Source of the DNA: a virus
Length of the DNA: 64,000 bases
Virus record (IMG/VR): IMGVR_UViG_3300045988_109366
Span: 85,042-149,041 of that record
Direction: 5' to 3' (one strand)
How positions within the stretch are numbered: the first letter of the stretch is position 1; the number at the start of each line of letters is the position of its first letter. Below the pieces are notes generated by a model. It was not told the DNA's origin. It did not search any database and saw nothing but the letters and a program-made list of their open reading frames with translations. Shown one piece after another: positions 1 through 64,000 of the stretch. The position numbers and the translations under genes are program-made.

Positions 1-95
1 GAATCCGGAATCCTTAATGGATTTTATAAGCGTCCTATCATACCCGAATACCAATATCTTCACAATATCTCTTTCTTTCACAGTCCTTCTCGCCC

Positions 96-563
96 TCATA
101 ACATCCTAGCCATAAAATAAACAAACATAAAATCTATTCTCTCTTTGTTATCATCCATTCTATGCCCGGTAATTTCAAAAACAACCCTACGCTTTTCTAC
201 AGTCTGTATATTATCTAACTGAATAGCTATGTAAGGATATTTCATAACTTTCTCTCTATTGATGTTATTCAAAATAGCGTTGACATCTTGCCCGCGAAAA
301 TACATATTTACCCCTATGTAGCTGGCAACCAAAAGACATTCGTCTATTATCCCATCTGTATCGAATAACAATAACATATCATCCTTCTCGATAGTATATC
401 CCATATCAAGAATCTTGATACGTTTGCTCCCGTCCTTCTTATTAGCTATAAGAATCTCTATCATATCCTTATCGGTCGTAAGGATATAATACGCCTCATC
501 CTTTGTAATATTATCACGCAGATAAAGCAGCGCTTCATCTTGTAATTTCATAATTTCGTCCAT
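96..563 (-). CDS. hypothetical protein
   Basis: 155-aa ORF in the minus-strand gene array. No recognisable motif. Confidence 0.55.
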   Translation of the reverse strand: MDEIMKLQDEALLYLRDNITKDEAYYILTTDKDMIEILIANKKDGSKRIKILDMGYTIEKDDMLLLFDTDGIIDECLLVASYIGVNMYFRGQDVNAILNNINREKVMKYPYIAIQLDNIQTVEKRRVVFEITGHRMDDNKERIDFMFVYFMARML

Positions 564-588
564 ACTATTAGTATTTTATATTACCACT

Positions 589-656
589 CCAAAAAAAGAA
601 CGGCGGTAGACACCCGTGGCCTACCACGCCGTGACACCGCCGCCCGTTCCCATTGG
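589..656 (-). terminator. GC-rich hairpin, intrinsic-terminator-like (element A of the CCAA...TTGG-bounded family)
   Basis: Plus strand reads CCAAAAAAAGAACGGCGGT...ACCGCCGCCCGTTCCCATTGG. On the minus strand the stem GGCGGT/ACCGCC is followed by GTTCTTTTTTTGG, directly after the stop of ORF 659..988. Confidence 0.6.
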
Positions 657-658
657 TA

Positions 659-988
659 TTATTCTACCACCTCTAATTTCCCGTAATAAGGATAAAAACA
701 ACCGTCTCGATAAACCGAATATCTGAGCGTTTTATCCTTTGCTTCATAGATGGAAACACAACCGCTGTTATAAGCGTTGGATAGTTCTTTCGCTACAAAT
801 CCGCCTATTCGTTTATAGGTTTTAGGCGTATCACTCAACGGCCTGCCTACATATATTTTTACTCTCTTGCACTTCTTGTCGCCTACGTATATATCCTTTC
901 CACTAAGCTCCGTTAAATACATGAATCTCATATCAACCGATTTTAAATCCAACATTCCTCTATCTCTATCTCCATATGATCCGACCAA
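659..988 (-). CDS. hypothetical protein
   Basis: 109-aa ORF. Its 5' end overlaps ORF 943..1185, so the true start may be an internal Met. Confidence 0.45.
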   Translation of the reverse strand: MVGSYGDRDRGMLDLKSVDMRFMYLTELSGKDIYVGDKKCKRVKIYVGRPLSDTPKTYKRIGGFVAKELSNAYNSGCVSIYEAKDKTLRYSVYRDGCFYPYYGKLEVVE

Positions 989-1185
989 TCACATCTATCA
1001 ACGTCCTCGCCATCCTCAAAGTAATAGTAGGCCCATACCTGTACGCCTCCTACCTCTATATATCCATCACTTTTCCATTCTATCAACCCGTCTTGCCTTA
1101 CCACGTTGGTAGGCTCAGACCCTAGCGACAGCAGATTATTTACTATACTACCGCCAAATACGTTCCTTGATTCTTCTTTCGTCAT
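943..1185 (-). CDS. hypothetical protein
   Basis: 80-aa acidic ORF in the minus-strand array. Confidence 0.4.
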   Translation of the reverse strand: MTKEESRNVFGGSIVNNLLSLGSEPTNVVRQDGLIEWKSDGYIEVGGVQVWAYYYFEDGEDVDRCDWSDHMEIEIEECWI

Positions 1186-1217
1186 ATCAATATCAGATTT
1201 TTAATATTACACTAACG

Positions 1218-1288
1218 CCAAAGGGGGAACAGGGACGGACGACCAGCGGGGCCTACCCCACGCCATCGCCGCCCCCCGTTTCCCTTGG
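1218..1288. repeat. GC-rich palindromic element B (CCAAAGGGGGAAC...GTTTCCCTTGG)
   Basis: About 71 nt GC island in AT-rich DNA. Its termini are imperfect inverted repeats, and the inner hairpin is GGGG-CCTA-CCCC. Confidence 0.6.
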
Positions 1289-1433
1289 TTCCCTCCGCAT
1301 CACCCCCCATACTAATAAACAATATCCACCACCAATAACACCATACCCACCATCACTCACAACTGCCTTGCCTTGACGAGAAACTCCTACCACTTGCAAA
1401 CTTTTACATCTGATCGGAAGATACCCCTTGCTC

Positions 1434-1623
1434 GAAAGGCGTTTCCCTTGCTTGGTGTTTTTCCTCGCTTGGTGTTTTTCCCCTTGTTTGGAAAGGTTTT
1501 CCCTTGCTTGGAGGTGTTTCCCTTGTTTGGTGGTGTTTTTCTTGTTTGGTGTTTTTCCTTGCTTGGAAAGGTTTTTCTTGTTTGGAGGTGTTTTTTTCCT
1601 TGTTTGGAAATGTCCCATCAAGC
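1434..1623. repeat. Ten tandem degenerate 16-21 bp direct repeats (iteron-like)
   Basis: Units parsed contiguously: 1434-1454, 1455-1472, 1473-1489, 1490-1510, 1511-1529, 1530-1550, 1551-1566, 1567-1586, 1587-1607, 1608-1623. Consensus is about CCCTTGYTTGG(nn)GTGTTTTT. Confidence 0.85.
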
Positions 1624-1685
1624 AACCCCCACCCCCCTCGAAATCCTAAGACCTTCCGATACTTTGTTCCACGTGGAACGCCGAT

Positions 1686-1925
1686 TCAGTCTAGGATATC
1701 GAGGTCTTTGTTCTTGATTGCCTTATACACTTGCTTTATACAATAGATTGATAATAAAGCCAATAAAATAACTATGATTAAAGGGAGGGCGTCGCCCGTA
1801 GCTATAACATACCGCCCTAACTCAAACGCCATATACCCACAAAACAAGATAAGTACGAAATATATAAATATACCCATAAAAAATATACAATAAGTAAACA
1901 CGATTTTAAAACAACACTCAAACAA
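1686..1925 (-). CDS. possible small membrane protein
   Basis: 79-aa ORF with two long hydrophobic stretches. It is isolated in an otherwise ORF-poor region. Confidence 0.3.
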   Translation of the reverse strand: MFECCFKIVFTYCIFFMGIFIYFVLILFCGYMAFELGRYVIATGDALPLIIVILLALLSIYCIKQVYKAIKNKDLDILD

Positions 1926-2239
1926 TACAACAAATTGAGTATCAACAACATAATATATATCAACCCCTAGAGCTACCTCTAAGAGAAGACAAGCCTAGAT
2001 ATAGATAAAAAATATACAATAAGTACCGCCTATTATATACCTTTTAGGATCGATTCAAGCGCAAATCCATACATAAGGACGCAATTCACACGTCCGTATG
2101 GATATAGATATATACAAAATGATACATAATAAAGTATTTTACTTACACATTTATAATTAAGGCTTAAAATTTACCGCCTCAACACTTTTATGTGTAAGCA
2201 AAACATATGATTATGCTGTCATTTTGTAAAATTAGACAC

Positions 2240-2282
2240 AAAAAAAGCCCTTCCGTCTTATATCACTACAGTACAGAAGGGC
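2240..2282 (-). terminator. intrinsic terminator
   Basis: On the minus strand GCCCTTC...GAAGGGC is followed by TTTTTTT, just downstream of ORF 2315..2521. Confidence 0.6.
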
Positions 2283-2314
2283 ACAAACTTTAAAATCAAA
2301 TAAAAACAAACGAT

Positions 2315-2521
2315 CTATTGTCGTAATTTGTTTGCCATATAACTAACACGTTTCCGCCTACATTTATCAGAATCTCTACTACAATCTAATTTATTAGACT
2401 TGTATAGATCTTTGGTAAGTTCAACGTAAAATTCCATTTGAGACTTTCTTACAGCCTCTAAAGCCTTTTCTTTTTGAATGGATAATTTCTTATTCAAATT
2501 ATCAAACTTTTTTTTGTACAT
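2315..2521 (-). CDS. small charged/coiled-coil-like protein
   Basis: 68-aa ORF followed by its own hairpin and T-run. Confidence 0.45.
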   Translation of the reverse strand: MYKKKFDNLNKKLSIQKEKALEAVRKSQMEFYVELTKDLYKSNKLDCSRDSDKCRRKRVSYMANKLRQ

Positions 2522-2543
2522 AATCTATCCTTTTTTAATGGCA

Positions 2544-2631
2544 CCAATAAGAAACGGGAGACCGGGGACGACACGGCCGGCGTTATCGATATAACCAGCC
2601 GAACGCCCGCACGCCCCCCTATTTTCTTTGG
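2544..2631. repeat. GC-rich element C (CCAATAAGAAACGGG...CCCCTATTTTCTTTGG)
   Basis: About 88 nt GC island with purine-rich 5' and pyrimidine-rich 3' inverted termini, as in elements A, B and E. Confidence 0.5.
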
Positions 2632-3187
2632 TTTCGTCCCCTTGCCGACAACGAAGCCAACCAAATACGCACATACGTTGTCCGTGATACGTATCGACAA
2701 GGCGCACTTTGTACGTCAATTTAACCGCACAAAATACCCTTGTAAGGGTTGTTATTTACTATCCGTACACATGTTAGGTATTTAAGCAACCCTAACATAC
2801 GTCGTATTGATACATTAGCACGGAAATAACACCGTAATGCACTCCATGTGTGCTGCTCTCGCTACACATGGACATACGCCCTATACATGCGTATATACAC
2901 CAATATACCCCATGTTTTTACATGGCCTATCCGGTTGACCGGACGTATTAACCAGTCTTGATACATAGCCAAAAATAACGGCACGCCCCTGAACTAGGAG
3001 AACGCCTGATCACACTATTAGTCGGCAACCTATTTATACGAACTCTCGATACCCTACCGATTCGCATATCTATGTATCAATATGTTAAATATCTTATCTG
3101 TTTAGTCTAAATCAGTGGCACGGCGTGAACGTACAGATATCGCCACCATAATGCCCCTATATATAAAGATATAAGGACATCTTAATA

Positions 3188-3724
3188 TTATCTTACATTT
3201 TTATCGTGAGTAAGATAATAGGTGATACATTTGGCTATCAATGAAAACGAAAAATTCGTTATTTTAGTAGCCATTCGAGTAGATTTATATCTTTCATTAT
3301 TGTAAATAACGAAATAACCGCTTTTATCCTCAGAGTATTTAATAGGGGCACAATAGCCAAAAGCTTTATGTGTTGTGCCCAAAAGAATTTTCTGAGCTTG
3401 TTTTTCAGCTAACATTATTTTATTGTTGGCTGATTCATTTTCATCATTGTAAATCTTTTCTATTTCTATATATTGGCAAAATACGCCATCTATATTTGCA
3501 AGAATTTCTTTACAAATAGTAATAACCAATTCTTTATCTTTAGCCAAAGCGACTAAAGACGGGATAACATCTTTTGAAACTTCAATATTGTTTTCTTTGA
3601 TAATATCCATAACATCTTTTTTGCTATTAAACAATCTGCACCAAGATTTTATCGCACCCGTCAAAGTTTCAGACTCCGACTTTTTCACTGCATTTTGTAC
3701 TCGATTCAAATCTTTTGCTTTCAT
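3188..3724 (-). CDS. hypothetical protein (stand-alone transcription unit)
   Basis: 178-aa ORF with its own TATATTTG -7 box about 75 nt upstream. Flanked by long non-coding DNA. Confidence 0.6.
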   Translation of the reverse strand: MKAKDLNRVQNAVKKSESETLTGAIKSWCRLFNSKKDVMDIIKENNIEVSKDVIPSLVALAKDKELVITICKEILANIDGVFCQYIEIEKIYNDENESANNKIMLAEKQAQKILLGTTHKAFGYCAPIKYSEDKSGYFVIYNNERYKSTRMATKITNFSFSLIAKCITYYLTHDKNVR

Positions 3725-3800
3725 ATTAAATCGCCCTTGCCCTAGGGACTTGTATAGGCATCTAGCACGCCTCGTTTGTTAATATTGTTATCTCACATTG

Positions 3801-3808
3801 CAAATATA
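3801..3808 (-). promoter_or_regulatory. Bacteroidetes-type -7 box (TATATTTG on minus strand)
   Basis: Plus strand CAAATATA lies within ATTGCAAATATAAT. The same extended motif recurs at 13637, 34751 and, on the plus strand, 56744. Confidence 0.45.
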
Positions 3809-3971
3809 ATACATGTTTTATTTCCAAACAAATATTTTACAATAAAAATTCAACGATTATATATAATAAAACTAATCAAATGTAAATGTATATTAAAATA
3901 TTGATTTATATCATTGATAATCAACAATTTAAATCAAAAATAAGCATTCTTTTTTGGTTGGCTGGTCGTTT

Positions 3972-4058
3972 GCCGTTCCTTTTTCCCGCCCTTCGTGGAT
4001 TGGGGGGGCGGTCCAAAAAACGGCAGACCCCACGGCCCGATTTCGGGGAGGTGGTCCG
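3972..4058. repeat. GC-rich double hairpin (element D)
   Basis: GCCGTTCCTTTTTCCCGCCC pairs with GGGGGGGCGGTCCAAAAAACGGC. A second hairpin follows around CCCG-ATTT-CGGG. Confidence 0.55.
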
Positions 4059-4060
4059 TC

Positions 4061-4103
4061 CCTCATATCCCGCATATCCCTCATATCCCGCAATCCCTCA
4101 TAC
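4061..4103. repeat. Five tandem 8-9 bp units CCKCATATC
   Basis: The five units CCTCATATC, CCGCATATC, CCTCATATC, CCGCAATC and CCTCATAC are read directly from the sequence. Confidence 0.8.
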
Positions 4104-4238
4104 CTCTACATGTGATGCGCATCCCAACATATCCCTATCAAATCCATTCATCGTCCCCTCACGACCTTCTCATTAATTTTATTATATTTGCGATATAATA
4201 AAAACATAACATATTATGAATAAAGAAGTTGAATATAT

Positions 4239-4276
4239 GGGGGGGGGTATTTTAACCCTCAGATAAGGGGGGGGGG
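4239..4276 (+). promoter_or_regulatory. Two homopolymeric G tracts (G9 at 4239-4247, G10 at 4267-4276) immediately upstream of ATG 4278
   Basis: Counted directly. A similar G9 at 46494-46502 precedes gene 46521. Confidence 0.5.
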
Positions 4277-4277
4277 T

Positions 4278-4769
4278 ATGTTTAGGCGCAGGACTTCTTC
4301 CGGTAAGATCCACTACCGTGTTAATATAAACAAGAATATGTGTCTTGGCGTTGTAGATATATATATTGATAGGAAGCCATATCAACCTGGTTTTAACGGA
4401 TCTTATCTTGATATATATCGCGATAAGAAGATAAAAACTATAAGCATAAGTGGCCAGATATCATATCTAAATCCGAAAAATGAGTACAATGTTATTTTGG
4501 GCATAAGTGGAGGTATTATAGAGGGAACCCTTACGTATCAATATAATTCGGGTATGCATTGCGAGTTGGCTAATAAGGTGATATACGGGAATAGGATAAC
4601 TAATTTTGTTCCTGTAACGGAGATAGAAGATCCTGGGAAGATCATTAATTTCACTTACAGATCTGAATTACAGACTCAGGTTTTAGATGAAAGTCATGTA
4701 ACTTGGGATGGTGATTATATAAACGATAATTGTATAGTAACTGATCTTTGTTCGGGATGTGAATCTTAA
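4278..4769 (+). CDS. hypothetical protein (N-terminus MFRRR)
   Basis: 163-aa plus-strand ORF inside the minus-strand arm, followed by a GC hairpin and T-run. Confidence 0.55.
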   Translation: MFRRRTSSGKIHYRVNINKNMCLGVVDIYIDRKPYQPGFNGSYLDIYRDKKIKTISISGQISYLNPKNEYNVILGISGGIIEGTLTYQYNSGMHCELANKVIYGNRITNFVPVTEIEDPGKIINFTYRSELQTQVLDESHVTWDGDYINDNCIVTDLCSGCES

Positions 4770-4825
4770 GCCCATGGGAAAAGTTCTCGTGATAACTATC
4801 GAGTAACGGTAAGGATAGTGTAATT

Positions 4826-4894
4826 CCAAGGGAAGGAGGGAGACCTCGTCCTACCGGGCCTCCCCCGTCCTACCGGGCCTCCCGTTCTTTTTGG
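4826..4894 (+). terminator. GC-rich element E / intrinsic-terminator-like
   Basis: CCAAGGGAAGGAGGGAGACC, then two copies of CGTCCTACCGGGCCTCCC, then GTTCTTTTTGG. It lies downstream of the stop at 4769. Confidence 0.55.
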
Positions 4895-4958
4895 CTTCTC
4901 CCTGTCTTATCTTTGACCGGATATCAAAAATTCATATCTTTGGAACAAAACTACAATC

Positions 4959-5129
4959 ATGTTTGATGAAGATATCGAGAAGATAAATGTAAGGGATAGT
5001 ACGGTTATCCGCGACAACGAGATACATAAGATGTATGACGAGATACTTAATGAGCTAGGTGATTTGGCCACTGTCGTATCTATGAACTACGTGTATGGCA
5101 GGATAAAGGACAGTACTGGATTAAAGTAG
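4959..5129 (+). CDS. possible small protein (56 aa)
   Basis: Hand-translated ATG..TAG ORF below the track size cutoff (MFDEDIEKINVRD...). Same strand as 4278..4769. Confidence 0.3.
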   Translation: MFDEDIEKINVRDSTVIRDNEIHKMYDEILNELGDLATVVSMNYVYGRIKDSTGLK

Positions 5130-5318
5130 GATAATAAACCATACTAAAGTCGAGGATATATGATTAAAGACGTAATGGAGAGGGATATGATAAATGAGAT
5201 ATCCACGTTGTTTGTAATGATATTCACGTCAGGGTTGATGTTTGTCATGCCGATGTTAGATATAGAGTGTGATGATATTACTATCATAATAAGATCAGGA
5301 ATAATACTATCTTTTATG

Positions 5319-5867
5319 CTAACCATAATCCCGATCTTGCTTTCTTACGATATAAGGGATGAGATCATTGAGTTGATTGGTGATATAGACAGCCAGATCG
5401 TGGTAGGCACTTCGGTATATAAAACGAACCTGCCCACCGAAGCATTCCTCCCCATCATAATGCTTATGTGACTTACAGACCTTTACATCCCCTTTAGCCA
5501 GCTCGTTGAAGAAAGCGGCATTGTAAAGCATTCGATATTTATATAGTTCGTTAAATGTATGATATCCGTCGGATACGTTACCCATATCATCTTCATGTAA
5601 ATATGTTTTCTCAAAAATGTCCTGCTTGCAAGGATAAAACTCCCCGTTTACTCCCTTGATGATGTAATCACCTACATTGGCTTTCATAACACCTTCAAGG
5701 GTTTCTATACTACAATCAACAGAAGGAGGTATCCTATTATCATCGCCACCTTCCCTAATAACTTCTATTTTAACGCTATCACCAGCGAAATCCTTGATCT
5801 CATCATTATTAAAGCCTTTCCATTTTACGGCTTCTATCGCAATTGGTTTCTTTACATATCTATTCAT
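5319..5867 (-). CDS. conserved-looking phage protein, function unknown
   Basis: 182 aa. Segments GDYIIKGVNGEFYPCKQDIFEKTY and DGYHTFNELYKYRMLYNAAFF resemble motifs I recall from phage proteins of unknown function. Confidence 0.6.
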   Translation of the reverse strand: MNRYVKKPIAIEAVKWKGFNNDEIKDFAGDSVKIEVIREGGDDNRIPPSVDCSIETLEGVMKANVGDYIIKGVNGEFYPCKQDIFEKTYLHEDDMGNVSDGYHTFNELYKYRMLYNAAFFNELAKGDVKVCKSHKHYDGEECFGGQVRFIYRSAYHDLAVYITNQLNDLIPYIVRKQDRDYG

Positions 5868-5889
5868 AATTTTACGATTTAATATATTA

Positions 5890-6165
5890 TTATCTTTTGA
5901 TATACCTTTCTATAAGATCTATTGATAGTTTAGCTCCCAGCTCCTCCTCCAATAGGTTAAGGTAGTTCCGGTGCAGGCATCCGCCCCGCCCCACCTCCCT
6001 AAAGCCGGCCCCGTCCCGGATCCTGACCAGCCCTTTCCTTGGATCCATGTCGATCATATCCCGAAGCTCGTTCATGTTCTTAAACCTGTCTTCTATTACC
6101 TTAAATACATCGATCTTAGGTCTCTTATCCTTATCCTTGGACTTTATTTTAATTCTTCCACTCAT
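5890..6165 (-). CDS. hypothetical protein
   Basis: 91-aa basic ORF in the operon. Confidence 0.5.
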   Translation of the reverse strand: MSGRIKIKSKDKDKRPKIDVFKVIEDRFKNMNELRDMIDMDPRKGLVRIRDGAGFREVGRGGCLHRNYLNLLEEELGAKLSIDLIERYIKR

Positions 6166-6353
6166 ATCAATTATCCAGTGACTTTACATGTAATATGATT
6201 CATATTATTACCGCGATAAGCGCACATAGATACGTAGGGAGAATACACTCTTCCACATATCGGACATCTCCATCCCCACATAACAGGATTTGTTTGTTTG
6301 TCAATTTCTTTCAAGCCTTCATTAGTAGTGGATGATGTATTTTGTTTTCCATA

Positions 6354-6896
6354 TCATTCGTTATTTATCTTATCTGTACTTCCAAATCCATTATCCCCTC
6401 TATCAGACTTTCCAAGATCTTCTAATGACTTCACTTCTTCCCATACGATACGTTCCCTTCTACGAATAAGAAGTTGTGCTACTTTACCACCGACATTACA
6501 ATAATAAGGACTATGTCTATCCATTTTTCTGTGAACTATTATAATCTCCCCGCTATATCCTTCATCAATAGTAGCAGGGGCGTTTTGCATAATTAGCTCG
6601 CTATTAGTAAAACCACTACGTGGACGGATTTCCATCTCATAATCTTCAGGTATTGCTACATGTACACCAGTATGATATATGATTCTTCCATTATCAAGTT
6701 CTATATCCTTAACGAACAAATCCATACAAGCATCCTGTTTATGAGCGTATTCAGGTAGCTTAGCCCCCTCTTCTAGCCATATCTTGACCTTACACGTATC
6801 TATACCATCAAGTAACTCAACTGCCTCTTTATAGCTCATAGGTTGTTCTGAGGCTAATGAAATGGCTCTTGCCAATAAATCTTTAATCTTACTCAT
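6354..6896 (-). CDS. dut: dUTP diphosphatase (trimeric dUTPase family)
   Basis: Motifs RPRSG, IDEGYSGEI, AQLL and C-terminal RGDNGFGST are present in canonical order. Confidence 0.9.
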   Translation of the reverse strand: MSKIKDLLARAISLASEQPMSYKEAVELLDGIDTCKVKIWLEEGAKLPEYAHKQDACMDLFVKDIELDNGRIIYHTGVHVAIPEDYEMEIRPRSGFTNSELIMQNAPATIDEGYSGEIIIVHRKMDRHSPYYCNVGGKVAQLLIRRRERIVWEEVKSLEDLGKSDRGDNGFGSTDKINNE

Positions 6897-7642
6897 TTTA
6901 TCTTGTCTTTAAATTCTTTCCCCTTCGGACATTGTAATTTACATTCCTCACCACAAGCGGAACATTTGGGTCTCATTCCGGACACCCCTCTTCCCCCGTA
7001 CGGCCAGTAGGCGTAATCGCAGACGCTCCAGAACGCCTCCATCGCCTTTATCTTGGCATCGACGGTTATCTTCTCCTTAACCTTTTTCATGCTTTTCCTG
7101 AACTCGTCTTTCATATCCTTCCCCTCTATCTGTCTAGCCTTACGTCTCTCATTCCACCAATTATAGTAGAATTTGTCAGCCATCTTATAGGCTTCCGGAT
7201 CAAATTTATCACGGTGCAGGATAGGTGCGTCCTTGACCTTTCTCAAATTCCTGCCACAAACATAAGCAAGCCCGGCGTACGGAGGTATGTCCTTAGGATC
7301 AACCAACCCATCCGGTACGCAGTAGTAGAAGTAGTTGGGCCGGCCGTACCTGACCCAGTCCCCGGTCTCGTATAGGGCTTGCTTCCGGACCTCGAACCAG
7401 CCTTGCATTACTTGGTGCTTTTCCTGTTTCTCGAAATCCTTGTTATAGTCAGCAAGCGAGATCTTAACCTCAACCTCATAGGCGTACATGGATCTGGTTA
7501 TAGCCAGATAATCAGACTCCCAGTTATAGACATATAAGTTGTTTATAATCCATCTAGGGGATACCAAGAACTGTCTGTTAAGGATATCCAATATCCCTCT
7601 CTCAGTATATTCAGCACCTTTATTTGATCGCCGTGTTCCCAT
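6893..7642 (-). CDS. putative PD-(D/E)XK-type nuclease with Cys-rich C-terminus
   Basis: ESDYLAI...YEVEVKIS resembles a D...E.K nuclease core. The C-terminus carries CSACGEECKLQCPKG. The function call is weak. Confidence 0.55.
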   Translation of the reverse strand: MGTRRSNKGAEYTERGILDILNRQFLVSPRWIINNLYVYNWESDYLAITRSMYAYEVEVKISLADYNKDFEKQEKHQVMQGWFEVRKQALYETGDWVRYGRPNYFYYCVPDGLVDPKDIPPYAGLAYVCGRNLRKVKDAPILHRDKFDPEAYKMADKFYYNWWNERRKARQIEGKDMKDEFRKSMKKVKEKITVDAKIKAMEAFWSVCDYAYWPYGGRGVSGMRPKCSACGEECKLQCPKGKEFKDKIK

Positions 7643-7910
7643 CTCCTGTCAGAGGATTATTCCTATATCCTACCGCCATTATAGCATTACCTATCAACAT
7701 CCTCAACTTATCCATATCTTTATCATGGAACGAGAAACTGGTTAAGGTATATGACTTAGTAGCCTTCTCACAAGACCTTATCATCAACATAGCCACATAT
7801 TCCCCCATCATCTTTCCGTTCATAATATCAAGATCGATTATACCGTGATCTATTAGATCAACCACATCCCATCCTGCTGGTAGATACTTTTTTATCTGAT
7901 TAATATCCAT
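7620..7910 (-). CDS. hypothetical protein
   Basis: 96-aa ORF, first gene downstream of the tRNA cluster. Confidence 0.5.
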   Translation of the reverse strand: MDINQIKKYLPAGWDVVDLIDHGIIDLDIMNGKMMGEYVAMLMIRSCEKATKSYTLTSFSFHDKDMDKLRMLIGNAIMAVGYRNNPLTGDGNTAIK

Positions 7911-8077
7911 CCCAAATAGTTATTATAAATAGGAGGGTCGTGCTACCCTCCTATAGATTACACACGAAAAATAGAACTGAAAGCGATCTTAAGCACGTAA
8001 GATTTTATTGATTCCCGTAGGCTGTCTACCGGTTATCGTTAATTACCGTACGGGAATATGTTTAAGAAAACACCATG

Positions 8078-8153
8078 TGGGGAGTGGGGGAATCGAACCC
8101 TTATCCACGCTACGATTAGGAATCGTAAATTCTATCCGTTAAATTAACTCCCC
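8078..8153 (-). tRNA. tRNA-Arg (anticodon CCT), slightly non-canonical
   Basis: Hand fold gives a perfect 7-bp acceptor stem (GGGGAGT/ACTCCCC) and a D arm containing GG. The anticodon stem TACGA/TCGTA is perfect, with loop TTCCTAA, and the T loop is TTCGATT. The T stem has only 3 GC pairs and the variable region is about 8 nt. Confidence 0.65.
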
Positions 8154-8202
8154 TTTATTCAAAGATCTATAAATTGTATATAATTACCAAACAATATTTT
8201 AG

Positions 8203-8268
8203 CGAATCCGGCTGGAATCGAACCAGCATCTCCAATATTATGGTAATCATCCAATGATCCTCGGATCC
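8203..8268 (-). tRNA. tRNA-like sequence, possible pseudo-tRNA (anticodon arm not foldable)
   Basis: Acceptor is GGATCCG/CGGATTC, the D arm is GATC-ATTGGAT-GATT, and the T arm is GCTGG-TTCGATT-CCAGC. Only 16 nt remain where an anticodon arm plus variable loop is needed, for 66 nt total. Confidence 0.4.
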
Positions 8269-8349
8269 ATATGTCCCGATCCTCCCGGACAAGGACATCA
8301 AACAAAATCTAAACTCTAAATCTAATGACAAATTATATTAATCCAACTG

Positions 8350-8423
8350 TGGACCCGGCCGGGCTTGAACCGACAACCTTCTGGTTATGAGCCAATTGCT
8401 CTTACCGATTGAGCTACGGGTCC
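8350..8423 (-). tRNA. tRNA-Met/Ile2-type (anticodon CAT)
   Basis: 74-nt cloverleaf: acceptor GGACCCG/CGGGTCC, D arm GCTC-AATCGGTAA-GAGC, anticodon loop CTCATAA, T arm GTCGG-TTCAAGC-CCGGC, discriminator A. No encoded CCA. Confidence 0.85.
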
Positions 8424-8490
8424 TAAATACACCACATCGTCTTTCACAAGAGGATGTGGGACGGAATTTCTCGAAGTTTATATAGTAATA

Positions 8491-9090
8491 TCATGAAACT
8501 ATTGTCCAACATTCTAGCATATAGCACCAATCATCGAACGGGAACGTCTCTACACCAGACCTACCCCATCCCGTCCCCCAACTGTTCTGTAGGACGAAGC
8601 CGGCCTTGTCCCATCCGGTGAGGATAACGGCATGACCTCCCAAGTTCTGTCCTTGGCCTTGCCAGAACCGATTACCATAATTATAGCAATACAGACCTAT
8701 AACCAGAGGCCCATTCAGCATCAACGCTACCTTAGCTGATACCGGATCTATGATCCTAGCGTAACTGTTTATTTTCTCCCCATCTACGCCTACGTTCTTG
8801 ATAGACTTGATAGCGTCACGAAGAACCATCCCGTCCTGGCCCTTATCCTCTCTCAGATCATATATATCGTAAGGAGATATTTTAGCTGGTCTTTTGATAT
8901 CCTTTATAGCTTTTCTCCAGTTAAGGATCTCAGCTAAGCTTACGGCTGCGCAAATAGGAGAAGATCCTTGATCCACTACGCTATCGACATTATTGATCTT
9001 ATACTCATCAGGAACAGCCTCATGTTGCATATTCATGATAGCGTCCCTATCATCCGCTGGTGATGGTATGTAACCTAGTCCGTAACTCAT
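8491..9090 (-). CDS. papain-like (C1 family) cysteine peptidase
   Basis: QGSSPICAAVS supplies the catalytic Gln and Cys, GGHAVILTGW the His, and LQNSWGTGWG the Asn-Ser-Trp, in C1 order. Confidence 0.8.
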   Translation of the reverse strand: MSYGLGYIPSPADDRDAIMNMQHEAVPDEYKINNVDSVVDQGSSPICAAVSLAEILNWRKAIKDIKRPAKISPYDIYDLREDKGQDGMVLRDAIKSIKNVGVDGEKINSYARIIDPVSAKVALMLNGPLVIGLYCYNYGNRFWQGQGQNLGGHAVILTGWDKAGFVLQNSWGTGWGRSGVETFPFDDWCYMLECWTIVS

Positions 9091-9401
9091 TTTTTATCTT
9101 TTTTATGATAATCAATTATCTTGATATTAAACGTATCGGATCTTTGCCTAACCTGTATTGACCCTCTAGCTTTTCCCTTGGCGTCGTACAGGGCGGTGAA
9201 ACCAAAGTTATCGACCCGGCCGTCATCCAGCGTAAACCTCCACTCCTTCCATTGGCCCATCACGGTTCCGGAAGATACTATGGAATCCACCACATAAGAT
9301 ATATCAGTAGTATCGTACTCCGTATAATAGGTTCTAGATGTACTACATCCGACATCCGCTAAGGTAAATAACATTAACAAGAAAAACAAGATCTTATTCA
9401 T
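9087..9401 (-). CDS. putative lipoprotein
   Basis: The internal start MNKILFFLLMLFTLADVGCS gives a signal peptide plus lipobox Cys. The track ORF extends to 9461, but that part overlaps the upstream gene. Confidence 0.6.
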   Translation of the reverse strand: MNKILFFLLMLFTLADVGCSTSRTYYTEYDTTDISYVVDSIVSSGTVMGQWKEWRFTLDDGRVDNFGFTALYDAKGKARGSIQVRQRSDTFNIKIIDYHKKDKK

Positions 9402-10050
9402 TTTTCTTAGTCTTTTTACGTTTCTTAGATTTCTTCTTCTCCTCAGTTTTATTCTCGACATTTACGTCATTGCCGGCATCGGTACCAGTAACCTCAGGGG
9501 CGTTATTTTCAGGTATATCGATATGACCTGAATTAGGGTCCATCTTATCCTCCTCAACAATAACCTCATCAGCCACATCACCATCTAAAGCCTCAGGATC
9601 AATATGATTTTCCAGATACTGGATACGATCTGACATAGCCTTATTTTGCTCCTCTATTTCCTTGTACCTTCTTCTAGCCTCATCGAGTAATTTAGATGAT
9701 AGTTTATGTTTCTTCTCTATATCCATATAAGCCCGTTTAAGAGTCTCTTTCTCTTTTACCGACTCATTATATAGCTCTCTTGATTTACTAAGCTCATTCC
9801 CCATCTTAACTATATGAGAATCCTTTGATTCTATATCCATATCAAGAGAATCCACAAGCGTATTAAGATATCTTTCTTTTTCCTCCAATTCCGTTATCTT
9901 ACTACGAGCATCCTCATAATTTCTTTTTAATCTACTTGAATAGCTAATAGCTTCATCAAGATCCTGTTTTAGAGTATTTATATAACTACTCTTTACTATC
10001 TTCAATCCGAACATCCTCAACACTGTTATAAGTTTTACGAATATCGGCAT
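9394..10050 (-). CDS. coiled-coil protein with Lys-rich C-terminus
   Basis: 218-aa ORF with heptad-like charged sequence. The start is uncertain because of overlap with 9986..10534. Confidence 0.55.
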   Translation of the reverse strand: MPIFVKLITVLRMFGLKIVKSSYINTLKQDLDEAISYSSRLKRNYEDARSKITELEEKERYLNTLVDSLDMDIESKDSHIVKMGNELSKSRELYNESVKEKETLKRAYMDIEKKHKLSSKLLDEARRRYKEIEEQNKAMSDRIQYLENHIDPEALDGDVADEVIVEEDKMDPNSGHIDIPENNAPEVTGTDAGNDVNVENKTEEKKKSKKRKKTKKNE

Positions 10051-10534
10051 TTATCTTACCGACTATAATTAACTCAGCTATATGTTTATCTTTCTCGACT
10101 ATAGCCATATCCTTACGGACATTAGTGACCCTGATCATGATATTCCCGTTATTAGACGAGACGAACGGTGATCCCACCAAAGTAAGTCCCGTATCGCCGG
10201 TAAACGACGGCAGCATCATCAACACCCCTATGGTATTATCCGGGAACGATGCCCACACCCCTGTGTCTATATCAAGGACATCACCCTGCCCTAATGGGAA
10301 GGCATTACCCTGCTTGATAGGAATATCCTTACCCAACGAGTTCCATGCTTTCGAGAATCTTACGGAGTTAAGGAAGATCTTTCCCTCTTTCTCCACCATC
10401 CCTACCATAGGTTCGCAATTCAATCTAACCTCGTTTTGTTTATCATCCGGCTTCTCCTCAAGCTCATCAAGATCTCTGGCTGATGTAAATGACTTACTCT
10501 CCAGAAGTTTTTTGATATCTTCAATCGTAGCCAT
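9986..10534 (-). CDS. hypothetical protein (weak resemblance to dUTPase-like beta-barrel)
   Basis: 182 aa. The segment GVLMMLPSFTGDTGLTLVGSPFVSSNNGNIMIRVTNV...IAELI loosely recalls the dUTPase or dCTP-deaminase fold but has no catalytic motifs. Confidence 0.5.
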   Translation of the reverse strand: MATIEDIKKLLESKSFTSARDLDELEEKPDDKQNEVRLNCEPMVGMVEKEGKIFLNSVRFSKAWNSLGKDIPIKQGNAFPLGQGDVLDIDTGVWASFPDNTIGVLMMLPSFTGDTGLTLVGSPFVSSNNGNIMIRVTNVRKDMAIVEKDKHIAELIIVGKINADIRKTYNSVEDVRIEDSKE

Positions 10535-10535
10535 A

Positions 10536-10796
10536 CTATAATTTTATTATTAAATAAACGATCTTCAATCCTAACTTCAAATCAGATGTCTTTTCGAACA
10601 TCTCCCTAAGAGGTAAGATAGTAGCGTCAAGATCTGACGCTACCCATTCTCCATCCTTATAATACATATTCTTTTCCTCGGAATACGCTACACAAGGTCG
10701 ATGCCCTAAGTTCTTCATAACCGTATCTACCTTATTTTGGGTAGGCATCGAGACACGGTTCACTTTAGTAGATATATTAAAATTACTTTCTATCAT
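10536..10796 (-). CDS. hypothetical protein
   Basis: 86-aa ORF in the operon. Confidence 0.5.
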   Translation of the reverse strand: MIESNFNISTKVNRVSMPTQNKVDTVMKNLGHRPCVAYSEEKNMYYKDGEWVASDLDATILPLREMFEKTSDLKLGLKIVYLIIKL

Positions 10797-10978
10797 AAAT
10801 CAAATTCTACATATTTATAATCAACATTATTTATCTCAAATATCTTATCCATAAATATTCTATGTTTCTCTTTAGTATCAAGAAGATTCTCACCATAAAA
10901 GAAAAATCTATTTTCATTATCCAATTTTAGATATTTATGAATACTCTTCTTGATAAAATAAACCCGCTTTTTAAACAA
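10793..10978 (-). CDS. C-terminal (-1 frame) part of an HNH-like endonuclease gene
   Basis: Contains YFIKKSIHKYL, which would complete the HH...H pattern begun in ORF 10927..11304. The two frames overlap at a T_TTA_AAA heptamer. Confidence 0.4.
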   Translation of the reverse strand: MFKKRVYFIKKSIHKYLKLDNENRFFFYGENLLDTKEKHRIFMDKIFEINNVDYKYVEFDL

Positions 10979-11304
10979 TCATAATCCCAATGATGAGCTT
11001 CTTTGTATTTTAAATCAAATCCTCTTGATCTTAATGACCTACTTAAACCTTTATATACACAAGATTTTGTTTTATAATTTTTACTATGCTTACTTGCATA
11101 TCCAAGCCTCTTATACTTTTCTCTTCCTCTTTCCCTTTCTTTATCTACAAAATCGGGATTTTTGATATTATCATTATATTTATCATGAACATCTTTTTTA
11201 GCGCACTCCTTACACTTATTAAAATGTCCATCTTTCATTTTAGGATGCTTATAAAACTCATCTATGGATTTTATTTTACCACATTTGAAACAAACCTTAT
11301 CCAT
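10927..11304 (-). CDS. Zn-ribbon / HNH-like homing endonuclease, N-terminal (0 frame) part
   Basis: CFKCGKIKSIDEFYKH...DGHFNKCKECAKK is the Cys4 N-terminus I associate with phage HNH endonucleases. EAHHWDYD sits near the end. Confidence 0.5.
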   Translation of the reverse strand: MDKVCFKCGKIKSIDEFYKHPKMKDGHFNKCKECAKKDVHDKYNDNIKNPDFVDKERERGREKYKRLGYASKHSKNYKTKSCVYKGLSRSLRSRGFDLKYKEAHHWDYDCLKSGFILSRRVFINI

Positions 11305-11309
11305 ATAAA

Positions 11310-12137
11310 TCAGAAAGGAAGATCATTGTCATCTCCAAAAGGAGGATATTGAGGAGGTTGTTGTTGACCTCCAAAAAAAGGTGCTTGGGCTGTCTGAGGC
11401 GGAGCCTGCTGGTATGATGGAGGAGGCGTCTGCGGCTGGGCTTGCGGCTGATATGACGGTGGGGGCGTTTGCGTTGTAGCCTCACCAACGTTGTTTTGGC
11501 TTGCCGACTGAGCGGGTTTCACCCCATCTGTCTTAATGCTTTGAATGTATTTATTAAGTACCTGATAGGCGAAAGCATCTTGGGCAGTATAATCAAACTT
11601 CTTATTCCCCATTATATCAGTACTCTCAACTCTGTCAGGCCATCCATTCTGCCCATTCTTATAATATTGCTGTATAAGCTCATCCCTTCCATCAGGAGTC
11701 TCCCTTGCGTATGAGATAAAGAAATTACAGGGAGCATATTGATCCCCTTTCTTAGCATGAGCAGGATTGATCACTACCTTACGTTTCAGGTCGATATTAG
11801 GCAAGTACCTTACCAGTGACTTCACGTAATTATTAATACCTCCTTTTTGAGTCACCAAAGGAACGTTTATAAAGTAATTACCATCCTCATCACTTATCTT
11901 TATGGATAAGTATTTGGCGTTTATTCCATTGAACTCCACGTCTCTTACGCTAATATCAGACAAATAACCTTCGATACCGTTCCAGAACACCCTCCAATAA
12001 GAAACGGCCCCGGTCTTCTCGTTTATATGCTCCTCGAAACCTTCCTTTGGTTCTCTTGATGACTGATATAATAATCCGCTACCACTTACTTTAAAGTAAT
12101 GGTTATTACCACCTGATGAATTTTCTCTAACTCCCAT
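11310..12137 (-). CDS. ssb: single-stranded DNA-binding protein
   Basis: A P/Q-rich flexible linker is followed by the acidic C-terminal tip GDDNDLPF (compare bacterial SSB DDDIPF). It lies in the replication module. Confidence 0.7.
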   Translation of the reverse strand: MGVRENSSGGNNHYFKVSGSGLLYQSSREPKEGFEEHINEKTGAVSYWRVFWNGIEGYLSDISVRDVEFNGINAKYLSIKISDEDGNYFINVPLVTQKGGINNYVKSLVRYLPNIDLKRKVVINPAHAKKGDQYAPCNFFISYARETPDGRDELIQQYYKNGQNGWPDRVESTDIMGNKKFDYTAQDAFAYQVLNKYIQSIKTDGVKPAQSASQNNVGEATTQTPPPSYQPQAQPQTPPPSYQQAPPQTAQAPFFGGQQQPPQYPPFGDDNDLPF

Positions 12138-12155
12138 TTTATATATATTTAAAAA

Positions 12156-13256
12156 TTAAACAATAATTGATGATGATAAGAAATACTCGTTCTTATTATC
12201 CTCCCCATAAATCTTGTTGAAATGAGATTTATGGTCATGCTCGATAACGATCCTATTCCATGGTATGCTTTTAACTATACCAAGATACCTACCACATAGC
12301 ACATCGCATATAATATCATTACCGTTATGCGATAAAGCCGTAAGCCTTTCCTTACAAGATCTTCCAGACATAGGGTTCTCTGACATAATACCGCATCCTT
12401 TTTCAGTGAATATCAACTTACAATGATCAAACTCATTTACCTTAATATTATTTTGGAGGGCCTGGACGAGTAGATCCTTATCAAAGACATAGGTACTTGT
12501 TTTGACAAAATGCTCGTCCACGAACCTCCAATTTGGATAATTACCCTCAAAATGGGTCTCATACATATCCATATCAGGCGTAGAGAAATAAGTCTTAGTA
12601 TCATCCACTTTTATAGACAACATATCCGATGACTTATTGATATGCTTATCAAGCAATATCGCGGATTCGTTCGATACCGGGATAAACATCTTCTCTACCT
12701 TATCCTGATTAGGGACAAAATACCTGTAAATAGTATTTCTATCCGTACTTACTATATTAATATTAATATCATCAATATCAATAACCACATTCTCGATGCA
12801 TGGATAAAAGTCATCTACCTCCGTATAATCGCTGGCTTTGTTAAGAACCGAAACATAATCGCTCATCTTAACCTTAATTCCTCCATCAAGTATCTTATGT
12901 ACCTGCGGGAATGTATTGATATCAAAAGCCGGACAACTATACTCACCAGAAGCGTAGTGGATCGTGATCTGATCTTTTCTATCCGAAAGCAGTATCGTAA
13001 TCTCACAATTCTTCTGTTTTTTCATGAACTTAATAAAAGAGCTTGCCTCTACCAAGAAAGAGAAGTTAGAGTCAGCCTCGACCTCCAATCGCTCTATAAC
13101 ACATACCTTGGCATTTACGGAAGTGATATAAGCCAGATTATTGACAACATCTATCTTAAGATCCTTATAAAGGGAGTTGGAACCGGCGTTCTTAACCACC
13201 GTCTCCAGTTTACCCAACTTCTCATTTAATGACTTCGACAAGCACTTCAATACCAT
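12156..13256 (-). CDS. DNA polymerase sliding-clamp (beta/DnaN-like) protein
   Basis: 366 aa. The N-terminal pattern, including ...SGEYSCPAFDINTFPQV, parallels the end of DnaN domain 1 (..FSLSTLPAADFPNL). Size fits a three-domain clamp. Confidence 0.55.
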   Translation of the reverse strand: MVLKCLSKSLNEKLGKLETVVKNAGSNSLYKDLKIDVVNNLAYITSVNAKVCVIERLEVEADSNFSFLVEASSFIKFMKKQKNCEITILLSDRKDQITIHYASGEYSCPAFDINTFPQVHKILDGGIKVKMSDYVSVLNKASDYTEVDDFYPCIENVVIDIDDININIVSTDRNTIYRYFVPNQDKVEKMFIPVSNESAILLDKHINKSSDMLSIKVDDTKTYFSTPDMDMYETHFEGNYPNWRFVDEHFVKTSTYVFDKDLLVQALQNNIKVNEFDHCKLIFTEKGCGIMSENPMSGRSCKERLTALSHNGNDIICDVLCGRYLGIVKSIPWNRIVIEHDHKSHFNKIYGEDNKNEYFLSSSIIV

Positions 13257-13636
13257 ATAACATATTTTATTTGTTTATCATCCATAATTCATGTACAAGC
13301 TTTATAAAAATCATACTCCGAAACCGGAAATGATTCCGGAGTATGAATCCCGATTATGGGATAAATCAGGATAAAAATCCTGTTAGTACCCATCGCCAAT
13401 GTTACCAAAGGTTTCATACAAGCAGCACTGTTTTGCCGAATACGCTACTCCTGTTTAACCACTTGCCTTAGAGCCTTGGGCTTGGATAAACACCCTAGGG
13501 TAACTATACATTCTAAGGTAACGTAGTGCTCTAAGCACTTAGGCTAATAACCTGACCGTTTCCGGTATATGTAAAATATTTTTCAACATCTTACATATTA
13601 TCCGAGGTTATAATAAACAACTTTTACATGACATTG

Positions 13637-13644
13637 CAAATATA
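13637..13644 (-). promoter_or_regulatory. Bacteroidetes-type -7 box (TATATTTG on minus strand)
   Basis: Plus strand CAAATATA lies within ATTGCAAATATAAT. It sits about 380 nt upstream of the clamp start codon. Confidence 0.4.
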
Positions 13645-13687
13645 ATCATAATTATATTAATACAAATATAATAAATACTTAATAGTA

Positions 13688-14272
13688 TTAAAATAATTTA
13701 AACTTACGTCTAATATACTCGGCTATAAGCGTAGCGTCACACATTCCGTCTTGTATCTTAGTAGGTTGTATTCCTTTTCCTGACCATGGTTTCACGAAAG
13801 AGACCAAAGGGAAAAGGCGTATGGCGCATCGGATGGAGGTAGCTTTCGTATCTAACTTCGCCGCCGTATACACCCGATCGGCTGTCGTATGAAGCTCCTT
13901 CTGCCAGGTCTTTGGCTGTACCTCCTCGAACATGAACCTAACATCCGGGTGAGATCCGTATCGCTCCATCATCTCCACCATCATAGCGAATAGGGCGTTC
14001 GGTTCCCGGCGTCTCCCGCCAAAGGTGAAGTTGCTGGCGGCCGAGCTGTTGTGGATGCTGTGGACGTCCTCGACGGCGATCGCCAGCGTCCCGCCTCCCT
14101 CTTCTTGGATCTTGTCAGCGGCATCTAGGAGGAAGCTTGATATAGCCCTAAGGTCTATATCCCCCTTAGCCGATATCCTTGGAGTCATAATTACCTTAAT
14201 ATCCCCGTTCTCCGGGATCATGGACAATCCTCCGGTGTCTATACCCGGATCTATGCCTATTGATATATTCAT
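13688..14272 (-). CDS. RuvC-like Holliday junction resolvase
   Basis: N-terminal IGIDPGIDTGG, mid AVEDV and C-terminal DGMCDATLIAEY match the acidic catalytic positions of the RuvC fold. Confidence 0.7.
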   Translation of the reverse strand: MNISIGIDPGIDTGGLSMIPENGDIKVIMTPRISAKGDIDLRAISSFLLDAADKIQEEGGGTLAIAVEDVHSIHNSSAASNFTFGGRRREPNALFAMMVEMMERYGSHPDVRFMFEEVQPKTWQKELHTTADRVYTAAKLDTKATSIRCAIRLFPLVSFVKPWSGKGIQPTKIQDGMCDATLIAEYIRRKFKLF

Positions 14273-14535
14273 AACTTCAACGTATATAATGAATGGAAAT
14301 CCTCCGGTCTAAACACCTGTAATGAGTTATCCGGATACATACCTATATAATAACCGTAAAAAGCCCGTAGAATGCCATTTTCTAGCCTTATATCCAAAGC
14401 CTTTACCTTGTGACCGTCAACCATCACATCAAGCTCCTTGGTTCTTTGGGATATCTTATCAAACCATTCAGGTATAGGATCAATCCCGTACCTGAATGCG
14501 TTTACTGTTGATTTTATCGATATATATGTTCCCAT
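14269..14535 (-). CDS. hypothetical protein
   Basis: 88-aa ORF with start and stop overlaps to its neighbours. Confidence 0.5.
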   Translation of the reverse strand: MGTYISIKSTVNAFRYGIDPIPEWFDKISQRTKELDVMVDGHKVKALDIRLENGILRAFYGYYIGMYPDNSLQVFRPEDFHSLYTLKL

Positions 14536-14537
14536 GA

Positions 14538-14897
14538 TCAGATAAGATTACAATCGTCACGTTTAACAACCTTAAAATCACCATTGCGAAGGAATATCGC
14601 CACATCAGATCTCGTATACGTAAGAGGTGTATACGATACCAAATGATAAGATGCCTGCCCGACGGCGGGGCGAACCGGTCTCAATACGGCTATGGCTATA
14701 TCTCCGCCAAGTTCCGTGCCACCGGTGACACCCTGTAGGCACATAAAGATATATCCCTCAAACTCATGTTTCTTACCAATAAACTCACTCATAGGGATAC
14801 CTACGAACAAATAGTTCTTTACATCCTCTTTCTTAACATCAGCGGCGTTCTCTACGCTGGATGGTATTACGTCTACAAATTTTACTCCTATTGCCAT
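14538..14897 (-). CDS. hypothetical protein
   Basis: 119-aa ORF, tightly packed in the operon. Confidence 0.5.
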   Translation of the reverse strand: MAIGVKFVDVIPSSVENAADVKKEDVKNYLFVGIPMSEFIGKKHEFEGYIFMCLQGVTGGTELGGDIAIAVLRPVRPAVGQASYHLVSYTPLTYTRSDVAIFLRNGDFKVVKRDDCNLI

Positions 14898-14899
14898 GA

Positions 14900-15886
14900 T
14901 TACAAATTCAATTTAGTTCTTAATTCTTGACACAATTCTTGATTATCTCTCATGATACTTAACGTATTATCGACTCCGTTCCCTACACGAACATCCCCGT
15001 ACCAGTACCATGATCCTTTACGGGTAAAGATACCGGTTTCCTCGCATAACTTCAAAAGTTCAAGTTCCTTATCAAACCCCACGCCATAATACAAGGCTGT
15101 CTCTGCTATTTGGAACGGAACGGCTGTCTTGTTCTTCAGCACCTTTATCCTAACCTCATGACCTACTGAAGATCCGTCCTCTCCTAATATAACCTTCTTT
15201 CTCGCCATCTCCATACGGATAGAGGCATAGAACTTAAGGGCGTTACCTCCGGTCGTCACCTTAGGATCGCCGTATATAACACCGATCTTCTCCCGGTACT
15301 GATTGATGAATACCAGAACGCAATCGCTTTTGTTAACGATACCGGTAAGGACTCTCATGGCTTTAGACATCAAACGAGCCTGCAATCCCATGTTGCTGTC
15401 TTCCATATCGCCCTCTATCTCCTTCTTCGGTACCAGATTGGCTACAGAATCTACGACAATAAATCCGACCTTCCCGGATTCGACTAACTTGGCTGTGATG
15501 TCAATAGCCAGCTCCCCGTAGCTTGGTTGGGAGATCAAAAACCGGTTTATATCCAACCCCATTTTCCTAGCGTACTCAATATCGAAAGCGTTCTCCACGT
15601 CTATTATAGCTACTAGCTTATCTGGATGTTTTTTCTGGAACTCGATCATACTTAACGTACACATCATAGTCTTGCCACAAGATTCCATCCCGACCAGCTC
15701 ATGAATCCGGCCTACCGCCCATCCGCCGCCTAGGGCCTTATCCACCACCAGCGATCCAGTGCTTTCCCTTGGTATGGATATTATAGGCTTATCATCGCCG
15801 AAGTTCATTATCGAGCCTTCTCCAAGCTCTTTATTTAAAGATGATACTAATTCATCTACGTCTGAAAAAAGTTCTTTCTTAGCCAT
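14900..15886 (-). CDS. recA: RecA-family recombinase
   Basis: Walker A GMESCGKT, Walker B-like FIVVDSVANL, and QARLMSKAMR, NQYREKIG and GGNALKFYASIRM match conserved RecA blocks. Confidence 0.9.
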   Translation of the reverse strand: MAKKELFSDVDELVSSLNKELGEGSIMNFGDDKPIISIPRESTGSLVVDKALGGGWAVGRIHELVGMESCGKTMMCTLSMIEFQKKHPDKLVAIIDVENAFDIEYARKMGLDINRFLISQPSYGELAIDITAKLVESGKVGFIVVDSVANLVPKKEIEGDMEDSNMGLQARLMSKAMRVLTGIVNKSDCVLVFINQYREKIGVIYGDPKVTTGGNALKFYASIRMEMARKKVILGEDGSSVGHEVRIKVLKNKTAVPFQIAETALYYGVGFDKELELLKLCEETGIFTRKGSWYWYGDVRVGNGVDNTLSIMRDNQELCQELRTKLNL

Positions 15887-17295
15887 TATAATCCAAATCC
15901 CTCGAAGTTAAATAAATCTTGTTGCTTCTTTATCATATCCTTACCGATGTCAGATATCTTTTCCGGATTCAAAACACCCTCATTCTCATCCACCTTCTCT
16001 ATAAAGTCAGATATCTTATCGCTTAGCAGTACCATATCTTCCTTAGGCACTGATTTTAGATAAAGCCCGTCTATAGACCTACATCTTGAAAGAGCGGTAT
16101 ATATCTGCCCTATCTCGAAGGCTCTGCTGATGTCTACGAATATATTATCTAAAGTCATTCCCTGAGATTTATGAACGGTTATAGCGTATCCTAACCTCAA
16201 TGGATATTGTATTATATAGCCGCAAGAAATGCCTTCAAGGGAATCGTCTACCTGCTTATACTTCATCTTCTCCCACTTCTCTTTGGTTATCTCCACCTCA
16301 GTATCGTTATCTAGATGAACATATATCGTCTCATCAACAGTATCTATGCTGGTTATGATCCCCATCGAGCCATTGACATACCCGTTGCCGTTTCTGGTTA
16401 TTATGACCTTAGCTCCTACCTTTACTATAAGCTCATCCTCACAGGGAGCTACAGGCTTTTCCCCGAATACAGTAGCATCGAACTTAAATACCTTATTATT
16501 GATCTTATCAAGATTAGTCTTATTTATCTCATAAGCTTCTTTGTTAGTTGAGCATATAATTATAGTATTATCCATATTATCCGGATACTTGACCCTACTA
16601 TCCAATATCTGTCTTGACTCATCGGTAATAACCCCACATCTTATATCCTCAAGTACGGAAAGAAGCTGAGGATCTTTTTGACGGAATACGTTCTCGAAGG
16701 TAATGACCGAGAATCCTGACGCTCTTAATGCCTTTGATGAGAAAAAGAACCGGCTCTCATAATATTTGTCGATAAAATCATCCTCCGTCACCACAGGCGG
16801 TAGTTGTGATAGATCTCCAAACATAATCAACCTAACGCCACCAAAAGGTTCCTTGCTACGCCTGCATTGTCTAAGTATGTCAGCCACCTCATCAAGCAAA
16901 TCAGGTCTTACCATACTGATCTCGTCGATAACGATAGTATCAAGGTTTCTGATCTTCTTCTTCATAAACGGACTTACATCCACCTTATTAGACAACATAC
17001 CTCTCTCGATAGAAGGGATATAAGGATCGTTCTTTATAGAGAAAAACGAATGAATGGTCTGTCCTCCGGCGTTCAACGCCGCTACTCCAGTTGGGGCTAC
17101 GATAACGCACTTACCCAAGAACTTTACGATACGTCTCATGAACGTACTTTTACCACTACCAGCTCTACCGGTAATAAATAGATTCTCCCTAGTGGTGAAA
17201 ATCTTCTTCAAGGCACGACCCTGCTCTACGTTTTTATCCACCGTCATAATATGACGAAGGAGGTCGTTTTCATTTCTAAAATCCTCTTGTACCAT
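15886..17295 (-). CDS. SF1 PIF1/RecD-like DNA helicase
   Basis: TGRAGSGKST (motif I), APTGVAA, VIDEISMV (motif II), GDLSQLPPV, and C-terminal TVHKSQGMT...ALSRCRS. Confidence 0.9.
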   Translation of the reverse strand: MVQEDFRNENDLLRHIMTVDKNVEQGRALKKIFTTRENLFITGRAGSGKSTFMRRIVKFLGKCVIVAPTGVAALNAGGQTIHSFFSIKNDPYIPSIERGMLSNKVDVSPFMKKKIRNLDTIVIDEISMVRPDLLDEVADILRQCRRSKEPFGGVRLIMFGDLSQLPPVVTEDDFIDKYYESRFFFSSKALRASGFSVITFENVFRQKDPQLLSVLEDIRCGVITDESRQILDSRVKYPDNMDNTIIICSTNKEAYEINKTNLDKINNKVFKFDATVFGEKPVAPCEDELIVKVGAKVIITRNGNGYVNGSMGIITSIDTVDETIYVHLDNDTEVEITKEKWEKMKYKQVDDSLEGISCGYIIQYPLRLGYAITVHKSQGMTLDNIFVDISRAFEIGQIYTALSRCRSIDGLYLKSVPKEDMVLLSDKISDFIEKVDENEGVLNPEKISDIGKDMIKKQQDLFNFEGFGL

Positions 17296-17315
17296 ATCTT
17301 TTTATGTTTATGGTA

Positions 17316-17323
17316 CAAAGATA
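17316..17323 (-). promoter_or_regulatory. -7 box TATCTTTG (minus strand) upstream of the helicase gene
   Basis: Plus strand CAAAGATA lies about 20 nt before ATG 17295. It matches the TGTATCTTTG consensus seen at five other genes. Confidence 0.5.
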
Positions 17324-17398
17324 CGAATAGTTATAATTAACCATTAAAAATAAATGTAAACAATATATAAATATTAAATTTTATATCTGATACTCAAA

Positions 17399-18541
17399 TC
17401 ATCCGGCTTTACTCATCTCTGACCCTTTTACCCCTAAAAAGACGTCTTTTATAAAATCTTCGGAGATGATTATATGCATTATCTTTCCTCTGTATGATAG
17501 TCTTAGGTGTCCGATAGTTATATTTTTCCTGTCTTTGGTATTAACTATTCCGTTGTTTTTCTTTACCTCATCATATAAATCGGATATAGTCTTACAGCAC
17601 ATACTAAGAACTTCTTTTATCATCCGATATACCGTTCTTTGGGATATTAGCATCATACCTTCTTTTGATAACTTTATATTCAATCTATCCATAAGATATG
17701 ACACATTGAATTTGACAGTTCTTTTTTTAGTTACCTTATATATCTTATTTATATTTCTGTTTCTAGCTGAGAATATTATTTTTGATAACATCTTGACTCT
17801 ATTTAATTTACGACTTTTGTTAGCCATCCATCTTCTGGTATTCGAATCAAGATTTTTATCAAGGCAGGTATATACAGATTCTCCTTTCTTTACAAACATA
17901 TCCTTTATCCTTGGGGTCTTACTAGCCCTATGCTTGTATTTTATGATATCCGATAAAGCTATCATAATCTCTCCTTCAGCCCAAGCCTTTAAGCTTATAA
18001 GCTGGTAGTTCATATCCTCATGAGAATCCCTTAACACATGACGGTAGCAGAAATAAGCGCATCCATCTGATAGGATATCAATAAAATCATTGGTATTGAT
18101 CTCTATCTGATCTCTATTCCCGCCATGCATCCTATTTCTTAGAAACACATGTTTGAATACGTTTATGATAATAAGATATATCATTGCCATCTTACATTCA
18201 TCACTGATCTGAATACCTGATCCATGATACTCCTCATGTTTCAATGAATATTTTATAGCTGTCACTTTTTTGCCTTCCTTATTGGTAACAGGTTTAAAAT
18301 CGACTGGACATATAAGTGACCCGGCTGGAAGTTTTACGCATCCTAGCTCATCTTTTTTGGCCTGAATATTACGTGGAGTATATCTTTCGGTAATAATCTT
18401 ATCGAAATTTGATTTCATCATATGTAAAATTCCTATCTTTGTTCCCATATGTTTTTTTTTTTTATTTGCTGCGAATATACAAGTTTCATCAATACGAAAC
18501 AAATTATTCGGATGGATGGGTAGCCTGTGAAGGTCGCCCAT
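17399..18541 (-). CDS. hypothetical basic protein, first gene of the minus-strand arm
   Basis: 380-aa ORF. An alternative start at 18448 (MGTKIG...) lies just after an A12 run. Confidence 0.6.
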   Translation of the reverse strand: MGDLHRLPIHPNNLFRIDETCIFAANKKKKHMGTKIGILHMMKSNFDKIITERYTPRNIQAKKDELGCVKLPAGSLICPVDFKPVTNKEGKKVTAIKYSLKHEEYHGSGIQISDECKMAMIYLIIINVFKHVFLRNRMHGGNRDQIEINTNDFIDILSDGCAYFCYRHVLRDSHEDMNYQLISLKAWAEGEIMIALSDIIKYKHRASKTPRIKDMFVKKGESVYTCLDKNLDSNTRRWMANKSRKLNRVKMLSKIIFSARNRNINKIYKVTKKRTVKFNVSYLMDRLNIKLSKEGMMLISQRTVYRMIKEVLSMCCKTISDLYDEVKKNNGIVNTKDRKNITIGHLRLSYRGKIMHIIISEDFIKDVFLGVKGSEMSKAG

Positions 18542-18783
18542 TTGTTGTTTATACGAAATTATCGTAATAAATTAGAGGGGGTAAATCACTGTGTTTGTGG
18601 AAGATCATTTTTGACACGACACTTGTTACGCGCGCGTTAATAGGTATATTTATTAAATATAATTAACTCTATAAACATATACTACTTTCTAATATCCCTA
18701 TCCGTACACAGAACCTCTCCTGACGTCGAGTTCCTGTGTACTCCACTTAAAGTCTCTATTTAATAAAACATTGCTTTTTACCG

Positions 18784-19382
18784 CCAAGGTATGGTGCCGT
18801 CAGGCAGGATACCGCAGGCTAAACATGGTAGAAGCCGTATCCTATACCGGAAGCCGGTACCCCGGTAGGGGGATCGGGTGGAGCATAAGCCAAAGAAGAA
18901 AAAGCGAGGTCTTGTACGATCGCTCGCGCTCCGGCCGTCCGTATCTTCTACGGCAGGCTCCATGCCCCAGGGCCTCCCATTTCCCTTGGCTTTATATCCC
19001 ACAGCTTAGGAGGAAGGAATCCAAAGGGAAAAAGGTAAGGTCTTGTACGGTCGCTCACGCTCCGGCCGTCCGTATCTTCTACGGCAGGCTCCATGTCAAT
19101 AGCGAATCTCTGGCGGCATTGTCCGGTATGACGGCGGTAGCCTTACCCTGGGTGTCCCCGAGCGTCCCCCACCAACCTTTTCCCTTTGGATGCCTTGGGC
19201 TATGTCATGGGACGATAAGAAGCCAAAAAAAGGAGTGGTCGCATCCCGTGAGGCAGGATAAGACTGTCCCCCTCCGTCCACGTGCGTAGCGTACGTTAAC
19301 TTCACTGCCCTCGCTATTGCAGACAGCCGTAGACATACATGGCTTCGTTCGTCCTACCCCCCAACTAGCTTTTATCCTTTGG
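18784..19382. repeat. GC-rich array of four structured units (candidate ncRNA locus)
   Basis: Unit 1 starts at 18784. The others are 18890-18989, 19021-19189 (termini CCAAAGGGAAAAAGG / CCTTTTCCCTTTGG) and 19223-19382. A 58-nt direct repeat (18907-18964 and 19038-19095) shows 2 mismatches. No credible ORF. Confidence 0.6.
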
Positions 19383-19460
19383 ATTCTCGTAAATACATGC
19401 TAGTCAGCATATATTATGTCGATTATGGCAAAATTTCTTGACAACGATATTTTTTTTAAG

Positions 19461-19468
19461 TAGTTTTG
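19461..19468 (+). promoter_or_regulatory. -7 box TAGTTTTG upstream of the first plus-strand gene
   Basis: Matches TAnnTTTG, 18 nt before ATG 19486. Confidence 0.45.
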
Positions 19469-19485
19469 CTGAAAACTAATTCCAT

Positions 19486-19899
19486 ATGTCTGAACAGAGG
19501 AAAGCTTTCGTATTCGCATTACCTTATGATACTAGACTGGATATGATCCAGCAGTTCTTAAGGATATACAACGGCTATCTGGATTCCAAGGGTAGGAGCT
19601 TGATTACAGAAAGAACGATAAACTTACTTTCTTTCTACATCAACTACGGATACTCTGATGATACCAGGGCTAAGTACATGGATTGTCATGGACAGAAGGA
19701 GTCTTACATCGCTGTCCTTAACAACGAGCTTAAACGTGGTGGTTTTCTGGTGGACAAGAAGAACGGGAATTTCCGTACCCGTGAGCTGTCTATTGAGATG
19801 AGAAGCCTACGTAACTATTTTATTCTTGATGGGGAGGGTGATGATACCCGTGTAATGGGATTCGTATTCAAGAGAAACAAATTGGATATTGATGGGTAG
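19486..19899 (+). CDS. hypothetical protein
   Basis: 137-aa ORF, first of the plus-strand arm. Confidence 0.55.
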   Translation: MSEQRKAFVFALPYDTRLDMIQQFLRIYNGYLDSKGRSLITERTINLLSFYINYGYSDDTRAKYMDCHGQKESYIAVLNNELKRGGFLVDKKNGNFRTRELSIEMRSLRNYFILDGEGDDTRVMGFVFKRNKLDIDG

Positions 19900-20332
19900 G
19901 AATCTTATTTCATTCGATAGGGATATCGTGGATGAGGTGGTAAGAAGATCTGATGGGAAGTTCACCAAACAACAGGTAGAGTGGTGCATGAAAGCATCCG
20001 TATCTTACGTCCACCACCTAGCTAGGTATACTGACAATATATCTATCAGAATCCCGTTTATCGGATACGTTATATGCAATCTCCGAGAGATGCGTGTAAG
20101 GCGTGATAAGATACGTCGGATATTTGTCAAGGAAGGTAATCGTTATCCGGATGAAAGGATGCCTATTGAGCTTGATTGTCTGGATAAGAAGATTAAGGCG
20201 ATAGAGGATATGGAGGGGTTAAAGAACGGAGATCCTCTTATACGTGATAACCATGAGGCCATGTATCAATGTCGGTATGGAATGACATGGGAACAATTAC
20301 AGGATTTTCAACAAAAACAGTTTAAAAAATAA
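19889..20332 (+). CDS. hypothetical protein
   Basis: 147-aa ORF overlapping the upstream stop. Confidence 0.55.
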   Translation: MMGRNLISFDRDIVDEVVRRSDGKFTKQQVEWCMKASVSYVHHLARYTDNISIRIPFIGYVICNLREMRVRRDKIRRIFVKEGNRYPDERMPIELDCLDKKIKAIEDMEGLKNGDPLIRDNHEAMYQCRYGMTWEQLQDFQQKQFKK

Positions 20333-20337
20333 TTATC

Positions 20338-21036
20338 GTGCAAACAATTGGTAAAGCCCAAGTAATAGCCCAAGCTTGGGAAGACAGTTTATTGGGCAGG
20401 ATTCCTAAGGATAAGAAAGATTATCCCGAATGGTATAAGAATCGTCTTGAATTATGTAAGAAATGTTCTAAGAACTCTTCTAATATAGCTTTCTTTAAGT
20501 TACCGGCTAAGGTAATATTGCAAAGATTGATGGGTAGGCAGGCTTGCTCGTTGTGTGGTTGTTTTATCAAGGAGAAGGCTTGGATGAAGACCGAGGTATG
20601 CCCGTTGAAGTTCGTGGAAGGAGAGAAAGCTAAATGGAATGCTATGGAGGTGATAACAGCCGATCATAACGATTTTAACATCGAGTGCCCTAACGATTCC
20701 TTTGATATAGGACTGACGGATGATGAGAGCGAGTTTTATCTAAATATTTTTGATCAGAAAATAGGTGATAAGATAGAAATCGTGTTATTTATCACCCATA
20801 AAGATGGTTTCCATGTCAATGAGCATCATCTTGGATGTGGATGTATGGGAGACGTGTCATATAACAAACATCCTGACAATGAGAATAGAACTATATTTAG
20901 GATGACGTTGGATACCTCAAAATACACGGAAGGTCATTTTGAGAAACATCTATCTCTTATGGGTTATACTAAGGATGATCCTGAACGTAATTTCAAACAT
21001 TTCCCGCTACGTATTATAGGGGAAGCTTATAAGTAA
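20338..21036 (+). CDS. hypothetical Cys-rich protein
   Basis: 232 aa with CKKCS...CSLCGC...CP clusters and a GTG start. Confidence 0.5.
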   Translation: MQTIGKAQVIAQAWEDSLLGRIPKDKKDYPEWYKNRLELCKKCSKNSSNIAFFKLPAKVILQRLMGRQACSLCGCFIKEKAWMKTEVCPLKFVEGEKAKWNAMEVITADHNDFNIECPNDSFDIGLTDDESEFYLNIFDQKIGDKIEIVLFITHKDGFHVNEHHLGCGCMGDVSYNKHPDNENRTIFRMTLDTSKYTEGHFEKHLSLMGYTKDDPERNFKHFPLRIIGEAYK

Positions 21037-21041
21037 ATACT

Positions 21042-21290
21042 ATGCGAAGTCCCGTAAGAAGTAAGATAGATGATCGTATCCATGCTCTTATTGTTATGGA
21101 AGTCGGTTGCCGTGAGTTGCCCGAATATTCGCTGGGTGATATACTTTACTCCGCTTTAAGGAGAGTTGCTAGGGCTAATGGTGGTAACGTACGCTTCTTG
21201 CGGGATGTTAGTACCAGGGATTTATTAAGAATAATAGATCAGAGTATCAGTGATGAGATCGAGTTAAATAACAATGATTATAATGCGTAA
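21042..21290 (+). CDS. hypothetical protein
   Basis: 82-aa ORF. Confidence 0.5.
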   Translation: MRSPVRSKIDDRIHALIVMEVGCRELPEYSLGDILYSALRRVARANGGNVRFLRDVSTRDLLRIIDQSISDEIELNNNDYNA

Positions 21291-21834
21291 TATGGAAGAT
21301 AAAGATATAAAAACAGAGATCAGGGATTATCTTAAAGAAGAGGCGGATACCCATATAAGGCATTGGATAGCCATAAAACGTGAGAGCAAGCGTCTGTATA
21401 GCGATATTGAGGATAGGACTAAGAAGATAGCCCTTAAATCATCTTCGTTGATAAAGGAGGAGGATTTTGTCGTTCTTCATGAGATGACCCATAAGATACA
21501 GATGTTGAATATAGAGGCTGTAAAAGTCAATTCTAGGTTGATGTTCATAATCCAGTTGGCTACTAGCTTCGGTATGGATCTGGATTTAGACACGACATAT
21601 GCGTCCACCGCCAAGAGTATTATAGAAGACAGAACGTCTGGATTCGTGTTTTATGATGACAAGGAACGTCTTAGATATGCTGACAAGGAGCTTGAGGATA
21701 TGTTCCATGATATGAGTGTGACGGAAGTAAGTAAGATAGGTGTTGTTCAATCTTATGAGCTTCTTATGAAGCAGTATAACGAATTTAAGGAAATAAAGGC
21801 CAATGCCACAGGGAAGACGAAAGCCGACGAGTAA
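21274..21834 (+). CDS. hypothetical protein
   Basis: 186-aa ORF. Confidence 0.5.
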   Translation: MIIMRNMEDKDIKTEIRDYLKEEADTHIRHWIAIKRESKRLYSDIEDRTKKIALKSSSLIKEEDFVVLHEMTHKIQMLNIEAVKVNSRLMFIIQLATSFGMDLDLDTTYASTAKSIIEDRTSGFVFYDDKERLRYADKELEDMFHDMSVTEVSKIGVVQSYELLMKQYNEFKEIKANATGKTKADE

Positions 21835-22123
21835 GGATGTTGATCGGGTTAATGACAATCTTGAGGTCATATCCAAGGCCGTGGATGATGCCAAGGCTTA
21901 TATTGATAAGCATCCTTGGGACAAGGAGAAGCCGGAGGATATGGCAAGGGCATTTGACTTCATATCAAAATTAATCGATAAGATAAATACATGGAATGAT
22001 TCTTATATGGAGAAAAGTGGGATCATGGATGTATATAGGTCTGTAAGCAATGTCCAGAAAAAGGAACGTAAGGGTCAGGTTTCTGGTGGAATCGAGTCTG
22101 TTTTAAAGGATATTATGAAATGA
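21803..22123 (+). CDS. hypothetical protein (small-terminase candidate by position only)
   Basis: 106-aa ORF whose stop overlaps the TerL start. Confidence 0.45.
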   Translation: MPQGRRKPTSKDVDRVNDNLEVISKAVDDAKAYIDKHPWDKEKPEDMARAFDFISKLIDKINTWNDSYMEKSGIMDVYRSVSNVQKKERKGQVSGGIESVLKDIMK

Positions 22124-24909
22124 GTCTAAGTACGAGTCCAGAATTTTATGTAAACATGAAAAATCCTCCTGTATGGAACGATCTGTTCGGTTGGGAGGAT
22201 CAGGATGACGATGTTAAGCAGTTCTTTAAGGAAGAGGCTTATAAGGTCAAGTACGGGGTGACTATCAATGGTACGTTCATCCCTCCATGGCTTTATTGGC
22301 ATGTTAATTTCTTTCCCGTATTCCAGGATCTTCCAAACGGGGAACGTGTGCCAGCGATCAGTCGTTTGCGTGACAACGAATGGTTTTTCGCCGAGATGTA
22401 CCAACGTGCCCGTCAGGAGAAGAAAGGGTTGGGGATGTTTGGTACTCGTCGTTTTGGCAAGGCTCTTCTGGACTCGGAGCTTATATACACTCCTTATGGT
22501 TCCAAGAAAATAGGATTCGCCGATATAGGAGATATCATATACGGTGATGACGGGAATCTTACTACCATAGTGGGCGTATATCCTCAGGGATTCGTTGATA
22601 CGTACAAAGTGACCTTTGAGGACGGTCGCAGCGTGGTGTGTTGCGGGCAGCACCAGTGGAAAGTCAAGTATCATGGTGATTATAAGGTTATGAGCACTAT
22701 TGGTATCATCCATTCTGACTTCTCCAAAATGACTATAGATATTGGGGAGGCGGTAGATTTCCCCGAGCGGCGGTGGCTGATATCGCCCCAGCTCATGGGG
22801 TCTCTGACCGCCTCTTTCCTTTGTGGCGCTACCGACAGGATCTTTGAGCTAAGCAATAAGGAGATGGATGATATTATTTATTCATCCAAAAAACAGAAAG
22901 AGTTGTTTATAAGCTCATTCATGAAGATAGCTTGCGGTATAAATACCGGTGACGATCGTTTTAAGGTCGTTTACAAAAGTGAGTATATTATATCATTCGT
23001 AAGAAGAATATTCTGGTCTATGGGATATTATTGCGTCATGGATGGTGATGATATGTATATATCCAAGACCCATAATAGGCTTAGGATATCCGATATAGAT
23101 TATTACGGGAAATATAAAGCTACTTGTATTGAGGTCGATAATAAGTCCCATCAGTTTCTTACCACCAATTTTGTCGTATCCCATAATACGACTATCATGT
23201 CATCCCTTCTTCAGATGAACGCTACCATGACGATCGGGCTTAGTCATTCCGTGGTAGGTTTCAGCGATAGCGATTTATCTAATATAGGTGAGTATTGTGA
23301 GTATGGGCTTGATCATGTGCATCCTTTTTTCAGGATTAACAGGACCAAGACCGATTGGAGTTCTGGTGTCACCTTAGGCAAGCGTATGTCCAACGGGGTT
23401 CGTGATGTTCATGCCATAATATCCATAGCCAATATCAACATGGGTAGGAAGACATCCACGCAGAAGACTGCCGGTCTGACCCCAGCCACGGCTATTTTCG
23501 ACGAGGTAGGTAAGGGACCTATCAAGAAACCGTACACGGCCGCCATGCCGTCCTACGACACTCCTTATGGCTGGCGTCTCAGTCCTATCTTGGCCGGTAC
23601 CGGTGGTGAGGTGGAACTATCCAAGGACGCTCAGGAGATGTTCTCTGATCCTGATACATACAATCTCCTGGTCATGGACTGGGATATTTTAAATCGGAGA
23701 GCCATGAAAGGGAAAACATGGAAAGAAAGGAAATGGGCGATGTTTGTCCCCGGTCAGATGGCTAACTCCGGTGTTAAGAGAACTATAGGATTGGGCGATT
23801 ATCTTGGTAAGCCTGATGACAAGAAGCTTAATAAGATCAAGATCGACGCTACTGATTTCGAGGCTAGTACCAATAAACTTAATGAGGAACGGAAGAAACT
23901 ATCTACAAAAGATAGGGTTGCGTACACTTCTCATACCATGTTCTATCCATTTACGATTGACGACTGTTTTTTAAGCTCATCCCAGAACCTATTCCCGGTC
24001 GAGTACGCTATCAAGCATAAGAATGATCTCCTTGAGTCGGGGCAATATAGCGGTATGCTGTGTGATGTCTTTCTTGAGTCAGGTAATAAACTGGGGACTA
24101 CTAAATCGAATAAGCAACTGGCTGGATTCCCGTTTAGCGGCGGTGTTATTGACGCTCCTGTCCAGATATTCGAGATGCCTCAATCCAATAGGTTTGATGA
24201 TTTTATTTATGTGGCGGGCCAAGATCCGTATAAGCAGGCCAAGTCTGATACTCCTTCATTGGGATCCTTTTATATATTCAAAAGGCGTGTTGGTATCCGA
24301 GATCCTTATGCCTATAGAATAGTTGCCTCTTACGTATCCCGCCCATCATCTATAGACCAATTCTGCCGTACGTGCGAGGTACTTCAGAAAGGATATGGTG
24401 CTATATGTCTTATGGAGAACGCTGACCAGATGTATGAGCAGTATCTTAACCGTAAAAGCGGTATGCCAGCGTCTTTCTTTCTGTTTGCTGGTGAGGCAAT
24501 AGCCAATAAGTATGTGAAGGCCGGCTCCCGGCAGAACAGCAAGCTGGGGCTATACCCTACCCCTGGCAACCAGAACCTGCTCTTCTCCTGCGTGGTGGAT
24601 TATTGCTGGCAGGATTTCGTTATCGGTTATGATGATCAGATTGGTCTTGATATAACTGTCAAGGGTATTGAATTGATTGATGATATAGCCCTATTGGATG
24701 AGATAATACAGTACAAGCCCGGATTGAACGTCGATAGGATAATAGCCTTCGGGCATGCGTTGGTTCTCGCTAGGTATTTTGATGATAACAATTACATGCC
24801 TAAATCGAAGATCGAGGAGATGAATAACGCCCGTAAGGAAGACGCTTATAAACACCATGAGGTATATGCCTCTGCCTTTGGATCGGTATCTATAGGTGCG
24901 TTTCGGTAG
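22120..24909 (+). CDS. terL: terminase large subunit, intein-containing precursor
   Basis: Walker A GTRRFGK is split from TT by the insert. Walker B-like AIFDEVG and the nuclease-domain-like VAGQDPY are present. Followed by a portal-sized ORF. Confidence 0.85.
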   Translation: MSLSTSPEFYVNMKNPPVWNDLFGWEDQDDDVKQFFKEEAYKVKYGVTINGTFIPPWLYWHVNFFPVFQDLPNGERVPAISRLRDNEWFFAEMYQRARQEKKGLGMFGTRRFGKALLDSELIYTPYGSKKIGFADIGDIIYGDDGNLTTIVGVYPQGFVDTYKVTFEDGRSVVCCGQHQWKVKYHGDYKVMSTIGIIHSDFSKMTIDIGEAVDFPERRWLISPQLMGSLTASFLCGATDRIFELSNKEMDDIIYSSKKQKELFISSFMKIACGINTGDDRFKVVYKSEYIISFVRRIFWSMGYYCVMDGDDMYISKTHNRLRISDIDYYGKYKATCIEVDNKSHQFLTTNFVVSHNTTIMSSLLQMNATMTIGLSHSVVGFSDSDLSNIGEYCEYGLDHVHPFFRINRTKTDWSSGVTLGKRMSNGVRDVHAIISIANINMGRKTSTQKTAGLTPATAIFDEVGKGPIKKPYTAAMPSYDTPYGWRLSPILAGTGGEVELSKDAQEMFSDPDTYNLLVMDWDILNRRAMKGKTWKERKWAMFVPGQMANSGVKRTIGLGDYLGKPDDKKLNKIKIDATDFEASTNKLNEERKKLSTKDRVAYTSHTMFYPFTIDDCFLSSSQNLFPVEYAIKHKNDLLESGQYSGMLCDVFLESGNKLGTTKSNKQLAGFPFSGGVIDAPVQIFEMPQSNRFDDFIYVAGQDPYKQAKSDTPSLGSFYIFKRRVGIRDPYAYRIVASYVSRPSSIDQFCRTCEVLQKGYGAICLMENADQMYEQYLNRKSGMPASFFLFAGEAIANKYVKAGSRQNSKLGLYPTPGNQNLLFSCVVDYCWQDFVIGYDDQIGLDITVKGIELIDDIALLDEIIQYKPGLNVDRIIAFGHALVLARYFDDNNYMPKSKIEEMNNARKEDAYKHHEVYASAFGSVSIGAFR
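22462..23187 (+). mobile_element. intein (242 aa, residues A115-N356 of the TerL ORF), class-3-like
   Basis: Block A is ALLDSELI, block B GRSVVCCGQHQW, block F KATCIEVDNKSHQF and block G NFVVSHN, followed by Thr. Excision restores GTRRFGKTT. Confidence 0.8.
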
Positions 24910-24929
24910 TTTATGGTATATTTATAATA

Positions 24930-26255
24930 CTGGCAGATAGTTTAATACTTTCATGCCTTACATTTTTTCATCTTTGAATATTTAAATTAAAATATAGTGC
25001 ATTATGTTAATATCTTATAAATATAGAATTTATCCGACAGAAGAACAGAAGGTTTTGTTTGCCAAGACTTTCGGATGCTGCCGTTTTGTCTATAACTGGG
25101 CACTCAACCTAAAGATTGAAGCATATAAGCAGGGAAAGAAGTCCGTATCATACAAGGAAGTGCAGGATCGGATGGTAAACGAGCTGAAAAAGGAGAATAA
25201 ATGGCTGGCCGAGGTTAATTCGCAATCTCTTCTTAATTCTATCCGCAATCTTGATGCCGCCTATAAAAACTTCTTTCGTGATACTCATGCAATGGGGTTC
25301 CCACGTTTCAAGAGTCGAAAGAATAAGCAAAGTTTTCAATGTCCGCAACATTGTAGCGTGGACTTTATCAATGAGACCATTTCCATACCCAAGGCAAAAG
25401 ATATTCCTGCCGTGCTGCATCGCAAGTTCAAAGGTACGGTGAAAACCGTCACCGTCAGCATGACACCTTCGGGCAAATACTTTGCTTCCGTATTGGTTGA
25501 TACGGCTATCCATGAACTTCCGGCAATGACCATACAAGGTGATACGACTTTGGGTATAGACTTGGGTATCAAATCTCTTGCCGTATGTTCTGATGGACGC
25601 ACGTTTGACAATCCCAAAAACTTGAAGAGAAATCTTGATCGCTTGAAGTTTTTGCAAAAGCGGTTGAGCCGCAAACAGAAAGGATCATCCAACCGTAACA
25701 GGGAGCGTATTAAGGTTGCCAAATTACAGGAACACATAGCCAACAGACGTAGGGACAATCTTCATAAAATCACTTATGCGCTGACACACGATAGCCAAGT
25801 GCGTACCATCTGCATGGAGGATTTGAACGTGAAAGGAATGCAGCGTAACCATCACCTTGCACAGGCGGTCGGTGATGCTTCTTTCGGTATGTTCCTGACG
25901 ATGCTTGAATACAAGTGCAGGTGGTATGGTGTGAACCTCATAAAGATAGACCGATTTGCTCCGAGTTCGAAGACCTGCGGCAAATGTGGATATATCTATA
26001 AAGGATTGAAATTGAACGAGCGAAAATGGACTTGCCCGGAATGTGGCACACATCACGACCGGGATTTCAATGCCGCTTGCAATATCAAGGAATTTGGCTT
26101 GAAAGCCCTACCCACGGAGCGTGGGAAAGTCAAGCCTGTGGACTGTCCTCTTGTGGATGATAGACCTCGTGTCCTAAAAAGCAATGGCAGGAAGAAGCAG
26201 GAAAAGGAAGTAGATGATATTTCTATACACTCATGTTTTAGGCGCGAGAAGCTCA
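24930..26255 (+). mobile_element. IS200/IS605-family TnpB-only element (boundaries approximate)
   Basis: The tnpB ORF plus flanks is visibly more GC-rich than the surrounding phage DNA. The right limit is inferred from the portal promoter at 26262. Confidence 0.45.
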
Positions 26256-26284
26256 CTAACTTATCTTTGCTAAAAAATAATTAG
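25004..26284 (+). CDS. tnpB: TnpB (OrfB) RNA-guided endonuclease family protein
   Basis: N-terminus YKYRIYPTEEQ. RuvC residues sit in GIDLGIK, CMEDLNVKGM and HDRDFNAACNI. The zinc ribbon is CGKCG...CPECG. Confidence 0.9.
   Translation: MLISYKYRIYPTEEQKVLFAKTFGCCRFVYNWALNLKIEAYKQGKKSVSYKEVQDRMVNELKKENKWLAEVNSQSLLNSIRNLDAAYKNFFRDTHAMGFPRFKSRKNKQSFQCPQHCSVDFINETISIPKAKDIPAVLHRKFKGTVKTVTVSMTPSGKYFASVLVDTAIHELPAMTIQGDTTLGIDLGIKSLAVCSDGRTFDNPKNLKRNLDRLKFLQKRLSRKQKGSSNRNRERIKVAKLQEHIANRRRDNLHKITYALTHDSQVRTICMEDLNVKGMQRNHHLAQAVGDASFGMFLTMLEYKCRWYGVNLIKIDRFAPSSKTCGKCGYIYKGLKLNERKWTCPECGTHHDRDFNAACNIKEFGLKALPTERGKVKPVDCPLVDDRPRVLKSNGRKKQEKEVDDISIHSCFRREKLTNLSLLKNN
26262..26269 (+). promoter_or_regulatory. 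-7 box TATCTTTG upstream of the portal gene
   Basis: 22 nt before ATG 26291. It lies inside the last codons of the tnpB ORF. Confidence 0.45.
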
Positions 26285-26290
26285 ATTGAC

Positions 26291-29053
26291 ATGGAGATTT
26301 TCAATAGAGATCATTCGTTTCCAGCAAAAGGAGCGTTATTAGGATTACCTCCTCAAGCTATTTCCACGAAGAAAAAGAACAGGAAGTGGAAAGAGGATTG
26401 TATGGACGCTCTTGAGACGATAGGATTGAAACAGTATGATCGCAACCAGATGTACCGTGACTATTATCTAATGGCGGATGGTAAGTTATCTTTTATGGAG
26501 ATGGCGGATGTCATCCCTCAGCTAAGGAACGTACAGAAGTTAAGGAGTGATATAAGGATACCCTCTTTCTTGAAGCATTATGATATCATAGGTGGTATTG
26601 TAAACGCTTTTGAGGGATGGCTGACAAACCTACAGGATAAGTATACGGTTAACGAGGTAGGGGATATGGCTATAAGTGAGTATGAGGATACGATGTCAAA
26701 CTTACTTCATCGTCATATACAAGAACAGTGGGATATTATCGTTAATCAGCGTCTTGTGGAGGCAGGACTTGATCCTACATACAATGAGTTCAACTCCGAG
26801 GAGGAACGTCAGGCTTACGCAGATCAAATACAACAGGCCAAGGCGTCTATGACCCCTGATGATATCCAGAGGTTCATGAGTACAAGATGGAAGACGCAGG
26901 CGGCAGTATGGGGGGATCATACGATCGAGGCTGACCGTAGCCGGTTTTATATGGATGAGCTTGACAGGGAGAATTTCCGGGATCGTCTTCTTAGTGGAAA
27001 GATGTTCCGTAATCATTTCGTTGGCTTCGACTACTATCGTCCGGAGGTATGGAGTCCGATGGAGGTATTCCATCCTGACGTGAAATACCCGCAATACGGA
27101 TCTTATGTGGGCCGTATTCATTATTACGAGGGTGTTGAGCTGATATCAAGATACGGCCATAAGATGACGGCCAAGGACAAGCGTCGTATTATGGGCGGTG
27201 ATGATGATTATGAGGGATGGGTATCTAATGACGGTACTAGGTATGATCAGAAGAAAAAGAAGCCGTCTATTACCGGTATGTACGAGAATGAGGTTATTCC
27301 ATGGAAAGGATACCATGATTATGAGTCTATAGTCGCCGCTGAGGACTATTATGGTGTTCCGATGGGCGAGTACCACACCTTCGGGCCGGACGGGGAGGAA
27401 CACACCCAGCCCCGCTTCTTGCCCCGCTTCCATCCATTTGGCTATTTTAACTCTGACATGTCCAATGGCAAGAGATATGAGATAGACTCTCGCCTTTTTA
27501 GGGTAATGGAAGGATATTGGGTATCCATGAAACCGGTATTCTTAATAACTTACATGACGGATACCGGTATGGTAGATCAGGAGCTTGTTACCGACGAGCT
27601 TCTCCCGGAGTTCTTGGAGAAGAACGGTATCAAGAAAGTGAAGAGGGTTATGGCTGAAGCCGTCAGTGATCCTGAGGTGAACACCTATATCTTGGAGTAT
27701 GTTCCTGAGGTTAGGTTTGGCGTTAAGATCACCGGAGGTAATTTAATGGATAAACCTATATATATTGGTGGGGATCCAATACCTCATCAGATACATGGTG
27801 ACAGCAGTCTGTATGATTATGTCATTCCGGTTTCGGGATTTATAGGGGCTAGTCTCGCTGATCGCATACAGCCGTTCCAGATGATGTATAACCTTGCCAT
27901 GAACCAGCTATACAATAACGCCGAGAAGGAGATCGGTAAGTTCTTCTTAGGCGACTTAGGATTCCTGCCTACGGAATATAAGGATATGATGGACAAGAAG
28001 GGAGCTTTGGCTACTTTTATGCAGATTGTTAAGTCCGTCTCATTTATGGGTGTAGGTGGTAATGACACAAACAATCCTTACCAGAATCCGCAGATGAGCA
28101 GCATATATAATCAGTTCGGTGTATATGATCTTACTAATACGGATCAGATAAGATCCCGTATGGAAATGGCGTCTTACGCCTATATGATGGCTTATAGGAT
28201 GATAGGTATATCCGAGCAAGCGATGGGTCAGTCAACTAGATACGAGAGTTCTACGGGCGTAAAACAGGGAGTTAACGCTACTATGCTACAGACCCAGACT
28301 TACTTTAATGATTTCGATGACTTCAAGAAACGGACATTGGATATTCATCTAGCCGTGGCTCAAGTATGCCAGAAGGAAGGATACGATTGGACCGTGATGT
28401 ACAGGAACAGCGATCTATCCTTGGCTTACGTCAGTCTTACGGATAATAGCTTGTCGTTACGTCATCTTAATGTTATGGCTGTCTCTAATTCCAAGAAACG
28501 TCTGGAATTGGAGAATTTGAAGCAATATATATTACAGACAAATACGTTAGGTAATGACTTGCTTGATATCACTAGAATGATGAATGCCAACTCAACGGCT
28601 GAGATGAATCAGATAGGAAGGGATGCCAGATCTTACGCAGATCGTGTAAGACAGGAGGAGTACCAGAATCAACAACGACTTGTACAGCAAAAAGCCGAGG
28701 CCGATCAACAGGCCCGTAATGACGAGCATGAGAAGGAGAAGGAGCTGGCTTATATCAAGGGTAACTTCGATTTACGGGGTAAGAGCATAATGGCCGCCGG
28801 TCAAGCGGCTAGGACACAAGATAACGCAGAGGGTATGGATTATGTGGAAGCTATAGCGGATCGAGCCTTGAAGGAAAGGGATCTGGATATCCGTGAGGAG
28901 GATATGAGAACCAGACAGGCTAATGCCGAGGCTGAGCGAAGATCTCGTGAGGAGATAGAGAAAAGGAAGTTGGAATTAAAGGAAAAGGAGATAGACGCTA
29001 GAAACAAACGTTCTGATACAGATAGGTTTACGTCAATAATAAACAAGAATTGA
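26291..29053 (+). CDS. putative portal protein
   Basis: 920-aa ORF next after TerL once the IS is discounted, with a long charged coiled C-terminus. The call rests on position and size only. Confidence 0.55.
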   Translation: MEIFNRDHSFPAKGALLGLPPQAISTKKKNRKWKEDCMDALETIGLKQYDRNQMYRDYYLMADGKLSFMEMADVIPQLRNVQKLRSDIRIPSFLKHYDIIGGIVNAFEGWLTNLQDKYTVNEVGDMAISEYEDTMSNLLHRHIQEQWDIIVNQRLVEAGLDPTYNEFNSEEERQAYADQIQQAKASMTPDDIQRFMSTRWKTQAAVWGDHTIEADRSRFYMDELDRENFRDRLLSGKMFRNHFVGFDYYRPEVWSPMEVFHPDVKYPQYGSYVGRIHYYEGVELISRYGHKMTAKDKRRIMGGDDDYEGWVSNDGTRYDQKKKKPSITGMYENEVIPWKGYHDYESIVAAEDYYGVPMGEYHTFGPDGEEHTQPRFLPRFHPFGYFNSDMSNGKRYEIDSRLFRVMEGYWVSMKPVFLITYMTDTGMVDQELVTDELLPEFLEKNGIKKVKRVMAEAVSDPEVNTYILEYVPEVRFGVKITGGNLMDKPIYIGGDPIPHQIHGDSSLYDYVIPVSGFIGASLADRIQPFQMMYNLAMNQLYNNAEKEIGKFFLGDLGFLPTEYKDMMDKKGALATFMQIVKSVSFMGVGGNDTNNPYQNPQMSSIYNQFGVYDLTNTDQIRSRMEMASYAYMMAYRMIGISEQAMGQSTRYESSTGVKQGVNATMLQTQTYFNDFDDFKKRTLDIHLAVAQVCQKEGYDWTVMYRNSDLSLAYVSLTDNSLSLRHLNVMAVSNSKKRLELENLKQYILQTNTLGNDLLDITRMMNANSTAEMNQIGRDARSYADRVRQEEYQNQQRLVQQKAEADQQARNDEHEKEKELAYIKGNFDLRGKSIMAAGQAARTQDNAEGMDYVEAIADRALKERDLDIREEDMRTRQANAEAERRSREEIEKRKLELKEKEIDARNKRSDTDRFTSIINKN

Positions 29054-29097
29054 TTACAAGTTTTGTAAATATTTTTACAAAACTTGTAATCATTTTG
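29052..29097 (+). terminator. perfect 18-bp AT-rich hairpin, terminator or operator
   Basis: GATTACAAGTTTTGTAAA, loop tatt, then TTTACAAAACTTGTAATC, followed by ATTTTGG. Confidence 0.55.
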
Positions 29098-29156
29098 GCG
29101 TAAAATTCTGTCATATACTATAATGGGTTTGATTTAATTGGTAATTGGATTAATAA

Positions 29157-29164
29157 TACTTTTG
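29157..29164 (+). promoter_or_regulatory. -7 box TACTTTTG
   Basis: 24 nt before ATG 29188. Confidence 0.45.
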
Positions 29165-29187
29165 TAAAAAGCAAAAAAGGAAATTGT

Positions 29188-30345
29188 ATGAATGACATGG
29201 GTGATTTCGCTAAGGGTTTTAAGACCATGAGTGTCGAGGAACTTTTTTACCGTGGTGACGGTGATGGCGATAAGAATAATATTGAGGGTAAATATGATAA
29301 GGATGGTAATCCTATAGGTGATACCAAGGAAGAGCCTGCCGACGGCGGATCGGCTGACGGTGGTGGGGATAAGGGCGGCGATGCTACCACCCCAGACCCT
29401 GATTCCCTTGGCGAAGGCGGTACTGATGATAATAACGTGGTATCAGGATTTAACGGAAAATCTTTCTTGGAGAAGATGGCTGCCAGAGGTATCATAGACA
29501 GTATCGAGAACCTAGATATTATGGTAGATGATAAACCAGTTGATCTTTCTACTATCACGAAAGAGGATGATCTACTCGATATAGTGGAGGGATTGATCAA
29601 GGACAAGGCCGATGAGTTGTTGAAAGACAAGGTTGATACCGGCTCGATGTCTGATTTCATGAAGAAGATGATAGAGGTGGATAAGGCCGGTGGTAACGTT
29701 GGCCAACTATTAAGCCAATATCAGAGTATTCAGGCTCCGTTGGATAACCTTGATATGAGTAATAAAAATGATCAGCTTGCGGTTATCCAGCATTATTATA
29801 AGATGCTGGGTATGCCGGAAGACGAGATAAAGGATAATATGGAAATGATGATTGGCAAGGGCGATGAGTTTATCGAGTCCAAGGCCAATAAGTTCCATGA
29901 TATCCTTAAAAAGGAGATGGATAACCTTATCGAGGAGGAGAAGAAAAAATCCGAGAAAAGGAAACAGGAGTTGATTGAGCAGATGAAGATCTATAAGAAA
30001 GGTCTAAAGACATCTATAAGCTCAGGATTCCAGTTGACTGACACGATGATAGGTAAGGCTGTCGATTTCGTTACCAAGCCGATAGACAATCAAGGTCATA
30101 CGGCTATAGATAAAGCTTATTCCGAGGCTATCAAGAATCCGGATATGGCCGCTGATTTGGCCTTGTTCTTGATGAATAAGGACGAGTTCCTTAAACAGAA
30201 AACCAACAAGGCTAAGATGGAGGTCAATAAGAAGACCATCACTCTTCTTTCTGGCAATAAGGGAGGAAAGCAGAATAAGACTAATATCGATAACGATACT
30301 ATAGAAGCTAACTTCCTTGATCTTAGTGGATCAAAGAGTGTATAA
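29188..30345 (+). CDS. scaffold-like protein (acidic, Gly/Asp-rich N-terminus, charged helical remainder)
   Basis: 385 aa, lying between the portal and the capsid-like gene. The call rests on composition and position only. Confidence 0.45.
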   Translation: MNDMGDFAKGFKTMSVEELFYRGDGDGDKNNIEGKYDKDGNPIGDTKEEPADGGSADGGGDKGGDATTPDPDSLGEGGTDDNNVVSGFNGKSFLEKMAARGIIDSIENLDIMVDDKPVDLSTITKEDDLLDIVEGLIKDKADELLKDKVDTGSMSDFMKKMIEVDKAGGNVGQLLSQYQSIQAPLDNLDMSNKNDQLAVIQHYYKMLGMPEDEIKDNMEMMIGKGDEFIESKANKFHDILKKEMDNLIEEEKKKSEKRKQELIEQMKIYKKGLKTSISSGFQLTDTMIGKAVDFVTKPIDNQGHTAIDKAYSEAIKNPDMAADLALFLMNKDEFLKQKTNKAKMEVNKKTITLLSGNKGGKQNKTNIDNDTIEANFLDLSGSKSV

Positions 30346-30363
30346 CGTTTAAATATATTGAAA

Positions 30364-32067
30364 ATGAATCCGTTTCTTACAAAAAGTTTCCCGGCTACCG
30401 TGAATGGCGATAACGTTATTGCCTTTACCGATGCCAAGAACTATAAGACTTCGCTTGTAGAGCATAACTTAGGCTCATTGGCGAGCTGGTATTATGAGGA
30501 TCCTGACAAGAATCATCTGGGTCTGTTGAATCTGTTCTCTAATATCGCTAATTACCCTGTACCGATGTATATGGGTATGATTAATAACGGCGCTACGATC
30601 TCCGTTAACGGTATTGGAGCTTCTTTCCGTTATGATCTTCCTGTTACAAAGACATTCGCTGTCGTTACGGCAGAGGATACTTCAGGTCATCACCTGAAAC
30701 CGGGTATTGATGGTAGCTTGTTTGATATCGTTTTGAATACATCTGAGTTTACGGCTTATGATGTTATTACCTACGATGCTGCTAACGGTTGTAATATCCT
30801 TATCTCAGGTGAGATCCCGTCTAAGACAGAAGGTGACTTGACACGTTATTGGTGTCGTGTTATCGGCGGTAAGGCTAAATACTTCCCCAAAGAGAAACTA
30901 CGCCCTGGTATCCGTTACTGGAAGATCGGTCATGCTTTAGGTGAGTACAGCACTCAGTTCTCCAAGGTATCTGGAGCCGATAAGGCCGGTTCCATGACCT
31001 GTGAGTTCCGTTTAGGTAACCACCGTGGTGTTGAGGGCGAGACAACTATGTACGCTGGTATGAAGTCCATGCAGGCCGCCCAGAATAGCACTTCAGAGTT
31101 CGTGGAGACTGCCCTTCGTCGTATGAATGCCATGAGAAGCGAGTATGAGGGTAATATTCCTGATTTGGCTATTATCGGTAGGACGGTTAATGGTAGACTT
31201 GATTTACGTACGGCTAAGGTAGCGTCCACGCTGGAGGTATTCTGTATGGCTGAGTTGGTTAAGCTGGAAGCTAGACAGTTGATGTGGCAAGAAGGTGGTA
31301 TTATTATGGATCAAAATGGTCCTATCCATTTGAATGAGGGTATCTACCGTCAGCTTCGCCGTGGTTACACTATCTACTATAGCCGTCCGATGGGTATTAC
31401 TAAGGATACGCTTATGGCTGCCGCAGCTTATATTTTCCGTGGACGTCAGGATCTTCCTATTACGGAACGTAAGATTAAGTTCAAGGTAGGAGCTATGGCT
31501 ATGATCAATTTAGAGAAGTTGATCAGGGAATCGTTCTTCACTACCTTGCAGAACTTAAGCTGGGGTATGGGAAGCGATAGGATGTTGCCTTCTAATCCTA
31601 TTTCAGGTACTAACGACGCCATGATCTTAGGTCCGGTTCAGGTTAAGGGAGCTTTCATCCCGGGCATCGGTAATGTTGAGTTCGAGCACGATCCTTCTTT
31701 GGATTACGCTGACATGACAGATCGTAGCGAGTTAGTGAATGGCATGTATCCTAGATCATCTTATTCTTGTATTATCGAGAATATCACTGACGCTGGATCA
31801 ACTAACGCATATTCCGCTATTCCTAATACGGCTAACGCTAAGTTAGGTAATATGAATAACAACGTATTCTATATCAAACCAGAAGGCGTAAGCATGTGGT
31901 GGGGTTATGAGTACGGTCGTTGGGCGCACAAAGCTAACGGTAATGAGATCGTATCATCCTTGCCGGGCATGAAAGAGCAATTCTGGTGTCATTCTGCTTC
32001 CGCAGCATGGGTTATGGATAATAGTAAGTTCTTGATTATCGAGCTTCAACCGAACTACTTCGGCTAA
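30364..32067 (+). CDS. putative major capsid protein
   Basis: 567 aa from ATG 30364. It follows the scaffold-like gene, uses codons typical of highly expressed genes (cgt and ggt rich), and is followed by a strong terminator. Confidence 0.5.
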   Translation: MNPFLTKSFPATVNGDNVIAFTDAKNYKTSLVEHNLGSLASWYYEDPDKNHLGLLNLFSNIANYPVPMYMGMINNGATISVNGIGASFRYDLPVTKTFAVVTAEDTSGHHLKPGIDGSLFDIVLNTSEFTAYDVITYDAANGCNILISGEIPSKTEGDLTRYWCRVIGGKAKYFPKEKLRPGIRYWKIGHALGEYSTQFSKVSGADKAGSMTCEFRLGNHRGVEGETTMYAGMKSMQAAQNSTSEFVETALRRMNAMRSEYEGNIPDLAIIGRTVNGRLDLRTAKVASTLEVFCMAELVKLEARQLMWQEGGIIMDQNGPIHLNEGIYRQLRRGYTIYYSRPMGITKDTLMAAAAYIFRGRQDLPITERKIKFKVGAMAMINLEKLIRESFFTTLQNLSWGMGSDRMLPSNPISGTNDAMILGPVQVKGAFIPGIGNVEFEHDPSLDYADMTDRSELVNGMYPRSSYSCIIENITDAGSTNAYSAIPNTANAKLGNMNNNVFYIKPEGVSMWWGYEYGRWAHKANGNEIVSSLPGMKEQFWCHSASAAWVMDNSKFLIIELQPNYFG

Positions 32068-32094
32068 GTTTTTTATATATGTAATTTGGTTTTT

Positions 32095-32127
32095 AGAGGG
32101 GAGGATATTCCTCTCCTCTTTTTTTTA
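32095..32127 (+). terminator. intrinsic terminator
   Basis: AGAGGGGAGGA, loop tatt, then CCTCTCCTCT, followed by a T-run. Confidence 0.75.
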
Positions 32128-32145
32128 AAGTAACGCAAAAAGGAA

Positions 32146-33210
32146 ATGAAAGAAATTTTAAAATCAAGGAAGGTATTGGCCGAGGTAAACGGTTTCAATA
32201 TCATGTCAGATACCTTATATGAGGTTGTAGGCAAACACGATGGAAGTGCTCCTCAGGCCTTTCAAGACGCTAATATAGCTAAAGCTCCGTTCCCGGAGAA
32301 CGCCACTCACGTATGTTGCCCTTGGGATGATTTCTCCAAGGCCTATAACACCGGTTTTTATCCAAGATCAAGATGCTATAATGGTCTTGACAAGAATGAG
32401 ATCGACAGGCTCGTCAAACAGCGGGTAGATAATATCATGAAGCCTTTCGAGGAAATGTCGCAGATGGATCTATCTCAAACCAATTTAGAATTTTGGGATG
32501 ACGCTAAAGATAAGATCTTCATGGGTAAGGTTTATAATACGGCTAATACCGTAGATCTATTTTATTTATATCTGGCTGTATTTTCCGGCATGTTGACTCC
32601 TCAGGAAATGGATGGTGACCCTATTTTCATGAACTCCATGTTCTGTTTCGTAGAGAAAGACAATATGAAGGATTTCGTTCAGCAGCGTGAGATCAATAAG
32701 ATGAACATCAGCTATAAGTTTATCAGCGCCCTTAAGAAAGGCGGCGACGATCGTCAGGCTGTCATCGATCTTCTTCTTTACATCGGTATCGTAACTCGCC
32801 CGGATTTCACGGAGGATGAGTATTATACAGGATCTCTATCAAACTGGATGAATGAGAAGAAGACCAATGTTGATTATCTGCTTGATATCTGGGATCGGTC
32901 ATTGGAAGGTGATTTCAAGGAAGTTCTTGAGTTTTACCGTATCGTAAACGTCCTTCAACGAAATGGTCGTATCAATATGACTCCATCCGGATTACAATAT
33001 AATGGCCAGATCATAGGGCCTGACGTTCGGACATCCGCTGAGTTCTTGGCTACCAAGAAAGACTTTATTAACATAAAGGCTAATGTATTGGATGAGTATG
33101 AGGAGATCATATCTATGTCTAATATCGATGATAAGTCCAAGACCAAGAAGGTTAAGGATATTAAGAAGAAGGATGACGTAGAGGAAGGTGATAAGGTTAA
33201 GGAGGAATAA
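32146..33210 (+). CDS. structural-module protein, function unknown
   Basis: 354-aa ORF with a Lys/Asp/Glu-rich tail. Confidence 0.55.
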   Translation: MKEILKSRKVLAEVNGFNIMSDTLYEVVGKHDGSAPQAFQDANIAKAPFPENATHVCCPWDDFSKAYNTGFYPRSRCYNGLDKNEIDRLVKQRVDNIMKPFEEMSQMDLSQTNLEFWDDAKDKIFMGKVYNTANTVDLFYLYLAVFSGMLTPQEMDGDPIFMNSMFCFVEKDNMKDFVQQREINKMNISYKFISALKKGGDDRQAVIDLLLYIGIVTRPDFTEDEYYTGSLSNWMNEKKTNVDYLLDIWDRSLEGDFKEVLEFYRIVNVLQRNGRINMTPSGLQYNGQIIGPDVRTSAEFLATKKDFINIKANVLDEYEEIISMSNIDDKSKTKKVKDIKKKDDVEEGDKVKEE

Positions 33211-33212
33211 CG

Positions 33213-33887
33213 ATGACAATCCAAGAAGCATATCTAAGGTCTTTGCAGAAGAACGAGCAGAATCTGGCCAATGGCGGGATTAAGCTTGATCCGGGAAGGT
33301 TCGTGCTGTTGTTCAACGAGGCCCAAGACCGGTTGGTTAAGTACTATCTAAATAGGAAGGATGACGAGACTATACGCTCCATCCAAAACCTTCTTGTTTA
33401 TTGGATGTCGTTGGATAATGCGGGTAGGATAGATGACCCTGAGTCTACGTCCTTTAACTTACCTGACGACTATCTATGGTTCTCTAACATAAAAGGAGTT
33501 TTCTCATACAAAGGGTGTGAGGCCACTGATTTCGTTATGTGGGAGGCTAAGAACGAGAATATCCATGAGCTTCTTGGAGACGAGAATAACCGTCCTTCTT
33601 ATGACTACCGTGAGACATTCTACTCCATAGGGAACGGGAAGGTTGTGGTCTACGAGTCAGGCTTCCGTACCGAGGAGGTTAAGATGACGTACTACCGCCG
33701 TCCTGTCAGGGTGGACCTGTCTGGGTATATCAACGCCGCCGGTATCCAATCCACGGACATCGACCCGGAGCTGCCCGATCCTTTGGTGGAGGAGATTCTG
33801 GATATGGTCGCTAAACAATTCAACCTTAATGAGAATGAATTGTATAGATATAGAATGGATAAGGATAATGTGGCTTCCTTTAAATAA
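33213..33887 (+). CDS. structural-module protein, function unknown
   Basis: 224-aa ORF tightly coupled to the previous gene. Confidence 0.55.
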   Translation: MTIQEAYLRSLQKNEQNLANGGIKLDPGRFVLLFNEAQDRLVKYYLNRKDDETIRSIQNLLVYWMSLDNAGRIDDPESTSFNLPDDYLWFSNIKGVFSYKGCEATDFVMWEAKNENIHELLGDENNRPSYDYRETFYSIGNGKVVVYESGFRTEEVKMTYYRRPVRVDLSGYINAAGIQSTDIDPELPDPLVEEILDMVAKQFNLNENELYRYRMDKDNVASFK

Positions 33888-33907
33888 ACAACGTTAGTTT
33901 TGATTAT

Positions 33908-33942
33908 CCGGCCTGTCAGTTAAAAGACGGGCCGGTTTTTTT
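33908..33942 (+). terminator. intrinsic terminator
   Basis: CCGGCCTGTC...GACGGGCCGG followed by TTTTTTT. It abuts the stop of the convergent gene 33941..34687. Confidence 0.7.
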
Positions 33943-34687
33943 AACATCCTGTCACCGGATTTATATTACCCCATCTTTTTTTCCATTTATCTCCAAGATA
34001 CCTGATTAGGGCATTAAAGTCAGATATGAATCCACTTTCTATCATATCGGATATATACCCTTGGAGCATAACTATTTCTTGCGTCTGGTCAATAGAAGCG
34101 TAATTTCTTATTCCTTCTTCATGTTTACCAAATACCACATAATTCATTCCTTTTGCTATTCTTGATATATATGCTGAAAATTCACTATTTGTTATATTGT
34201 CACATAACAAAGATCTAACATCCTTGCACATTTTTATATATGTATCTCCAGCTATATTCCTGTTTTTAACCAATCCGTCTGTAAGCCATATTACAACAGT
34301 AGCGTATATCTCCGGATCTAGTTCCATTGCTATAGTTACGAAAATATATGGATCTATGAACCATTTTTGATCCCCTCTACCTCCTTTTCTATAGGCTAGT
34401 CCTATTTTTCTAAATTCTTTCAACGTTAGATTATCATAATCTATTCTCTTCTTTAAGCTATCATTACCGTATCCTAATTGAGTCATCAATGCTCTTATCT
34501 TCTCCTTGAACCCTTGATTACGCAATACATCATTTATTTCTTTTGCGGATAAGTTCATTGATTCTCTTTTTTTCTTTATAGAATCCATAGCTTCTGTTAT
34601 ACACACATATCCATCTTTACTCATTATGGATACAGGGCTTCCTAAAAGAGTTCTACTCTCTGATTTTAAAATTAGATTTGATTTCAT
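33941..34687 (-). CDS. KilA-N-like domain protein (paralog of 55036 and 56816)
   Basis: 248 aa. DGYVCITEAM...QKWFIDPYIFVTIAMELDPE matches the KilA-N pattern, and the C-terminal AGDTY...VVFGKHEEGIRN is shared with the paralogs. Confidence 0.65.
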   Translation of the reverse strand: MKSNLILKSESRTLLGSPVSIMSKDGYVCITEAMDSIKKKRESMNLSAKEINDVLRNQGFKEKIRALMTQLGYGNDSLKKRIDYDNLTLKEFRKIGLAYRKGGRGDQKWFIDPYIFVTIAMELDPEIYATVVIWLTDGLVKNRNIAGDTYIKMCKDVRSLLCDNITNSEFSAYISRIAKGMNYVVFGKHEEGIRNYASIDQTQEIVMLQGYISDMIESGFISDFNALIRYLGDKWKKRWGNINPVTGC

Positions 34688-34750
34688 AATTTTGTTTTTA
34701 AAAGTTTATGTAATATCGTGAATCGGTCTGTGATAGATAGATTCACGATG

Positions 34751-34758
34751 CAAATATA
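34751..34758 (-). promoter_or_regulatory. -7 box TATATTTG (minus strand)
   Basis: Plus strand CAAATATA lies in GATGCAAATATAAA, about 65 nt upstream of ATG 34687. Confidence 0.45.
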
Positions 34759-35055
34759 AATAAATGGGATTTACTTTCAAAATATAATATAATTAATTGA
34801 TAATCATGATTATAATAATGGGATTTATTATTTTTGTATATATTATTTGGTATTATTTCTCTGGAATCGGAGAAATCTCCGACTCCAGCAACTATTTATA
34901 TATCAAATAGTTATATAAAAAACATCATAAATTGTTTCTATCGATTATCGTTAATTGTGGTAGTATATCAGTATATCCTATTTACAAAAAGTGTAATCCG
35001 TATTAATATTCATATACTCATGGTTGTACTTTATTGTCGTGATCGTCTTTATTAT

Positions 35056-35063
35056 TATGTTTG
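35056..35063 (+). promoter_or_regulatory. -7 box TATGTTTG
   Basis: 39 nt before ATG 35102. Confidence 0.4.
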
Positions 35064-35101
35064 CGTTAGGTAAATGATTTTTAAACTAAAATATTAATTA
35101 T

Positions 35102-37075
35102 ATGTTGCACAGACCGCAAGACCGGGTACTTTTCGTATCCCCACACGCTAAGATGGTGGATGTTGATTCCATCTTCTTGAAGGAAGGACAGATCGGTATT
35201 TACGATACTAAAGATACTTCCGAGAACGGTTGTAAGGCCGTGACTGATTTTACCGGTAAGCCTCGTAACGACAAGCGTTATGAGATCCGTATCGGTCGTA
35301 ATGAACAAGCGGCTTCCCGCTCTATCTATGACAAGGATTTTTCCACGCCGTTATTCTCCTTGAACGAGATCACGGAGATCTACGCTTCTTGGCCGAAGAA
35401 AGATCATGCTTATGTCGATGATGTTATCTTAGGATACAACGGTGTGTCTGATGATACGGCATTCTCAGTTTCCAAAGGAGACCGTATCGCTATTCGCTTG
35501 GTTCTCGCTGGTCGTGCCTTCGAGCTTCTTGGCTATGAGGAGGGTCGTGTAGAGATCAATGACGCTATCCTTTTGGATGATTGTGATAATACGCCAAATC
35601 AATGCGAGGAGTGTGATCCTTGCGAGGAGGTTGATTTGTTGCCCGCCGTATTGAAGTGTATTGAGCGGATGAAGAATCAACCTATTGCTGGTGGTGGTAA
35701 GTTATCTGATTATATCGATATCACTCCGGTTACAAGATGCACCAACGAGGCTACGGAGCCTGAGACGGAGGACGTGAACTTCTATTGTATGGAGGTATGT
35801 GATACTGGTGATGATCTGGCCTTGGCTGAGGTTCGCGCCCAATATCCGGGGTTGAAGATCGTTCGTGAGAGCATCAACGGCAGCATGTCACGTTATAAGG
35901 TGATGAAGAAAGGGGCTAAGCCTGATGATTATACTCAACGTCTTATCTCTATCATGAAAGGATGCGAGGAATGCCCGCCTAGCTATACTGAGGTTAAGGG
36001 TGGATACCTGTATTCCGTTTCGCTGGAGGATGATGGGGTGGATATGTCTTCTACTATCGAGTCTCTTCCTAACGTGGTTTCAGATACGGTTAATAAGATG
36101 AGCCAGATCAAGGGCACTGGTCTTTATATCGCCGCTACTTCAAAGAAATTGACCGATAATGAGATCAAGACATTCGTAGACGCTAATCCTACTACGGTTA
36201 TTTATTATGTCGCTAAGACTTCTGATATGTGTGAGAATCCTACGGTTCGTACCGCTTCTTGGTCAGCCTGCGGATCTTGCAAGGTATCTAAGGAGAAGTA
36301 TTATATCACGATCCCGGACAACGAGTGTGGCGAAAGCGCTTTGGAGGAAATCAAGCAGGCGTTCCCGGAACTGGAGATCACTGACTACGGTACTCCTGCG
36401 GCTTGCCAGCATAGCTTCCAGACAGAGGTATATACCAACATGTTGTGTGATGAGTGCGACAAGGTATTTGAAGGATTCTTCACCAGCGAGGCCCCGGCAT
36501 CATACCGCAACAGGATGTGGAAGAAATTGGAATCAGCACAAGAGCTTGGTAGTAATTGTAAATGCGGTATCCGTTTCCGTGGCAAGGAAATGTTGTTATC
36601 TCCATCAGAGTGCTTGATGGATCAAATGACTTATATCGAGGATAGCGTGGAGATTGTAGGCGCTAGTGGCGGTTACCCCGATTCTTTGGATGAGGGTTCT
36701 CCTATATGGTGGGATCAGCTTCACTTCGAGAGATTGTCCAGCAAAGCACCACGTACTCATGTCGGCGGTAATATGATGGATGATGAGTTGAAAGGATATG
36801 CTCACTTCAACGGTTTCCCGAAACATCAGGATTTCATGGGGCGGACGTTCATGAACGAATATAGTCGTGTAGAGCAAACAGCTCAGTACGTTGACTTCCA
36901 GATTACGATTAATCCTCATAGATACTCTCAAGGATTCGGTAAGGTTCTCGCTGATGATCCTATCAACTTGATCTTACGTGTACGTTATGGCGCTCATGAG
37001 GGTGTTCAGGAGATGATCAATATGATCGGTGCTGCCGCTGGTCTTGGACCGGCCATCGTAACCGAGCCGAAATAA
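35102..37075 (+). CDS. abundant-looking structural protein with Cys clusters, function unknown
   Basis: 657 aa with its own promoter and strong terminator. It carries CxxC-type clusters (CEECDPCEE, CEECPPSY, CGSCK, CDECDK). Confidence 0.55.
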   Translation: MLHRPQDRVLFVSPHAKMVDVDSIFLKEGQIGIYDTKDTSENGCKAVTDFTGKPRNDKRYEIRIGRNEQAASRSIYDKDFSTPLFSLNEITEIYASWPKKDHAYVDDVILGYNGVSDDTAFSVSKGDRIAIRLVLAGRAFELLGYEEGRVEINDAILLDDCDNTPNQCEECDPCEEVDLLPAVLKCIERMKNQPIAGGGKLSDYIDITPVTRCTNEATEPETEDVNFYCMEVCDTGDDLALAEVRAQYPGLKIVRESINGSMSRYKVMKKGAKPDDYTQRLISIMKGCEECPPSYTEVKGGYLYSVSLEDDGVDMSSTIESLPNVVSDTVNKMSQIKGTGLYIAATSKKLTDNEIKTFVDANPTTVIYYVAKTSDMCENPTVRTASWSACGSCKVSKEKYYITIPDNECGESALEEIKQAFPELEITDYGTPAACQHSFQTEVYTNMLCDECDKVFEGFFTSEAPASYRNRMWKKLESAQELGSNCKCGIRFRGKEMLLSPSECLMDQMTYIEDSVEIVGASGGYPDSLDEGSPIWWDQLHFERLSSKAPRTHVGGNMMDDELKGYAHFNGFPKHQDFMGRTFMNEYSRVEQTAQYVDFQITINPHRYSQGFGKVLADDPINLILRVRYGAHEGVQEMINMIGAAAGLGPAIVTEPK

Positions 37076-37104
37076 AGAACCTTTTTTGCGTTCATATATT
37101 TCCT

Positions 37105-37137
37105 AAAGGGGAGAGATTCAATTCTTTCCCCTTTTTT
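37105..37137 (+). terminator. intrinsic terminator
   Basis: AAAGGGGA...TCCCCTTTTTT. Confidence 0.7.
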
Positions 37138-37139
37138 AT

Positions 37140-37147
37140 TACCTTTG
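37140..37147 (+). promoter_or_regulatory. -7 box TACCTTTG
   Basis: 27 nt before ATG 37174. Confidence 0.4.
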
Positions 37148-37173
37148 AAGCATAAGAATTAAAATGTTGTAAT

Positions 37174-39507
37174 ATGTCAGCTATTAATGAGTATCTAAAG
37201 AGACTTGCTTCCATATTTGGTAGCATGGGTTTCTCTGTTCCGCCAGATGACTTCTCCGGTGTTGTTATAGACGGAAAGACGTATCCGGTCATGATGAGGA
37301 ATGACGGGTGTTACGTATACTTCGATGATAAAGGAGTAAAGAGACTTGTAAGCGAGGTTCCTAAAAAGGACTATCAGTTCATTAACATCAAGGACGCCCG
37401 TGTGTCGATCGTCAACCAATGTTATCGTACTCCGGGAGGTCAGGTAGAGGCTCGTATCCATACCTATATGAATAATAAGGGTGAGATATTGGCCGAGAAG
37501 ATATTTATCATCAACTCCTCGGATGTTGATACGCCTATTGGTACGGAATTGGATAAGATTCCTGCCGAGTGGGTAGCTATAGATTGTAGCATAGCGGAGA
37601 TGACCGATCGGGAGTTGATATTCGTAAGTAAATGTTACGCCACGGAAGGGGGCAAGGTCCAGATCGAGGGCGTTGAGTCAGTAGACCCCCGCCTGAACCC
37701 GGAGGTATCCCATTATGAGGTGGTGAATACGACTGACGATAGCAATCCTATCGGTACGGAGTATGATAAGATACCCGATACATGGAGTCGTATAGTATGT
37801 GATTTCCCGGACATGACCCAAAGGGAGATAATACCGGTGCTTAAATGCTTTGATACCGGAACCGGAAGGGTGCAGATAGAGGGATATAAGATATTTGATT
37901 ACGAGATGGGTACCAGAAAGGAATGGTATCGCGTCAAGCAAAGTACCGATCCTGAGAATCCGGTAGGTAAGTTTATCACCAGCATAAGCGATGACTGGGT
38001 TGAGGTCGTTTGTGACTTCACGGATATGGAGGACCGGGATATTGAGGTAACTGTAGAATGTTATAAGACACCGGCCGGTAAGGTGAAGCTGGAGGTTCTC
38101 ACGTCATGGGACGGGAATATAGGAGTTAGGGATAAGAGCTATAAAGTCCTGGAGACTACCGATCCGTCACAACCTGAGGGCGCCAGCTTCAGTTCCTTGC
38201 CAGATACGTGGGTAAGGACTGTCTGTGATTTCGACGATATGGAGGAGCGTGACATCAGGTCTTATGTCGAGTGTTATGACGGAGGCAATGGCAATGTCAA
38301 GCTTCGTAGGTTGGTTTCTTATGACTCCAAGATAAAGGCAAGATACGTCCGCTTCGAGGTGCTTGAATCGGATGACGCCGGCTTCGTTCCGGGGGCCGAA
38401 CTGACTACCCTCCCGGACGGATTCTCTTTGGTGTCTTGTGATTTCACGGATATGGAAGATAGGATGCCTATTGATATCGAGGAGTGTTACAAGACATCAG
38501 CCGGAAGCGTGCGTATGAGACATGTGGTGTCTTATGACGGTGATCTTGGGAAAAGAAACCAGTTCTGGGAGATTGTGGACTCGTCTGATAATAGGTATGG
38601 GCTAGGAAATAGGATAAATAATATCCCTGCGGATTTTATCCGTGAAAGGTGTGCTCTAGAAAGGTTGGATGATCGTATTACCAGAAATGCGGTAGAATGT
38701 TACTCGACACCGGGAGGATCGGTAAGGATTAAATCCACTTACGTTATCAACCCTTTAAATCATGTTAGGTCGTATAATCATCATGTATTGAGTTCTACAG
38801 ACAATGATATCCATGTTGGTACTCAATATACCTCTTTGCCATCTAATTTCACTCGTATCGAATGCGAGGAGCCGGATTATATGGATCGACTTATCGATAC
38901 CACTGAGACTTGTTATGATACCGGAAAGGGTACGGTGAAGATCAGGAGACAGGAGTCGTTGAACGGAAATCTGGATGTAAAGACTTTCGACTATAAGATC
39001 GTTGAGTCTACCGACCCCGATCATCCTATCAATACTACCCCTACGCAGACGGTTATTAACGGCTGGACGGTTATCAGTTGTGATCTTAATATCATGGACG
39101 TGGATGATTGTTATGAGATTGGTGGTCATAAGATACATTTGAAGGGATTCAGGACAGTCAATCCGGCATTGCAGGATATTAAGTCTATATTGTATGTCGT
39201 GTACTCTGATCATCCTGATTATAATGTAGGTGATGAGCTTACGTCTATACCGGATGGGGCTAAGGTGACGATCTGCGATTACGCGGATAAGAGCCAAAGA
39301 CATATGGTTCCGGTGCGAGAGTGCTATGAGGTGGCCGATGGCCGGTTCTATGTGGAGGGGAGCCGGTTGATTGATAACAATATGGTCGTAGAGCGGATGT
39401 CGTTGATGGTGATGGAGTCATCCTCTCCTACCTACCCGGTGGGGACTACGCTGACCGCCATTCCTGTTGGCGCTACTATCGTGGCTTGTTTATGTCAAAC
39501 CTGTTAA
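37174..39507 (+). CDS. tail/fibre-region protein built from ten roughly 71-aa tandem repeats
   Basis: Each unit runs (E/K/Q)CY.T..G.V......(about 40 aa)..P..W..(V/I).CD(F/.)..M..R. Ten units were read from the translation. Confidence 0.65.
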   Translation: MSAINEYLKRLASIFGSMGFSVPPDDFSGVVIDGKTYPVMMRNDGCYVYFDDKGVKRLVSEVPKKDYQFINIKDARVSIVNQCYRTPGGQVEARIHTYMNNKGEILAEKIFIINSSDVDTPIGTELDKIPAEWVAIDCSIAEMTDRELIFVSKCYATEGGKVQIEGVESVDPRLNPEVSHYEVVNTTDDSNPIGTEYDKIPDTWSRIVCDFPDMTQREIIPVLKCFDTGTGRVQIEGYKIFDYEMGTRKEWYRVKQSTDPENPVGKFITSISDDWVEVVCDFTDMEDRDIEVTVECYKTPAGKVKLEVLTSWDGNIGVRDKSYKVLETTDPSQPEGASFSSLPDTWVRTVCDFDDMEERDIRSYVECYDGGNGNVKLRRLVSYDSKIKARYVRFEVLESDDAGFVPGAELTTLPDGFSLVSCDFTDMEDRMPIDIEECYKTSAGSVRMRHVVSYDGDLGKRNQFWEIVDSSDNRYGLGNRINNIPADFIRERCALERLDDRITRNAVECYSTPGGSVRIKSTYVINPLNHVRSYNHHVLSSTDNDIHVGTQYTSLPSNFTRIECEEPDYMDRLIDTTETCYDTGKGTVKIRRQESLNGNLDVKTFDYKIVESTDPDHPINTTPTQTVINGWTVISCDLNIMDVDDCYEIGGHKIHLKGFRTVNPALQDIKSILYVVYSDHPDYNVGDELTSIPDGAKVTICDYADKSQRHMVPVRECYEVADGRFYVEGSRLIDNNMVVERMSLMVMESSSPTYPVGTTLTAIPVGATIVACLCQTC

Positions 39508-39518
39508 TCTGAACGGCT

Positions 39519-41912
39519 ATGGTTAAAGTATGTAATGATTATTTTATGATTGACGCCTTAGCCGGAGGTCAGGTCATAAGAAAAAGAAAGTATCGTCGTG
39601 AGAATACGATGATAGGATATAAGTGGTATGATTATAATGGGGTTGAGGTTATCGACCCCATTGAGATATCACGTCTTGATAGTCTGGCTACCAAACATCA
39701 GCGTGTGGATCAGGCTTACGATGACCATGCTGTTTTCATGTCATCAACCAACTACGTCAATAGCGTATCCGGTATCCCTATGGACAAACATATGGTTGTG
39801 GTCGAATGGAGGCCGGAAAGCGAACAGGGGTTTGTTACGATGGCTCATGAGCAAGGTCTGGAAGGTGATAGCTATTATATCGTTGTCATCAATACAGGTG
39901 ATAAGCAGGCTACTATCTACACCCCCGTAGATCCCGAGGATCCAAAGGATGGTACCTCTAGGGCGGATGATGGCGATAATATCTCCGTGGGAGGATCTTA
40001 TGTCTCTATATCCCCCAAGCAGGTAGAGCGGATAAGGGTTACTTTTCGTGATGGTAAATGGTATTATGAGTTGGTTACCAAGACATATCCCAGCAATACC
40101 GGTGGTATTAAGATCGGTGATGTTGATTATGTTACTTTCAGGTATTTATGGGATGAGAGTTCGGGAAGGGATTTGGATACGATGACGGAGGCTCTCAACT
40201 CGAATGTCCCGACTATCGATAATCTTGGTGTTGGTTATAATGGCCCCGGTAACGGTGATGAGTCCGTAAGGAGCGTGCTTAAATGGGGTGGTGATAACAC
40301 CGGGCCTGGTAAGGAGTGTGTTTGGATGTCGGTAAAGGATCTAAGGGCACAGCATTATTCCACATTGCCGGATGAGACGCAATTCATGGCTTATGCTACA
40401 TGGTTCACTTCTATAGGTACAGGTAAGTGTTCTTTTGAGCTTGTGGGTTACAAGGGCGGTACTATGAGCCAAGATGGATATAATTTTATAAATACCGGTG
40501 GATCTGTGGTGCATCAAAATACGTATGATTTTGTTTGTCATACCAGCAAAGGCTCATCTACGTATAAGACATCCTACGAGAAGGTGGCTCGTGTTACCTA
40601 TAATAAGCTCACTAACGAGGTTTATATGTCCATCGGTGACGCTATAGATCAGGAGGATAATTATGATAAGCTGGAGCGGGAGATCAATAATATAAAGGAA
40701 AGACTTAGCGATGTCGAGAGCGAGTTGGCTGTCGTAAGACGTATAGCTGAGGGCAAGAACACGGCGTATATCTTTGATACGGTCGATGCCATGAATGAGT
40801 GGCTGGCGGTTCCGGAGAACACGGCTAAGCTCCGTGTGGGAGACAGCTTCTGGATCAGGGAGCAGGAGGTACCTGATTATTGGTGGGATGGAACTCAGGC
40901 TTTAGAGCAGGAAGGCCCGAAGGTTGATTTATCTCCTTATTATACGAAAGACGAGATTAATAATATTGTCAATGATATCAATCAGAAGATAGAGGATAAG
41001 AGTACGTCTATTATCTTCGATACTTATATCCAGATGAAGTCTTTCGTGGATGATCCAACTAACGCCGATAAGCTTAAGGAAGGTACTATCTTGTTGATAC
41101 GAGAAAAAAATGTACCTGATTATTATTACGATGGAGCTGGGATAGTTAAGATGGAAGCCGACGTAGAGCAATGCCTTTATGTTACTTTGACTAATAAGCC
41201 TACGGAAAGCACTATAAGTTATACCCAAGATCGGGAGGTGACTAATTTCGCTCCTGGAGCTATAGCTAGATGGGTTGACGCTGACGGCAATGACGTGTTT
41301 TATAAGCTTGTTGAGATAGTAGGTGGTAAGGCTAAGTGGATTACCCTTATCGATACTAAATACGGTAATGTGACGATACAGAGTACTTATGACAAGAACT
41401 ATGAGATCGTGAATATCGTATCTGGATCACGTTTACAAGCTATAAATAGCGATAAGGATGAGATCAAGTTCGTTAATAGCGCTACCGGTAATGTTACTGT
41501 CGTGTTTAACGCCACGGTATCAGGAGGAGCCAAGAAACTTACGAGCCTGTTGGCCGTGAACGAGGTGGTCCTTACACCGGGGGCGGCGGCGTCCTTTACC
41601 CGTACCGGCGAGAACTTCACCCTTTCCGATCTTTTTGGCGTTACGATCTTCCCCGATCTGGCGGATGCCAATCGTGAGGGTGAGTGGGTCATGAGCGTAG
41701 GCGTAACCGGTAAACCGATCCTTATGGAGGTAAAGGAGATGAGAAAATGGGATGAGAGTATTGTCAGTGAACTTACTATTGATGAGCTTAACGAGAAGTT
41801 CCCTAACGTGGATATCGGATTCGCTGTCGTATGCAAGACCATCAACAAAGTATATGAGATGGTTAATGGATATAAGGAATGGGTGTCTTATGATATAACC
41901 TCAATTAGTTGA
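39519..41912 (+). CDS. tail fibre/spike-like protein
   Basis: 797 aa with a coiled-coil segment (LEREINNIKERLSDVESELA) and a duplicated module ending VPDYWWDG / VPDYYYDG. Confidence 0.5.
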   Translation: MVKVCNDYFMIDALAGGQVIRKRKYRRENTMIGYKWYDYNGVEVIDPIEISRLDSLATKHQRVDQAYDDHAVFMSSTNYVNSVSGIPMDKHMVVVEWRPESEQGFVTMAHEQGLEGDSYYIVVINTGDKQATIYTPVDPEDPKDGTSRADDGDNISVGGSYVSISPKQVERIRVTFRDGKWYYELVTKTYPSNTGGIKIGDVDYVTFRYLWDESSGRDLDTMTEALNSNVPTIDNLGVGYNGPGNGDESVRSVLKWGGDNTGPGKECVWMSVKDLRAQHYSTLPDETQFMAYATWFTSIGTGKCSFELVGYKGGTMSQDGYNFINTGGSVVHQNTYDFVCHTSKGSSTYKTSYEKVARVTYNKLTNEVYMSIGDAIDQEDNYDKLEREINNIKERLSDVESELAVVRRIAEGKNTAYIFDTVDAMNEWLAVPENTAKLRVGDSFWIREQEVPDYWWDGTQALEQEGPKVDLSPYYTKDEINNIVNDINQKIEDKSTSIIFDTYIQMKSFVDDPTNADKLKEGTILLIREKNVPDYYYDGAGIVKMEADVEQCLYVTLTNKPTESTISYTQDREVTNFAPGAIARWVDADGNDVFYKLVEIVGGKAKWITLIDTKYGNVTIQSTYDKNYEIVNIVSGSRLQAINSDKDEIKFVNSATGNVTVVFNATVSGGAKKLTSLLAVNEVVLTPGAAASFTRTGENFTLSDLFGVTIFPDLADANREGEWVMSVGVTGKPILMEVKEMRKWDESIVSELTIDELNEKFPNVDIGFAVVCKTINKVYEMVNGYKEWVSYDITSIS

Positions 41913-41913
41913 T

Positions 41914-43479
41914 ATGGGATTTTTAGTAGGATATGACACGGTGGCGTCCTATGTCACGTTTATAGTGAATGAGGATAGATTCCCTTGTTTTGATGGTAAG
42001 GGTGCTGATTATATACCCGATCCGATAATATCACTGAATGCTTTTAATCGCAATCTTAGGTTCTCGACATCTAACCCGGGATTTGTGGACGTTGATTGGG
42101 GGGACGGGACAAAGGATCAATATCCTTTAGTTAAGATATCTGATGGTAGTTATAGGATTGTATTCAGGTCTCTTGACATTGAGTATAAGAAGAATCCGGA
42201 TGATACCGTATGGTGGTTTAAGAAAGAGGATGGCTCACAATACATACCGGTTCCTCCACATAAGTATAGCGATATCAGGCGTAGAGAGGTTACGATGAGA
42301 TTCTCTAACGTAATTGATGGGGAATTTAATATGGATGGTATTGTCCTTCATGAGTTCCCTATAGCTAATCTTCCTGATATAACTTATTTGGCTATGGTTA
42401 GATCCGTTTTAAAAAATGGCGATATCCCATATGAAAGGATAAGCAAGAGCGTTAATCTTCATAATATACAGATGGGATCTTTTTCTCATTCTGGTGTATG
42501 GAGTAATTGGCCAGAAGGTTTTTTAAACATGAAAGATCTGAGGTATTTCGGATGCAATAACATTTTTAACTTTGGGGATGATCCTGATTCTAATTGGAGA
42601 AGGTTCTCTGAATGGAAGAATCTTACTGGTTTTAACTTCAACTGGTGTAACATCCCTTCTTATGATCCGGCTTTTAATTCTATTCCAGCAAAAGGTATAA
42701 GCATTATAAGCGATCGGAATAATATACCTGTATTTGATGAGGTGGATAAGGTAGGGGATGATAAGGAAAGCGTTGCTTTTATGGCTCACGGTAGTTCATG
42801 GGAGCAGGATTTAGTAGGAGGGAAGTTAAATAAGATCCATAATATGTATTGTTCTTCAAGTACGGCGCCGGTAGACGATCTTCCGGATTACTTGTATGAG
42901 ATAAGGGAATTTAGGATATGGACTTTGCGTGATGAAGGTAGATTTATAAATACGCAGGAGAGGGCTGATACGTTCGTTAACACGTTTTATGATAAGATAA
43001 TGTCGTGGAGTTATATAACGATGTCACAGACGGCTTCTGACGGTAACAGGAATCAGTTTTATAAACTTACCTTAGATTTATATACTGCCGTAGCCCCTAC
43101 TAATAAGAGACCGTCTGGCGTTTATCAGGCTCCTGATGGGTTTGTCAAGGGGGTTAGTAATGGTAATCCTACGACGCCTATGGAGAAGGTGTATGTACTT
43201 ACCAACAACTATGGGCAGACGTGGATCTTGGCACCTGCCCCGGCTTCTAAGGCTGCCCTTACGAGGGCACGGCGGGCGGGGAAGACCAGGATCACCCCGT
43301 TCGTTCTTGGCGTAAAGGACGGGCATGTATCCGTGTTCAGCGGAGACGTGTTAGATGAAAGCATGTCCAAGTACAGTTTTGCCGATAAATACGAGGCTAT
43401 AGATATATGTAGTAATCTAGGGCTTGATAGTTCACCTGTTGTCGAGTATTTTAGAAGAATAGAGGAGGGAGAGGTATGA
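41914..43479 (+). CDS. LRR-like fibre/receptor-binding candidate, paralog 1
   Basis: Shares the N-terminal VDWGDG...WWFKKEDGSQYIP block and the C-terminal DG.RNQFY...RPSG..QAP.GF.KG.SNG.P.TPME block with the next two genes. Confidence 0.55.
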   Translation: MGFLVGYDTVASYVTFIVNEDRFPCFDGKGADYIPDPIISLNAFNRNLRFSTSNPGFVDVDWGDGTKDQYPLVKISDGSYRIVFRSLDIEYKKNPDDTVWWFKKEDGSQYIPVPPHKYSDIRRREVTMRFSNVIDGEFNMDGIVLHEFPIANLPDITYLAMVRSVLKNGDIPYERISKSVNLHNIQMGSFSHSGVWSNWPEGFLNMKDLRYFGCNNIFNFGDDPDSNWRRFSEWKNLTGFNFNWCNIPSYDPAFNSIPAKGISIISDRNNIPVFDEVDKVGDDKESVAFMAHGSSWEQDLVGGKLNKIHNMYCSSSTAPVDDLPDYLYEIREFRIWTLRDEGRFINTQERADTFVNTFYDKIMSWSYITMSQTASDGNRNQFYKLTLDLYTAVAPTNKRPSGVYQAPDGFVKGVSNGNPTTPMEKVYVLTNNYGQTWILAPAPASKAALTRARRAGKTRITPFVLGVKDGHVSVFSGDVLDESMSKYSFADKYEAIDICSNLGLDSSPVVEYFRRIEEGEV

Positions 43480-45092
43480 AGTTGATATGTAAGGATACGA
43501 ATAAAGGGTCTATAACCTTTTTTACTAAAGGCAAATATGCTTTTAGGGGCGTTAATAGGAATGATACTGCTGATGACGTGCCTGATCCTATATTGGATGT
43601 TAATAATTACAATGAGAGTATACAGTTTTATTCCAAGACCCCAGGAATGTGTGAGGTCGATTGGGGTGACGGGAATAAAGAGCAATTCCCTTTCGTGAAG
43701 GATAGGAGCGAATCCATATACGGGCGATATAGGTTGATGTTCAGGAGAAGGGATATAAGTTATCGTAAGAATCCGGATAGCCATCCATGGTGGTTTTATA
43801 AGGAAGATGGAAGTGAGTATATCCCTGCGCCTAATCATGCTTACGCTGATGGGCTAGATAAAGATCGGGTCATTACCATGACTTTTACGAATGATATTAC
43901 ATACGTTCAAACAGCAAGGATAATGATGGTAGGATTCCCGATATTAGACGCCCCAAGTATTATCAACTTAATCTTATCCATTACCGGCGATGGTAATATA
44001 ACCGATATTCCTAAAGATAGGATACGTAGATCGGTAAATATAGAGTATATAACACTTAAGGAATTAGGTGTAGGGACATTGACATCCATACCAGACGATT
44101 GGGATAGGTTGACTAAGTTAAAAGGCATTGATTTAAGTAGAACGGCTGATTTTAATGATACGGAGTCTTCTAATATAAGGAAATTCCCCTCTATGTGGCC
44201 TAATCTTGTAACATTATCTTTGGCAGGTTGCAGGGTTAGGGTATATCCAAGGGAATGGCTGTCTTTTAGCAAGCTAAAAGAATTATATATATCCCCAGGA
44301 GTGGCTATGCCATCGTTTGACCCTAATACATGCCCGGCTATGGATGAGGTGGATAAGATAAATCCTAGCTTAAGGACCTTCGACCATATAAATAGATGGT
44401 ATGGGTCTGTCGTGAGCTGGCATCCGTATATGATCGGCAAGGGGCTGGAAAATATCACTAGCCTTACCGCCTCATATTGCTATAGTAATATAGATGTAAG
44501 TAATCTACCGGATTATATATATGAGATGAGATCTATGAGTAGTTTTTATATGAATATCTCCTTGTTGACCCAAAGTCGATGTGATACGTTTATATCAACA
44601 TTATATGAGAAGGTGATGGGGTTTGATTATCTCACTATGTCCTCCTCCGCTTCCGATGGCAAAAGGAATCAGTTTTATGGATTGTATCTAAGTATGTATT
44701 TGGCTGCCAATCCTGTTGATAAAAGACCTAGTGGCGTATTACAGGCGCCTTCTGGTTTTATAAAGGGTCAGTCTAATGGCTCTCCGTCGACTCCTATGGA
44801 GATGGTTTATGTGCTTATGAATAATTATGGATGGAGGTTTAGTATGGCGCCAGAGGCTTCGGTGTTAAGGTCGATACGATCTTCTGATATTGACACGAGG
44901 TCGTATAAGCCATATAAGCTTATCGTATTTGACGATGGGCGTACCTTTGTAGGCAATGGAGATGTTTTAGCTCATGATACGGATAAGGTATTATCGTTTG
45001 GGGGTCAACCTGAAGGGGAGTATTTATGTGATTCTATGGGATTGGACAGGAATGTTATTGTAGAATATTTTAACAAGATAGGTAATGGCTAA
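43476..45092 (+). CDS. LRR-like fibre/receptor-binding candidate, paralog 2
   Basis: Same conserved end blocks. The centre has leucine-rich repeat-like segments (LTKLKGIDLS..., NLVTLSLAGC..., LKELYIS). Confidence 0.55.
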   Translation: MKLICKDTNKGSITFFTKGKYAFRGVNRNDTADDVPDPILDVNNYNESIQFYSKTPGMCEVDWGDGNKEQFPFVKDRSESIYGRYRLMFRRRDISYRKNPDSHPWWFYKEDGSEYIPAPNHAYADGLDKDRVITMTFTNDITYVQTARIMMVGFPILDAPSIINLILSITGDGNITDIPKDRIRRSVNIEYITLKELGVGTLTSIPDDWDRLTKLKGIDLSRTADFNDTESSNIRKFPSMWPNLVTLSLAGCRVRVYPREWLSFSKLKELYISPGVAMPSFDPNTCPAMDEVDKINPSLRTFDHINRWYGSVVSWHPYMIGKGLENITSLTASYCYSNIDVSNLPDYIYEMRSMSSFYMNISLLTQSRCDTFISTLYEKVMGFDYLTMSSSASDGKRNQFYGLYLSMYLAANPVDKRPSGVLQAPSGFIKGQSNGSPSTPMEMVYVLMNNYGWRFSMAPEASVLRSIRSSDIDTRSYKPYKLIVFDDGRTFVGNGDVLAHDTDKVLSFGGQPEGEYLCDSMGLDRNVIVEYFNKIGNG

Positions 45093-46461
45093 GACATTAT
45101 ATAAATATGAGGCTTCATCAAATAAGTTCGTATGGTTCACTACATGGGACAGGGCACTTAGAAATTATTATACCGGTGATTATAATTATGTACCCGATCC
45201 TGTCGTTGATAATCCTTTTAATACGTTTGTTGAGTTTAGATCCAGAAAGCCCGGTATGGCTAATGTGGATTGGGGGGATGGGATAAAGGAGCAGTTTCCT
45301 ATGACCAAGGTTCAAGGGCAGGATAATTATCGTATTATATTCCGTTCTTTGGCAATACAACACAGGAAAAATCCAAATACTACGTGGTGGTTCAGGAAGG
45401 AGGATGGATCGCAATACGTACCTGTGGATAATCATGCTTACGCTGATGGGAGGAGGGACGTACAACGGGCTGTATCGATAGATTTTACTTGTGATATTTA
45501 TTATGCCAATATTGAAACTTGTAAGATGACTGCTTTCCCGATCGTAGATATTCCAAGTCTTGAATTTTTGGGCGTATTGTATACGATGTATGTTAATGAT
45601 GGCATACCGGTAGATAAATTGTCGAGATCTAATAAATTAACTTATATAAAGCTTTCAAATGTAGGACAAAGAATGACTGAAATGCCTGAGGCTATAACTA
45701 GTAAGACTGAGGTGTATTATTTAAGTATGTTTAATATGCTTGATCTTAGGGATATAGAATCTAGCGGGATAAGGAATATAAAGAATATGAAAAATATTCA
45801 AACCCTTGAATTATCTTCATGTTATTTGGATAGGTATATAAAGGAGTTTAATGATCTTCCTAAATTAACTTCGTTGAATATAACTTCTGGTCCTTCTGAT
45901 ATGTGGAATTATTTTGATATAAATACCCTTCCTTTTTTCGAGGTAGATAAGATAAATCCTAATATTACTGATTTTTATTTTTTAAATGACTGGATGAATG
46001 GAGAAAGGAGGACGGGTTGGAATGATGATAATATGTCTGGAAGGGGATTGGAACATCTTACTAATCTCCTTGCAGCTAATAGCAATGGTCTTAGAATGGA
46101 TAAGCTTCCGGATTATATTTATGAGATGAGGGCTATTACACGGTTTAACGTGAATGCATCTACTCATAGCCAAAAAAGATCAGATGATTTCGTGAACTCT
46201 TTCTACGACCTTGTTGTAGGATGGGATCAGATTACTATGACATCCGTGGCTAAGGATGGGAAGAGGAACCAGTTCTATAGTCTTTCGGTAAGCATGTATA
46301 ATGCTATTTGTCCAACCAAAAACCAGCGTCCTACGGGGCAGGAACAGGCTCCGGAGGGGTTCGTGAAAGGTCAGTCCAACGGATCTCCCGCTACGCCTAT
46401 GGAGAAGATATATGTGCTAAAAAATAACTACGCCCAGAGATGGACGATTAAATCAGAATAA
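45085..46461 (+). CDS. LRR-like fibre/receptor-binding candidate, paralog 3 (shorter C-terminus)
   Basis: Same conserved blocks, but it lacks the roughly 70-aa C-terminal extension of paralogs 1 and 2. Confidence 0.55.
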   Translation: MAKTLYKYEASSNKFVWFTTWDRALRNYYTGDYNYVPDPVVDNPFNTFVEFRSRKPGMANVDWGDGIKEQFPMTKVQGQDNYRIIFRSLAIQHRKNPNTTWWFRKEDGSQYVPVDNHAYADGRRDVQRAVSIDFTCDIYYANIETCKMTAFPIVDIPSLEFLGVLYTMYVNDGIPVDKLSRSNKLTYIKLSNVGQRMTEMPEAITSKTEVYYLSMFNMLDLRDIESSGIRNIKNMKNIQTLELSSCYLDRYIKEFNDLPKLTSLNITSGPSDMWNYFDINTLPFFEVDKINPNITDFYFLNDWMNGERRTGWNDDNMSGRGLEHLTNLLAANSNGLRMDKLPDYIYEMRAITRFNVNASTHSQKRSDDFVNSFYDLVVGWDQITMTSVAKDGKRNQFYSLSVSMYNAICPTKNQRPTGQEQAPEGFVKGQSNGSPATPMEKIYVLKNNYAQRWTIKSE

Positions 46462-46520
46462 TATTATGAATATCAACATTTTAAAACTAAATTGGGGGGG
46501 GGTAAAATCCTATTTGCCTT

Positions 46521-47207
46521 ATGATGAGAAGAAGGATGTTACCCAAAAGGAAGACAATAGAGGTATTCGAGGAATTATCTCCTCAGGATAATGGATATTG
46601 GGCGGTTCCTGATGGGGTCTATGAGGTTGAGTTCGCGTTGGTCGCCGGAGGTCTTAATGGAGAATATTCCGATATATATAATGCCGGGAGTGGCGGTAAC
46701 GGAGGTGGTGTACTGACTGGGACTATACCCGTAAATCCAGGTGTTACATATAGGGTGGTTGTCGGAGATATAGGTGGTGATAGTATATTCGGTATATATC
46801 AGGCTATTGCTGGTAAAGGTGGAATAGGCGGATATGGAGTTAAAGGGGATGGCAATGATCCTTCCCCGGGAAATCCAGGGCAAGATGGATCATATGTTTT
46901 TAACAACAAATATCCTGACCGATACCCTTATCCTATGGGCGCTGGTGGTGGATCGGGAGCTTATACAAGAGGATGGGATACAGGCTTTTTATCCGGAGGT
47001 AAAGGTGGCAATCACGGAGGAGGTGATGGAGCTGGAGCTAAGGATGTTGAGGGCGTTATTATTAATGGCGAAAATGGAGGTAATGCCACTTATTATGGTG
47101 GTGGCGGAGGAGGAGCCTCTAAAGCTTCTAATAGTGGGGCCGCAGGCGGTCGAGGAGGATCAGGTTATCGTGGTATTGTTATTTTGCATTATTTAAAAAA
47201 TGGATGA
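46521..47207 (+). CDS. glycine-rich domain protein (fibre-associated type)
   Basis: W.VPDGVYEVEFALVAGGLNG...GGNGGG...VVVGDIGG and long G-rich tracts. The N-terminus is MMRRRML. Confidence 0.55.
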   Translation: MMRRRMLPKRKTIEVFEELSPQDNGYWAVPDGVYEVEFALVAGGLNGEYSDIYNAGSGGNGGGVLTGTIPVNPGVTYRVVVGDIGGDSIFGIYQAIAGKGGIGGYGVKGDGNDPSPGNPGQDGSYVFNNKYPDRYPYPMGAGGGSGAYTRGWDTGFLSGGKGGNHGGGDGAGAKDVEGVIINGENGGNATYYGGGGGGASKASNSGAAGGRGGSGYRGIVILHYLKNG

Positions 47208-47658
47208 TATGAATAGATATGATATTATAAGAGAACTAGGTTCTTATTTTGATATAGTTGAATTGGTGTGTCCTCATACTTACAATAAGTGGAAGGAAAG
47301 ATCGTGGCAGTTCCTTGACACAGAGTTTCTCCATAATTTACTTATATTACGTAGGGATATAATCAAACAGCCTATGTATTGTAATAACTGGGATAAGCAA
47401 GGACAGTTTTCCCAGCGTGGTCTTAGATGCAACATGTGCCAGATTGTCAAGGATAAGAAGGATGTTTATCTATCCGCTCATGTATTGGGTAAAGCCGGTG
47501 ATTTCGATGTCAAGTCGATGACGGCGGAACAAGCCAGAGGTTTGATTTTAGATCATCAGGATATGCTTCCATATCCTTTTAGGCTTGAGAGTAAGGTGAA
47601 TTGGTTGCATTTTGATAGTCTTGATACGAGGAACGGTATACATGCCGTGGTGTTTTAG
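47200..47658 (+). CDS. peptidase M15-family endolysin
   Basis: The zinc-ligand motifs SAHVLGKAGD (SxHxxGxAxD) and WLHFD fit M15 D-Ala-D-Ala/L-Ala-D-Glu peptidases. Confidence 0.75.
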   Translation: MDDMNRYDIIRELGSYFDIVELVCPHTYNKWKERSWQFLDTEFLHNLLILRRDIIKQPMYCNNWDKQGQFSQRGLRCNMCQIVKDKKDVYLSAHVLGKAGDFDVKSMTAEQARGLILDHQDMLPYPFRLESKVNWLHFDSLDTRNGIHAVVF

Positions 47659-47701
47659 GGACTTAATGGTATAGTAGTTAACTTTGCGAGTGGGGTATAA
47701 A

Positions 47702-48265
47702 ATGAAAGACAAAGACATGATAGAGCGAGTGGGGGCTTTGTGGAATATTGCGCTTGCGTATGGTGCCTCTTGTTGGGCTTATTTCCAGCCAGTACACCAT
47801 TTATTGACCGTATTACTTATAGTATTAATAGCGAATTTCTTGGCTAGGTTAGCGCAAAGCGTAAGGGGCTGGAAGCTTCGACGAAGTCGTAGAAGACGGT
47901 TTAGTTTTAAGAGATGGTTTAGGGAGGTCAGGTTTACTGATATTCTTAAGGAGTTCGCTTTGTCTTGTTTTATAGTAATGACATTATGTGTTATATATAA
48001 GACGTTATACCCGATCGAGGAGGGGGCTAGTATGATACTTACCGTAACCAAATATGGTGTGTATATAGCCCTTGTGGGATATGTCATGCTTTTCTTGAAT
48101 ACCATAGGGGATACTTTCGCTGATGCTTATTTGGTTAAGGTATTCAAGGCCGTGTTTAAGAGGATAAACGTATTCAAGATGTTTAGTTTTTCCAAGAACA
48201 TACCTGACGAGATGTTTGACGATATAAAGAAGATTGCTGATGATGAGGTTAAGGATAAGTCTTAA
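47702..48265 (+). CDS. putative holin / membrane protein
   Basis: Several hydrophobic helices from ATG 47702, lying between the endolysin and the spanin-like gene. Confidence 0.5.
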   Translation: MKDKDMIERVGALWNIALAYGASCWAYFQPVHHLLTVLLIVLIANFLARLAQSVRGWKLRRSRRRRFSFKRWFREVRFTDILKEFALSCFIVMTLCVIYKTLYPIEEGASMILTVTKYGVYIALVGYVMLFLNTIGDTFADAYLVKVFKAVFKRINVFKMFSFSKNIPDEMFDDIKKIADDEVKDKS

Positions 48266-48743
48266 GGCTGTTTTTTGTTTAGGTCTGTCGCTGTCCCTGT
48301 CCTCTTGCGGAAGCAGGAGGCAGGTTAGCGAAACGTCTATTGATAGCCGGTTGATCAGCAGGATAGAGACGATGATAGATGAGGTTATAGACCGTAAGGT
48401 GGTGGAGATAAAGACATCTGATCTTAATGCCGATATCGTTATAACTGAGAGGAAGTTCGATACGGACAAGGATGTTGATCCTGCCACGGGGGAACGGCCG
48501 GTGTCCTCGCAGACAGATACCCATATCGTCATTGGCCGGCGGGACAGCACGGTGACAGCCGATTCCCTTGGAGTTAATAAGACAAGGAATGATATAAAGG
48601 ATCTGGATAATAAGACAAATATCAAATCCAGGGACGTAGATGATAAGAAGGAATCAAGATGGCCTATAGTGTGGATAGTAGCTGGTATCTTGATGATATT
48701 GTTGGTATTGGTGTATATATTGAAAAAGATAAAGGTTTTATGA
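48240..48743 (+). CDS. putative unimolecular spanin
   Basis: N-terminal lipoprotein signal with lipobox LSLSSC, and a C-terminal transmembrane helix WPIVWIVAGILMILLVLVYIL. Confidence 0.55.
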   Translation: MMRLRISLKAVFCLGLSLSLSSCGSRRQVSETSIDSRLISRIETMIDEVIDRKVVEIKTSDLNADIVITERKFDTDKDVDPATGERPVSSQTDTHIVIGRRDSTVTADSLGVNKTRNDIKDLDNKTNIKSRDVDDKKESRWPIVWIVAGILMILLVLVYILKKIKVL

Positions 48744-49396
48744 GAAGAAGAATGTTGAATAATGGAAGTGATGATCTTGTTGATCAACACACAAGATTCT
48801 TGATGAGATTTGACAATGATTTTAAGGTTGATGGATACCCCTCCCCTAATATCGAGGATGGTTTAGAGATCAAGGGAGGAGAGTTTGTTACCGATTCTAT
48901 AAGAACTGGATATAAATACACAAATACGTCTGATTCTTATGGGATGATTAATACATCTAGTACATTGTCACCTGATCTATTTGGTGATGGAGATCCATTT
49001 ACCATTGATTTTTGGTATAAACCATTAGTCGTTATTAACGCTTGTTCTGTTGGCCATGAATGGCATAATGGTATTTTTTATTTTGGTATAGCTGGTGATG
49101 CTGGTGATTTAGGTTTGTATTTTGCTACTCAAAGAGGAGCGTATGGAAGTAAAGCATCTGATGCTATTATTGGTAGGTGGTATCATATAGCTATGGTTAG
49201 GGTTGATTATACATTATATGGTTTTGTCGATGGCAAACGGTCTGTTTCATTCTCATGCCTTAATACTTCATTGAGATATAGTAATATAGATTTTAATAGA
49301 CAAAGGGATGGTAATAATAGGGCGTCTTTTGTAATAGATAATTTTAGGATAAGTGATGTAGCTAGATGGACGTCTGATTTTGATCCTCCTAAATAA
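48740..49396 (+). CDS. LamG/concanavalin-A-like lectin domain protein
   Basis: From ATG 48740 (MRRRML...). FTIDFWYKP...GRWYHIAMV...LYGFVDGK is the typical Laminin-G_3 pattern. Confidence 0.55.
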   Translation: MRRRMLNNGSDDLVDQHTRFLMRFDNDFKVDGYPSPNIEDGLEIKGGEFVTDSIRTGYKYTNTSDSYGMINTSSTLSPDLFGDGDPFTIDFWYKPLVVINACSVGHEWHNGIFYFGIAGDAGDLGLYFATQRGAYGSKASDAIIGRWYHIAMVRVDYTLYGFVDGKRSVSFSCLNTSLRYSNIDFNRQRDGNNRASFVIDNFRISDVARWTSDFDPPK

Positions 49397-49462
49397 AAAG
49401 GGACTATGATCTCTCACCGTCCCTTATCTAATTAGTTTTTAAAGAATATGCAAATAGTATAG

Positions 49463-49534
49463 AGGTCAGTCCCGGATTCGAACCGAGGTATATGGTTTTG
49501 CAGACCACCGACTAAACCGCTCATCCAACCGACC
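49463..49534 (-). tRNA. tRNA-Cys (anticodon GCA)
   Basis: 72-nt cloverleaf: acceptor GGTCGGT/ACTGACC, anticodon arm GTGGT-CTGCAAA-ACCAT, T arm CTCGG-TTCGAAT-CCGGG. The discriminator U is the Cys identity element. Confidence 0.85.
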
Positions 49535-49678
49535 GCATCGCGAATATATAATTTTGTCTTTGACCAGACAACTTCTTTGACTAGATTTTTACCCAACCAG
49601 AAACTGCCTTGAAGAAAATCCCTTATCTAGTAGACACTAGGTGAGGCAATATCTCTTTGAGGTCTATCTATGTTGACA

Positions 49679-49779
49679 CCAAAGGGAATGTGGCGGCTCC
49701 GTGAGGCAGGGCAGGAGGTATCCCCACACGGCCGGCCAGGAGCGGAGCGACTCGTAGCCCACCTCCCTTTTTCCCTTGG
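49679..49779. repeat. GC-rich structured element G (same family as units at 18784 and 19223)
   Basis: CCAAAGGGAATGTGGCGGCTCCGTGAGGCAGG...CCTCCCTTTTTCCCTTGG. It shares the CCGTGAGGCAGG core with 19243-19256. Confidence 0.6.
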
Positions 49780-50018
49780 CATATTACGCTTAAGCGTTGG
49801 AAAGAAGTAAACATATCAATGCATTAACGTCTGATGTAGGTAGTTGTTTGTCGATTAAAGATCCATAGACAACATAAGTAGATGTCAAAAATACACTAAA
49901 CTAAATCATTGATATACATTATTATTAAGATCTTATATTTTCAATCTACTACAGATTATTAAGTTAATGTATTTAAGTTATATACTTTAGATAATAACAA
50001 AGCGTTAGCTAACTCTTT

Positions 50019-50246
50019 TTAATCAATCAACTTATGAAATAAATAAAGAAAATCTTTATAATGAGATTCCCTTCTTAAGGGGCGAAAGTTTCCTATGTCA
50101 CATGTCACAAAATAGACAACTGTGTTTATAAAAGAAGGTGGATAAATAAATGCATCTCTTTTCTTAACTATCCCTACGATAGTCTCCCTACGCAATGTCC
50201 AAGTTGGATTTCGACCATAGCGATCGCCGTAAAAAGCCGTGATCAT
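50019..50246 (-). CDS. possible small protein
   Basis: About 75-aa ORF from ATG 50246, isolated on the minus strand with no motif. Confidence 0.25.
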   Translation of the reverse strand: MITAFYGDRYGRNPTWTLRRETIVGIVKKRDAFIYPPSFINTVVYFVTCDIGNFRPLRRESHYKDFLYLFHKLID

Positions 50247-50303
50247 AAACAAAAAAAATGAGTACTTTCACAAGCACTCATTTTGAAATGACAAATTTTT
50301 TAG

Positions 50304-50311
50304 TATCTTTG
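50304..50311 (+). promoter_or_regulatory. -7 box TATCTTTG
   Basis: 21 nt before ATG 50332. Confidence 0.5.
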
Positions 50312-50331
50312 TACTATAAAAAAAACAACAT

Positions 50332-51384
50332 ATGGCAAATTTAACATTAATATTCGACCAATTCGTATCTTTCTCTGAAAAAAAGAGGATGTCAGAAGAA
50401 AATAGAGCTTTGAGGAGGGATTCCGGCAAGGTCATCCTACCTTATTTGCTTAATGACAATGCTAATCCTTGTTGCGATAACCCTAGGATAAAGCGTCAAT
50501 CATCATCCAAGTCAGAGATACTTGAGAAGCCGATATCGGAGACGTTGATAGGCATTCTTATCATATGTCTTGACCCTATAAGGTTTAGGGCGCTGGGGGT
50601 CCAATACAACATCAAGTGGTTCTATTACTTTGTGAATGAAATAGTTAATTACTATATCAAGCATCATCGTTTTGGTGGTGATAATCTTGCTTATCAGATA
50701 AAGTTAGTTAGGTGGCTTTTGATCAGTTATGTTAACGTGGCTGTTGTACACGGTTATTATGCTATGGTGAGGAAGGCGAAGAAGGAGCATCCTGATCTTT
50801 TTGTGCATAGCAACAATGCGAGGTATTATTATTGGGACAATTGCCCTCCTAAGCATCGCAAGCTAGAGGATGAACGAAATATAAATAATCCTACCTATAA
50901 AGCCCATGAGTGCAATAGGAAGCGCGCCGAGGATATCAAACGTGTTGTTTATGACTCCATGGATTCGATCAGGAAACGTGACCTTAAGGATTTTGTGTCC
51001 TCCAAGAACAACGGGGTGAGCATTTCTTTTAAGGAAAAGGTTCAGAACAAGGTCAGGAAGAAGGGTTTTGGTAATGTCAGTATCAAGACCATAGAGAGGG
51101 CTATAAAGAGCTATTTAGATGAGCGTGGTGTCACTTTCTCTGAGTTCGTCGATGGGGTGAGGAAGTTGGATAGGAAGATAAAGGAAGTCAAGTCCGCTTT
51201 TGGCAAGGTTAAAAGGATTAAGATTTTTGGCGTCAAGGCTTATGATTATGTGTCTGGGGATGAGATAGCTGATGAGTTTGGCATGGCCGCGTTGTCTGAT
51301 GAGGTGTGGATTCCTGATAATAGCACACCGTTCCTTGACGATTATATTGAATCGCAGTATTTGTCTAACAATTTTAATTTCTAA
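50332..51384 (+). CDS. hypothetical protein
   Basis: 350-aa ORF with its own promoter. Confidence 0.6.
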   Translation: MANLTLIFDQFVSFSEKKRMSEENRALRRDSGKVILPYLLNDNANPCCDNPRIKRQSSSKSEILEKPISETLIGILIICLDPIRFRALGVQYNIKWFYYFVNEIVNYYIKHHRFGGDNLAYQIKLVRWLLISYVNVAVVHGYYAMVRKAKKEHPDLFVHSNNARYYYWDNCPPKHRKLEDERNINNPTYKAHECNRKRAEDIKRVVYDSMDSIRKRDLKDFVSSKNNGVSISFKEKVQNKVRKKGFGNVSIKTIERAIKSYLDERGVTFSEFVDGVRKLDRKIKEVKSAFGKVKRIKIFGVKAYDYVSGDEIADEFGMAALSDEVWIPDNSTPFLDDYIESQYLSNNFNF

Positions 51385-51388
51385 TATT

Positions 51389-52018
51389 ATGGTTAATATA
51401 AAATCACATGACTTTTATACGGTGTTTGATGATAAGAAGCAACTTTTTAAAGTATCATCATTATTTGATTCTTTAGATGAATCTGAAGATATAGTCAAAG
51501 ATTTGATGGATTCTGGCACATTCATGTATATTGTTGACGAACGACTGTCTATGATATGGGTGGATATATTTATGATGATAGAGCTTCTTGGGGAATATGA
51601 TGGTGGGGATGTTAAGGATTTGGCTATTAAATGTTCTTCTCTCTATTTGAAAGATAAGGTGATGCGTTTAATTGTCGATTATGTCAATTGCGATTCTGAT
51701 GATTATGATGATAGCGTTGATCCTATATTGAGTTATTGTAGCAATCTTATTCATAGTGGTGATGGGAATATTGATTATCTGCCATTGTCCGACATGGCAA
51801 GTTTGAATGTAGGAAATTATATGTCAGATGACATGTTGAAGCTATTTGATATTGCCAAGGAAGACAATCGCATAATATCTATATTGTTTGTTTTGTTAAG
51901 TAGACCGTATGTTGACGATTATGGTTTTTTTACTCTTACCGATTTGCTTTCTATGATGATTGATAAAGGTTTTATCGGTGATCGTGATGATATAGTTAAT
52001 GCCTTAGGGTTTATCTAA
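51389..52018 (+). CDS. hypothetical acidic protein
   Basis: ATG 51389 (MVNIKSHDF...) lies right after the previous stop. The longer track ORF overlaps the upstream gene. Confidence 0.55.
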   Translation: MVNIKSHDFYTVFDDKKQLFKVSSLFDSLDESEDIVKDLMDSGTFMYIVDERLSMIWVDIFMMIELLGEYDGGDVKDLAIKCSSLYLKDKVMRLIVDYVNCDSDDYDDSVDPILSYCSNLIHSGDGNIDYLPLSDMASLNVGNYMSDDMLKLFDIAKEDNRIISILFVLLSRPYVDDYGFFTLTDLLSMMIDKGFIGDRDDIVNALGFI

Positions 52019-52053
52019 AAGTAGGTTTATTGTATTGGTATGACCCTATTTTG

Positions 52054-52061
52054 TATCTTTG
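52054..52061 (+). promoter_or_regulatory. -7 box TATCTTTG
   Basis: 17 nt before ATG 52078. Confidence 0.5.
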
Positions 52062-52077
52062 CTTAAAAGTAGTAAAG

Positions 52078-52956
52078 ATGAATCAGATAAATATCATACC
52101 GAAGATAATTCATGATAAGTTCGCCGCAAGGATTATCATGGATGATTACGATATAGAGAAACCTATCGTTATTACTGTCGTGGCTAGACGTAACGATGGT
52201 GAGTATAATACCCAGATATTGACATACCCGACATATGGCGTTGATTATGAGGGTAATGTAAGGATGGTGTTTTTCGATGTCGCTAGGTCTCATGTTTGCC
52301 AGATAACATCGGTATTTATCAACGGGCATGAGGTCAAGACATATTATACCGATATCCCGGATCTTGATATGCAAGCCCGTTATGATGATAGCTTGTGCCG
52401 GTATGACAAGAAGGTTAATATGAATGATATCCGTTTGTCGTTTCAGGTGCTAGAGACACGTGATCCAAAGGTGCTTCAGGTATTGGATGAGTCCGAGTGG
52501 GGGCTGCTGGAGGACAGGAAGGCGATCATCGAGATCACTACGCCGGGCATGTCCGACCCCGCTACGTTGTTCCTTGGCAAGAATCAGGTCAATACCTTTA
52601 CTAGCCTAACATTAGGCCTCAATTGCTTTAATTACGATGATTGTAATGTCAAGTACCTTGATCTACCTGATGGTATATATGATATCAAGATCATAGGTAG
52701 CCCTTCTACTTACAACTTCAGTCGCAAGTATCTTAAGACGGATCTTATACGCAGACGTCTTGATCGGCTATGGATTAAGACCGATATCTTGTGTGAGGAT
52801 AAGGATAAGGATCTTATAGGCAAGATACAGGAGATGGAGACGCTTATGGCTGTAGCGGAGGCTAACGTCAGGTTGGATAATATAGAGGCGGCTCATGAGA
52901 TCATTGATCGTGTAGGAGAGCTTCTTGAGATGGCTACTAATTGCGTGGATTGTTGA
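52078..52956 (+). CDS. hypothetical protein
   Basis: ATG 52078 (MNQINIIPK...) was chosen because the promoter box lies inside the longer TTG-started track ORF. Confidence 0.55.
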   Translation: MNQINIIPKIIHDKFAARIIMDDYDIEKPIVITVVARRNDGEYNTQILTYPTYGVDYEGNVRMVFFDVARSHVCQITSVFINGHEVKTYYTDIPDLDMQARYDDSLCRYDKKVNMNDIRLSFQVLETRDPKVLQVLDESEWGLLEDRKAIIEITTPGMSDPATLFLGKNQVNTFTSLTLGLNCFNYDDCNVKYLDLPDGIYDIKIIGSPSTYNFSRKYLKTDLIRRRLDRLWIKTDILCEDKDKDLIGKIQEMETLMAVAEANVRLDNIEAAHEIIDRVGELLEMATNCVDC

Positions 52957-52973
52957 ATTTTAAAGATATAATT

Positions 52974-53324
52974 ATGGGTTGTAATACTTGTAAGGAAAAG
53001 GCGTTAAAGGCTGAGAGAGAAAGGATTGAGAGAAGTATGATGAATCGTGCTTCTTCTACCGTTGTTAGCGATAGGGAATATGCTTCTAGAAGCACCGCCG
53101 GTTGTATGGTCATGCTCGATCTGTTGAAGACAATGGAGCGTGACGTGGTGAGCATATACAAACAGACCCGTACCATAGGTGACGTGGGTATCGTCTATCT
53201 CAACATGCAGAAGAAGATCCGTGAGTGGATCAAGAACCTGCCATATGGATGCCCGCCTGATGAGGAGGTACAAGAAATGAGAAAGGAGATACTCGATGGG
53301 CGCGCAAAGTATATCAAGCCTTGA
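52974..53324 (+). CDS. hypothetical protein
   Basis: ATG 52974 (MGCNTCKEK...). Confidence 0.5.
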   Translation: MGCNTCKEKALKAERERIERSMMNRASSTVVSDREYASRSTAGCMVMLDLLKTMERDVVSIYKQTRTIGDVGIVYLNMQKKIREWIKNLPYGCPPDEEVQEMRKEILDGRAKYIKP

Positions 53325-53538
53325 TAGAATAGACCTATGTAGGGTCGTAGACGAATGGCTGTCTTGTCAATGGAGTGGATACATGAGGTATCATAGGTAC
53401 AGGATCGGGAATAAGCCTGATGTATCTTATTGGGGCAAGATAATTCGTCTACAAAGGTCATTATGCGATAATGATTGCGGGTTATGCCCGGATGAGATAA
53501 GATCGTTAAAGGAACATATTAACAGGTTACTAGTATGA
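53296..53538 (+). CDS. hypothetical protein
   Basis: 80-aa ORF overlapping the previous gene by 29 nt. Confidence 0.4.
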   Translation: MGAQSISSLDRIDLCRVVDEWLSCQWSGYMRYHRYRIGNKPDVSYWGKIIRLQRSLCDNDCGLCPDEIRSLKEHINRLLV

Positions 53539-53603
53539 TAAAAACTTTATAAATATCACTTAATTATATTGTAAATCAATAGCATAATTACTAAATTAGA
53601 GGC

Positions 53604-54746
53604 ATGATAAAGGCATTCAAATATCGTATATATCCAAATATGTCTCAGGAGATATCGCTTTCCAAGACCTTTGGATGCGTGCGTCTTATTTGGAATGCCA
53701 ATGTAGCTTCTTTTAATTCCTATGATAAGGATATCAATCCTAAGCCCAATATTATCCAGAAGTCTGATCTTATTGATAATAAGCCTTGGCTATCCGAGGT
53801 ATCGGCAGCGGCTATCCAACAGAAGGTGATGGATTTCAAGGAGACCGTAAAACAGTATTTCTCCAAGAACGGGAAAAAGAAGATAGGCAGGCCTTCGTTT
53901 AAGAAGAAAGGTAATACCCAGTCTTATAGACTTCCTAACCAGAAATTCAGGATAGAGGGAGACAGGATCAGAATTGAGAAGATAGGATGGGTGAAGATGG
54001 TTGTTGACAGGAATATACCTGATAACGGTAAGATTATTTCTTGTACTATATCTAAGAATCCCTCTAATCAGTATTTCGTGTCTATAACCGTTGATTGCGA
54101 GATAACCAAGAAACCTAAGACTGGTAAGGAGGTAGGTATAGACTTAGGAATAAAGGAATTCGCCACCTTATCTGATGGAGTTGTCATAGATAATCCTAAG
54201 CATCTTAGAGAAAACCAATCCAAGATATCAAGGATTCAGAAGCATATGTCAAGAAAAGTCAAGGGTAGCAGTAGATGGCATAAGAATAGGCTTAGAATAG
54301 CTAGATTGTACAATAAGATATCTAATAAGAGATTATGGTTCTTACATAATCTAACCACTTATCTTGTCGATAACTACGACACGATATGTATTGAGGACTT
54401 GAACGTCTCAGGCATGTTAAAGAGTCATAGATTAGCCAATTCTATATCCGATGCCAGCTTCAGCCTATTCAGGTCCTTGCTTGAGTATAAGTGTGAGTGG
54501 TATGGAAAGACCCTATCTGTCATAGACAGATTTTATCCTTCCTCCAAAACCTGTAGTAATTGTGGTTGGAAGAAGGATGACTTGACTTTGTCGGACAGGA
54601 CTTTTATCTGTGAGAATTGCGGCTTGACCCTTGACAGGGATCTTAACGCCGCTTTGAATATCAAGAGGGTAGGAGTTGATATCCTCTATAATCGGACGCT
54701 GAGGGATGAGGTTGCGAGTCCCGGTGAAGCGTTTAAAATTAAGTAG
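53604..54746 (+). CDS. tnpB: TnpB (OrfB) RNA-guided endonuclease family protein, second divergent copy
   Basis: FKYRIYPNMSQ, GIDLGIKEFA, CIEDLNVSGM, CSNCG...CENCG and LDRDLNAALNI. Confidence 0.9.
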   Translation: MIKAFKYRIYPNMSQEISLSKTFGCVRLIWNANVASFNSYDKDINPKPNIIQKSDLIDNKPWLSEVSAAAIQQKVMDFKETVKQYFSKNGKKKIGRPSFKKKGNTQSYRLPNQKFRIEGDRIRIEKIGWVKMVVDRNIPDNGKIISCTISKNPSNQYFVSITVDCEITKKPKTGKEVGIDLGIKEFATLSDGVVIDNPKHLRENQSKISRIQKHMSRKVKGSSRWHKNRLRIARLYNKISNKRLWFLHNLTTYLVDNYDTICIEDLNVSGMLKSHRLANSISDASFSLFRSLLEYKCEWYGKTLSVIDRFYPSSKTCSNCGWKKDDLTLSDRTFICENCGLTLDRDLNAALNIKRVGVDILYNRTLRDEVASPGEAFKIK

Positions 54747-54915
54747 TTTACTATGTTTTACTATAAAATTTACAACTATCAGGGAGGCTATAGATGTCCG
54801 GGATCTCGGCGAGTCTTGTGTTAAGATAAATGGCGATAAGACCGTATCGAAAATCCTTTACGCTATTGAAGATAAGATTTGCAATGGGTAATTAATGTCC
54901 TGATTTTAGGATATT

Positions 54916-54962
54916 AAAAATAGCCAATTGGATTGTGTTTGTCACACCAATTGGCTATTTTT
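54916..54962. terminator. bidirectional terminator-like hairpin
   Basis: An A-run, then ATAGCCAATTGG...CCAATTGGCTAT, then a T-run. Confidence 0.6.
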
Positions 54963-55035
54963 GTATGTCCGCCGACTCTCACGAGGGAGCGGACATAAAG
55001 TAATTAATTATTAACTTCAAAATTAGATTAAAAAA

Positions 55036-55719
55036 ATGAAGACAGTAAATGTTTTAACAAGAAAGATGGGTGATTTTAACGTTTTTCAAAGAACTAGTGA
55101 TGGTTATTTTGATGCCAATAGTTTACTTAAGCAATGGAATGATAATCCTGAGAACACGAGAAGACGGCTTGATGATTTTATGAATAGTAGTAGAACTAAG
55201 GAATTTGTTAGTGCTTTATCTGAGGATGAAAGCCATAGGAGAAAAATCGACATTGGTGATAATCAATTAGTTATAAAAGTGAAAGGTAAGACGACTAAGC
55301 ATGGTAAGACTCCTGATGAGGTATGGATGCATCCTCTGTTGTTTATAAAATTTGCCATGTGGATAAATCCTAGATTCGAAGTTCAGGTATTGAGATTTGT
55401 GCATGATCAACTTATAGATTACAGGGATAAAGCTGGTGATGCCTATAAGAGGATGTCTTCCGCTTTGTCTAAAATAATTGAACCTTCAAGACTAAGGGAT
55501 AAAATACAAGATTTGGCTAGATCCGTAAATATTATTGTCTATGGGCTTCATGAGACTATGATAAGAAATTCTGTTGGAGAGGAGGCTAAGGCTAAAGAGT
55601 TGATGGAGCTGGAGATTGATATAGCTAAGATGATTGAATTTGGATATATAGTTACCGAGGAACAGTTAAGGGATTATCTGTATAAGGTTTTGAGAAGCAA
55701 AAAGGCTCTTCCTTTGTAA
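55036..55719 (+). CDS. KilA-N domain protein
   Basis: SDGYFDANSLLKQW...TKEFVSAL...DEVWMHPLLFIKFAMWINPRFEVQV is a classic KilA-N pattern. The C-terminal AGDAY...IVYGLHETMIRN is shared with the paralogs. Confidence 0.7.
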   Translation: MKTVNVLTRKMGDFNVFQRTSDGYFDANSLLKQWNDNPENTRRRLDDFMNSSRTKEFVSALSEDESHRRKIDIGDNQLVIKVKGKTTKHGKTPDEVWMHPLLFIKFAMWINPRFEVQVLRFVHDQLIDYRDKAGDAYKRMSSALSKIIEPSRLRDKIQDLARSVNIIVYGLHETMIRNSVGEEAKAKELMELEIDIAKMIEFGYIVTEEQLRDYLYKVLRSKKALPL

Positions 55720-55734
55720 TTTGATTTTAAATTG

Positions 55735-55742
55735 TATCTTTG
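55735..55742 (+). promoter_or_regulatory. -7 box TATCTTTG
   Basis: 18 nt before ATG 55760. Confidence 0.5.
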
Positions 55743-55759
55743 TGACAAAGTGAATCATA

Positions 55760-56605
55760 ATGGTATACGGTAATAAAGAAATAGTACGGACGTTCACCAG
55801 AAACAACCCGCCTGCCGGGTACGTGGGCGGCTCTGTTGACTACCGGGTCCCGGCCAACGTCTATTTTGGCGATACGCAGGAGGAGGCTGACAACAAGGCT
55901 GAGGATGATATCAAAGCCAACGGTCAGGATTACGCCAACACATATGCCGACATAATACCGGCTGTATGGTATAATGATCAGGTATGCGATGAGTTTATCA
56001 AGAACAATTGCGTAAGCGGTAAGGGATCCAAGGAACAGGTATGTATAGAGAGAGGTAGGTTTGTCTCTTACGTATCCAAGAAAGATGCCAATGATAAGGC
56101 TAGGGTGGAGCTTGGGCGGATCGGGCAAGGGGAGGCCAACGCCGTTGGGACATGCTGTAAGGACTGGGCCTCACAGCCTCTTCGTGGCTTGTTTTACAAG
56201 AACGATTGTGAGACCGGGACATCAGGTAAAGAAGGTATTGTGTATGAATTGCCAGCCGGAGCCGTCATATCCGATATATCCCAGATAGACGCTGATACGT
56301 TAGCTTATAGGAAGTTCATGAAAGAAGGTCAGGAGAAGGCTAACGCCGAGGGTAGTTGCTCGCCTGTATTCTATAATACGAAGATCGGTGATTGGTTTGA
56401 GAAGGTATGCCCGTTTGGATATAAATCAGGTAGGGTATATTATTCTATCAAAGCCAATAGGTTTAGATCATGGATATCAGTAGAGGATGCCAACGCCAAA
56501 GCCCGTGAGGTTTTGATGGTAGAGGGGCAGGAGTACGCTGATCTTAATCTTGAGTGCGAGAAATGGATTGAGAATATTGATCAAGAGGATCAATGTTATT
56601 GGTGA
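55760..56605 (+). CDS. four-repeat protein with the same roughly 65-70-aa module as the giant ORF at 59866
   Basis: Each unit combines an NC or N-P motif, a (S/T)..(E/D)A(D/N).KA helix, and GQ..AN...(G.C). Confidence 0.6.
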   Translation: MVYGNKEIVRTFTRNNPPAGYVGGSVDYRVPANVYFGDTQEEADNKAEDDIKANGQDYANTYADIIPAVWYNDQVCDEFIKNNCVSGKGSKEQVCIERGRFVSYVSKKDANDKARVELGRIGQGEANAVGTCCKDWASQPLRGLFYKNDCETGTSGKEGIVYELPAGAVISDISQIDADTLAYRKFMKEGQEKANAEGSCSPVFYNTKIGDWFEKVCPFGYKSGRVYYSIKANRFRSWISVEDANAKAREVLMVEGQEYADLNLECEKWIENIDQEDQCYW

Positions 56606-56646
56606 TGATGCGCGTTTAGTTTTCCATAATAGTTGATTTAGTGTTT

Positions 56647-56678
56647 GGAGGAGATTGCATGTCTCCTCCATTTTTTTT
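56647..56678 (+). terminator. intrinsic terminator
   Basis: GGAGGAGA, loop ttgcatg, then TCTCCTCC, followed by ATTTTTTTT. Confidence 0.75.
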
Positions 56679-56743
56679 GTATATATATCAAGGGTGATAA
56701 GTTTATATACTGTAATACACTTGCTTATATGTTGAATATATTT

Positions 56744-56751
56744 TATATTTG
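56744..56751 (+). promoter_or_regulatory. -7 box TATATTTG
   Basis: Lies within TTATATTTGCAT, the same extended motif as the minus-strand boxes at 3801, 13637 and 34751. Confidence 0.45.
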
Positions 56752-56815
56752 CATACCTATCTATTCATCTCGAACCGATAGGTATTATGTTTAATTTAAA
56801 ATATTGTTCAAAGTT

Positions 56816-57559
56816 ATGAAAAGTCGGGTTGAAATCAAATCTTCTGACAGGAGATTGATGGGCGTTGTTATACCTGCGCTCAGTGATAATGGTTTTGTTA
56901 ACATCACTTTAGCTATGAAAGTCTTGTCTGATGATAGGCTTAAAAAAGGTTTATCTCCTAAGAAACTTAATGATATTATTAAGTATAATGGTTTCCAGGA
57001 GAAATGCAGGGAAATAATTAGTAGACTGGAAAACAGGGATTTATGTAAGCGGATAAATATCAGCCTACAAAACAAGACCCTAAATCTTAGTGATTTAAAC
57101 AAAATGGGATTGGCGTGCAGAAAGGGAAAGGGGGATGGTCAAACGTGGTATATGAACCCATACCTTTTCCTTGTGGTGGCTATGGAAATGAGTCCTGAGG
57201 TTTGCGCCGATGTCGTAATGTGGTTTGTTGATAATATCGTAGGGGTAAGAAATGCAGCTGGTGACGCTTATATAGAGATGTGCAGCAGTGTATCTTCGCT
57301 TATAAGTGATAAAAGTAATTTAAAGGAGTTGTTATCAAGGATAGCCAAGGGTATAAATTTCGTCGTGTTTGGCGTGCATGAGGAAGGGATAAGGAATAGA
57401 GCTTCTTTTGAAGAATTGGATATGATAGTATCAATAGAAAGGAATATATCTTATGCTATTAAGGCTGGATATATAAAAGATTACAATGGTGTTATAAATG
57501 ATTTGGGAAGGCAATGGAAAGAAAGATGGGGTAATCCTGTTCTTAAATTGAAGTCTTGA
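56816..57559 (+). CDS. KilA-N-like domain protein (paralog)
   Basis: From ATG 56816. It aligns along its length with 33941..34687 (for example QTWYMNPYLFLVVAMEMSPE and VVFGVHEEGIRN). Confidence 0.65.
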   Translation: MKSRVEIKSSDRRLMGVVIPALSDNGFVNITLAMKVLSDDRLKKGLSPKKLNDIIKYNGFQEKCREIISRLENRDLCKRINISLQNKTLNLSDLNKMGLACRKGKGDGQTWYMNPYLFLVVAMEMSPEVCADVVMWFVDNIVGVRNAAGDAYIEMCSSVSSLISDKSNLKELLSRIAKGINFVVFGVHEEGIRNRASFEELDMIVSIERNISYAIKAGYIKDYNGVINDLGRQWKERWGNPVLKLKS

Positions 57560-57659
57560 TTTTATTTCGTTGTTATAATTCGCAGATATAGGGGATACGA
57601 ATGTCGTATTCCCTATATTGTTTAATGGAGTGTGTTATCTTGTTATTAAATCAAATCTG

Positions 57660-57667
57660 TATCTTTG
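57660..57667 (+). promoter_or_regulatory. -7 box TATCTTTG
   Basis: 24 nt before ATG 57691 and inside the longer track ORF. Confidence 0.5.
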
Positions 57668-57690
57668 TTGAAAACAATAACATTATTAAT

Positions 57691-58092
57691 ATGTGTAGTA
57701 CAAATGGTTGTTGCCATGATCATTCAAGGGAACGTCCCGAAGAGTGTTGTCATGGCGTTAAGATAGACAGGTTTCTTAACAAATGCCCTAACGATCCTTG
57801 TGATCCTTGCGATAGGGATTGTCAGGACGAGCCTTGTGTTGGCTATGGATGTCCTATAGTTTTATATGATAAATGCGTCTTATACTCAGGTGATGAGTTG
57901 GTGGTGGACGGTATAGAGAAAGGCACTGATATCTCTGTCGTTGTAGACTCATTGAGGCGTATTATAGCGTCTAGGGATAAGCAGATAGATTTATACCATC
58001 GCGAGGTTCTGGATTTGAAGAAGATTATAAACGAGCTTGTCAACGCCGGTAATGGCGGTGGCGATAGCGGAACTGAAGAGGAGGTATGGTAA
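57691..58092 (+). CDS. Cys-rich N-terminus plus coiled-coil small protein (paralog set 1 of 3)
   Basis: MCSTNGCCHDH...CDPCDRDC, then a coiled-coil region. Confidence 0.5.
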   Translation: MCSTNGCCHDHSRERPEECCHGVKIDRFLNKCPNDPCDPCDRDCQDEPCVGYGCPIVLYDKCVLYSGDELVVDGIEKGTDISVVVDSLRRIIASRDKQIDLYHREVLDLKKIINELVNAGNGGGDSGTEEEVW

Positions 58093-58328
58093 CAATGAAT
58101 GGTTGTAACAAGAAACAATACAGGCCTACTGTAGACGATACGAAAGTACCGTGCTCTACGTACATGAGCACCGACTGTGTTTATCCAGGAGACAAGGTAC
58201 GTGTGGAGTCATTGGGATTATCTCCCAGCTGCGATATGTCTGATGTCCTTAACGCTATGATAAAGGCTATACGGGACAGGGATGCTGAGATACTTGAATT
58301 AAGGAGAATGATTAATAAATTGATTTGA
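58086..58328 (+). CDS. small Cys-containing coiled-coil protein (paralog set 2 of 3)
   Basis: PCSTYMSTDCVYPGD...IKAIRDRDAEILELRRMINKLI parallels the C-terminal half of 57691..58092. Confidence 0.5.
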   Translation: MVTMNGCNKKQYRPTVDDTKVPCSTYMSTDCVYPGDKVRVESLGLSPSCDMSDVLNAMIKAIRDRDAEILELRRMINKLI

Positions 58329-58329
58329 T

Positions 58330-58749
58330 ATGAGGAATAACTGTAATCCATGTAAGCCGGAATATAGACCGGGGAATGAATGTAGTATCTACAGTTCCCA
58401 GATCATATATGATGGTCAGTCTTTTCCTGAGGCAGATATCAGGAACGGAGATGGCATGAATAGCGTAATCGAGTCTCTGGTAAGGAAGCTGGTTGCCGTA
58501 TCTGGAGCAACGGCGTCCATCCAAAGGGATTCGTTTAAGGGAGTGCAGGCCGTAAGGTTAAGATACGAGCCTCTGAATGTTCTTAGCGTGACCTACTGCG
58601 GTACTATCGTACCTAACGACGGGTATGTGGTTTCCGGAAGATCTGTTAAGTTTAAGAAAAGGTATTGCATGGGCGATGAGTTCGCTGATGTTAATATCGT
58701 ATATACTACATTGAATAGTAATATTTTAAATACTTCATGCTATGGCTAA
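58330..58749 (+). CDS. small protein sharing the N-terminal module (paralog set 3 of 3)
   Basis: CNPCKPEYRPGNECSIYSSQIIYDGQ...MNSVIESLVRKLV. Confidence 0.5.
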   Translation: MRNNCNPCKPEYRPGNECSIYSSQIIYDGQSFPEADIRNGDGMNSVIESLVRKLVAVSGATASIQRDSFKGVQAVRLRYEPLNVLSVTYCGTIVPNDGYVVSGRSVKFKKRYCMGDEFADVNIVYTTLNSNILNTSCYG

Positions 58750-59056
58750 GAGAGTGTATGATACGGTCTTGGCTTCCGAGTGCGACGGTTGGGTATGTGG
58801 TGAGACACTTAAGAAAGGGTCTGTCCCAGTAGACAGGTTGGAGCTTGATTCTTTTTCAGAGGCCGTCAGGGAGCTTATAGAGCGTTTTTTCGAGGAGGGA
58901 TGGTTGCCGGACATGATCTGCGATCTTGGTTGTGGTGGCGCCAGCGTGTTTGAGATTAAGCCTACTAACTTCGAGTATCCTCCTGAGGGCGGTGAGCAGA
59001 TTCTGGAGATTATCGTAGGTAAGAGTGATAAATGGACTATAACTCAAGCGGAATGA
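58742..59056 (+). CDS. hypothetical protein, possible small Ig/BACON-like domain
   Basis: The C-terminus IKPTNFEYPPEGGEQILEIIVGKSDKWTITQ gives a weak resemblance only. Confidence 0.45.
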   Translation: MAKRVYDTVLASECDGWVCGETLKKGSVPVDRLELDSFSEAVRELIERFFEEGWLPDMICDLGCGGASVFEIKPTNFEYPPEGGEQILEIIVGKSDKWTITQAE

Positions 59057-59057
59057 T

Positions 59058-59864
59058 ATGAATAATTTAAAAGATATTCTTGCTAAGATCGAGCAAGGTT
59101 CCTCATGGGTGTCCTACGACAAGATTTCCGGTACCGGACCAGACAAGGTCGCTATTAAGGTAGAGCCGGGATGGATGGGTAGGTTGCCTAGGGAGACTTA
59201 CGTGGCGGTCGAGAAAGGCAAGGTTACGAAGCTCGCTACCATAACCCAGAAGGGTATGGAGCGGGTGAGCGTGGATCCGGCCAATATCATGTTTGACATG
59301 GAGGGCGGGACGGCGGTCATCAACGCCAAGCTTAACTCCGCCTCGGTCAAGGCCTCCTGCCTTACTCTTGGTGGTTCGGTAAGTAAATGCTATATGGTGT
59401 CTATGAACGTCAACGGGCTATCCGTTAAGATACCTGACGAGGATAGCAGATACGTGGTGTACGCCGATCCTGAGGATCCGGGAGCCACTGACCTGTATGA
59501 CGCTAGCTTCGTTATAGCCATGCCTAAGAACATGGATAACGAGGAGCATCATGAGATGTTTGTCTTGAATGGCAAGGTTGTTAATATCAATCAACAGCCT
59601 AATGATATACCTTATATTATACTTGATCATGACTTTGATAACGTGGCTAGTGAGAACGGTCAGGTCGTTATCGATATCAAGTCCAATACCGAGTATGATA
59701 TTGAACTGGTATGTTGCACTTGCGGCGATGGCAGCGAGGAGCCGGAACCGGAACCACCCTTTAACGTGGATCCGCAAAGGTTGACGCTTAATAAGGATGG
59801 TGATACCCAGATCGTGAGGGTAGAGGCCGGAGATAATGTTTCATGGAGAATAGAGGAGGATTGA
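59058..59864 (+). CDS. hypothetical protein with BACON-like segments
   Basis: SSWVSYDKISGTGPDKVAIKVEPG...R.TYVAV...ATITQKG and the C-terminal LTLNKDGDTQIVRVEAGDNVSWRI resemble the BACON pattern. The call is weak. Confidence 0.5.
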   Translation: MNNLKDILAKIEQGSSWVSYDKISGTGPDKVAIKVEPGWMGRLPRETYVAVEKGKVTKLATITQKGMERVSVDPANIMFDMEGGTAVINAKLNSASVKASCLTLGGSVSKCYMVSMNVNGLSVKIPDEDSRYVVYADPEDPGATDLYDASFVIAMPKNMDNEEHHEMFVLNGKVVNINQQPNDIPYIILDHDFDNVASENGQVVIDIKSNTEYDIELVCCTCGDGSEEPEPEPPFNVDPQRLTLNKDGDTQIVRVEAGDNVSWRIEED

Positions 59865-59865
59865 C

Positions 59866-62800
59866 ATGGCAAGGGAAGTAGATAAGAATTGCGTTGAGGG
59901 TAATTGCTTTGCCATTAACGACAAGAGCCATGGGGTAGGCGATAATAAGCTTAACATCGTATACAAGGCTAATTACACCGATCAGATCTGTACGGCTAAG
60001 TTCCGTATAACGTCAAAGGACGGTAGTGTTGTTAAGGAGTATATGATAGCCCAAGATGCCAAGCCCGTTTATTATAATATCAAGATGGTTCAGCCGTTTA
60101 CCAAGGATGACTGTCTAGCCAACCAGCACGGTTCGGTTGTCTTGTATGTGGTTGAGGAACGGACGTACAAATCATTTATCTCGCAGGAGGACGCCGATGC
60201 CAAGGCTATGGAGGATATAGCCCTAAATGGTCAGGCATACGCCAATGAGCATGGTGAGTGTATAACTGACATCTGGTATAACGAGGAGCGAAGGAAAACC
60301 TTTATCCGTAACAATTGTGATAAGTTCAGTGATGGTCAGGAATATGTTTACATCGTTCCTGAGGGTAAGTACGTGTCTTCTATCTCTCAAGAGGACGCCG
60401 ACAGGAAGGCTCTTGAGGATATTGAAAAGAATGGTCAACAACAAGCTAATCTGGAAGGTGAGTGTAAGCCTAAGGAGAATATCTATTATGGTAAGTTTAG
60501 CAAGACCTTTACCCGTAACAATTGCGACTCCACTCAATACGGAACGGAAGTGGTTGTTAATGAGACGATGGTTACAGGAGACTTTAGATCCATCGTGTCT
60601 CAGGAAGACGCTAATAGCCTAGCAAGGGCTGCTGTCGAGGCTCAAGGTCAGGATATAGCGAATATCAAGGGTAACTGTGAGAAGATACCGGTATTTACCG
60701 GATCGTACTCCAAGGTATTCCAGAGAACCAACTGCCCTGAGGGTTCTACTCCTGTTGACTTCACCGTGGACGAGAAGATGTGTTCTGGATATCCGTTCAC
60801 TTCTACGGTATCGCAGGATGCCGCCAATAAGCTGGCGCAGGACGCTGTGGAGGCGCAAGGTCAGGCTATCACCAACGAGCGTGGCGACTGTCAGACTAAC
60901 GTCTACTATAACGTAAGGATGGAGAAGACAGTCACTAGAAACAATTGCGATGAGTTCCATATCGGTCAACCTTATACTTATGTTGTAGCCGCCGGTAAGT
61001 ACTTCTCTATTATCTCGCAGGAGGATGCTGACAATAAGGCTAAGGCCGATCTTGAGGCTAACGCCCAGCAACAAGCCAACCTAGAAGGTGAGTGTAAGGA
61101 GAAGACGATCTACTACGGTAGGTATAATAAGGAGTTCACTCGTAATAACTGTGATGAGACCCAATACGGCACCAAGGTTGTCGTGGATGAGACTATGGTG
61201 ACAGGAGATTTCAGGTCTACCGTATCTCAGGAAGACGCCAACAATAAGGCTAAGGCCGCCGTCGAGGCTCAAGGTCAGGATGTGGCTAACGTAAAAGGTA
61301 AGTGCGAGAAGGTGCCTGTATATACCGGTACTTATACACGTACGTTTACCCGTAACAATTGTGGTACTGGCACTGGTGGTACTTATACGGTAAATGATAG
61401 GATGGTTGACGGTTATCCGTTCACGTCTACCGTATCTCAGGAGGATGCCAATAACAAGGCTAAAGCCGCCGTTGACGCCCAAGGACAGGCTCTTGCCAAT
61501 ATCCACGCCCTTTGTACGTATACCGGCCGTGCTTCCTTGGAGTTCACGAGAAACAACTGTGGTGAGTGCAAGATCGGATCTAAGGTGACGATCACTCAAG
61601 ATATGGTAGAAGGACGCCCATTCCAGTCCAACGACTCCCAGACCGCTGCTGACGCTATGGCTATGACCGCAGTACAAGCTCAAGGGCAGGCTTTGGCTAA
61701 TACCAAGGGTACTTGCTCTAACGCTACTATGTATACCGGTAAGGCTAGCTTCGAGTTTACGAAGAGCAATTGTGGCGCTAATCAGGTAGGAGATCCGTTC
61801 ACCGTAACACAAGATATGGTGGAAGGTCATCCGTTCCAGTCTTGCGTATCTCAAGATGAGGCTAATTTAGTGGCTATGGCCGCTGTAATGAATCAAGGTC
61901 AGAAGATCGCCGACGAACAAGGTACTTGTCATGAGGCTCCTAAATATACCGGTCATTATAGCGAGGCGTTCGAGAAGAATAACTGTCCGTCCGGTCTTAT
62001 CCCGTCTTCAGTTACCGTTACTGAGGCTGATGTAACCGGAGGTCCATTCTACTCATACGAGAGCCAGTTCGCCGCTGACGAGCTTGCTAAGGCCGCTGTC
62101 AAGGCACAAGGTCAGGCCATAGCCAACGATCGTGGTACTTGTGATGAGTTGAAGATATATGTCGGTAATTATAGTAAGGAGTTCACTCCTAAGTGTCCTA
62201 CTTGCCAGTATGCTGATCCTATTACCGTAACCCCGGATCTTATGGGACAGTTCTTTACCTCTACCCGTTCACAAGAGGAGGCTGACGCTTTGGCTAAGGC
62301 CTACATTGATAGGATGGGTCAGGCATTTGTTAACAAGAATTATGATGACACGTGCCATACTAAGACTGAGCAACCGGTATGGGAGACTATCGAGACCGTA
62401 TGTAAGGATTGTATCTCTAAATTACATCAACGTAATACCAATACCTGCTATACTGATCCTGAGAATCAAGAGCGGTATATAGCTGGTGGTAATAAGACAT
62501 GCTTCTGGTTTGGTACGGCATCTAAGGCCTTCACCCGTCAATGTGCGGATGGTGGGGTTGGAAGCTCTGTTACCGTGACTCAGAATGATGTTACGGATCC
62601 GGCTCCTAGCTCTGACGGCAAGTTCAAATCATGTGTATCTCAGGCTGACGCTAACGCCAAGGCATTGGCGGCTGTTACGGCTCAGGGACAGAGCGTGGCT
62701 AACTCGAAGGGTACTTGTACTTGGACAGGAAGCTATACCGGTCAGGTTCAGAAGAACAATTGCGCTGATGGCGGCGTAGGAGACATGGTATCCGTAAGCA

Positions 62801-64000
62801 GCAGCAAGCTTCCGGGACACCCGTACACCTCCAACATATCTTTGGCTGACGCCAATAAGAAAGCTGAGAATGCCGTTCGTGGAGCTGAGGGTCAGGCTTA
62901 CGCCAATAAGAACGGAGGATGTACCTGGACTTACGTGGCAAGCCGTGACTTCTATAAGAACAACTGCGCCGAAGGCGGGGTAGGCCAGAGGATAACGGTG
63001 ACCTCCACACAAGCCAACGGCGGCACGGCTATCACCAGCAAGGTTTCTTTGGCGGATGCCAGAAGCAAGGCAGAGCAGATCCTAGATCAGAAAGGACAAG
63101 ATTACGCTAACCAGCATGGCACTTGTGTATGGACCGGTACCGGAAGCGCTACTTTCTACAAGGATAATTGCGGCTCTTGTAAACAGGGTGTGGCTATATC
63201 AGTTCCTTATAGCTCGTTAGGATTAGATCCTATAACATCAACGGTCTCTCAGGCTGACGCCAATAACAAGGTTCAAGAGGCATTCAGAAGCAATTCAGCT
63301 ACCAGAGCCGCCGCTCAAGCTTACGCTAATAAGAACGGAGATTGCGAGGACACTCCTCCTAATTGGAGTGGTTGGAGCTATGATGGCGGAAACTATTGCT
63401 CAGGTGGTGATGTTTGGGCTAGGTATAGAAGGACTGATAGCACTGGATGTCACTCTGACGAGACTGAGAACAGGTTGCATGAGTCTTGCGATTGTGGATG
63501 TTCAGGTGGTTCTTGTGATAGCTGTTGTGATCCTGATTCTTGGAGTAGAATAGGAGAGGCTGAGTGTAGATCTGGCGAAAGTGTAGCTTTATATAGAAAT
63601 GATTGTGGAAGAGAGGAATATCTAAGCTATGGATCTGCTTGCTGTAATGATATCGGTTTCCAAGGGGGATCTGCTACTAGTAGGAATTGTCCATCTGATA
63701 GACCTTGTGGAGTAACGATCTCCTATCAGGGTGTACCTTCTGGATCTATATGCGCTTCTAGCACGTCTTCTGCCAACGCTCAGGCTAGCGATAAGATAGA
63801 GACGCTTAGATCTCAAGCTCAGGCATTAGCGGATGCGGGTTGTTCTGCAAAGGTTGGTAATGATGACCGATGGGGAAATGTTAAGGCTACAAACTGTCCT
63901 AGCAACTGTACTCCTAAGACTATCAATTATAGGGAAATCGCTGGTAAATACACCGCCTGCACCAAGGACGAGGCAAACAGGATAGCCGACAGCAACCTAC
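59866..64000 (+). CDS. giant tandem-repeat protein, 5' partial (open to window end, at least 1378 codons)
   Basis: I translated from ATG 59866 through the first repeats. I then re-checked the frame at 61225, and codon by codon from 63301 to 64000, and met no stop in those stretches. The repeat motif stays in frame in between. The gene is absent from the ORF track, presumably because it has no stop in the window. Confidence 0.85.
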   Translation, partial: MAREVDKNCVEGNCFAINDKSHGVGDNKLNIVYKANYTDQICTAKFRITSKDGSVVKEYMIAQDAKPVYYNIKMVQPFTKDDCLANQHGSVVLYVVEERTYKSFISQEDADAKAMEDIALNGQAYANEHGECITDIWYNEERRKTFIRNNCDKFSDGQEYVYIVPEGKYVSSISQEDADRKALEDIEKNGQQQANLEGECKPKENIYYGKFSKTFTRNNCDSTQYGTEVVVNETMVTGDFRSIVSQEDANSLARAAVEAQGQDIANIKGNCEKIPVFTGSYSKVFQRTNCPEGSTPVDFTVDEKMCSGYPFTSTVSQDAANKLAQDAVEAQGQAITNERGDCQTNVYYNVRMEKTVTRNNCDEFHIGQPYTYVVAAGKYFSIISQEDADNKAKADLEANAQQQANLEGECKEKTIYYGRYNKEFTRNNCDETQYGTKVVVDETMVTGDFRSTVSQEDANNKAKAAVEAQGQDVANVKGKCEKVPVYTGTYTRTFTRNNCGTGTGGTYTVNDRMVDGYPFTSTVSQEDANNKAKAAVDAQGQALANIHALCTYTGRASLEFTRNNCGECKIGSKVTITQDMVEGRPFQSNDSQTAADAMAMTAVQAQGQALANTKGTCSNATMYTGKASFEFTKSNCGANQVGDPFTVTQDMVEGHPFQSCVSQDEANLVAMAAVMNQGQKIADEQGTCHEAPKYTGHYSEAFEKNNCPSGLIPSSVTVTEADVTGGPFYSYESQFAADELAKAAVKAQGQAIANDRGTCDELKIYVGNYSKEFTPKCPTCQYADPITVTPDLMGQFFTSTRSQEEADALAKAYIDRMGQAFVNKNYDDTCHTKTEQPVWETIETVCKDCISKLHQRNTNTCYTDPENQERYIAGGNKTCFWFGTASKAFTRQCADGGVGSSVTVTQNDVTDPAPSSDGKFKSCVSQADANAKALAAVTAQGQSVANSKGTCTWTGSYTGQVQKNNCADGGVGDMVSVSSSKLPGHPYTSNISLADANKKAENAVRGAEGQAYANKNGGCTWTYVASRDFYKNNCAEGGVGQRITVTSTQANGGTAITSKVSLADARSKAEQILDQKGQDYANQHGTCVWTGTGSATFYKDNCGSCKQGVAISVPYSSLGLDPITSTVSQADANNKVQEAFRSNSATRAAAQAYANKNGDCEDTPPNWSGWSYDGGNYCSGGDVWARYRRTDSTGCHSDETENRLHESCDCGCSGGSCDSCCDPDSWSRIGEAECRSGESVALYRNDCGREEYLSYGSACCNDIGFQGGSATSRNCPSDRPCGVTISYQGVPSGSICASSTSSANAQASDKIETLRSQAQALADAGCSAKVGNDDRWGNVKATNCPSNCTPKTINYREIAGKYTACTKDEANRIADSNL

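Follow-up and report, generated by a model that had tools for sequence, protein, structure and literature searches.

The promoter-early stem-loop (PeSL) cassettes of T4-like phages combine GC-rich stem-loop terminator/attenuators with promoters, border ORFans and give rise to chimeras (Arbiol et al. 2010, PMC2839356; Comeau et al. 2014, PMC4122927). Like PeSLs, the elements described here are modules that recur between genes, mostly in a hypervariable region of small accessory genes, and have a GC-rich stem-loop proposed or shown to be a terminator/attenuator. Further parallels are the chimeric copies, the cassette deletions, insertions and replacements with breakpoints inside the modules, and the restriction to a single lineage. 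They differ in that a host-type promoter accompanies only E and some L15639 copies, that their ends form a defined CCAA-purine/pyrimidine-TTGG inverted repeat, that they are longer (68-169 nt) and partly arranged as a tandem array between divergent genome arms, and that the host belongs to the Bacteroidetes and is not an enterobacterium.

Other known systems share single aspects of this design. Intrinsic (Rho-independent) terminators, including bidirectional ones, likewise have a GC-rich hairpin with U-rich sequence on its 3' side and A-rich sequence on its 5' side, but here the tracts of B, C, L14854 and L15639 are interrupted by C, the U-tract has its pairing partner in the purine arm, and the copies are mutually paralogous. 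In phage T7, intercistronic RNase III hairpins of about 60 nt lie in polycistronic mRNAs, and cleavage leaves stabilising stem-loops, an arrangement that would suit the read-through demanded of B and C. Integron attC sites (57-141 bp) are likewise imperfect palindromes with variable interiors and conserved inverted AAC...GTT cores at the 3' end of gene cassettes; the core flanks, however, are RRRRAAC...GTTYYYY here and RYYYAAC...GTTRRRY in attC, and the cassettes here lie on both strands. REP, MITE and PATE elements are also short, palindromic, intergenic and repeated, but the present elements lack a GTAG head and occur in low copy number.

Definition and members of the family

We analysed a window of 64,000 nt (mean GC content 41%) from a crAss-like (Epsilon-group) phage of the human gut whose clade has genomes of ~150 kb. 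A first-pass annotation had grouped five GC islands, A to E, into one dispersed family of hairpins. All five are present and peak at 68-78% GC over 50 nt. A, B, C and E have the arms described for them, CCAA and a purine-rich arm at the start and a pyrimidine-rich arm and TTGG at the end, around a GC-rich interior. The CCTA-loop inner hairpins reported for A and B were found as well (GTGG-CCTA-CCAC and GGGG-CCTA-CCCC), as was the tandem repeat in E, a 19-nt duplication private to this genome of which relatives have one copy. D had to be removed from the group, since its arms stand in reverse order (GCCGTTCCTTTTT...AAAAAACGGC). Its folds reach z = -1.65 and -1.24, and because it lies upstream of a minus-strand promoter (Table 1) it is outside that transcript. 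Conversely, the family extends beyond the originally annotated 589-4894, as S1-S3 and T share the architecture and join A, B, C and E as non-coding members.

To count copies we used a composite pattern: CCAA plus at least 8 purines in 10, and at least 8 pyrimidines in 10 plus TTGG, 45-180 nt apart with an interior of at least 58% GC. Ten copies were counted in the window, whereas 200 shuffles preserving local composition gave a mean of 0.2 (maximum 2) and the mirrored window sequence gave 0; with arms of 9/10 the counts are 6 and 0 in shuffles. The single strings are near background frequency in the window (CCAA 249, TTGG 278), but chance does not account for the composite. Seven of the ten copies lie in non-coding DNA. 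One look-alike (5949-6042) falls within ORF 5890-6165(-), which an excess of third-codon-position substitutions marks as a real gene, and look-alikes at 14019, 29324 and 38327 likewise lie within ORFs. Inter-arm spacing ranges from 45 to 145 nt, while the short members are of even size (68-72 nt, nine types). Among hundreds of variants the exact CCAA and TTGG ends hardly change, and over all short and long members together the terminal inverted repeat is the sole universal feature.

Table 1. Elements and neighbouring features in the window
Feature	Coordinates	Strand	Description
A	589-656	-	68-nt GC-rich hairpin
B	1218-1288	-	71-nt hairpin; paralogue of A and E
19-nt tandem array	1425-1608		roughly 9-10 units
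C	2544-2631	-	88 nt; ends 22 nt ahead of ATG of ORF 2315-2521(-)
Promoter	3801-3832	-	downstream of D
D	3972-4058		different hairpin, then second small hairpin; not a member
E	4826-4894	+	69 nt; paralogue of A and B
Promoter	4912-4942		Bacteroidetes type, TTTG-N19-TAnnTTTG; 17 nt beyond E
S0	18783-18889		structured module opening the S array; starts GCCAAGG, no TTGG end; motif CCGTCAGGCAGG
S1	18890-18989		100-nt member
S2	19021-19189		169-nt member; perfect 14-bp closing helix CCAAAGGGAAAAAGG / CCTTTTCCCTTTGG
S3	19223-19382		160-nt member; U7 in minus sense; motif CCGTGAGGCAGG
tRNA-Cys	49462-49534	-	144 nt from T
T	49679-49779		101-nt member
Promoter	50282-50311	+	about 500 nt from T, which lies upstream
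Short terminator	56646-56670		10-bp stem, then T8

Kinship of the copies and recombination at the elements

In more than 250 related ~150 kb gut-phage contigs each copy is single and at the same place. Among 81 related loci, those with exactly one orthologue in the syntenic position number 43-80 according to the copy (80 for B). The A site holds A in 53 of the 81 loci, A' in 19 and no element in about 7-9.

A, B and E are diverged paralogues and not recent transposition products. Their interiors align in the same orientation at z = 4-6, in agreement with the earlier proposal of a related family, and they have in common a ~20-nt module, CCGCCNCCCGTTYYYYTTGG, which keeps one genome orientation despite genes on opposite strands. 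Dispersed copies are only about 60-65% alike, and an nhmmer profile of A, B and E matches these three alone; the likeness of C to them is confined to the 3' arm (nhmmer E = 7). The interiors of L15639 and L14105 are also similar (z = 8.4), as are those of S1 and, in reverse complement, T (z = 6.7). Element sequence drifts across relatives at about the synonymous rate, and the persistence of GC islands in AT-rich intergenic DNA in more than 250 genomes despite this drift speaks for selection on structure. True covariation did not exceed the shuffle control, as the relatives are too close.

The elements also serve as joints at which flanked cassettes are deleted, duplicated, inverted and swapped. 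This is shown by chimeric and deleted copies, by an inverted cassette of gene and element, and by the mosaic S array. In an A/B hybrid (rows A28/B56) the two genes between A and B are deleted, an E/L15639 chimera is present among the variants, and a gene together with its downstream element is inverted as one unit between L002 and L005. Element interiors are replaced wholesale between close relatives, and the S array has yielded S1-arm/S3, S2/S3 and S1/S2 fusions plus a duplicated S1. Alignment breakpoints are enriched 2.25-fold at elements (99 versus 44 expected). It is the arms and the ~20-nt module common to the copies that let the elements act as joints of homologous recombination.

Folding, strand sense and transcript context

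A, A' and L14854 (z = -3.5 to -4.5), S2 (-2.3 plus sense, -2.6 minus sense), B and, in minus sense, C fold significantly better than shuffles; for A the values are -3.5 in plus and -3.65 in minus sense, and C is structured only in minus sense (-2.24 versus -0.65). The overall folds of E (z = +0.6 / -0.6), S0, S1, T, L15639, cl8 and cl9 are no better than those of shuffles. The closing helix is stabler in the sense of the flanking gene in all but one (L14854) of 8 families, with a preference for minus in A, A', B, C and L14105 and for plus in E and L15639. The preference holds in 100% of 20 variants of A, 82% of the variants of C and 81% of 31 variants of E. B forms 20 pairs in minus sense, with 98.4% of 560 cells paired in 28 variants and three invariant G-U pairs; about 120 G-U cells would be A-C mismatches in plus sense. 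The polymorphism among A', A and B is an A<->G exchange in the arm facing G in gene sense.

The U-runs agree with gene direction, with U7 in minus sense for A (tail GCCGTTCTTTTTTTGG), U5 in minus sense for A' and U5 in plus sense for E, which upholds the terminator-like character that had been ascribed to A and E. The statement that B and C are not simple terminators also holds, their tracts being interrupted, and half of the copies have no U-tract. The distance from a stop codon to the start of the element is 2-56 nt for A, A', E, L14854 and L15639: A lies 2 nt past the stop of ORF 659-988(-) and 25 nt ahead of the ATG of ORF 96-563(-), and E 56 nt past the stop of ORF 4278-4769(+). B ends 32 nt ahead of the ATG of ORF 943-1185(-). 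No promoter was recognised between A, B or C and the next start codon (22-32 nt away), nor within 130 nt of A, A', B, C and L14854. There is no ORF upstream of B and C for 0.5-1 kb: in minus sense no credible one for ~1 kb at B, and about 550 nt of non-coding DNA at C. The arrangement of E followed by a promoter is kept in 17 of 26 relatives.

S0-S3, a tandem array with 2-6 units, occupy the 940 nt that separate the divergent replication and packaging modules, at the switch of GC skew and gene orientation. S0 is found in 78 of 80 loci, and one divergent variant carries a compensatory change from GGTAT/ATACC to GGTGT/ACACC. S1 and S2 share a direct repeat of 58 nt (96.6% identity, adjacent copies); S2 is full-length in only 44 of 78 relatives, with S1/S2 and S2/S3 fusion variants, and the S3 interior is swapped for a different allele in about 30. 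The arms favour minus sense in 96% of S1 and 89% of S3 variants. T is found at the same site in 33 of 37 related loci examined and has two alleles with a common core, GGCCGGCCAGGAGCGGAGCGACTC; a common structure is not kept between them, the closing helix being lost in T2. Its arms favour the tRNA strand. Independently of any hairpin, the box GTCGCTCNCGCTCCGGC is conserved in S1, S2 and T (reverse complement) and CCGTSAGGCAGG in S0, S3 and T.

Proposed function and alternative explanations

We see about an even chance that the elements are lineage-specific paralogous GC-rich stem-loops which act in the transcript, in the direction of the adjacent genes, as a predicted terminator/attenuator-type punctuation between gene cassettes. 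The Epsilon group is without the phage RNA-polymerase gene block, so the host polymerase presumably transcribes this phage. Once the nascent RNA has folded into the GC-rich stem, the purine arm (CCAARGGRAA) could pair with the U/C-rich arm (UUYCCYUUGG) via A-U and G-U, extending the hairpin into the tract where the polymerase would pause. Copies with long U-runs (A, A', E, S1-S3) would then terminate or strongly attenuate transcription. Most polymerases would pass the C-interrupted copies B and C, whose main effect might be a stable hairpin, either 3'-terminal in the upstream RNA or 5'-terminal in the downstream one. Because efficient termination at A, B and C would silence the genes downstream, read-through or antitermination must be assumed. 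The first-pass interpretation as a whole is partly supported: its 'conserved RNA module' fits the evidence best, while plain terminators without homologues are too simple for copies that are paralogous, lack a U-tract in half of the cases, stand in three cases directly before a start codon without a promoter, and act as recombination joints.

Several observations count against punctuation. A terminator seems superfluous between the divergent modules that flank S0-S3; the orientation of the ~20-nt module in A, B and E ignores gene strand; the A site is empty in some genomes; B and C lack an ORF upstream; several members fold no better than shuffles; and the phage has ordinary short terminators besides (Table 1).

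It is unlikely, in our estimate, that the modules (S0-S3 and T at least, possibly all) are small structured non-coding RNA genes, excised from longer transcripts at the closing helix like tRNAs or the small stable RNAs of the T4 tRNA cluster, and working for example as a decoy, a scaffold or the partner of an RNA-binding protein. The even size of the short members would suit such genes, as would a tandem array not obviously inside any mRNA, the proximity of T to tRNA-Cys, the conserved boxes and the compensatory change in S0; yet no Rfam family matches even at E <= 5, no promoter is recognisable for the S array, and S0, S1 and T are among the modules without significant folds. The gene products of csAssE-Sib, a related phage, include Ro60-like, polynucleotide kinase and CCA-adding/poly(A) polymerase proteins, but the window has no Ro60 gene. 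The divergence of the T alleles and the wholesale swaps of interiors fit poorly, and same-orientation paralogues that serve opposite-strand genes argue against an oriented RNA gene.

Somewhat more doubtful is that a phage protein (replication initiator, partition/packaging protein or recombinase) recognises the arms as DNA sites, the element being an inverted site pair around a GC-rich spacer and related to the 19-nt array. Each unit of this array carries TTTCCCTTG(C)TTGG, a string that resembles the 3' arm TTTCCCTTGG, and about 25 of 80 related contigs have an end in the region of the array and B. A terminal inverted repeat as the only universal feature, a module in one genome orientation whatever the gene direction, the S array at the skew switch and cores that recall attC could be read in the same way. 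However, a double-stranded DNA site would not produce the sense-dependent G-U pattern, which tracks gene direction and, unlike attC, points to RNA. Interior hairpins are significant and variation keeps their pairing, arm spacing varies widely, the core polarity is opposite to that of attC, and a scan of 40 window ORFs against PHROGs or Pfam turned up neither an integrase nor a recombinase.

We regard it as improbable that the elements are unrelated ordinary terminators, alike only through the A-tract/hairpin/U-tract form in an AT-rich genome. A and E do have canonical anatomy, and bidirectional terminators generally have the A-rich and U-rich flanks seen here, but neither the similarity of interiors (A/B/E, S1/T, L15639/L14105) nor the near-invariant ends and the excess over shuffles would follow, and the canonical short terminator of the same genome (Table 1) has neither family size nor family ends.

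Spread by transposition as non-autonomous MITE-, REP- or PATE-like elements, as first suggested, is very improbable: termini like terminal inverted repeats, paralogous copies, an A site that holds A, A' or nothing, and the tnpB genes and HEARO RNA in the window are outweighed by the lack of target-site duplications, of near-identical dispersed copies (the adjacent S1/S2 repeat excepted), of likeness to tnpB element ends and of a tnpA or RAYT gene, by the single syntenic site of each copy and by 'empty' A sites that have different flanks and not clean excisions. The search of 185,579 bacterial and archaeal genomes, made with the A/B/E-type pattern, returned one apparently chance match, and csAssE-Sib has no element of the CCAA-purine/pyrimidine-TTGG architecture. 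The string CCTACCCACGG, noted earlier near the first tnpB, does occur there (near 26107-26117), as an isolated 11-mer match that forms part of a CCCACGG-AGC-GTGGG hairpin.

Composite ends and their distribution

All five GC islands of the first-pass annotation lie where it had placed them. As described there, A, B, C and E share a common plan, in which CCAA and a purine arm open the element and a pyrimidine arm and TTGG close it around a GC-rich interior; D, which had been counted as a further member, is a hairpin with the opposite arm order and is built differently. The annotation had allowed that the shared ends might disappear against the background of CCAA and TTGG strings. This applies to the single strings (249 and 278), which occur at about background level, and not to the composite architecture, which is found 10 times in the window, versus 0.2 times in 200 shuffles with local composition retained and never in the mirrored sequence; a strict version gives 6 copies versus 0. 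Seven of the 10 composite copies are non-coding, namely A, B, C, E, T and two units of the S array, S1 and S2. The array unit S3 has ends as in the family, yet was missed by the composite filter. A look-alike falls within a real gene, as judged by codon-position substitution rates, and three other matches also lie within ORFs. The observation as a whole is confirmed and extended, and its first interpretation is supported in part. The hexamers CCAAGG and CCTTGG are themselves frequent in the window, coding DNA included (27 and 24 occurrences, about 2.5-fold over the roughly 10 expected from base composition).

The window, with a GC content of 41%, stems from a human-gut phage of about 150 kb that belongs to the Epsilon group of crAss-like phages. 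The major capsid protein shares 58% identity with its counterpart in the related crAss-like phage csAssE-Sib and 29% with the one in Cellulophaga phage phi17:2. The Epsilon group, at about 150 kb, is without the crAss RNA-polymerase gene block (Yutin et al., PMC7886860), and therefore presumably needs the host polymerase. Bacteroidetes-type promoters (TTTG-N17-23-TAnnTTTG) number 8 in the window versus 1.6 expected.

Relatives encoding the neighbouring genes comprise one GenBank contig (MT836733, 88.7% identity) and more than 250 IMG/VR contigs of 90-159 kb. Each element has one orthologue per related locus, always in syntenic position, and further types with the same ends occur in the relatives (A', L14854, L15639, L14105, cl8 and cl9); all short types measure 68-72 nt. 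The commonest 'cluster' in the relatives (58 nt, CCAAAGGACAGGG...) was dropped as coding, as it lies inside a 129-aa ORF. Searching 185,579 bacterial and archaeal genomes with an A/B/E-type pattern gave one match, apparently by chance, and the matches in IMG/VR were mostly contigs that share size range and source metagenomes with the window's relatives. In csAssE-Sib no element of CCAA...TTGG architecture was found in the first 150,000 of 151,256 bases. On these searches the family is specific to one clade. A literature search for similar elements in crAss-like or Bacteroides phages gave nothing relevant.

Elements and other features, with the sense of flanking genes, the sense in which the closing arms are more stable, the share of variants showing this, and the longest U-run in gene sense
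Feature	Position in window	Flanking genes	Arms more stable	Variants	U-run	Remark
A	589-656	minus	minus	100%	U7 (minus)	
A'	(L001 2184-2254)	minus	minus	90%	U5 (minus)	type in relatives
B	1218-1288	minus	minus	68%	3	
19-nt tandem array	1425-1608					adjoins B; unit CCCTTGCTTGGAGGTGTTT
Near-invariant segment	2001-2050					mismatch rate 0.004 in relatives
C	2544-2631	minus	minus	82%	3	
Conserved non-coding DNA	2632-3187					about 550 nt; upstream (minus sense) of C
D	3972-4058					hairpin with opposite arm order
9-nt repeat	4059-4102					TCCCTCATA x5, immediately following D
Two runs of 8-10 G	4228-4271					just upstream of ATG of ORF 4278-4769(+)
E	4826-4894	plus	plus	81%	U5 (plus)	
Promoter after E	4912-4942					TTTG-N19-TATCTTTG
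Look-alike	5949-6042					coding
tRNA-like signal	8202-8268					between tRNA-Arg (8077-8153) and tRNA-Met (8349-8423)
HEARO RNA	13382-13611(-)					IscB omega-type, full length
S0	18783-18889					first unit of S array
S1	18890-18989		minus	96%		
S2	19021-19189		minus	61%		
S3	19223-19382		minus	89%		
tnpB	25004-26284(+)					omega-RNA-like region to ~26290
T	49679-49779					adjoins tRNA-Cys
Short terminator	56646-56670					10-bp stem + T8
L14105		minus	minus	single sequence		type in relatives
L15639		plus	plus	100%	2	type in relatives
L14854		plus	minus (exception)	single sequence		type in relatives

Folding, gene sense and position

Hairpin stability was scored against dinucleotide shuffles. Strong folds were obtained for A (z = -3.5 / -3.65), A' in the minus sense (-4.1) and L14854 (-3.9 / -4.5), and moderate ones for S2, B and C, the last in the minus sense only; across A, A', B and C the minus-sense hairpins range from z = -2.0 to -4.1. 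E (z = +0.6), S1, S0, T, L15639, cl8 and cl9 fold no better than shuffles, and alifold gave no convincing consensus on either strand for E, C, S0-S3 or T. Wobble asymmetry was more informative, since a G-U pair turns into an A-C mismatch when the opposite sense is read; for every variant we therefore calculated, in both senses, the energy of the duplex formed by the 16 nt at its two ends. Closing-arm stability matches the local gene sense in seven of eight families.

Across 28 variants of B, the 20 minus-sense pairs remain intact in 98.4% of 560 cells; G-U accounts for about 120 of the intact cells, and three pairs are invariantly G-U. This pattern is one of compatibility and not of covariation, of which none was found: the changes are one-sided, from G-C to G-U, and the paired fraction is not above the shuffle control, which is equally high because the relatives are too close. 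An uninterrupted U-tract directly 3' of the stem is missing in half of the family. Together, the strand asymmetry, the pairs in B and the U-runs favour a helix that would work in mRNA, in agreement with the conserved RNA module that the first-pass annotation had offered as one reading.

The positions of the elements relative to genes differ. A begins 2 nt past the stop of ORF 659-988(-) and ends 25 nt ahead of the ATG of ORF 96-563(-), whereas B and C end 32 and 22 nt ahead of the next ATG and have no ORF upstream for 0.5-1 kb; no promoter motif was found in the 22-32 nt between A, B or C and that ATG. E begins 56 nt past a stop and is followed 17 nt on by a promoter. Such coupling, with TTTG-N-TAnnTTTG 16-17 nt downstream, is seen in 17 of 26 copies of E and 8 of 19 of L15639, and in 0 copies of A, A', B, C and L14854. 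A', L14854 and L15639 begin about 25 nt or less from a stop codon. By position and gene-sense U-runs A and E thus look like the terminators they had been proposed to be; B and C, earlier judged not to be simple terminators on account of their interrupted U-tract, must be read through. Compared with an intrinsic terminator, a stable gene-sense hairpin is present in A, A', B and C and not in E; the end-of-unit position with a promoter before the next gene holds for E and not for A, B and C. The same genome also contains ordinary short terminators, such as the one at 56646-56670. A generic scan for sigma-70 promoters and terminators was not enriched over shuffles and was uninformative.

Kinship and cassette exchange

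With termini removed, A, B and E still resemble one another internally and share the core CCGCCNCCCGTTYYYYTTGG: alignment of their interiors gives z = 4-6 when all run the same way and about 0 when one is reversed. L14105 corresponds to the reverse complement of both L15639 (z = 8.4) and L14854 (z = 6.4), T to that of S1 (z = 6.7), and a 58-nt direct repeat is common to S1 and S2. Joint alignment of A, A' and B failed, with stems out of register and only 3 pairs from RNAalifold; an nhmmer profile and degenerate patterns were therefore used in place of a covariance model. The A/B/E profile scored significantly at A, B and E only; elsewhere it reached weak scores on the 3' arm of S1 (E = 0.68) and on that of C (E = 7.1). 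These similarities thus point to a loose network of old paralogues joined by their ends and not to products of recent transposition.

The elements cluster at 564-4900, a region of varying gene content among relatives; the conserved 10 kb to the left of the cluster hold no non-coding copy and a single match inside an ORF. Among 81 related loci, the A site carries A in 53, A' in 19 and no element in about 7-9, and in some loci A' lies between the same flanks as A. One genome has an A/B hybrid with both intervening genes deleted, other genomes have an E/L15639 chimera, and a gene with its downstream element (81% amino-acid identity) is inverted as a unit between two loci (L002 and L005). Alignment breakpoints within 15 nt of an element number 99 versus 44 expected, counts that are phylogenetically non-independent, and several breakpoints fall away from elements.

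The evidence best supports reading the elements as a family of RNA stem-loops, which would punctuate transcription between accessory cassettes. Some copies would terminate or attenuate transcription, and others would serve as hairpins for stabilisation or processing; the copies would have multiplied together with the cassettes. The shared arms act as joints for homologous recombination. The PeSL cassettes of T4-like phages, promoter-early stem-loops, have likewise been described as punctuating, recombining stem-loop modules (PMC2839356, PMC4122927). Similarly, the elements sit in a hypervariable region flanking small accessory ORFs, and breakpoints and chimeric copies lie inside them, including the fusions and duplications of the S array. 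They differ in that promoter coupling is limited to E and some L15639 copies, and for this reason they seem PeSL-like in action yet not clear members. They may be a variant of the regulatory stem-loop cassettes through which modules are also shuffled.

If this proposal is right, the elements mark the limits of transcription units and possible sites of attenuation in an uncultured gut-phage clade that is abundant but unstudied, and would explain much of the gene-content mosaicism in its accessory region. The stem-loop cassette shuffling known in T4-like coliphages would then also run in Bacteroidetes phages, which use quite different promoters.

Alternative readings and neighbouring non-coding features

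The S region is a mosaic with copy-number variation and allelic interiors, comprising in individual relatives an S1-arm/S3 fusion (L276), an S2/S3 fusion (L241), an S1/S2 fusion (L232), a duplicated S1 (L204) and an internal duplication (L211). It occupies the gap between divergent replication and packaging modules (18542-19485), which measures 940 nt in the window phage versus 53 nt in csAssE-Sib. Gain, loss and fusion of whole CCAA...TTGG units make the length of this gap vary among close relatives (L202-L281), from about 500 nt to over 700 nt. Boxes recur in the interiors, GTCGCTCNCGCTCCGGC in S1, S2 and T (as reverse complement) and CCGTSAGGCAGG in S0, S3 and T. The minus-sense bias of the S1-S3 arms, together with U-runs of U5, U5 and U7, predicts leftward transcription through the array; no minus-strand promoter is recognisable right of S3, so this prediction is unsupported.

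The S array, which would be a new class of phage non-coding RNA if it encodes RNAs, may instead, like T, consist of genes for structured small RNAs. The conserved interior boxes speak for this, as do the tRNA next to T and the location of the array, which is not obviously within an mRNA. However, no element matches Rfam 15 (including Y RNA/YrlA, ribozymes and sRNAs) by gathering score or even at E <= 5. We consider it unlikely that the CCAA...TTGG units, chiefly S0-S3 and T, are a new family of structured small RNAs released from precursors at the purine/pyrimidine closing helix, whose swappable interiors (GTCGCTCNCGCTCCGGC, CCGTSAGGCAGG) would engage RNA-binding machinery of the host or the phage, either as decoys or as partners. 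In this context, csAssE-Sib has an annotated Ro60-related protein (L283 23091-24725, corresponding to csAssE-Sib 73091-74725) adjoining tRNA-Tyr and tRNA-Lys, and further encodes (L282/L284) a polynucleotide kinase/phosphatase, an NrnA-like phosphodiesterase, a poly(A)/CCA-adding enzyme and a diversity-generating retroelement. The window itself has no Ro60 homologue for such a Ro60/Y-RNA link; the best 80 viral-contig matches to the csAssE-Sib protein are 97-99% identical and on contigs not among the window's relatives.

Alternatively, the arms may serve as sites at the DNA level and be akin to the 19-nt tandem array beside B, about 9-10 copies whose units carry TTTCCCTTG(C)TTGG, resembling the 3' arm of the elements. 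About 25 of 80 related IMG/VR contigs, many of about 150 kb, end at the equivalent of window position ~1250-1700. The array itself may represent origin iterons, a genome end or simply an assembly breaker, and the strong GC-rich hairpins together with this array are probably why many metagenomic assemblies of these phages break here.

The propagated REP-, MITE- or PATE-like element of the first-pass annotation did not hold up, and each such membership fails a tested defining feature, as does that of integron attC sites. The ends resemble the terminal inverted repeats of MITEs, but A, B, C and E have no target-site duplications, their flanks are unlike each other (ACCACT/TATTAT, CTAACG/TTCCCT, ATGGCA/TTTCGT and GTAATT/CTTCTC), and near-identical non-syntenic copies are absent, each query matching one place per locus and the profile only A, B and E. 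With 68-169 nt and a CCAA start the elements differ from REPs (20-40 nt palindromes with a GTAG head), and the A/B/E-type pattern is not abundant in bacterial and archaeal genomes (one apparently chance match in 185,579); no RAYT gene was seen among the ORFs scanned. A PATE or IS200-IS605 derivative is contradicted by blastn-short of all elements against the window, without a match to the tnpB flanks, and the CCTACCCACGG string noted in the omega-RNA region is an isolated 11-mer within a separate hairpin. The flank polarity of the cores (RRRRAAC...GTTYYYY) is opposite to that of attC (RYYYAAC...GTTRRRY), and no integrase (IntI) was found among window ORFs scanned.

The tnpB gene itself (PHROG transposase, E = 8e-130) lies between the large terminase and portal genes. 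The HEARO RNA (94.3 bits, E = 5.5e-18) is served by a separate Bacteroidetes-type promoter (13637-13666(-)) and a hairpin resembling a terminator (13346-13311); no IscB ORF adjoins it, and it has the look of an orphan omega RNA. It is flanked downstream by ORF 12156-13256(-), with a match to a sliding clamp, and upstream by an ORF with a match to a Holliday-junction resolvase; only about 100 nt separate clamp and resolvase in csAssE-Sib. Within the left cluster, the conserved DNA next to C contains many short palindromes (ACGT, GTAC, CATG), and the coding status of ORF 4278-4769(+) is uncertain because it has no third-position substitution excess (0.129 / 0.084 / 0.096). The tRNA-like signal is weak, scoring 24.7 bits in antisense against an unrelated Rfam model, and possibly represents a decayed tRNA.

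What the first reader, a model, noticed from the sequence alone, without database searches (positions are those of the whole stretch)
18784..19382. About 600-nt GC-rich array of four hairpin-bounded units in the divergent control region: candidate structured ncRNA locus
The whole space between the two divergently transcribed arms (minus-arm ATG at 18541, plus-arm ATG at 19486) is a strongly GC-rich island in an AT-rich genome. The only ORFs there are overlapping low-quality ones on both strands. It resolves into units that start with CCAA(A/G)G and end with YTTGG. Unit 1 starts at 18784. Unit 2 is 18890-18989. Unit 3 is 19021-19189, whose termini CCAAAGGGAAAAAGG and CCTTTTCCCTTTGG are reverse complements apart from a single-A bulge. 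Unit 4 is 19223-19382. Units 2 and 3 share a 58-nt direct repeat (18907-18964 and 19038-19095, 56 of 58 identical) containing the hairpin CCGTA-TCTTC-TACGG. Units 1 and 4 share a 5' module with the distant element at 49679: CCAARG..TGG...CCGT(G/C)AGGCAGG. The small stem around GTGAGGCA shows one compensatory change, ATCC/GGAT at 19246 versus CTCC/GGAG at 49698. In several units the terminal helices pair better as minus-strand RNA, where G:U replaces A-C mismatches. I cannot match this to any RNA family from memory. It could be a large structured ncRNA, a set of sRNAs, an origin or packaging structure, or nested MITE-like insertions.
Basis: seen in the sequence. Interest (0 to 1): 0.75.

Follow-up and report, generated by a model that had tools for sequence, protein, structure and literature searches.

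The report
Phage family of GC-rich RNA hairpins
The GC-rich block between the two gene arms of this gut crAss-like phage is a tandem cluster of a phage-wide family of non-coding hairpin elements that most likely act in RNA; the family matches nothing described, but its kind (intergenic hairpin repeats) is familiar.

Summary
Window 18784-19382 is a non-coding island of about 56% GC in a 41% GC genome. It resolves into units bounded by CCAAAGG...CCTTTGG inverted repeats.

It is not an isolated locus. The same kind of unit occurs at five more intergenic sites in the window: 589-656, 1218-1288, 2544-2631, 4826-4894 and 49679-49779.

The window comes from an epsilon-type crAss-like phage of about 150 kb. 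About 115 close relatives carry the array, always with unit 1 and a unit-4 type. Units 2 and 3 come and go by recombination. The nearest complete genome, csAssE-Sib, has no array at the syntenic junction.

Evidence for structure:
- Consensus units fold better than shuffles, best on the minus strand (z -3 to -6.6 for U2, U3, U4B, U6, U8).
- U6 keeps its hairpin through compensatory changes and G.U pairs.
- A covariance model built on U6 also finds U8 and U7.

Each locus points the same way as the next gene downstream.

Limits: nothing matches Rfam, and the array units themselves show no covariation beyond controls.

Best reading: strand-specific, cis-acting RNA hairpins that act as terminators or attenuators, or as processing or stability signals. 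The array is a tandem cluster at the head of the replication arm. The mechanism is inferred, not shown.

The parts
18784..18889 (-). Unit 1. It has the conserved hairpin GGUAU-CC-UGCC-UGAC-GGCA-CC-AUACC and only one arm (CCUUGG). It is always the unit nearest the minus-arm gene.
   Evidence: Present in every complete array. Diversity pi 0.056. Fold z -0.7 to -2 on either strand.
18890..18989 (-). Unit 2, 100 nt. It is bounded by CCAAAG.../...CCCTTGG arms. On the minus strand it ends in the hairpin GCGAG...CUCGC followed by UUUUUCUUCUUUGG.
   Evidence: Consensus fold z -3.0 on minus and -2.15 on plus. The GCGAG/CUCGC pair occurs as CG 18, CA 28, TA 5 in plus-strand letters, that is G.U on the minus strand. 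Absent in some relatives.
19021..19189 (-). Unit 3, 169 nt, with a 14-bp terminal helix. In this genome its 5' third (plus-strand sense) has been overwritten by unit 2 sequence, which destroys the 11-bp internal helix seen in most relatives.
   Evidence: Consensus fold z -4.6 on minus and -3.2 on plus. The four helices P1-P4 are 95.3% paired, against 40-53% with slid partners, but show no covariation beyond shuffles.
19223..19382 (-). Unit 4, type A, 160 nt. It carries the invariant GAGGCAGGAUA module (CCUGCCUCACGG on the minus strand) and a minus-strand 3' end UCCUUUUUUUGG.
   Evidence: A second type (4B) replaces it or sits beside it in relatives. The minus strand folds better in 7 of 8 variants.
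18990..19020 (.). Spacer between units 2 and 3.
   Evidence: pi 0.054.
19190..19222 (.). Spacer between units 3 and 4, the most conserved piece of the array. Some relatives carry a 19-nt insertion here.
   Evidence: pi 0.021. Insertion seen.
18704..18741 (.). Conserved 12-14-bp hairpin in the AT-rich stretch between unit 1 and the minus-arm start codon.
   Evidence: Inverted repeat I5. Nearly invariant among relatives.
49679..49779 (-). Unit 5, a single copy 145 nt upstream of tRNA-Cys on the same strand. It is the most conserved element of its locus.
   Evidence: pi 0.025, against 0.067 for tRNA-Cys, 0.13 for the spacer and 0.29-0.44 for the flanking ORFs. Minus-strand fold better in 8 of 8 variants. 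Covariance-model hit on the minus strand with exact boundaries, but weak (11.5 bits). A TATTTTTG -7 box lies at 49893 on the minus strand. A hairpin plus U-tract follows the tRNA.
2544..2631 (-). Unit 6, an 88-nt hairpin ending 23 nt upstream of the ATG of the minus-strand ORF 2315-2521.
   Evidence: Consensus fold z -6.5 on minus against -2.3 on plus. Covariance model scores 110.7 bits on minus against 25.3 on plus. Covariation: 90.8% of cells paired, 11 cells changed on both sides, reached by 0 of 500 shuffles.
1218..1288 (-). Unit 8, a 71-nt hairpin ending 33 nt upstream of the ATG of the minus-strand ORF 943-1185.
   Evidence: Alignment-fold z -4.9 on minus and -5.6 on plus. Minus-strand z lower in all 15 variants. 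Found by the U6 model at E 0.0013.
589..656 (-). Unit 9, a hairpin plus U-run lying between a stop codon at 659 and the ATG at 563.
   Evidence: The model hit is weak (12.2 bits, E 0.73). pi 0.31.
4826..4894 (+). Unit 7, 69 nt, with an internal tandem duplication (period 19 nt). It lies 57 nt after the stop of the plus ORF 4278-4769 and ahead of a TATCTTTG -7 box (4935-4942) and the ATG at 4959.
   Evidence: Model hit 18.8 bits on plus against 11.3 on minus. Folding z-scores are not significant.
1425..1593 (.). Nine tandem copies of a 19-nt repeat (CCCTTGCTTGGAGGTGTTT) whose core resembles the unit arms. Several contigs of relatives end inside it.
   Evidence: Its relation to the family is not established.

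Best explanation
The array is a tandem cluster of four members of a phage-specific family of GC-rich extended hairpins.

**Anatomy.** Each member has a purine-rich arm (CCAAAGGGAAAAAGG...) that pairs with a pyrimidine-rich arm (...CCUUUUUCCCUUUGG) around a variable GC-rich core.

**How it works (inferred).** The elements act in RNA, on the strand that is transcribed locally. That is the minus strand for the array, U5, U6, U8 and U9, and the plus strand for U7. In that sense most of them read as a stable stem followed by a U-rich run. I therefore think they are cis-acting punctuation marks of transcripts. They could be intrinsic terminator or attenuator-like signals, or hairpins that direct processing or protect RNA ends. 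I do not think they are free-standing regulatory RNAs.

**Role of the array (inferred).** The array lies at the head of the minus (replication) arm. It would be a multiple barrier or leader of this kind, built up and trimmed by recombination between the shared arms.

**Shown.** The elements are non-coding, they form a family, they are structured with a strand preference, one member shows covariation, and their orientation matches the neighbouring genes.

**Inferred.** Transcription itself, and which of termination, processing or stabilisation applies.
For: **Family.**
- Seven inverted-repeat-bounded pairs were found in 64 kb, all intergenic.
- The covariance model built on U6 recovers U8 (E 0.0013), U7 (E 0.008), U9 and U5 weakly, and many further copies in relatives.

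**Structure.**
- Consensus fold z on the minus strand is -3.0 (U2), -4.6 (U3), -4.4 (U4B), -6.5 (U6) and -6.6 (U8).
- The U8 alignment fold has z about -5.

**Strand.**
- U6 has z -6.5 on minus against -2.3 on plus, and scores 110.7 against 25.3 bits.
- The minus strand folds better in 8/8 U5, 7/8 U4A, 11/12 U6 and 15/15 U8 variants.
- Several U6 pairs are G.U in most sequences.
- One-sided changes in the U3 terminal helix are nearly all G.U on the minus strand.

**Covariation.** In U6, 11 cells are changed on both sides, reached by 0 of 500 shuffles. The covariation score is 0.238, against 0.04-0.10 with slid partners.

**Context.**
- U9, U8 and U6 end 25, 33 and 23 nt before the ATGs of minus-strand ORFs. 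Those ORFs show codon-phase diversity typical of real genes.
- U7 sits after a plus ORF and before a -7 box.
- U5 lies upstream of tRNA-Cys on its strand.
- All six loci are co-oriented with the next gene.

**Selection.**
- U5 has pi 0.025, lower than the tRNA beside it.
- Array pi is 0.061, below the neighbours' third-position values of 0.07-0.25.
- U6 and U9 evolve fast (pi 0.22 and 0.31) while U6 keeps its hairpin.

**Not coding.**
Against: - There are no expression data. Transcription and strand are inferred.
- The array units show no compensatory excess.
- The window's own copies have ordinary folding z-scores, -1.4 to +0.9.
- The window's U3 has lost its 11-bp helix.
- U1, U4A, U5 and U7 consensus sequences do not fold significantly better than shuffles.
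- The wobble asymmetry of the terminal helices is not significant when counted by site (19 versus 15).
- For strong terminators, 23-33 nt is too short to hold a promoter for the next gene. Those copies would therefore have to be leaky, bypassed by a phage polymerase or an antiterminator, or have another role.
- The simple terminator scan found none in 18300-19700. The stems have loops larger than its limit.
- No recognisable promoter upstream of the array was found on the minus strand.
Confidence: 0.5

Rival explanations
1. The units are genes for small stable RNAs, in classes of about 100 nt and about 165 nt. In the array they are made as one precursor and cut out at the terminal helices. They then act in trans, for example as decoys, sponges or guides during infection. 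The invariant CCUGCCUCACGG/GAGGCAGG module would be the functional site.
For: - GC content is like that of the phage's tRNAs.
- Long closing helices resemble processing stems.
- U5 is more conserved than the adjacent tRNA over its whole length.
- The module is invariant across 57 U4 sequences of both types.
- The cassette-like array keeps a fixed order and orientation.
- There is a precedent of abundant, unexplained non-coding RNAs from long intergenic regions of the crAss-like phage phi14:2 (bioRxiv 10.1101/2020.03.07.982082).
Against: - U6, U8 and U9 lie 23-33 nt from start codons inside an operon of small genes, and they evolve fast in sequence. That fits cis elements better.
- The array units show no covariation.
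- No promoter or terminator was defined for the array.
- No Rfam match.
- Units 2 and 3 are dispensable in many relatives.
Confidence: 0.2
2. The elements work as DNA. The arms would be binding sites for a phage protein, or the hairpins would form on single-stranded DNA. The array would then be part of a replication origin, a priming signal, or a partition or packaging site at the point where the two arms diverge.
For: - The array sits at the divergent junction, where cumulative GC skew turns.
- The arm motif occurs about eight times in 600 nt, in both orientations.
- An arm-like motif is repeated nine times in tandem with a 19-nt period at 1425-1593, next to a very AT-rich stretch.
- An HU-like DNA-binding ORF lies nearby, though the match is weak.
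Against: - Orientation follows the local transcription direction. U7 is on plus inside the left arm and U5 is on minus inside the plus arm, which a replication-strand rule does not predict.
- The arms are imperfect as duplex palindromes. Their mismatches are mostly of the type that is G.U on one strand only.
- The strong plus/minus asymmetry of folding in U6 is not expected for cruciforms or for duplex binding sites.
- The syntenic junction of csAssE-Sib has no such array.
- The csAssE-Sib record begins, at the terminus PhageTerm assigned, about 17 kb from its syntenic junction (PMC11054128; record coordinates).
Confidence: 0.15
3. The units are MITE-like or REP-like selfish repeats that have colonised intergenic DNA of this phage lineage and have no function for the phage.
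For: - Terminal inverted repeats of about 15-20 nt and sizes of 69-170 nt.
- Several dispersed copies, all intergenic.
- GC content foreign to the genome.
- Copy number and presence vary among relatives.
- Absent from the nearest complete genome.
- TnpB and an IscB-type HEARO RNA in the window show that mobile DNA does enter this genome.
Against: - No target-site duplications at any of seven copies (read directly).
- Interiors are unrelated between copies.
- Presence and absence are explained by recombination between shared arms, not by precise excision.
- No inverted copy was seen in about 115 arrays.
- U5 is under strong purifying selection.
- Orientation is tied to neighbouring genes.
- The pattern scan found the family only in this phage group within IMG/VR.
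Confidence: 0.1

Closest known systems
RNase III processing hairpins between the early genes of phage T7 (R0.3, R0.5, R1, R1.1, R1.3). This comparison is from established knowledge and was not tested here.
   Same: A phage-specific family of related irregular hairpins. They sit in the short gaps between co-directional small early genes, on the transcribed strand, with a conserved lower stem and a variable upper part.
   Different: - The T7 sites are about 50-60 nt, not GC-rich islands of 70-170 nt.
- They do not occur as tandem arrays at a divergent junction.
- Cleavage has not been shown here.
Intrinsic (factor-independent) terminators, including bidirectional ones with an A-run, a GC-rich stem and a U-run.
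   Same: In the favoured strand most units end with a GC-rich stem directly followed by a U-rich run. Examples are CUCGC-UUUUUCUUCUUUGG in U2, CCGCC-GUUCUUUUUUUGG in U9 and CCUCCC-GUUCUUUUUGG in U7. The upstream arm is A/G-rich.
   Different: - The stems are far longer and branched (up to 170 nt), with large loops.
- The consensus terminator scan finds none.
- Three copies lie only 23-33 nt before the next start codon.
- Ordinary small terminators also exist in this phage, for example after tRNA-Cys.
Repetitive extragenic palindromes and related intergenic repeats of bacteria (REP/BIME, ERIC, Correia, BOX).
   Same: Dispersed, intergenic, imperfect palindromes that are transcribed with neighbouring genes. 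They are modular, come in size classes, and vary in copy number between strains.
   Different: - Those are bacterial chromosomal families with tens to hundreds of near-identical copies.
- Some are mobilised by dedicated transposases.
- Here there are few copies with unrelated interiors, in a phage, and no mobilising enzyme has been identified.
Abundant long non-coding RNAs from the long intergenic regions of the crAss-like phage phi14:2 (bioRxiv 10.1101/2020.03.07.982082).
   Same: Both are unexplained non-coding stretches in a crAss-like phage. In phi14:2 they are expressed early and persistently.
   Different: - No sequence relation was found.
- The phi14:2 region is AT-rich.
- Part of it scores as tmRNA-like: 46 bits against a gathering score of 47.

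Membership tests
Any Rfam family (release 15) | Score at or near the family's gathering threshold against its covariance model | tested here: not met
   - No hit in 18500-19600 up to E 10 except two chance-level ones.
- None in 49540-49900.
- The whole window at gathering level gives only HEARO and three tRNAs.
tRNA / tmRNA | Cloverleaf or tRNA-like domain detected by ARAGORN or Rfam | tested here: not met
   ARAGORN finds only tRNA-Arg, tRNA-Met and tRNA-Cys, none inside the units.
Protein-coding gene | Excess of variation at third codon positions, and an open frame kept in relatives | tested here: not met
   - Diversity by phase is flat at 0.063/0.060/0.061.
- Whole units are gained and lost in steps that are not multiples of three.
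MITE (DDE-transposon derived) | Terminal inverted repeats | tested here: met
   Arms of about 15-20 nt at both ends of seven units.
MITE (DDE-transposon derived) | Target-site duplication flanking each copy | tested here: not met
   The flanks of U2-U8 share no direct repeat (sequences).
MITE (DDE-transposon derived) | Near-identical copies at unrelated sites, and empty sites in relatives with precise boundaries | tested here: not met
   - Interiors are unrelated.
- Variation in the array is explained by recombination between arms.
Invertible DNA segments (invertons, shufflons) | The segment between inverted repeats is found in both orientations in a population | tested here: not met
   All units have the same relative orientation in about 115 arrays.
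Intrinsic terminator | GC-rich stem followed within 0-2 nt by a U-rich run on the transcribed strand | tested here: inconclusive
   - Seen by eye in U2, U3, U4A, U7 and U9 in the favoured strand.
- The consensus scan with loops of 3-8 found none.
Intrinsic terminator | RNA 3' ends at the U-run, and termination in vitro | not testable with these tools
   No transcript-end data are available.
RNase III processing site | Double-stranded stem of about 20 bp or more on the transcript | tested here: met
   U6 and U8 fold into hairpins of about 30-40 bp on the minus strand. U3 and U4B have closing helices of 14-20 bp.
RNase III processing site | Staggered cleavage in the stem | not testable with these tools
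   No RNA-end or enzymatic data.
Structured RNA family (general criterion) | Base pairs kept through compensatory changes beyond what controls give | tested here: inconclusive
   - Met for U6.
- Not met for the array units U3 and U4 or for the pooled helices.
Replication-origin iterons | Short direct repeats at helical-turn spacing next to an AT-rich unwinding element, bound by an initiator | tested here: not met
   - In the array the arm motifs are 70-170 nt apart and alternate in orientation.
- A repeat of 19-nt period exists elsewhere, at 1425-1593. Its role was not tested.

The most novel reading that the evidence does not exclude
The array encodes a modular set of small stable RNAs of a class not yet described. 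They would be excised from one minus-strand precursor at their shared purine/pyrimidine helices and would carry an invariant CCUGCCUCACGG loop module. A crAss-like phage would use them in trans during infection, for example as decoys or sponges against a host factor or defence. Cassettes would be swapped between strains by recombination.
Probability: 0.15. Interest if true: 0.75.

Novelty: new variant of a known kind. Interest (0 to 1): 0.45.

Why it matters
CrAss-like phages are the most abundant viruses of the human gut, and how they control transcription is largely unknown. No promoter motif is known for their early genes, which the virion polymerase transcribes (bioRxiv 10.1101/2020.03.07.982082).

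A lineage-specific, strand-specific family of hairpins sits in front of the small genes in the first 5 kb of the window (their timing was not examined), in front of a tRNA, and fourfold in front of the replication arm. It gives concrete sites to test for termination, antitermination or RNA processing in these phages.

The family also explains GC-rich islands that gene callers fill with spurious ORFs. If the units turn out to be free small RNAs, they would be a new class of phage RNA.

Tried and rejected
**Searches and tests that gave nothing.**
- Rfam at gathering and at permissive thresholds on the array and on U5: nothing.
- Protein coding: rejected by flat codon-phase diversity.
- Enumerating all covarying column pairs and all candidate helices: swamped by linkage between sites, so uninformative.
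- U4 type A against type B. They align without gaps at 64% identity. The alignment-fold energy is below shuffles (z -3.3 and -2.7), but the number of compensatory pairs equals the null (5 against 4.3). The apparent compensatory changes are therefore not evidence.
- Invertible segments: rejected.
- Promoter and terminator consensus scans: uninformative.
- The motifs TATGTTTA and TGTATTTA as a possible phage promoter: too few and too inconsistent.
- Relation to the TnpB element's ends: none.
- Function of the flanking proteins (380 aa and 137 aa) from Pfam, PHROGs and PDB sequences: nothing.
- Literature on epsilon crAss-like phages: no mention of intergenic repeats.

**Searches that only partly helped.**
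- A pattern scan of IMG/VR for the 3' arm found the family only in this phage group, so it gave no more distant homologues.
- RNAalifold on U3 (minus strand) chose a structure without the 11-bp helix. I tested my own four-helix model instead.

**Not run.** Scans of the metagenome and genome collections. Every pattern general enough to find distant copies would have given hundreds of chance matches.
Full report
**What the window is**

The 64-kb window has 41% GC. Its portal, terminase and replication genes place it among the crAss-like phages.
- The nearest complete genome is phage csAssE-Sib (OR575929, 151 kb, portal 48% identical). More distant relatives are the 145-kb Cellulophaga phages phi17:2 and phi4:1.
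- csAssE-Sib belongs to the epsilon crAss-like group (PMC11054128).
- IMG/VR holds at least 265 close relatives, with contigs of about 150 kb.
- A -7 box of the Bacteroidota type (TAGTTTTG, 19461-19468) precedes the first plus-arm gene.

**Checking the observation**

The description is accurate.
- GC reaches 0.54-0.575 over 18800-19400.
- The region lies between the minus-arm ORF 17399-18541 and the plus-arm ORF that starts at 19486.
- The inverted-repeat termini, the 58-nt U2/U3 repeat (56 of 58) and the module shared by U1, U4 and the element at 49679 are all present.
- The overlapping ORFs are not genes. Across 33 colinear relatives, diversity by codon phase is flat at 0.063/0.060/0.061. 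Each flanking ORF shows a clear third-position excess.

Two details need correction.
- The 58-nt repeat is a gene conversion peculiar to this genome. Most U3 copies carry another sequence there. The conversion removes one strand of an 11-bp helix that U3 has elsewhere.
- The proposed compensatory change between 19246 and 49698 compares stems around loops of 9 and 13 nt. It is therefore not a like-for-like pair.

**The array in relatives**

I used the 137-aa plus-arm protein (98-99% identical in all hits) to fetch 80 loci. The intergenic region has 73 distinct sequences, 451 to 923 nt long.

It is modular:

| Architecture | Loci |
|---|---|
| U1-U2-U3-U4A | 55 |
| U1-U2-U4B | 32 |
| U1-U3-U4A | 10 |

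- There are also rarer forms with duplications, with U1-U4A only, or with U4B and U4A together.
- U1 and one U4 type are always present.
- Order and orientation never change.
- The junctions lie in the shared arms or shared internal stretches, so the variation comes from homologous recombination.
- Diversity in the array (0.061) is below the neighbours' third-position values of 0.07-0.25. The array is therefore under some constraint.
- The syntenic junction of csAssE-Sib is 350 nt, AT-rich and has no array. The array is a lineage-specific addition, not a core feature of the control region.

- Rfam gives nothing.
- Alignment-fold z-scores against column shuffles are weak: U1 near 0; U2 -2.5 and -1.2; U3 +1.5 and -0.6; U4A -0.5 and -1.9.
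- The window's own units fold no better than dinucleotide shuffles, with z from -1.4 to +0.9.
- In the helices of the consensus sequences, compensatory cells are rare: 11, against 234 mismatched and 368 wobble cells.
- U4A and U4B align without gaps at 64% identity, but the number of compensatory pairs equals the null.
- A four-helix model of U3 is 95% paired yet shows no covariation beyond shuffles.

On the array alone, the case for a structured RNA would be weak.

**The family is dispersed**

I scanned the window for CCAA plus a purine run, facing a pyrimidine run plus TTGG 50-220 nt away. This returns seven pairs and no others:
- the three bounded array units;
- U5 (49679-49779);
- 1218-1288 (U8);
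- 2544-2631 (U6);
- 4826-4894 (U7).

An eighth copy, 589-656 (U9), came from the covariance model. All are intergenic and have 54-72% GC.

Consensus sequences taken from relatives fold significantly better than dinucleotide shuffles, and better on the minus strand:

| Unit | z, minus strand | z, plus strand |
|---|---|---|
| U2 | -3.0 | -2.15 |
| U3 | -4.6 | -3.2 |
| U4B | -4.4 | -4.0 |
| U6 | -6.5 | -2.3 |
| U8 | -6.6 | -5.2 |

- U4A, U5, U1 and U7 are not significant.
- Variant by variant, the minus strand is the better folder in 8/8 U5, 7/8 U4A, 11/12 U6 and 15/15 U8 sequences.
- The U6 model scores 110.7 bits on the minus strand and 25.3 on the plus strand. It also finds U8 (E 0.0013) and U7 on the plus strand (E 0.008), and U9 and U5 weakly with correct boundaries. 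It finds many further copies of about 70 nt in relatives.

On the model-based alignment of 14 distinct U6 sequences:
- 90.8% of cells pair, against 43-57% when partners are slid.
- Six pairs and 11 cells change on both sides. No shuffle of 500 reaches the cell count.
- Five pairs are G.U or U.G in half or more of the sequences (at least ten of 14 in four of them), which the other strand cannot form.
- This alignment is fitted to the model, so it leans towards the structure. The slid controls still argue that the hairpin is real.

**Context and orientation**

The small minus-strand ORFs at 96-563, 943-1185, 2315-2521 and 3188-3724 show the codon-phase pattern of real genes.
- U9, U8 and U6 end 25, 33 and 23 nt upstream of three of their start codons. 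U9 begins right after a stop codon.
- U7 scores best on the plus strand. It lies 57 nt after a plus ORF and before a TATCTTTG box and the ATG at 4959.
- U5 lies on the strand of tRNA-Cys, 145 nt upstream of it. A TATTTTTG box sits about 100 nt further up, and a hairpin plus U-run follows the tRNA.
- The array lies 243 nt upstream of the first minus-arm gene.

So in all six loci the favoured strand is that of the next gene downstream. A rule based on replication direction would not predict U7 or U5.

Sequence conservation differs widely: U5 0.025, U7 0.09, U8 0.10, U6 0.22, U9 0.31. U6 keeps its fold while its sequence drifts. U5 is constrained in sequence as well.

**Mechanism**

In the favoured strand most units end as a GC-rich stem followed at once by a U-rich run:

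| Unit | Stem end and U-rich run |
|---|---|
| U2 | CUCGC-UUUUUCUUCUUUGG |
| U3 | CCUUAC-UUUUUCCCUUUGG |
| U4A | CCACUCC-UUUUUU... |
| U7 | CCUCCC-GUUCUUUUUGG |
| U9 | CCGCC-GUUCUUUUUUUGG |

- The U-rich run can also pair with the A/G-rich 5' arm. This is the outline of an intrinsic, possibly bidirectional, terminator, but on a much larger and often branched stem.
- Three copies lie too close to the next start codon for a promoter to fit between. If they terminate, they must do so partially, or be read through by a modified or phage-encoded polymerase.
- The same anatomy also fits RNase III-type processing sites or end-protecting hairpins, as between the early genes of T7. That comparison rests on established knowledge and was not tested.
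- I therefore commit to cis-acting, strand-specific RNA hairpins that punctuate transcripts. The array would be a fourfold barrier or leader at the head of the replication arm. I leave termination versus processing open.
- Transcription itself is inferred.

**Rivals**

- **Free small RNAs.** This remains possible, mainly because of U5's full-length conservation and the invariant GAGGCAGG module.
- **DNA-level roles.** These are weakened by the strand asymmetry and the orientation rule. The nine 19-nt arm-like tandem repeats at 1425-1593, next to an AT-rich stretch, remain unexplained.
- **Selfish MITE-like repeats.** These are weakened by the lack of target duplications, the unrelated interiors, selection on U5 and the fixed orientation.

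**Novelty**

- No Rfam family matches.
- The paper on epsilon crAss-like phages does not mention these repeats.
- A pattern scan found the family only in this phage group.
- The kind of element, intergenic hairpin repeats on transcripts, is well known.
- New here are the sequence family, the enlargement of units to 100-170 nt and the tandem array at the divergent junction. I rate this as a new variant of a known kind.

Noticed in passing
window 13382-13611 (-): A full-length match to Rfam HEARO, the RNA partner of IscB (94.3 bits, E 5.5e-18). No IscB gene lies next to it. It sits between a 194-aa ORF with no family match (its positional counterpart in csAssE-Sib is annotated RuvC resolvase) and the sliding-clamp gene 12156-13256 (Pfam DNA_pol3_beta, E 4.6e-10).
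   Followed up: partly
window 25004-26284 (+): A TnpB gene (Pfam OrfB_IS605, HTH_OrfB_IS605 and Cas12f1-like TNB domains) is wedged between the large terminase and portal genes. Only 94 nt and 6 nt of spacer remain on its two sides. In csAssE-Sib those two genes are adjacent.
   Followed up: partly
L174 (Cellulophaga phage phi14:2, NC_021806) 4031-4502 (+): The long intergenic region of phi14:2 is reported to give an abundant, unexplained non-coding RNA. It scores as tmRNA in Rfam at 46 bits (gathering score 47, E 2.6e-16). Part of that RNA may therefore be a phage tmRNA.
   Followed up: no
window 1425-1593: Nine tandem copies of a 19-nt unit (CCCTTGCTTGGAGGTGTTT), overlapped only by ORFs with TTG starts on both strands. 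Diversity among relatives is very high (pi 0.31). Four IMG/VR contigs of relatives end inside it, which suggests either an assembly break or a genome end.
   Followed up: partly
window 3770-4277: An extremely AT-rich stretch of about 170 nt is followed by GC-rich partial unit arms (TTTTTTGG at 3954-3961, CCAAAAAACGGCAGACC at 4013), then a 9/18-nt tandem repeat (TCCCTCATA, 4059-4102), then two poly-G runs that flank 4240-4277.
   Followed up: no
window 8154-8348 (-): Between tRNA-Met and tRNA-Arg lies a stretch that ends in a T-arm-like sequence (GGTTCGATTCCAGCC). ARAGORN and Rfam do not call it. It may be a decayed or interrupted tRNA gene.
   Followed up: no
window 48900-49396 and 50332-50700: The ORFs on either side of the U5/tRNA-Cys island are extremely diverse among relatives (pi 0.29-0.44). 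The island between them is conserved (pi 0.02-0.13).
   Followed up: no
window 3188-3724 (-): This 178-aa ORF was found in only 25 IMG/VR loci, against at least 265 for the 137-aa plus-arm gene. It appears to be an accessory gene of the terminal region.
   Followed up: no
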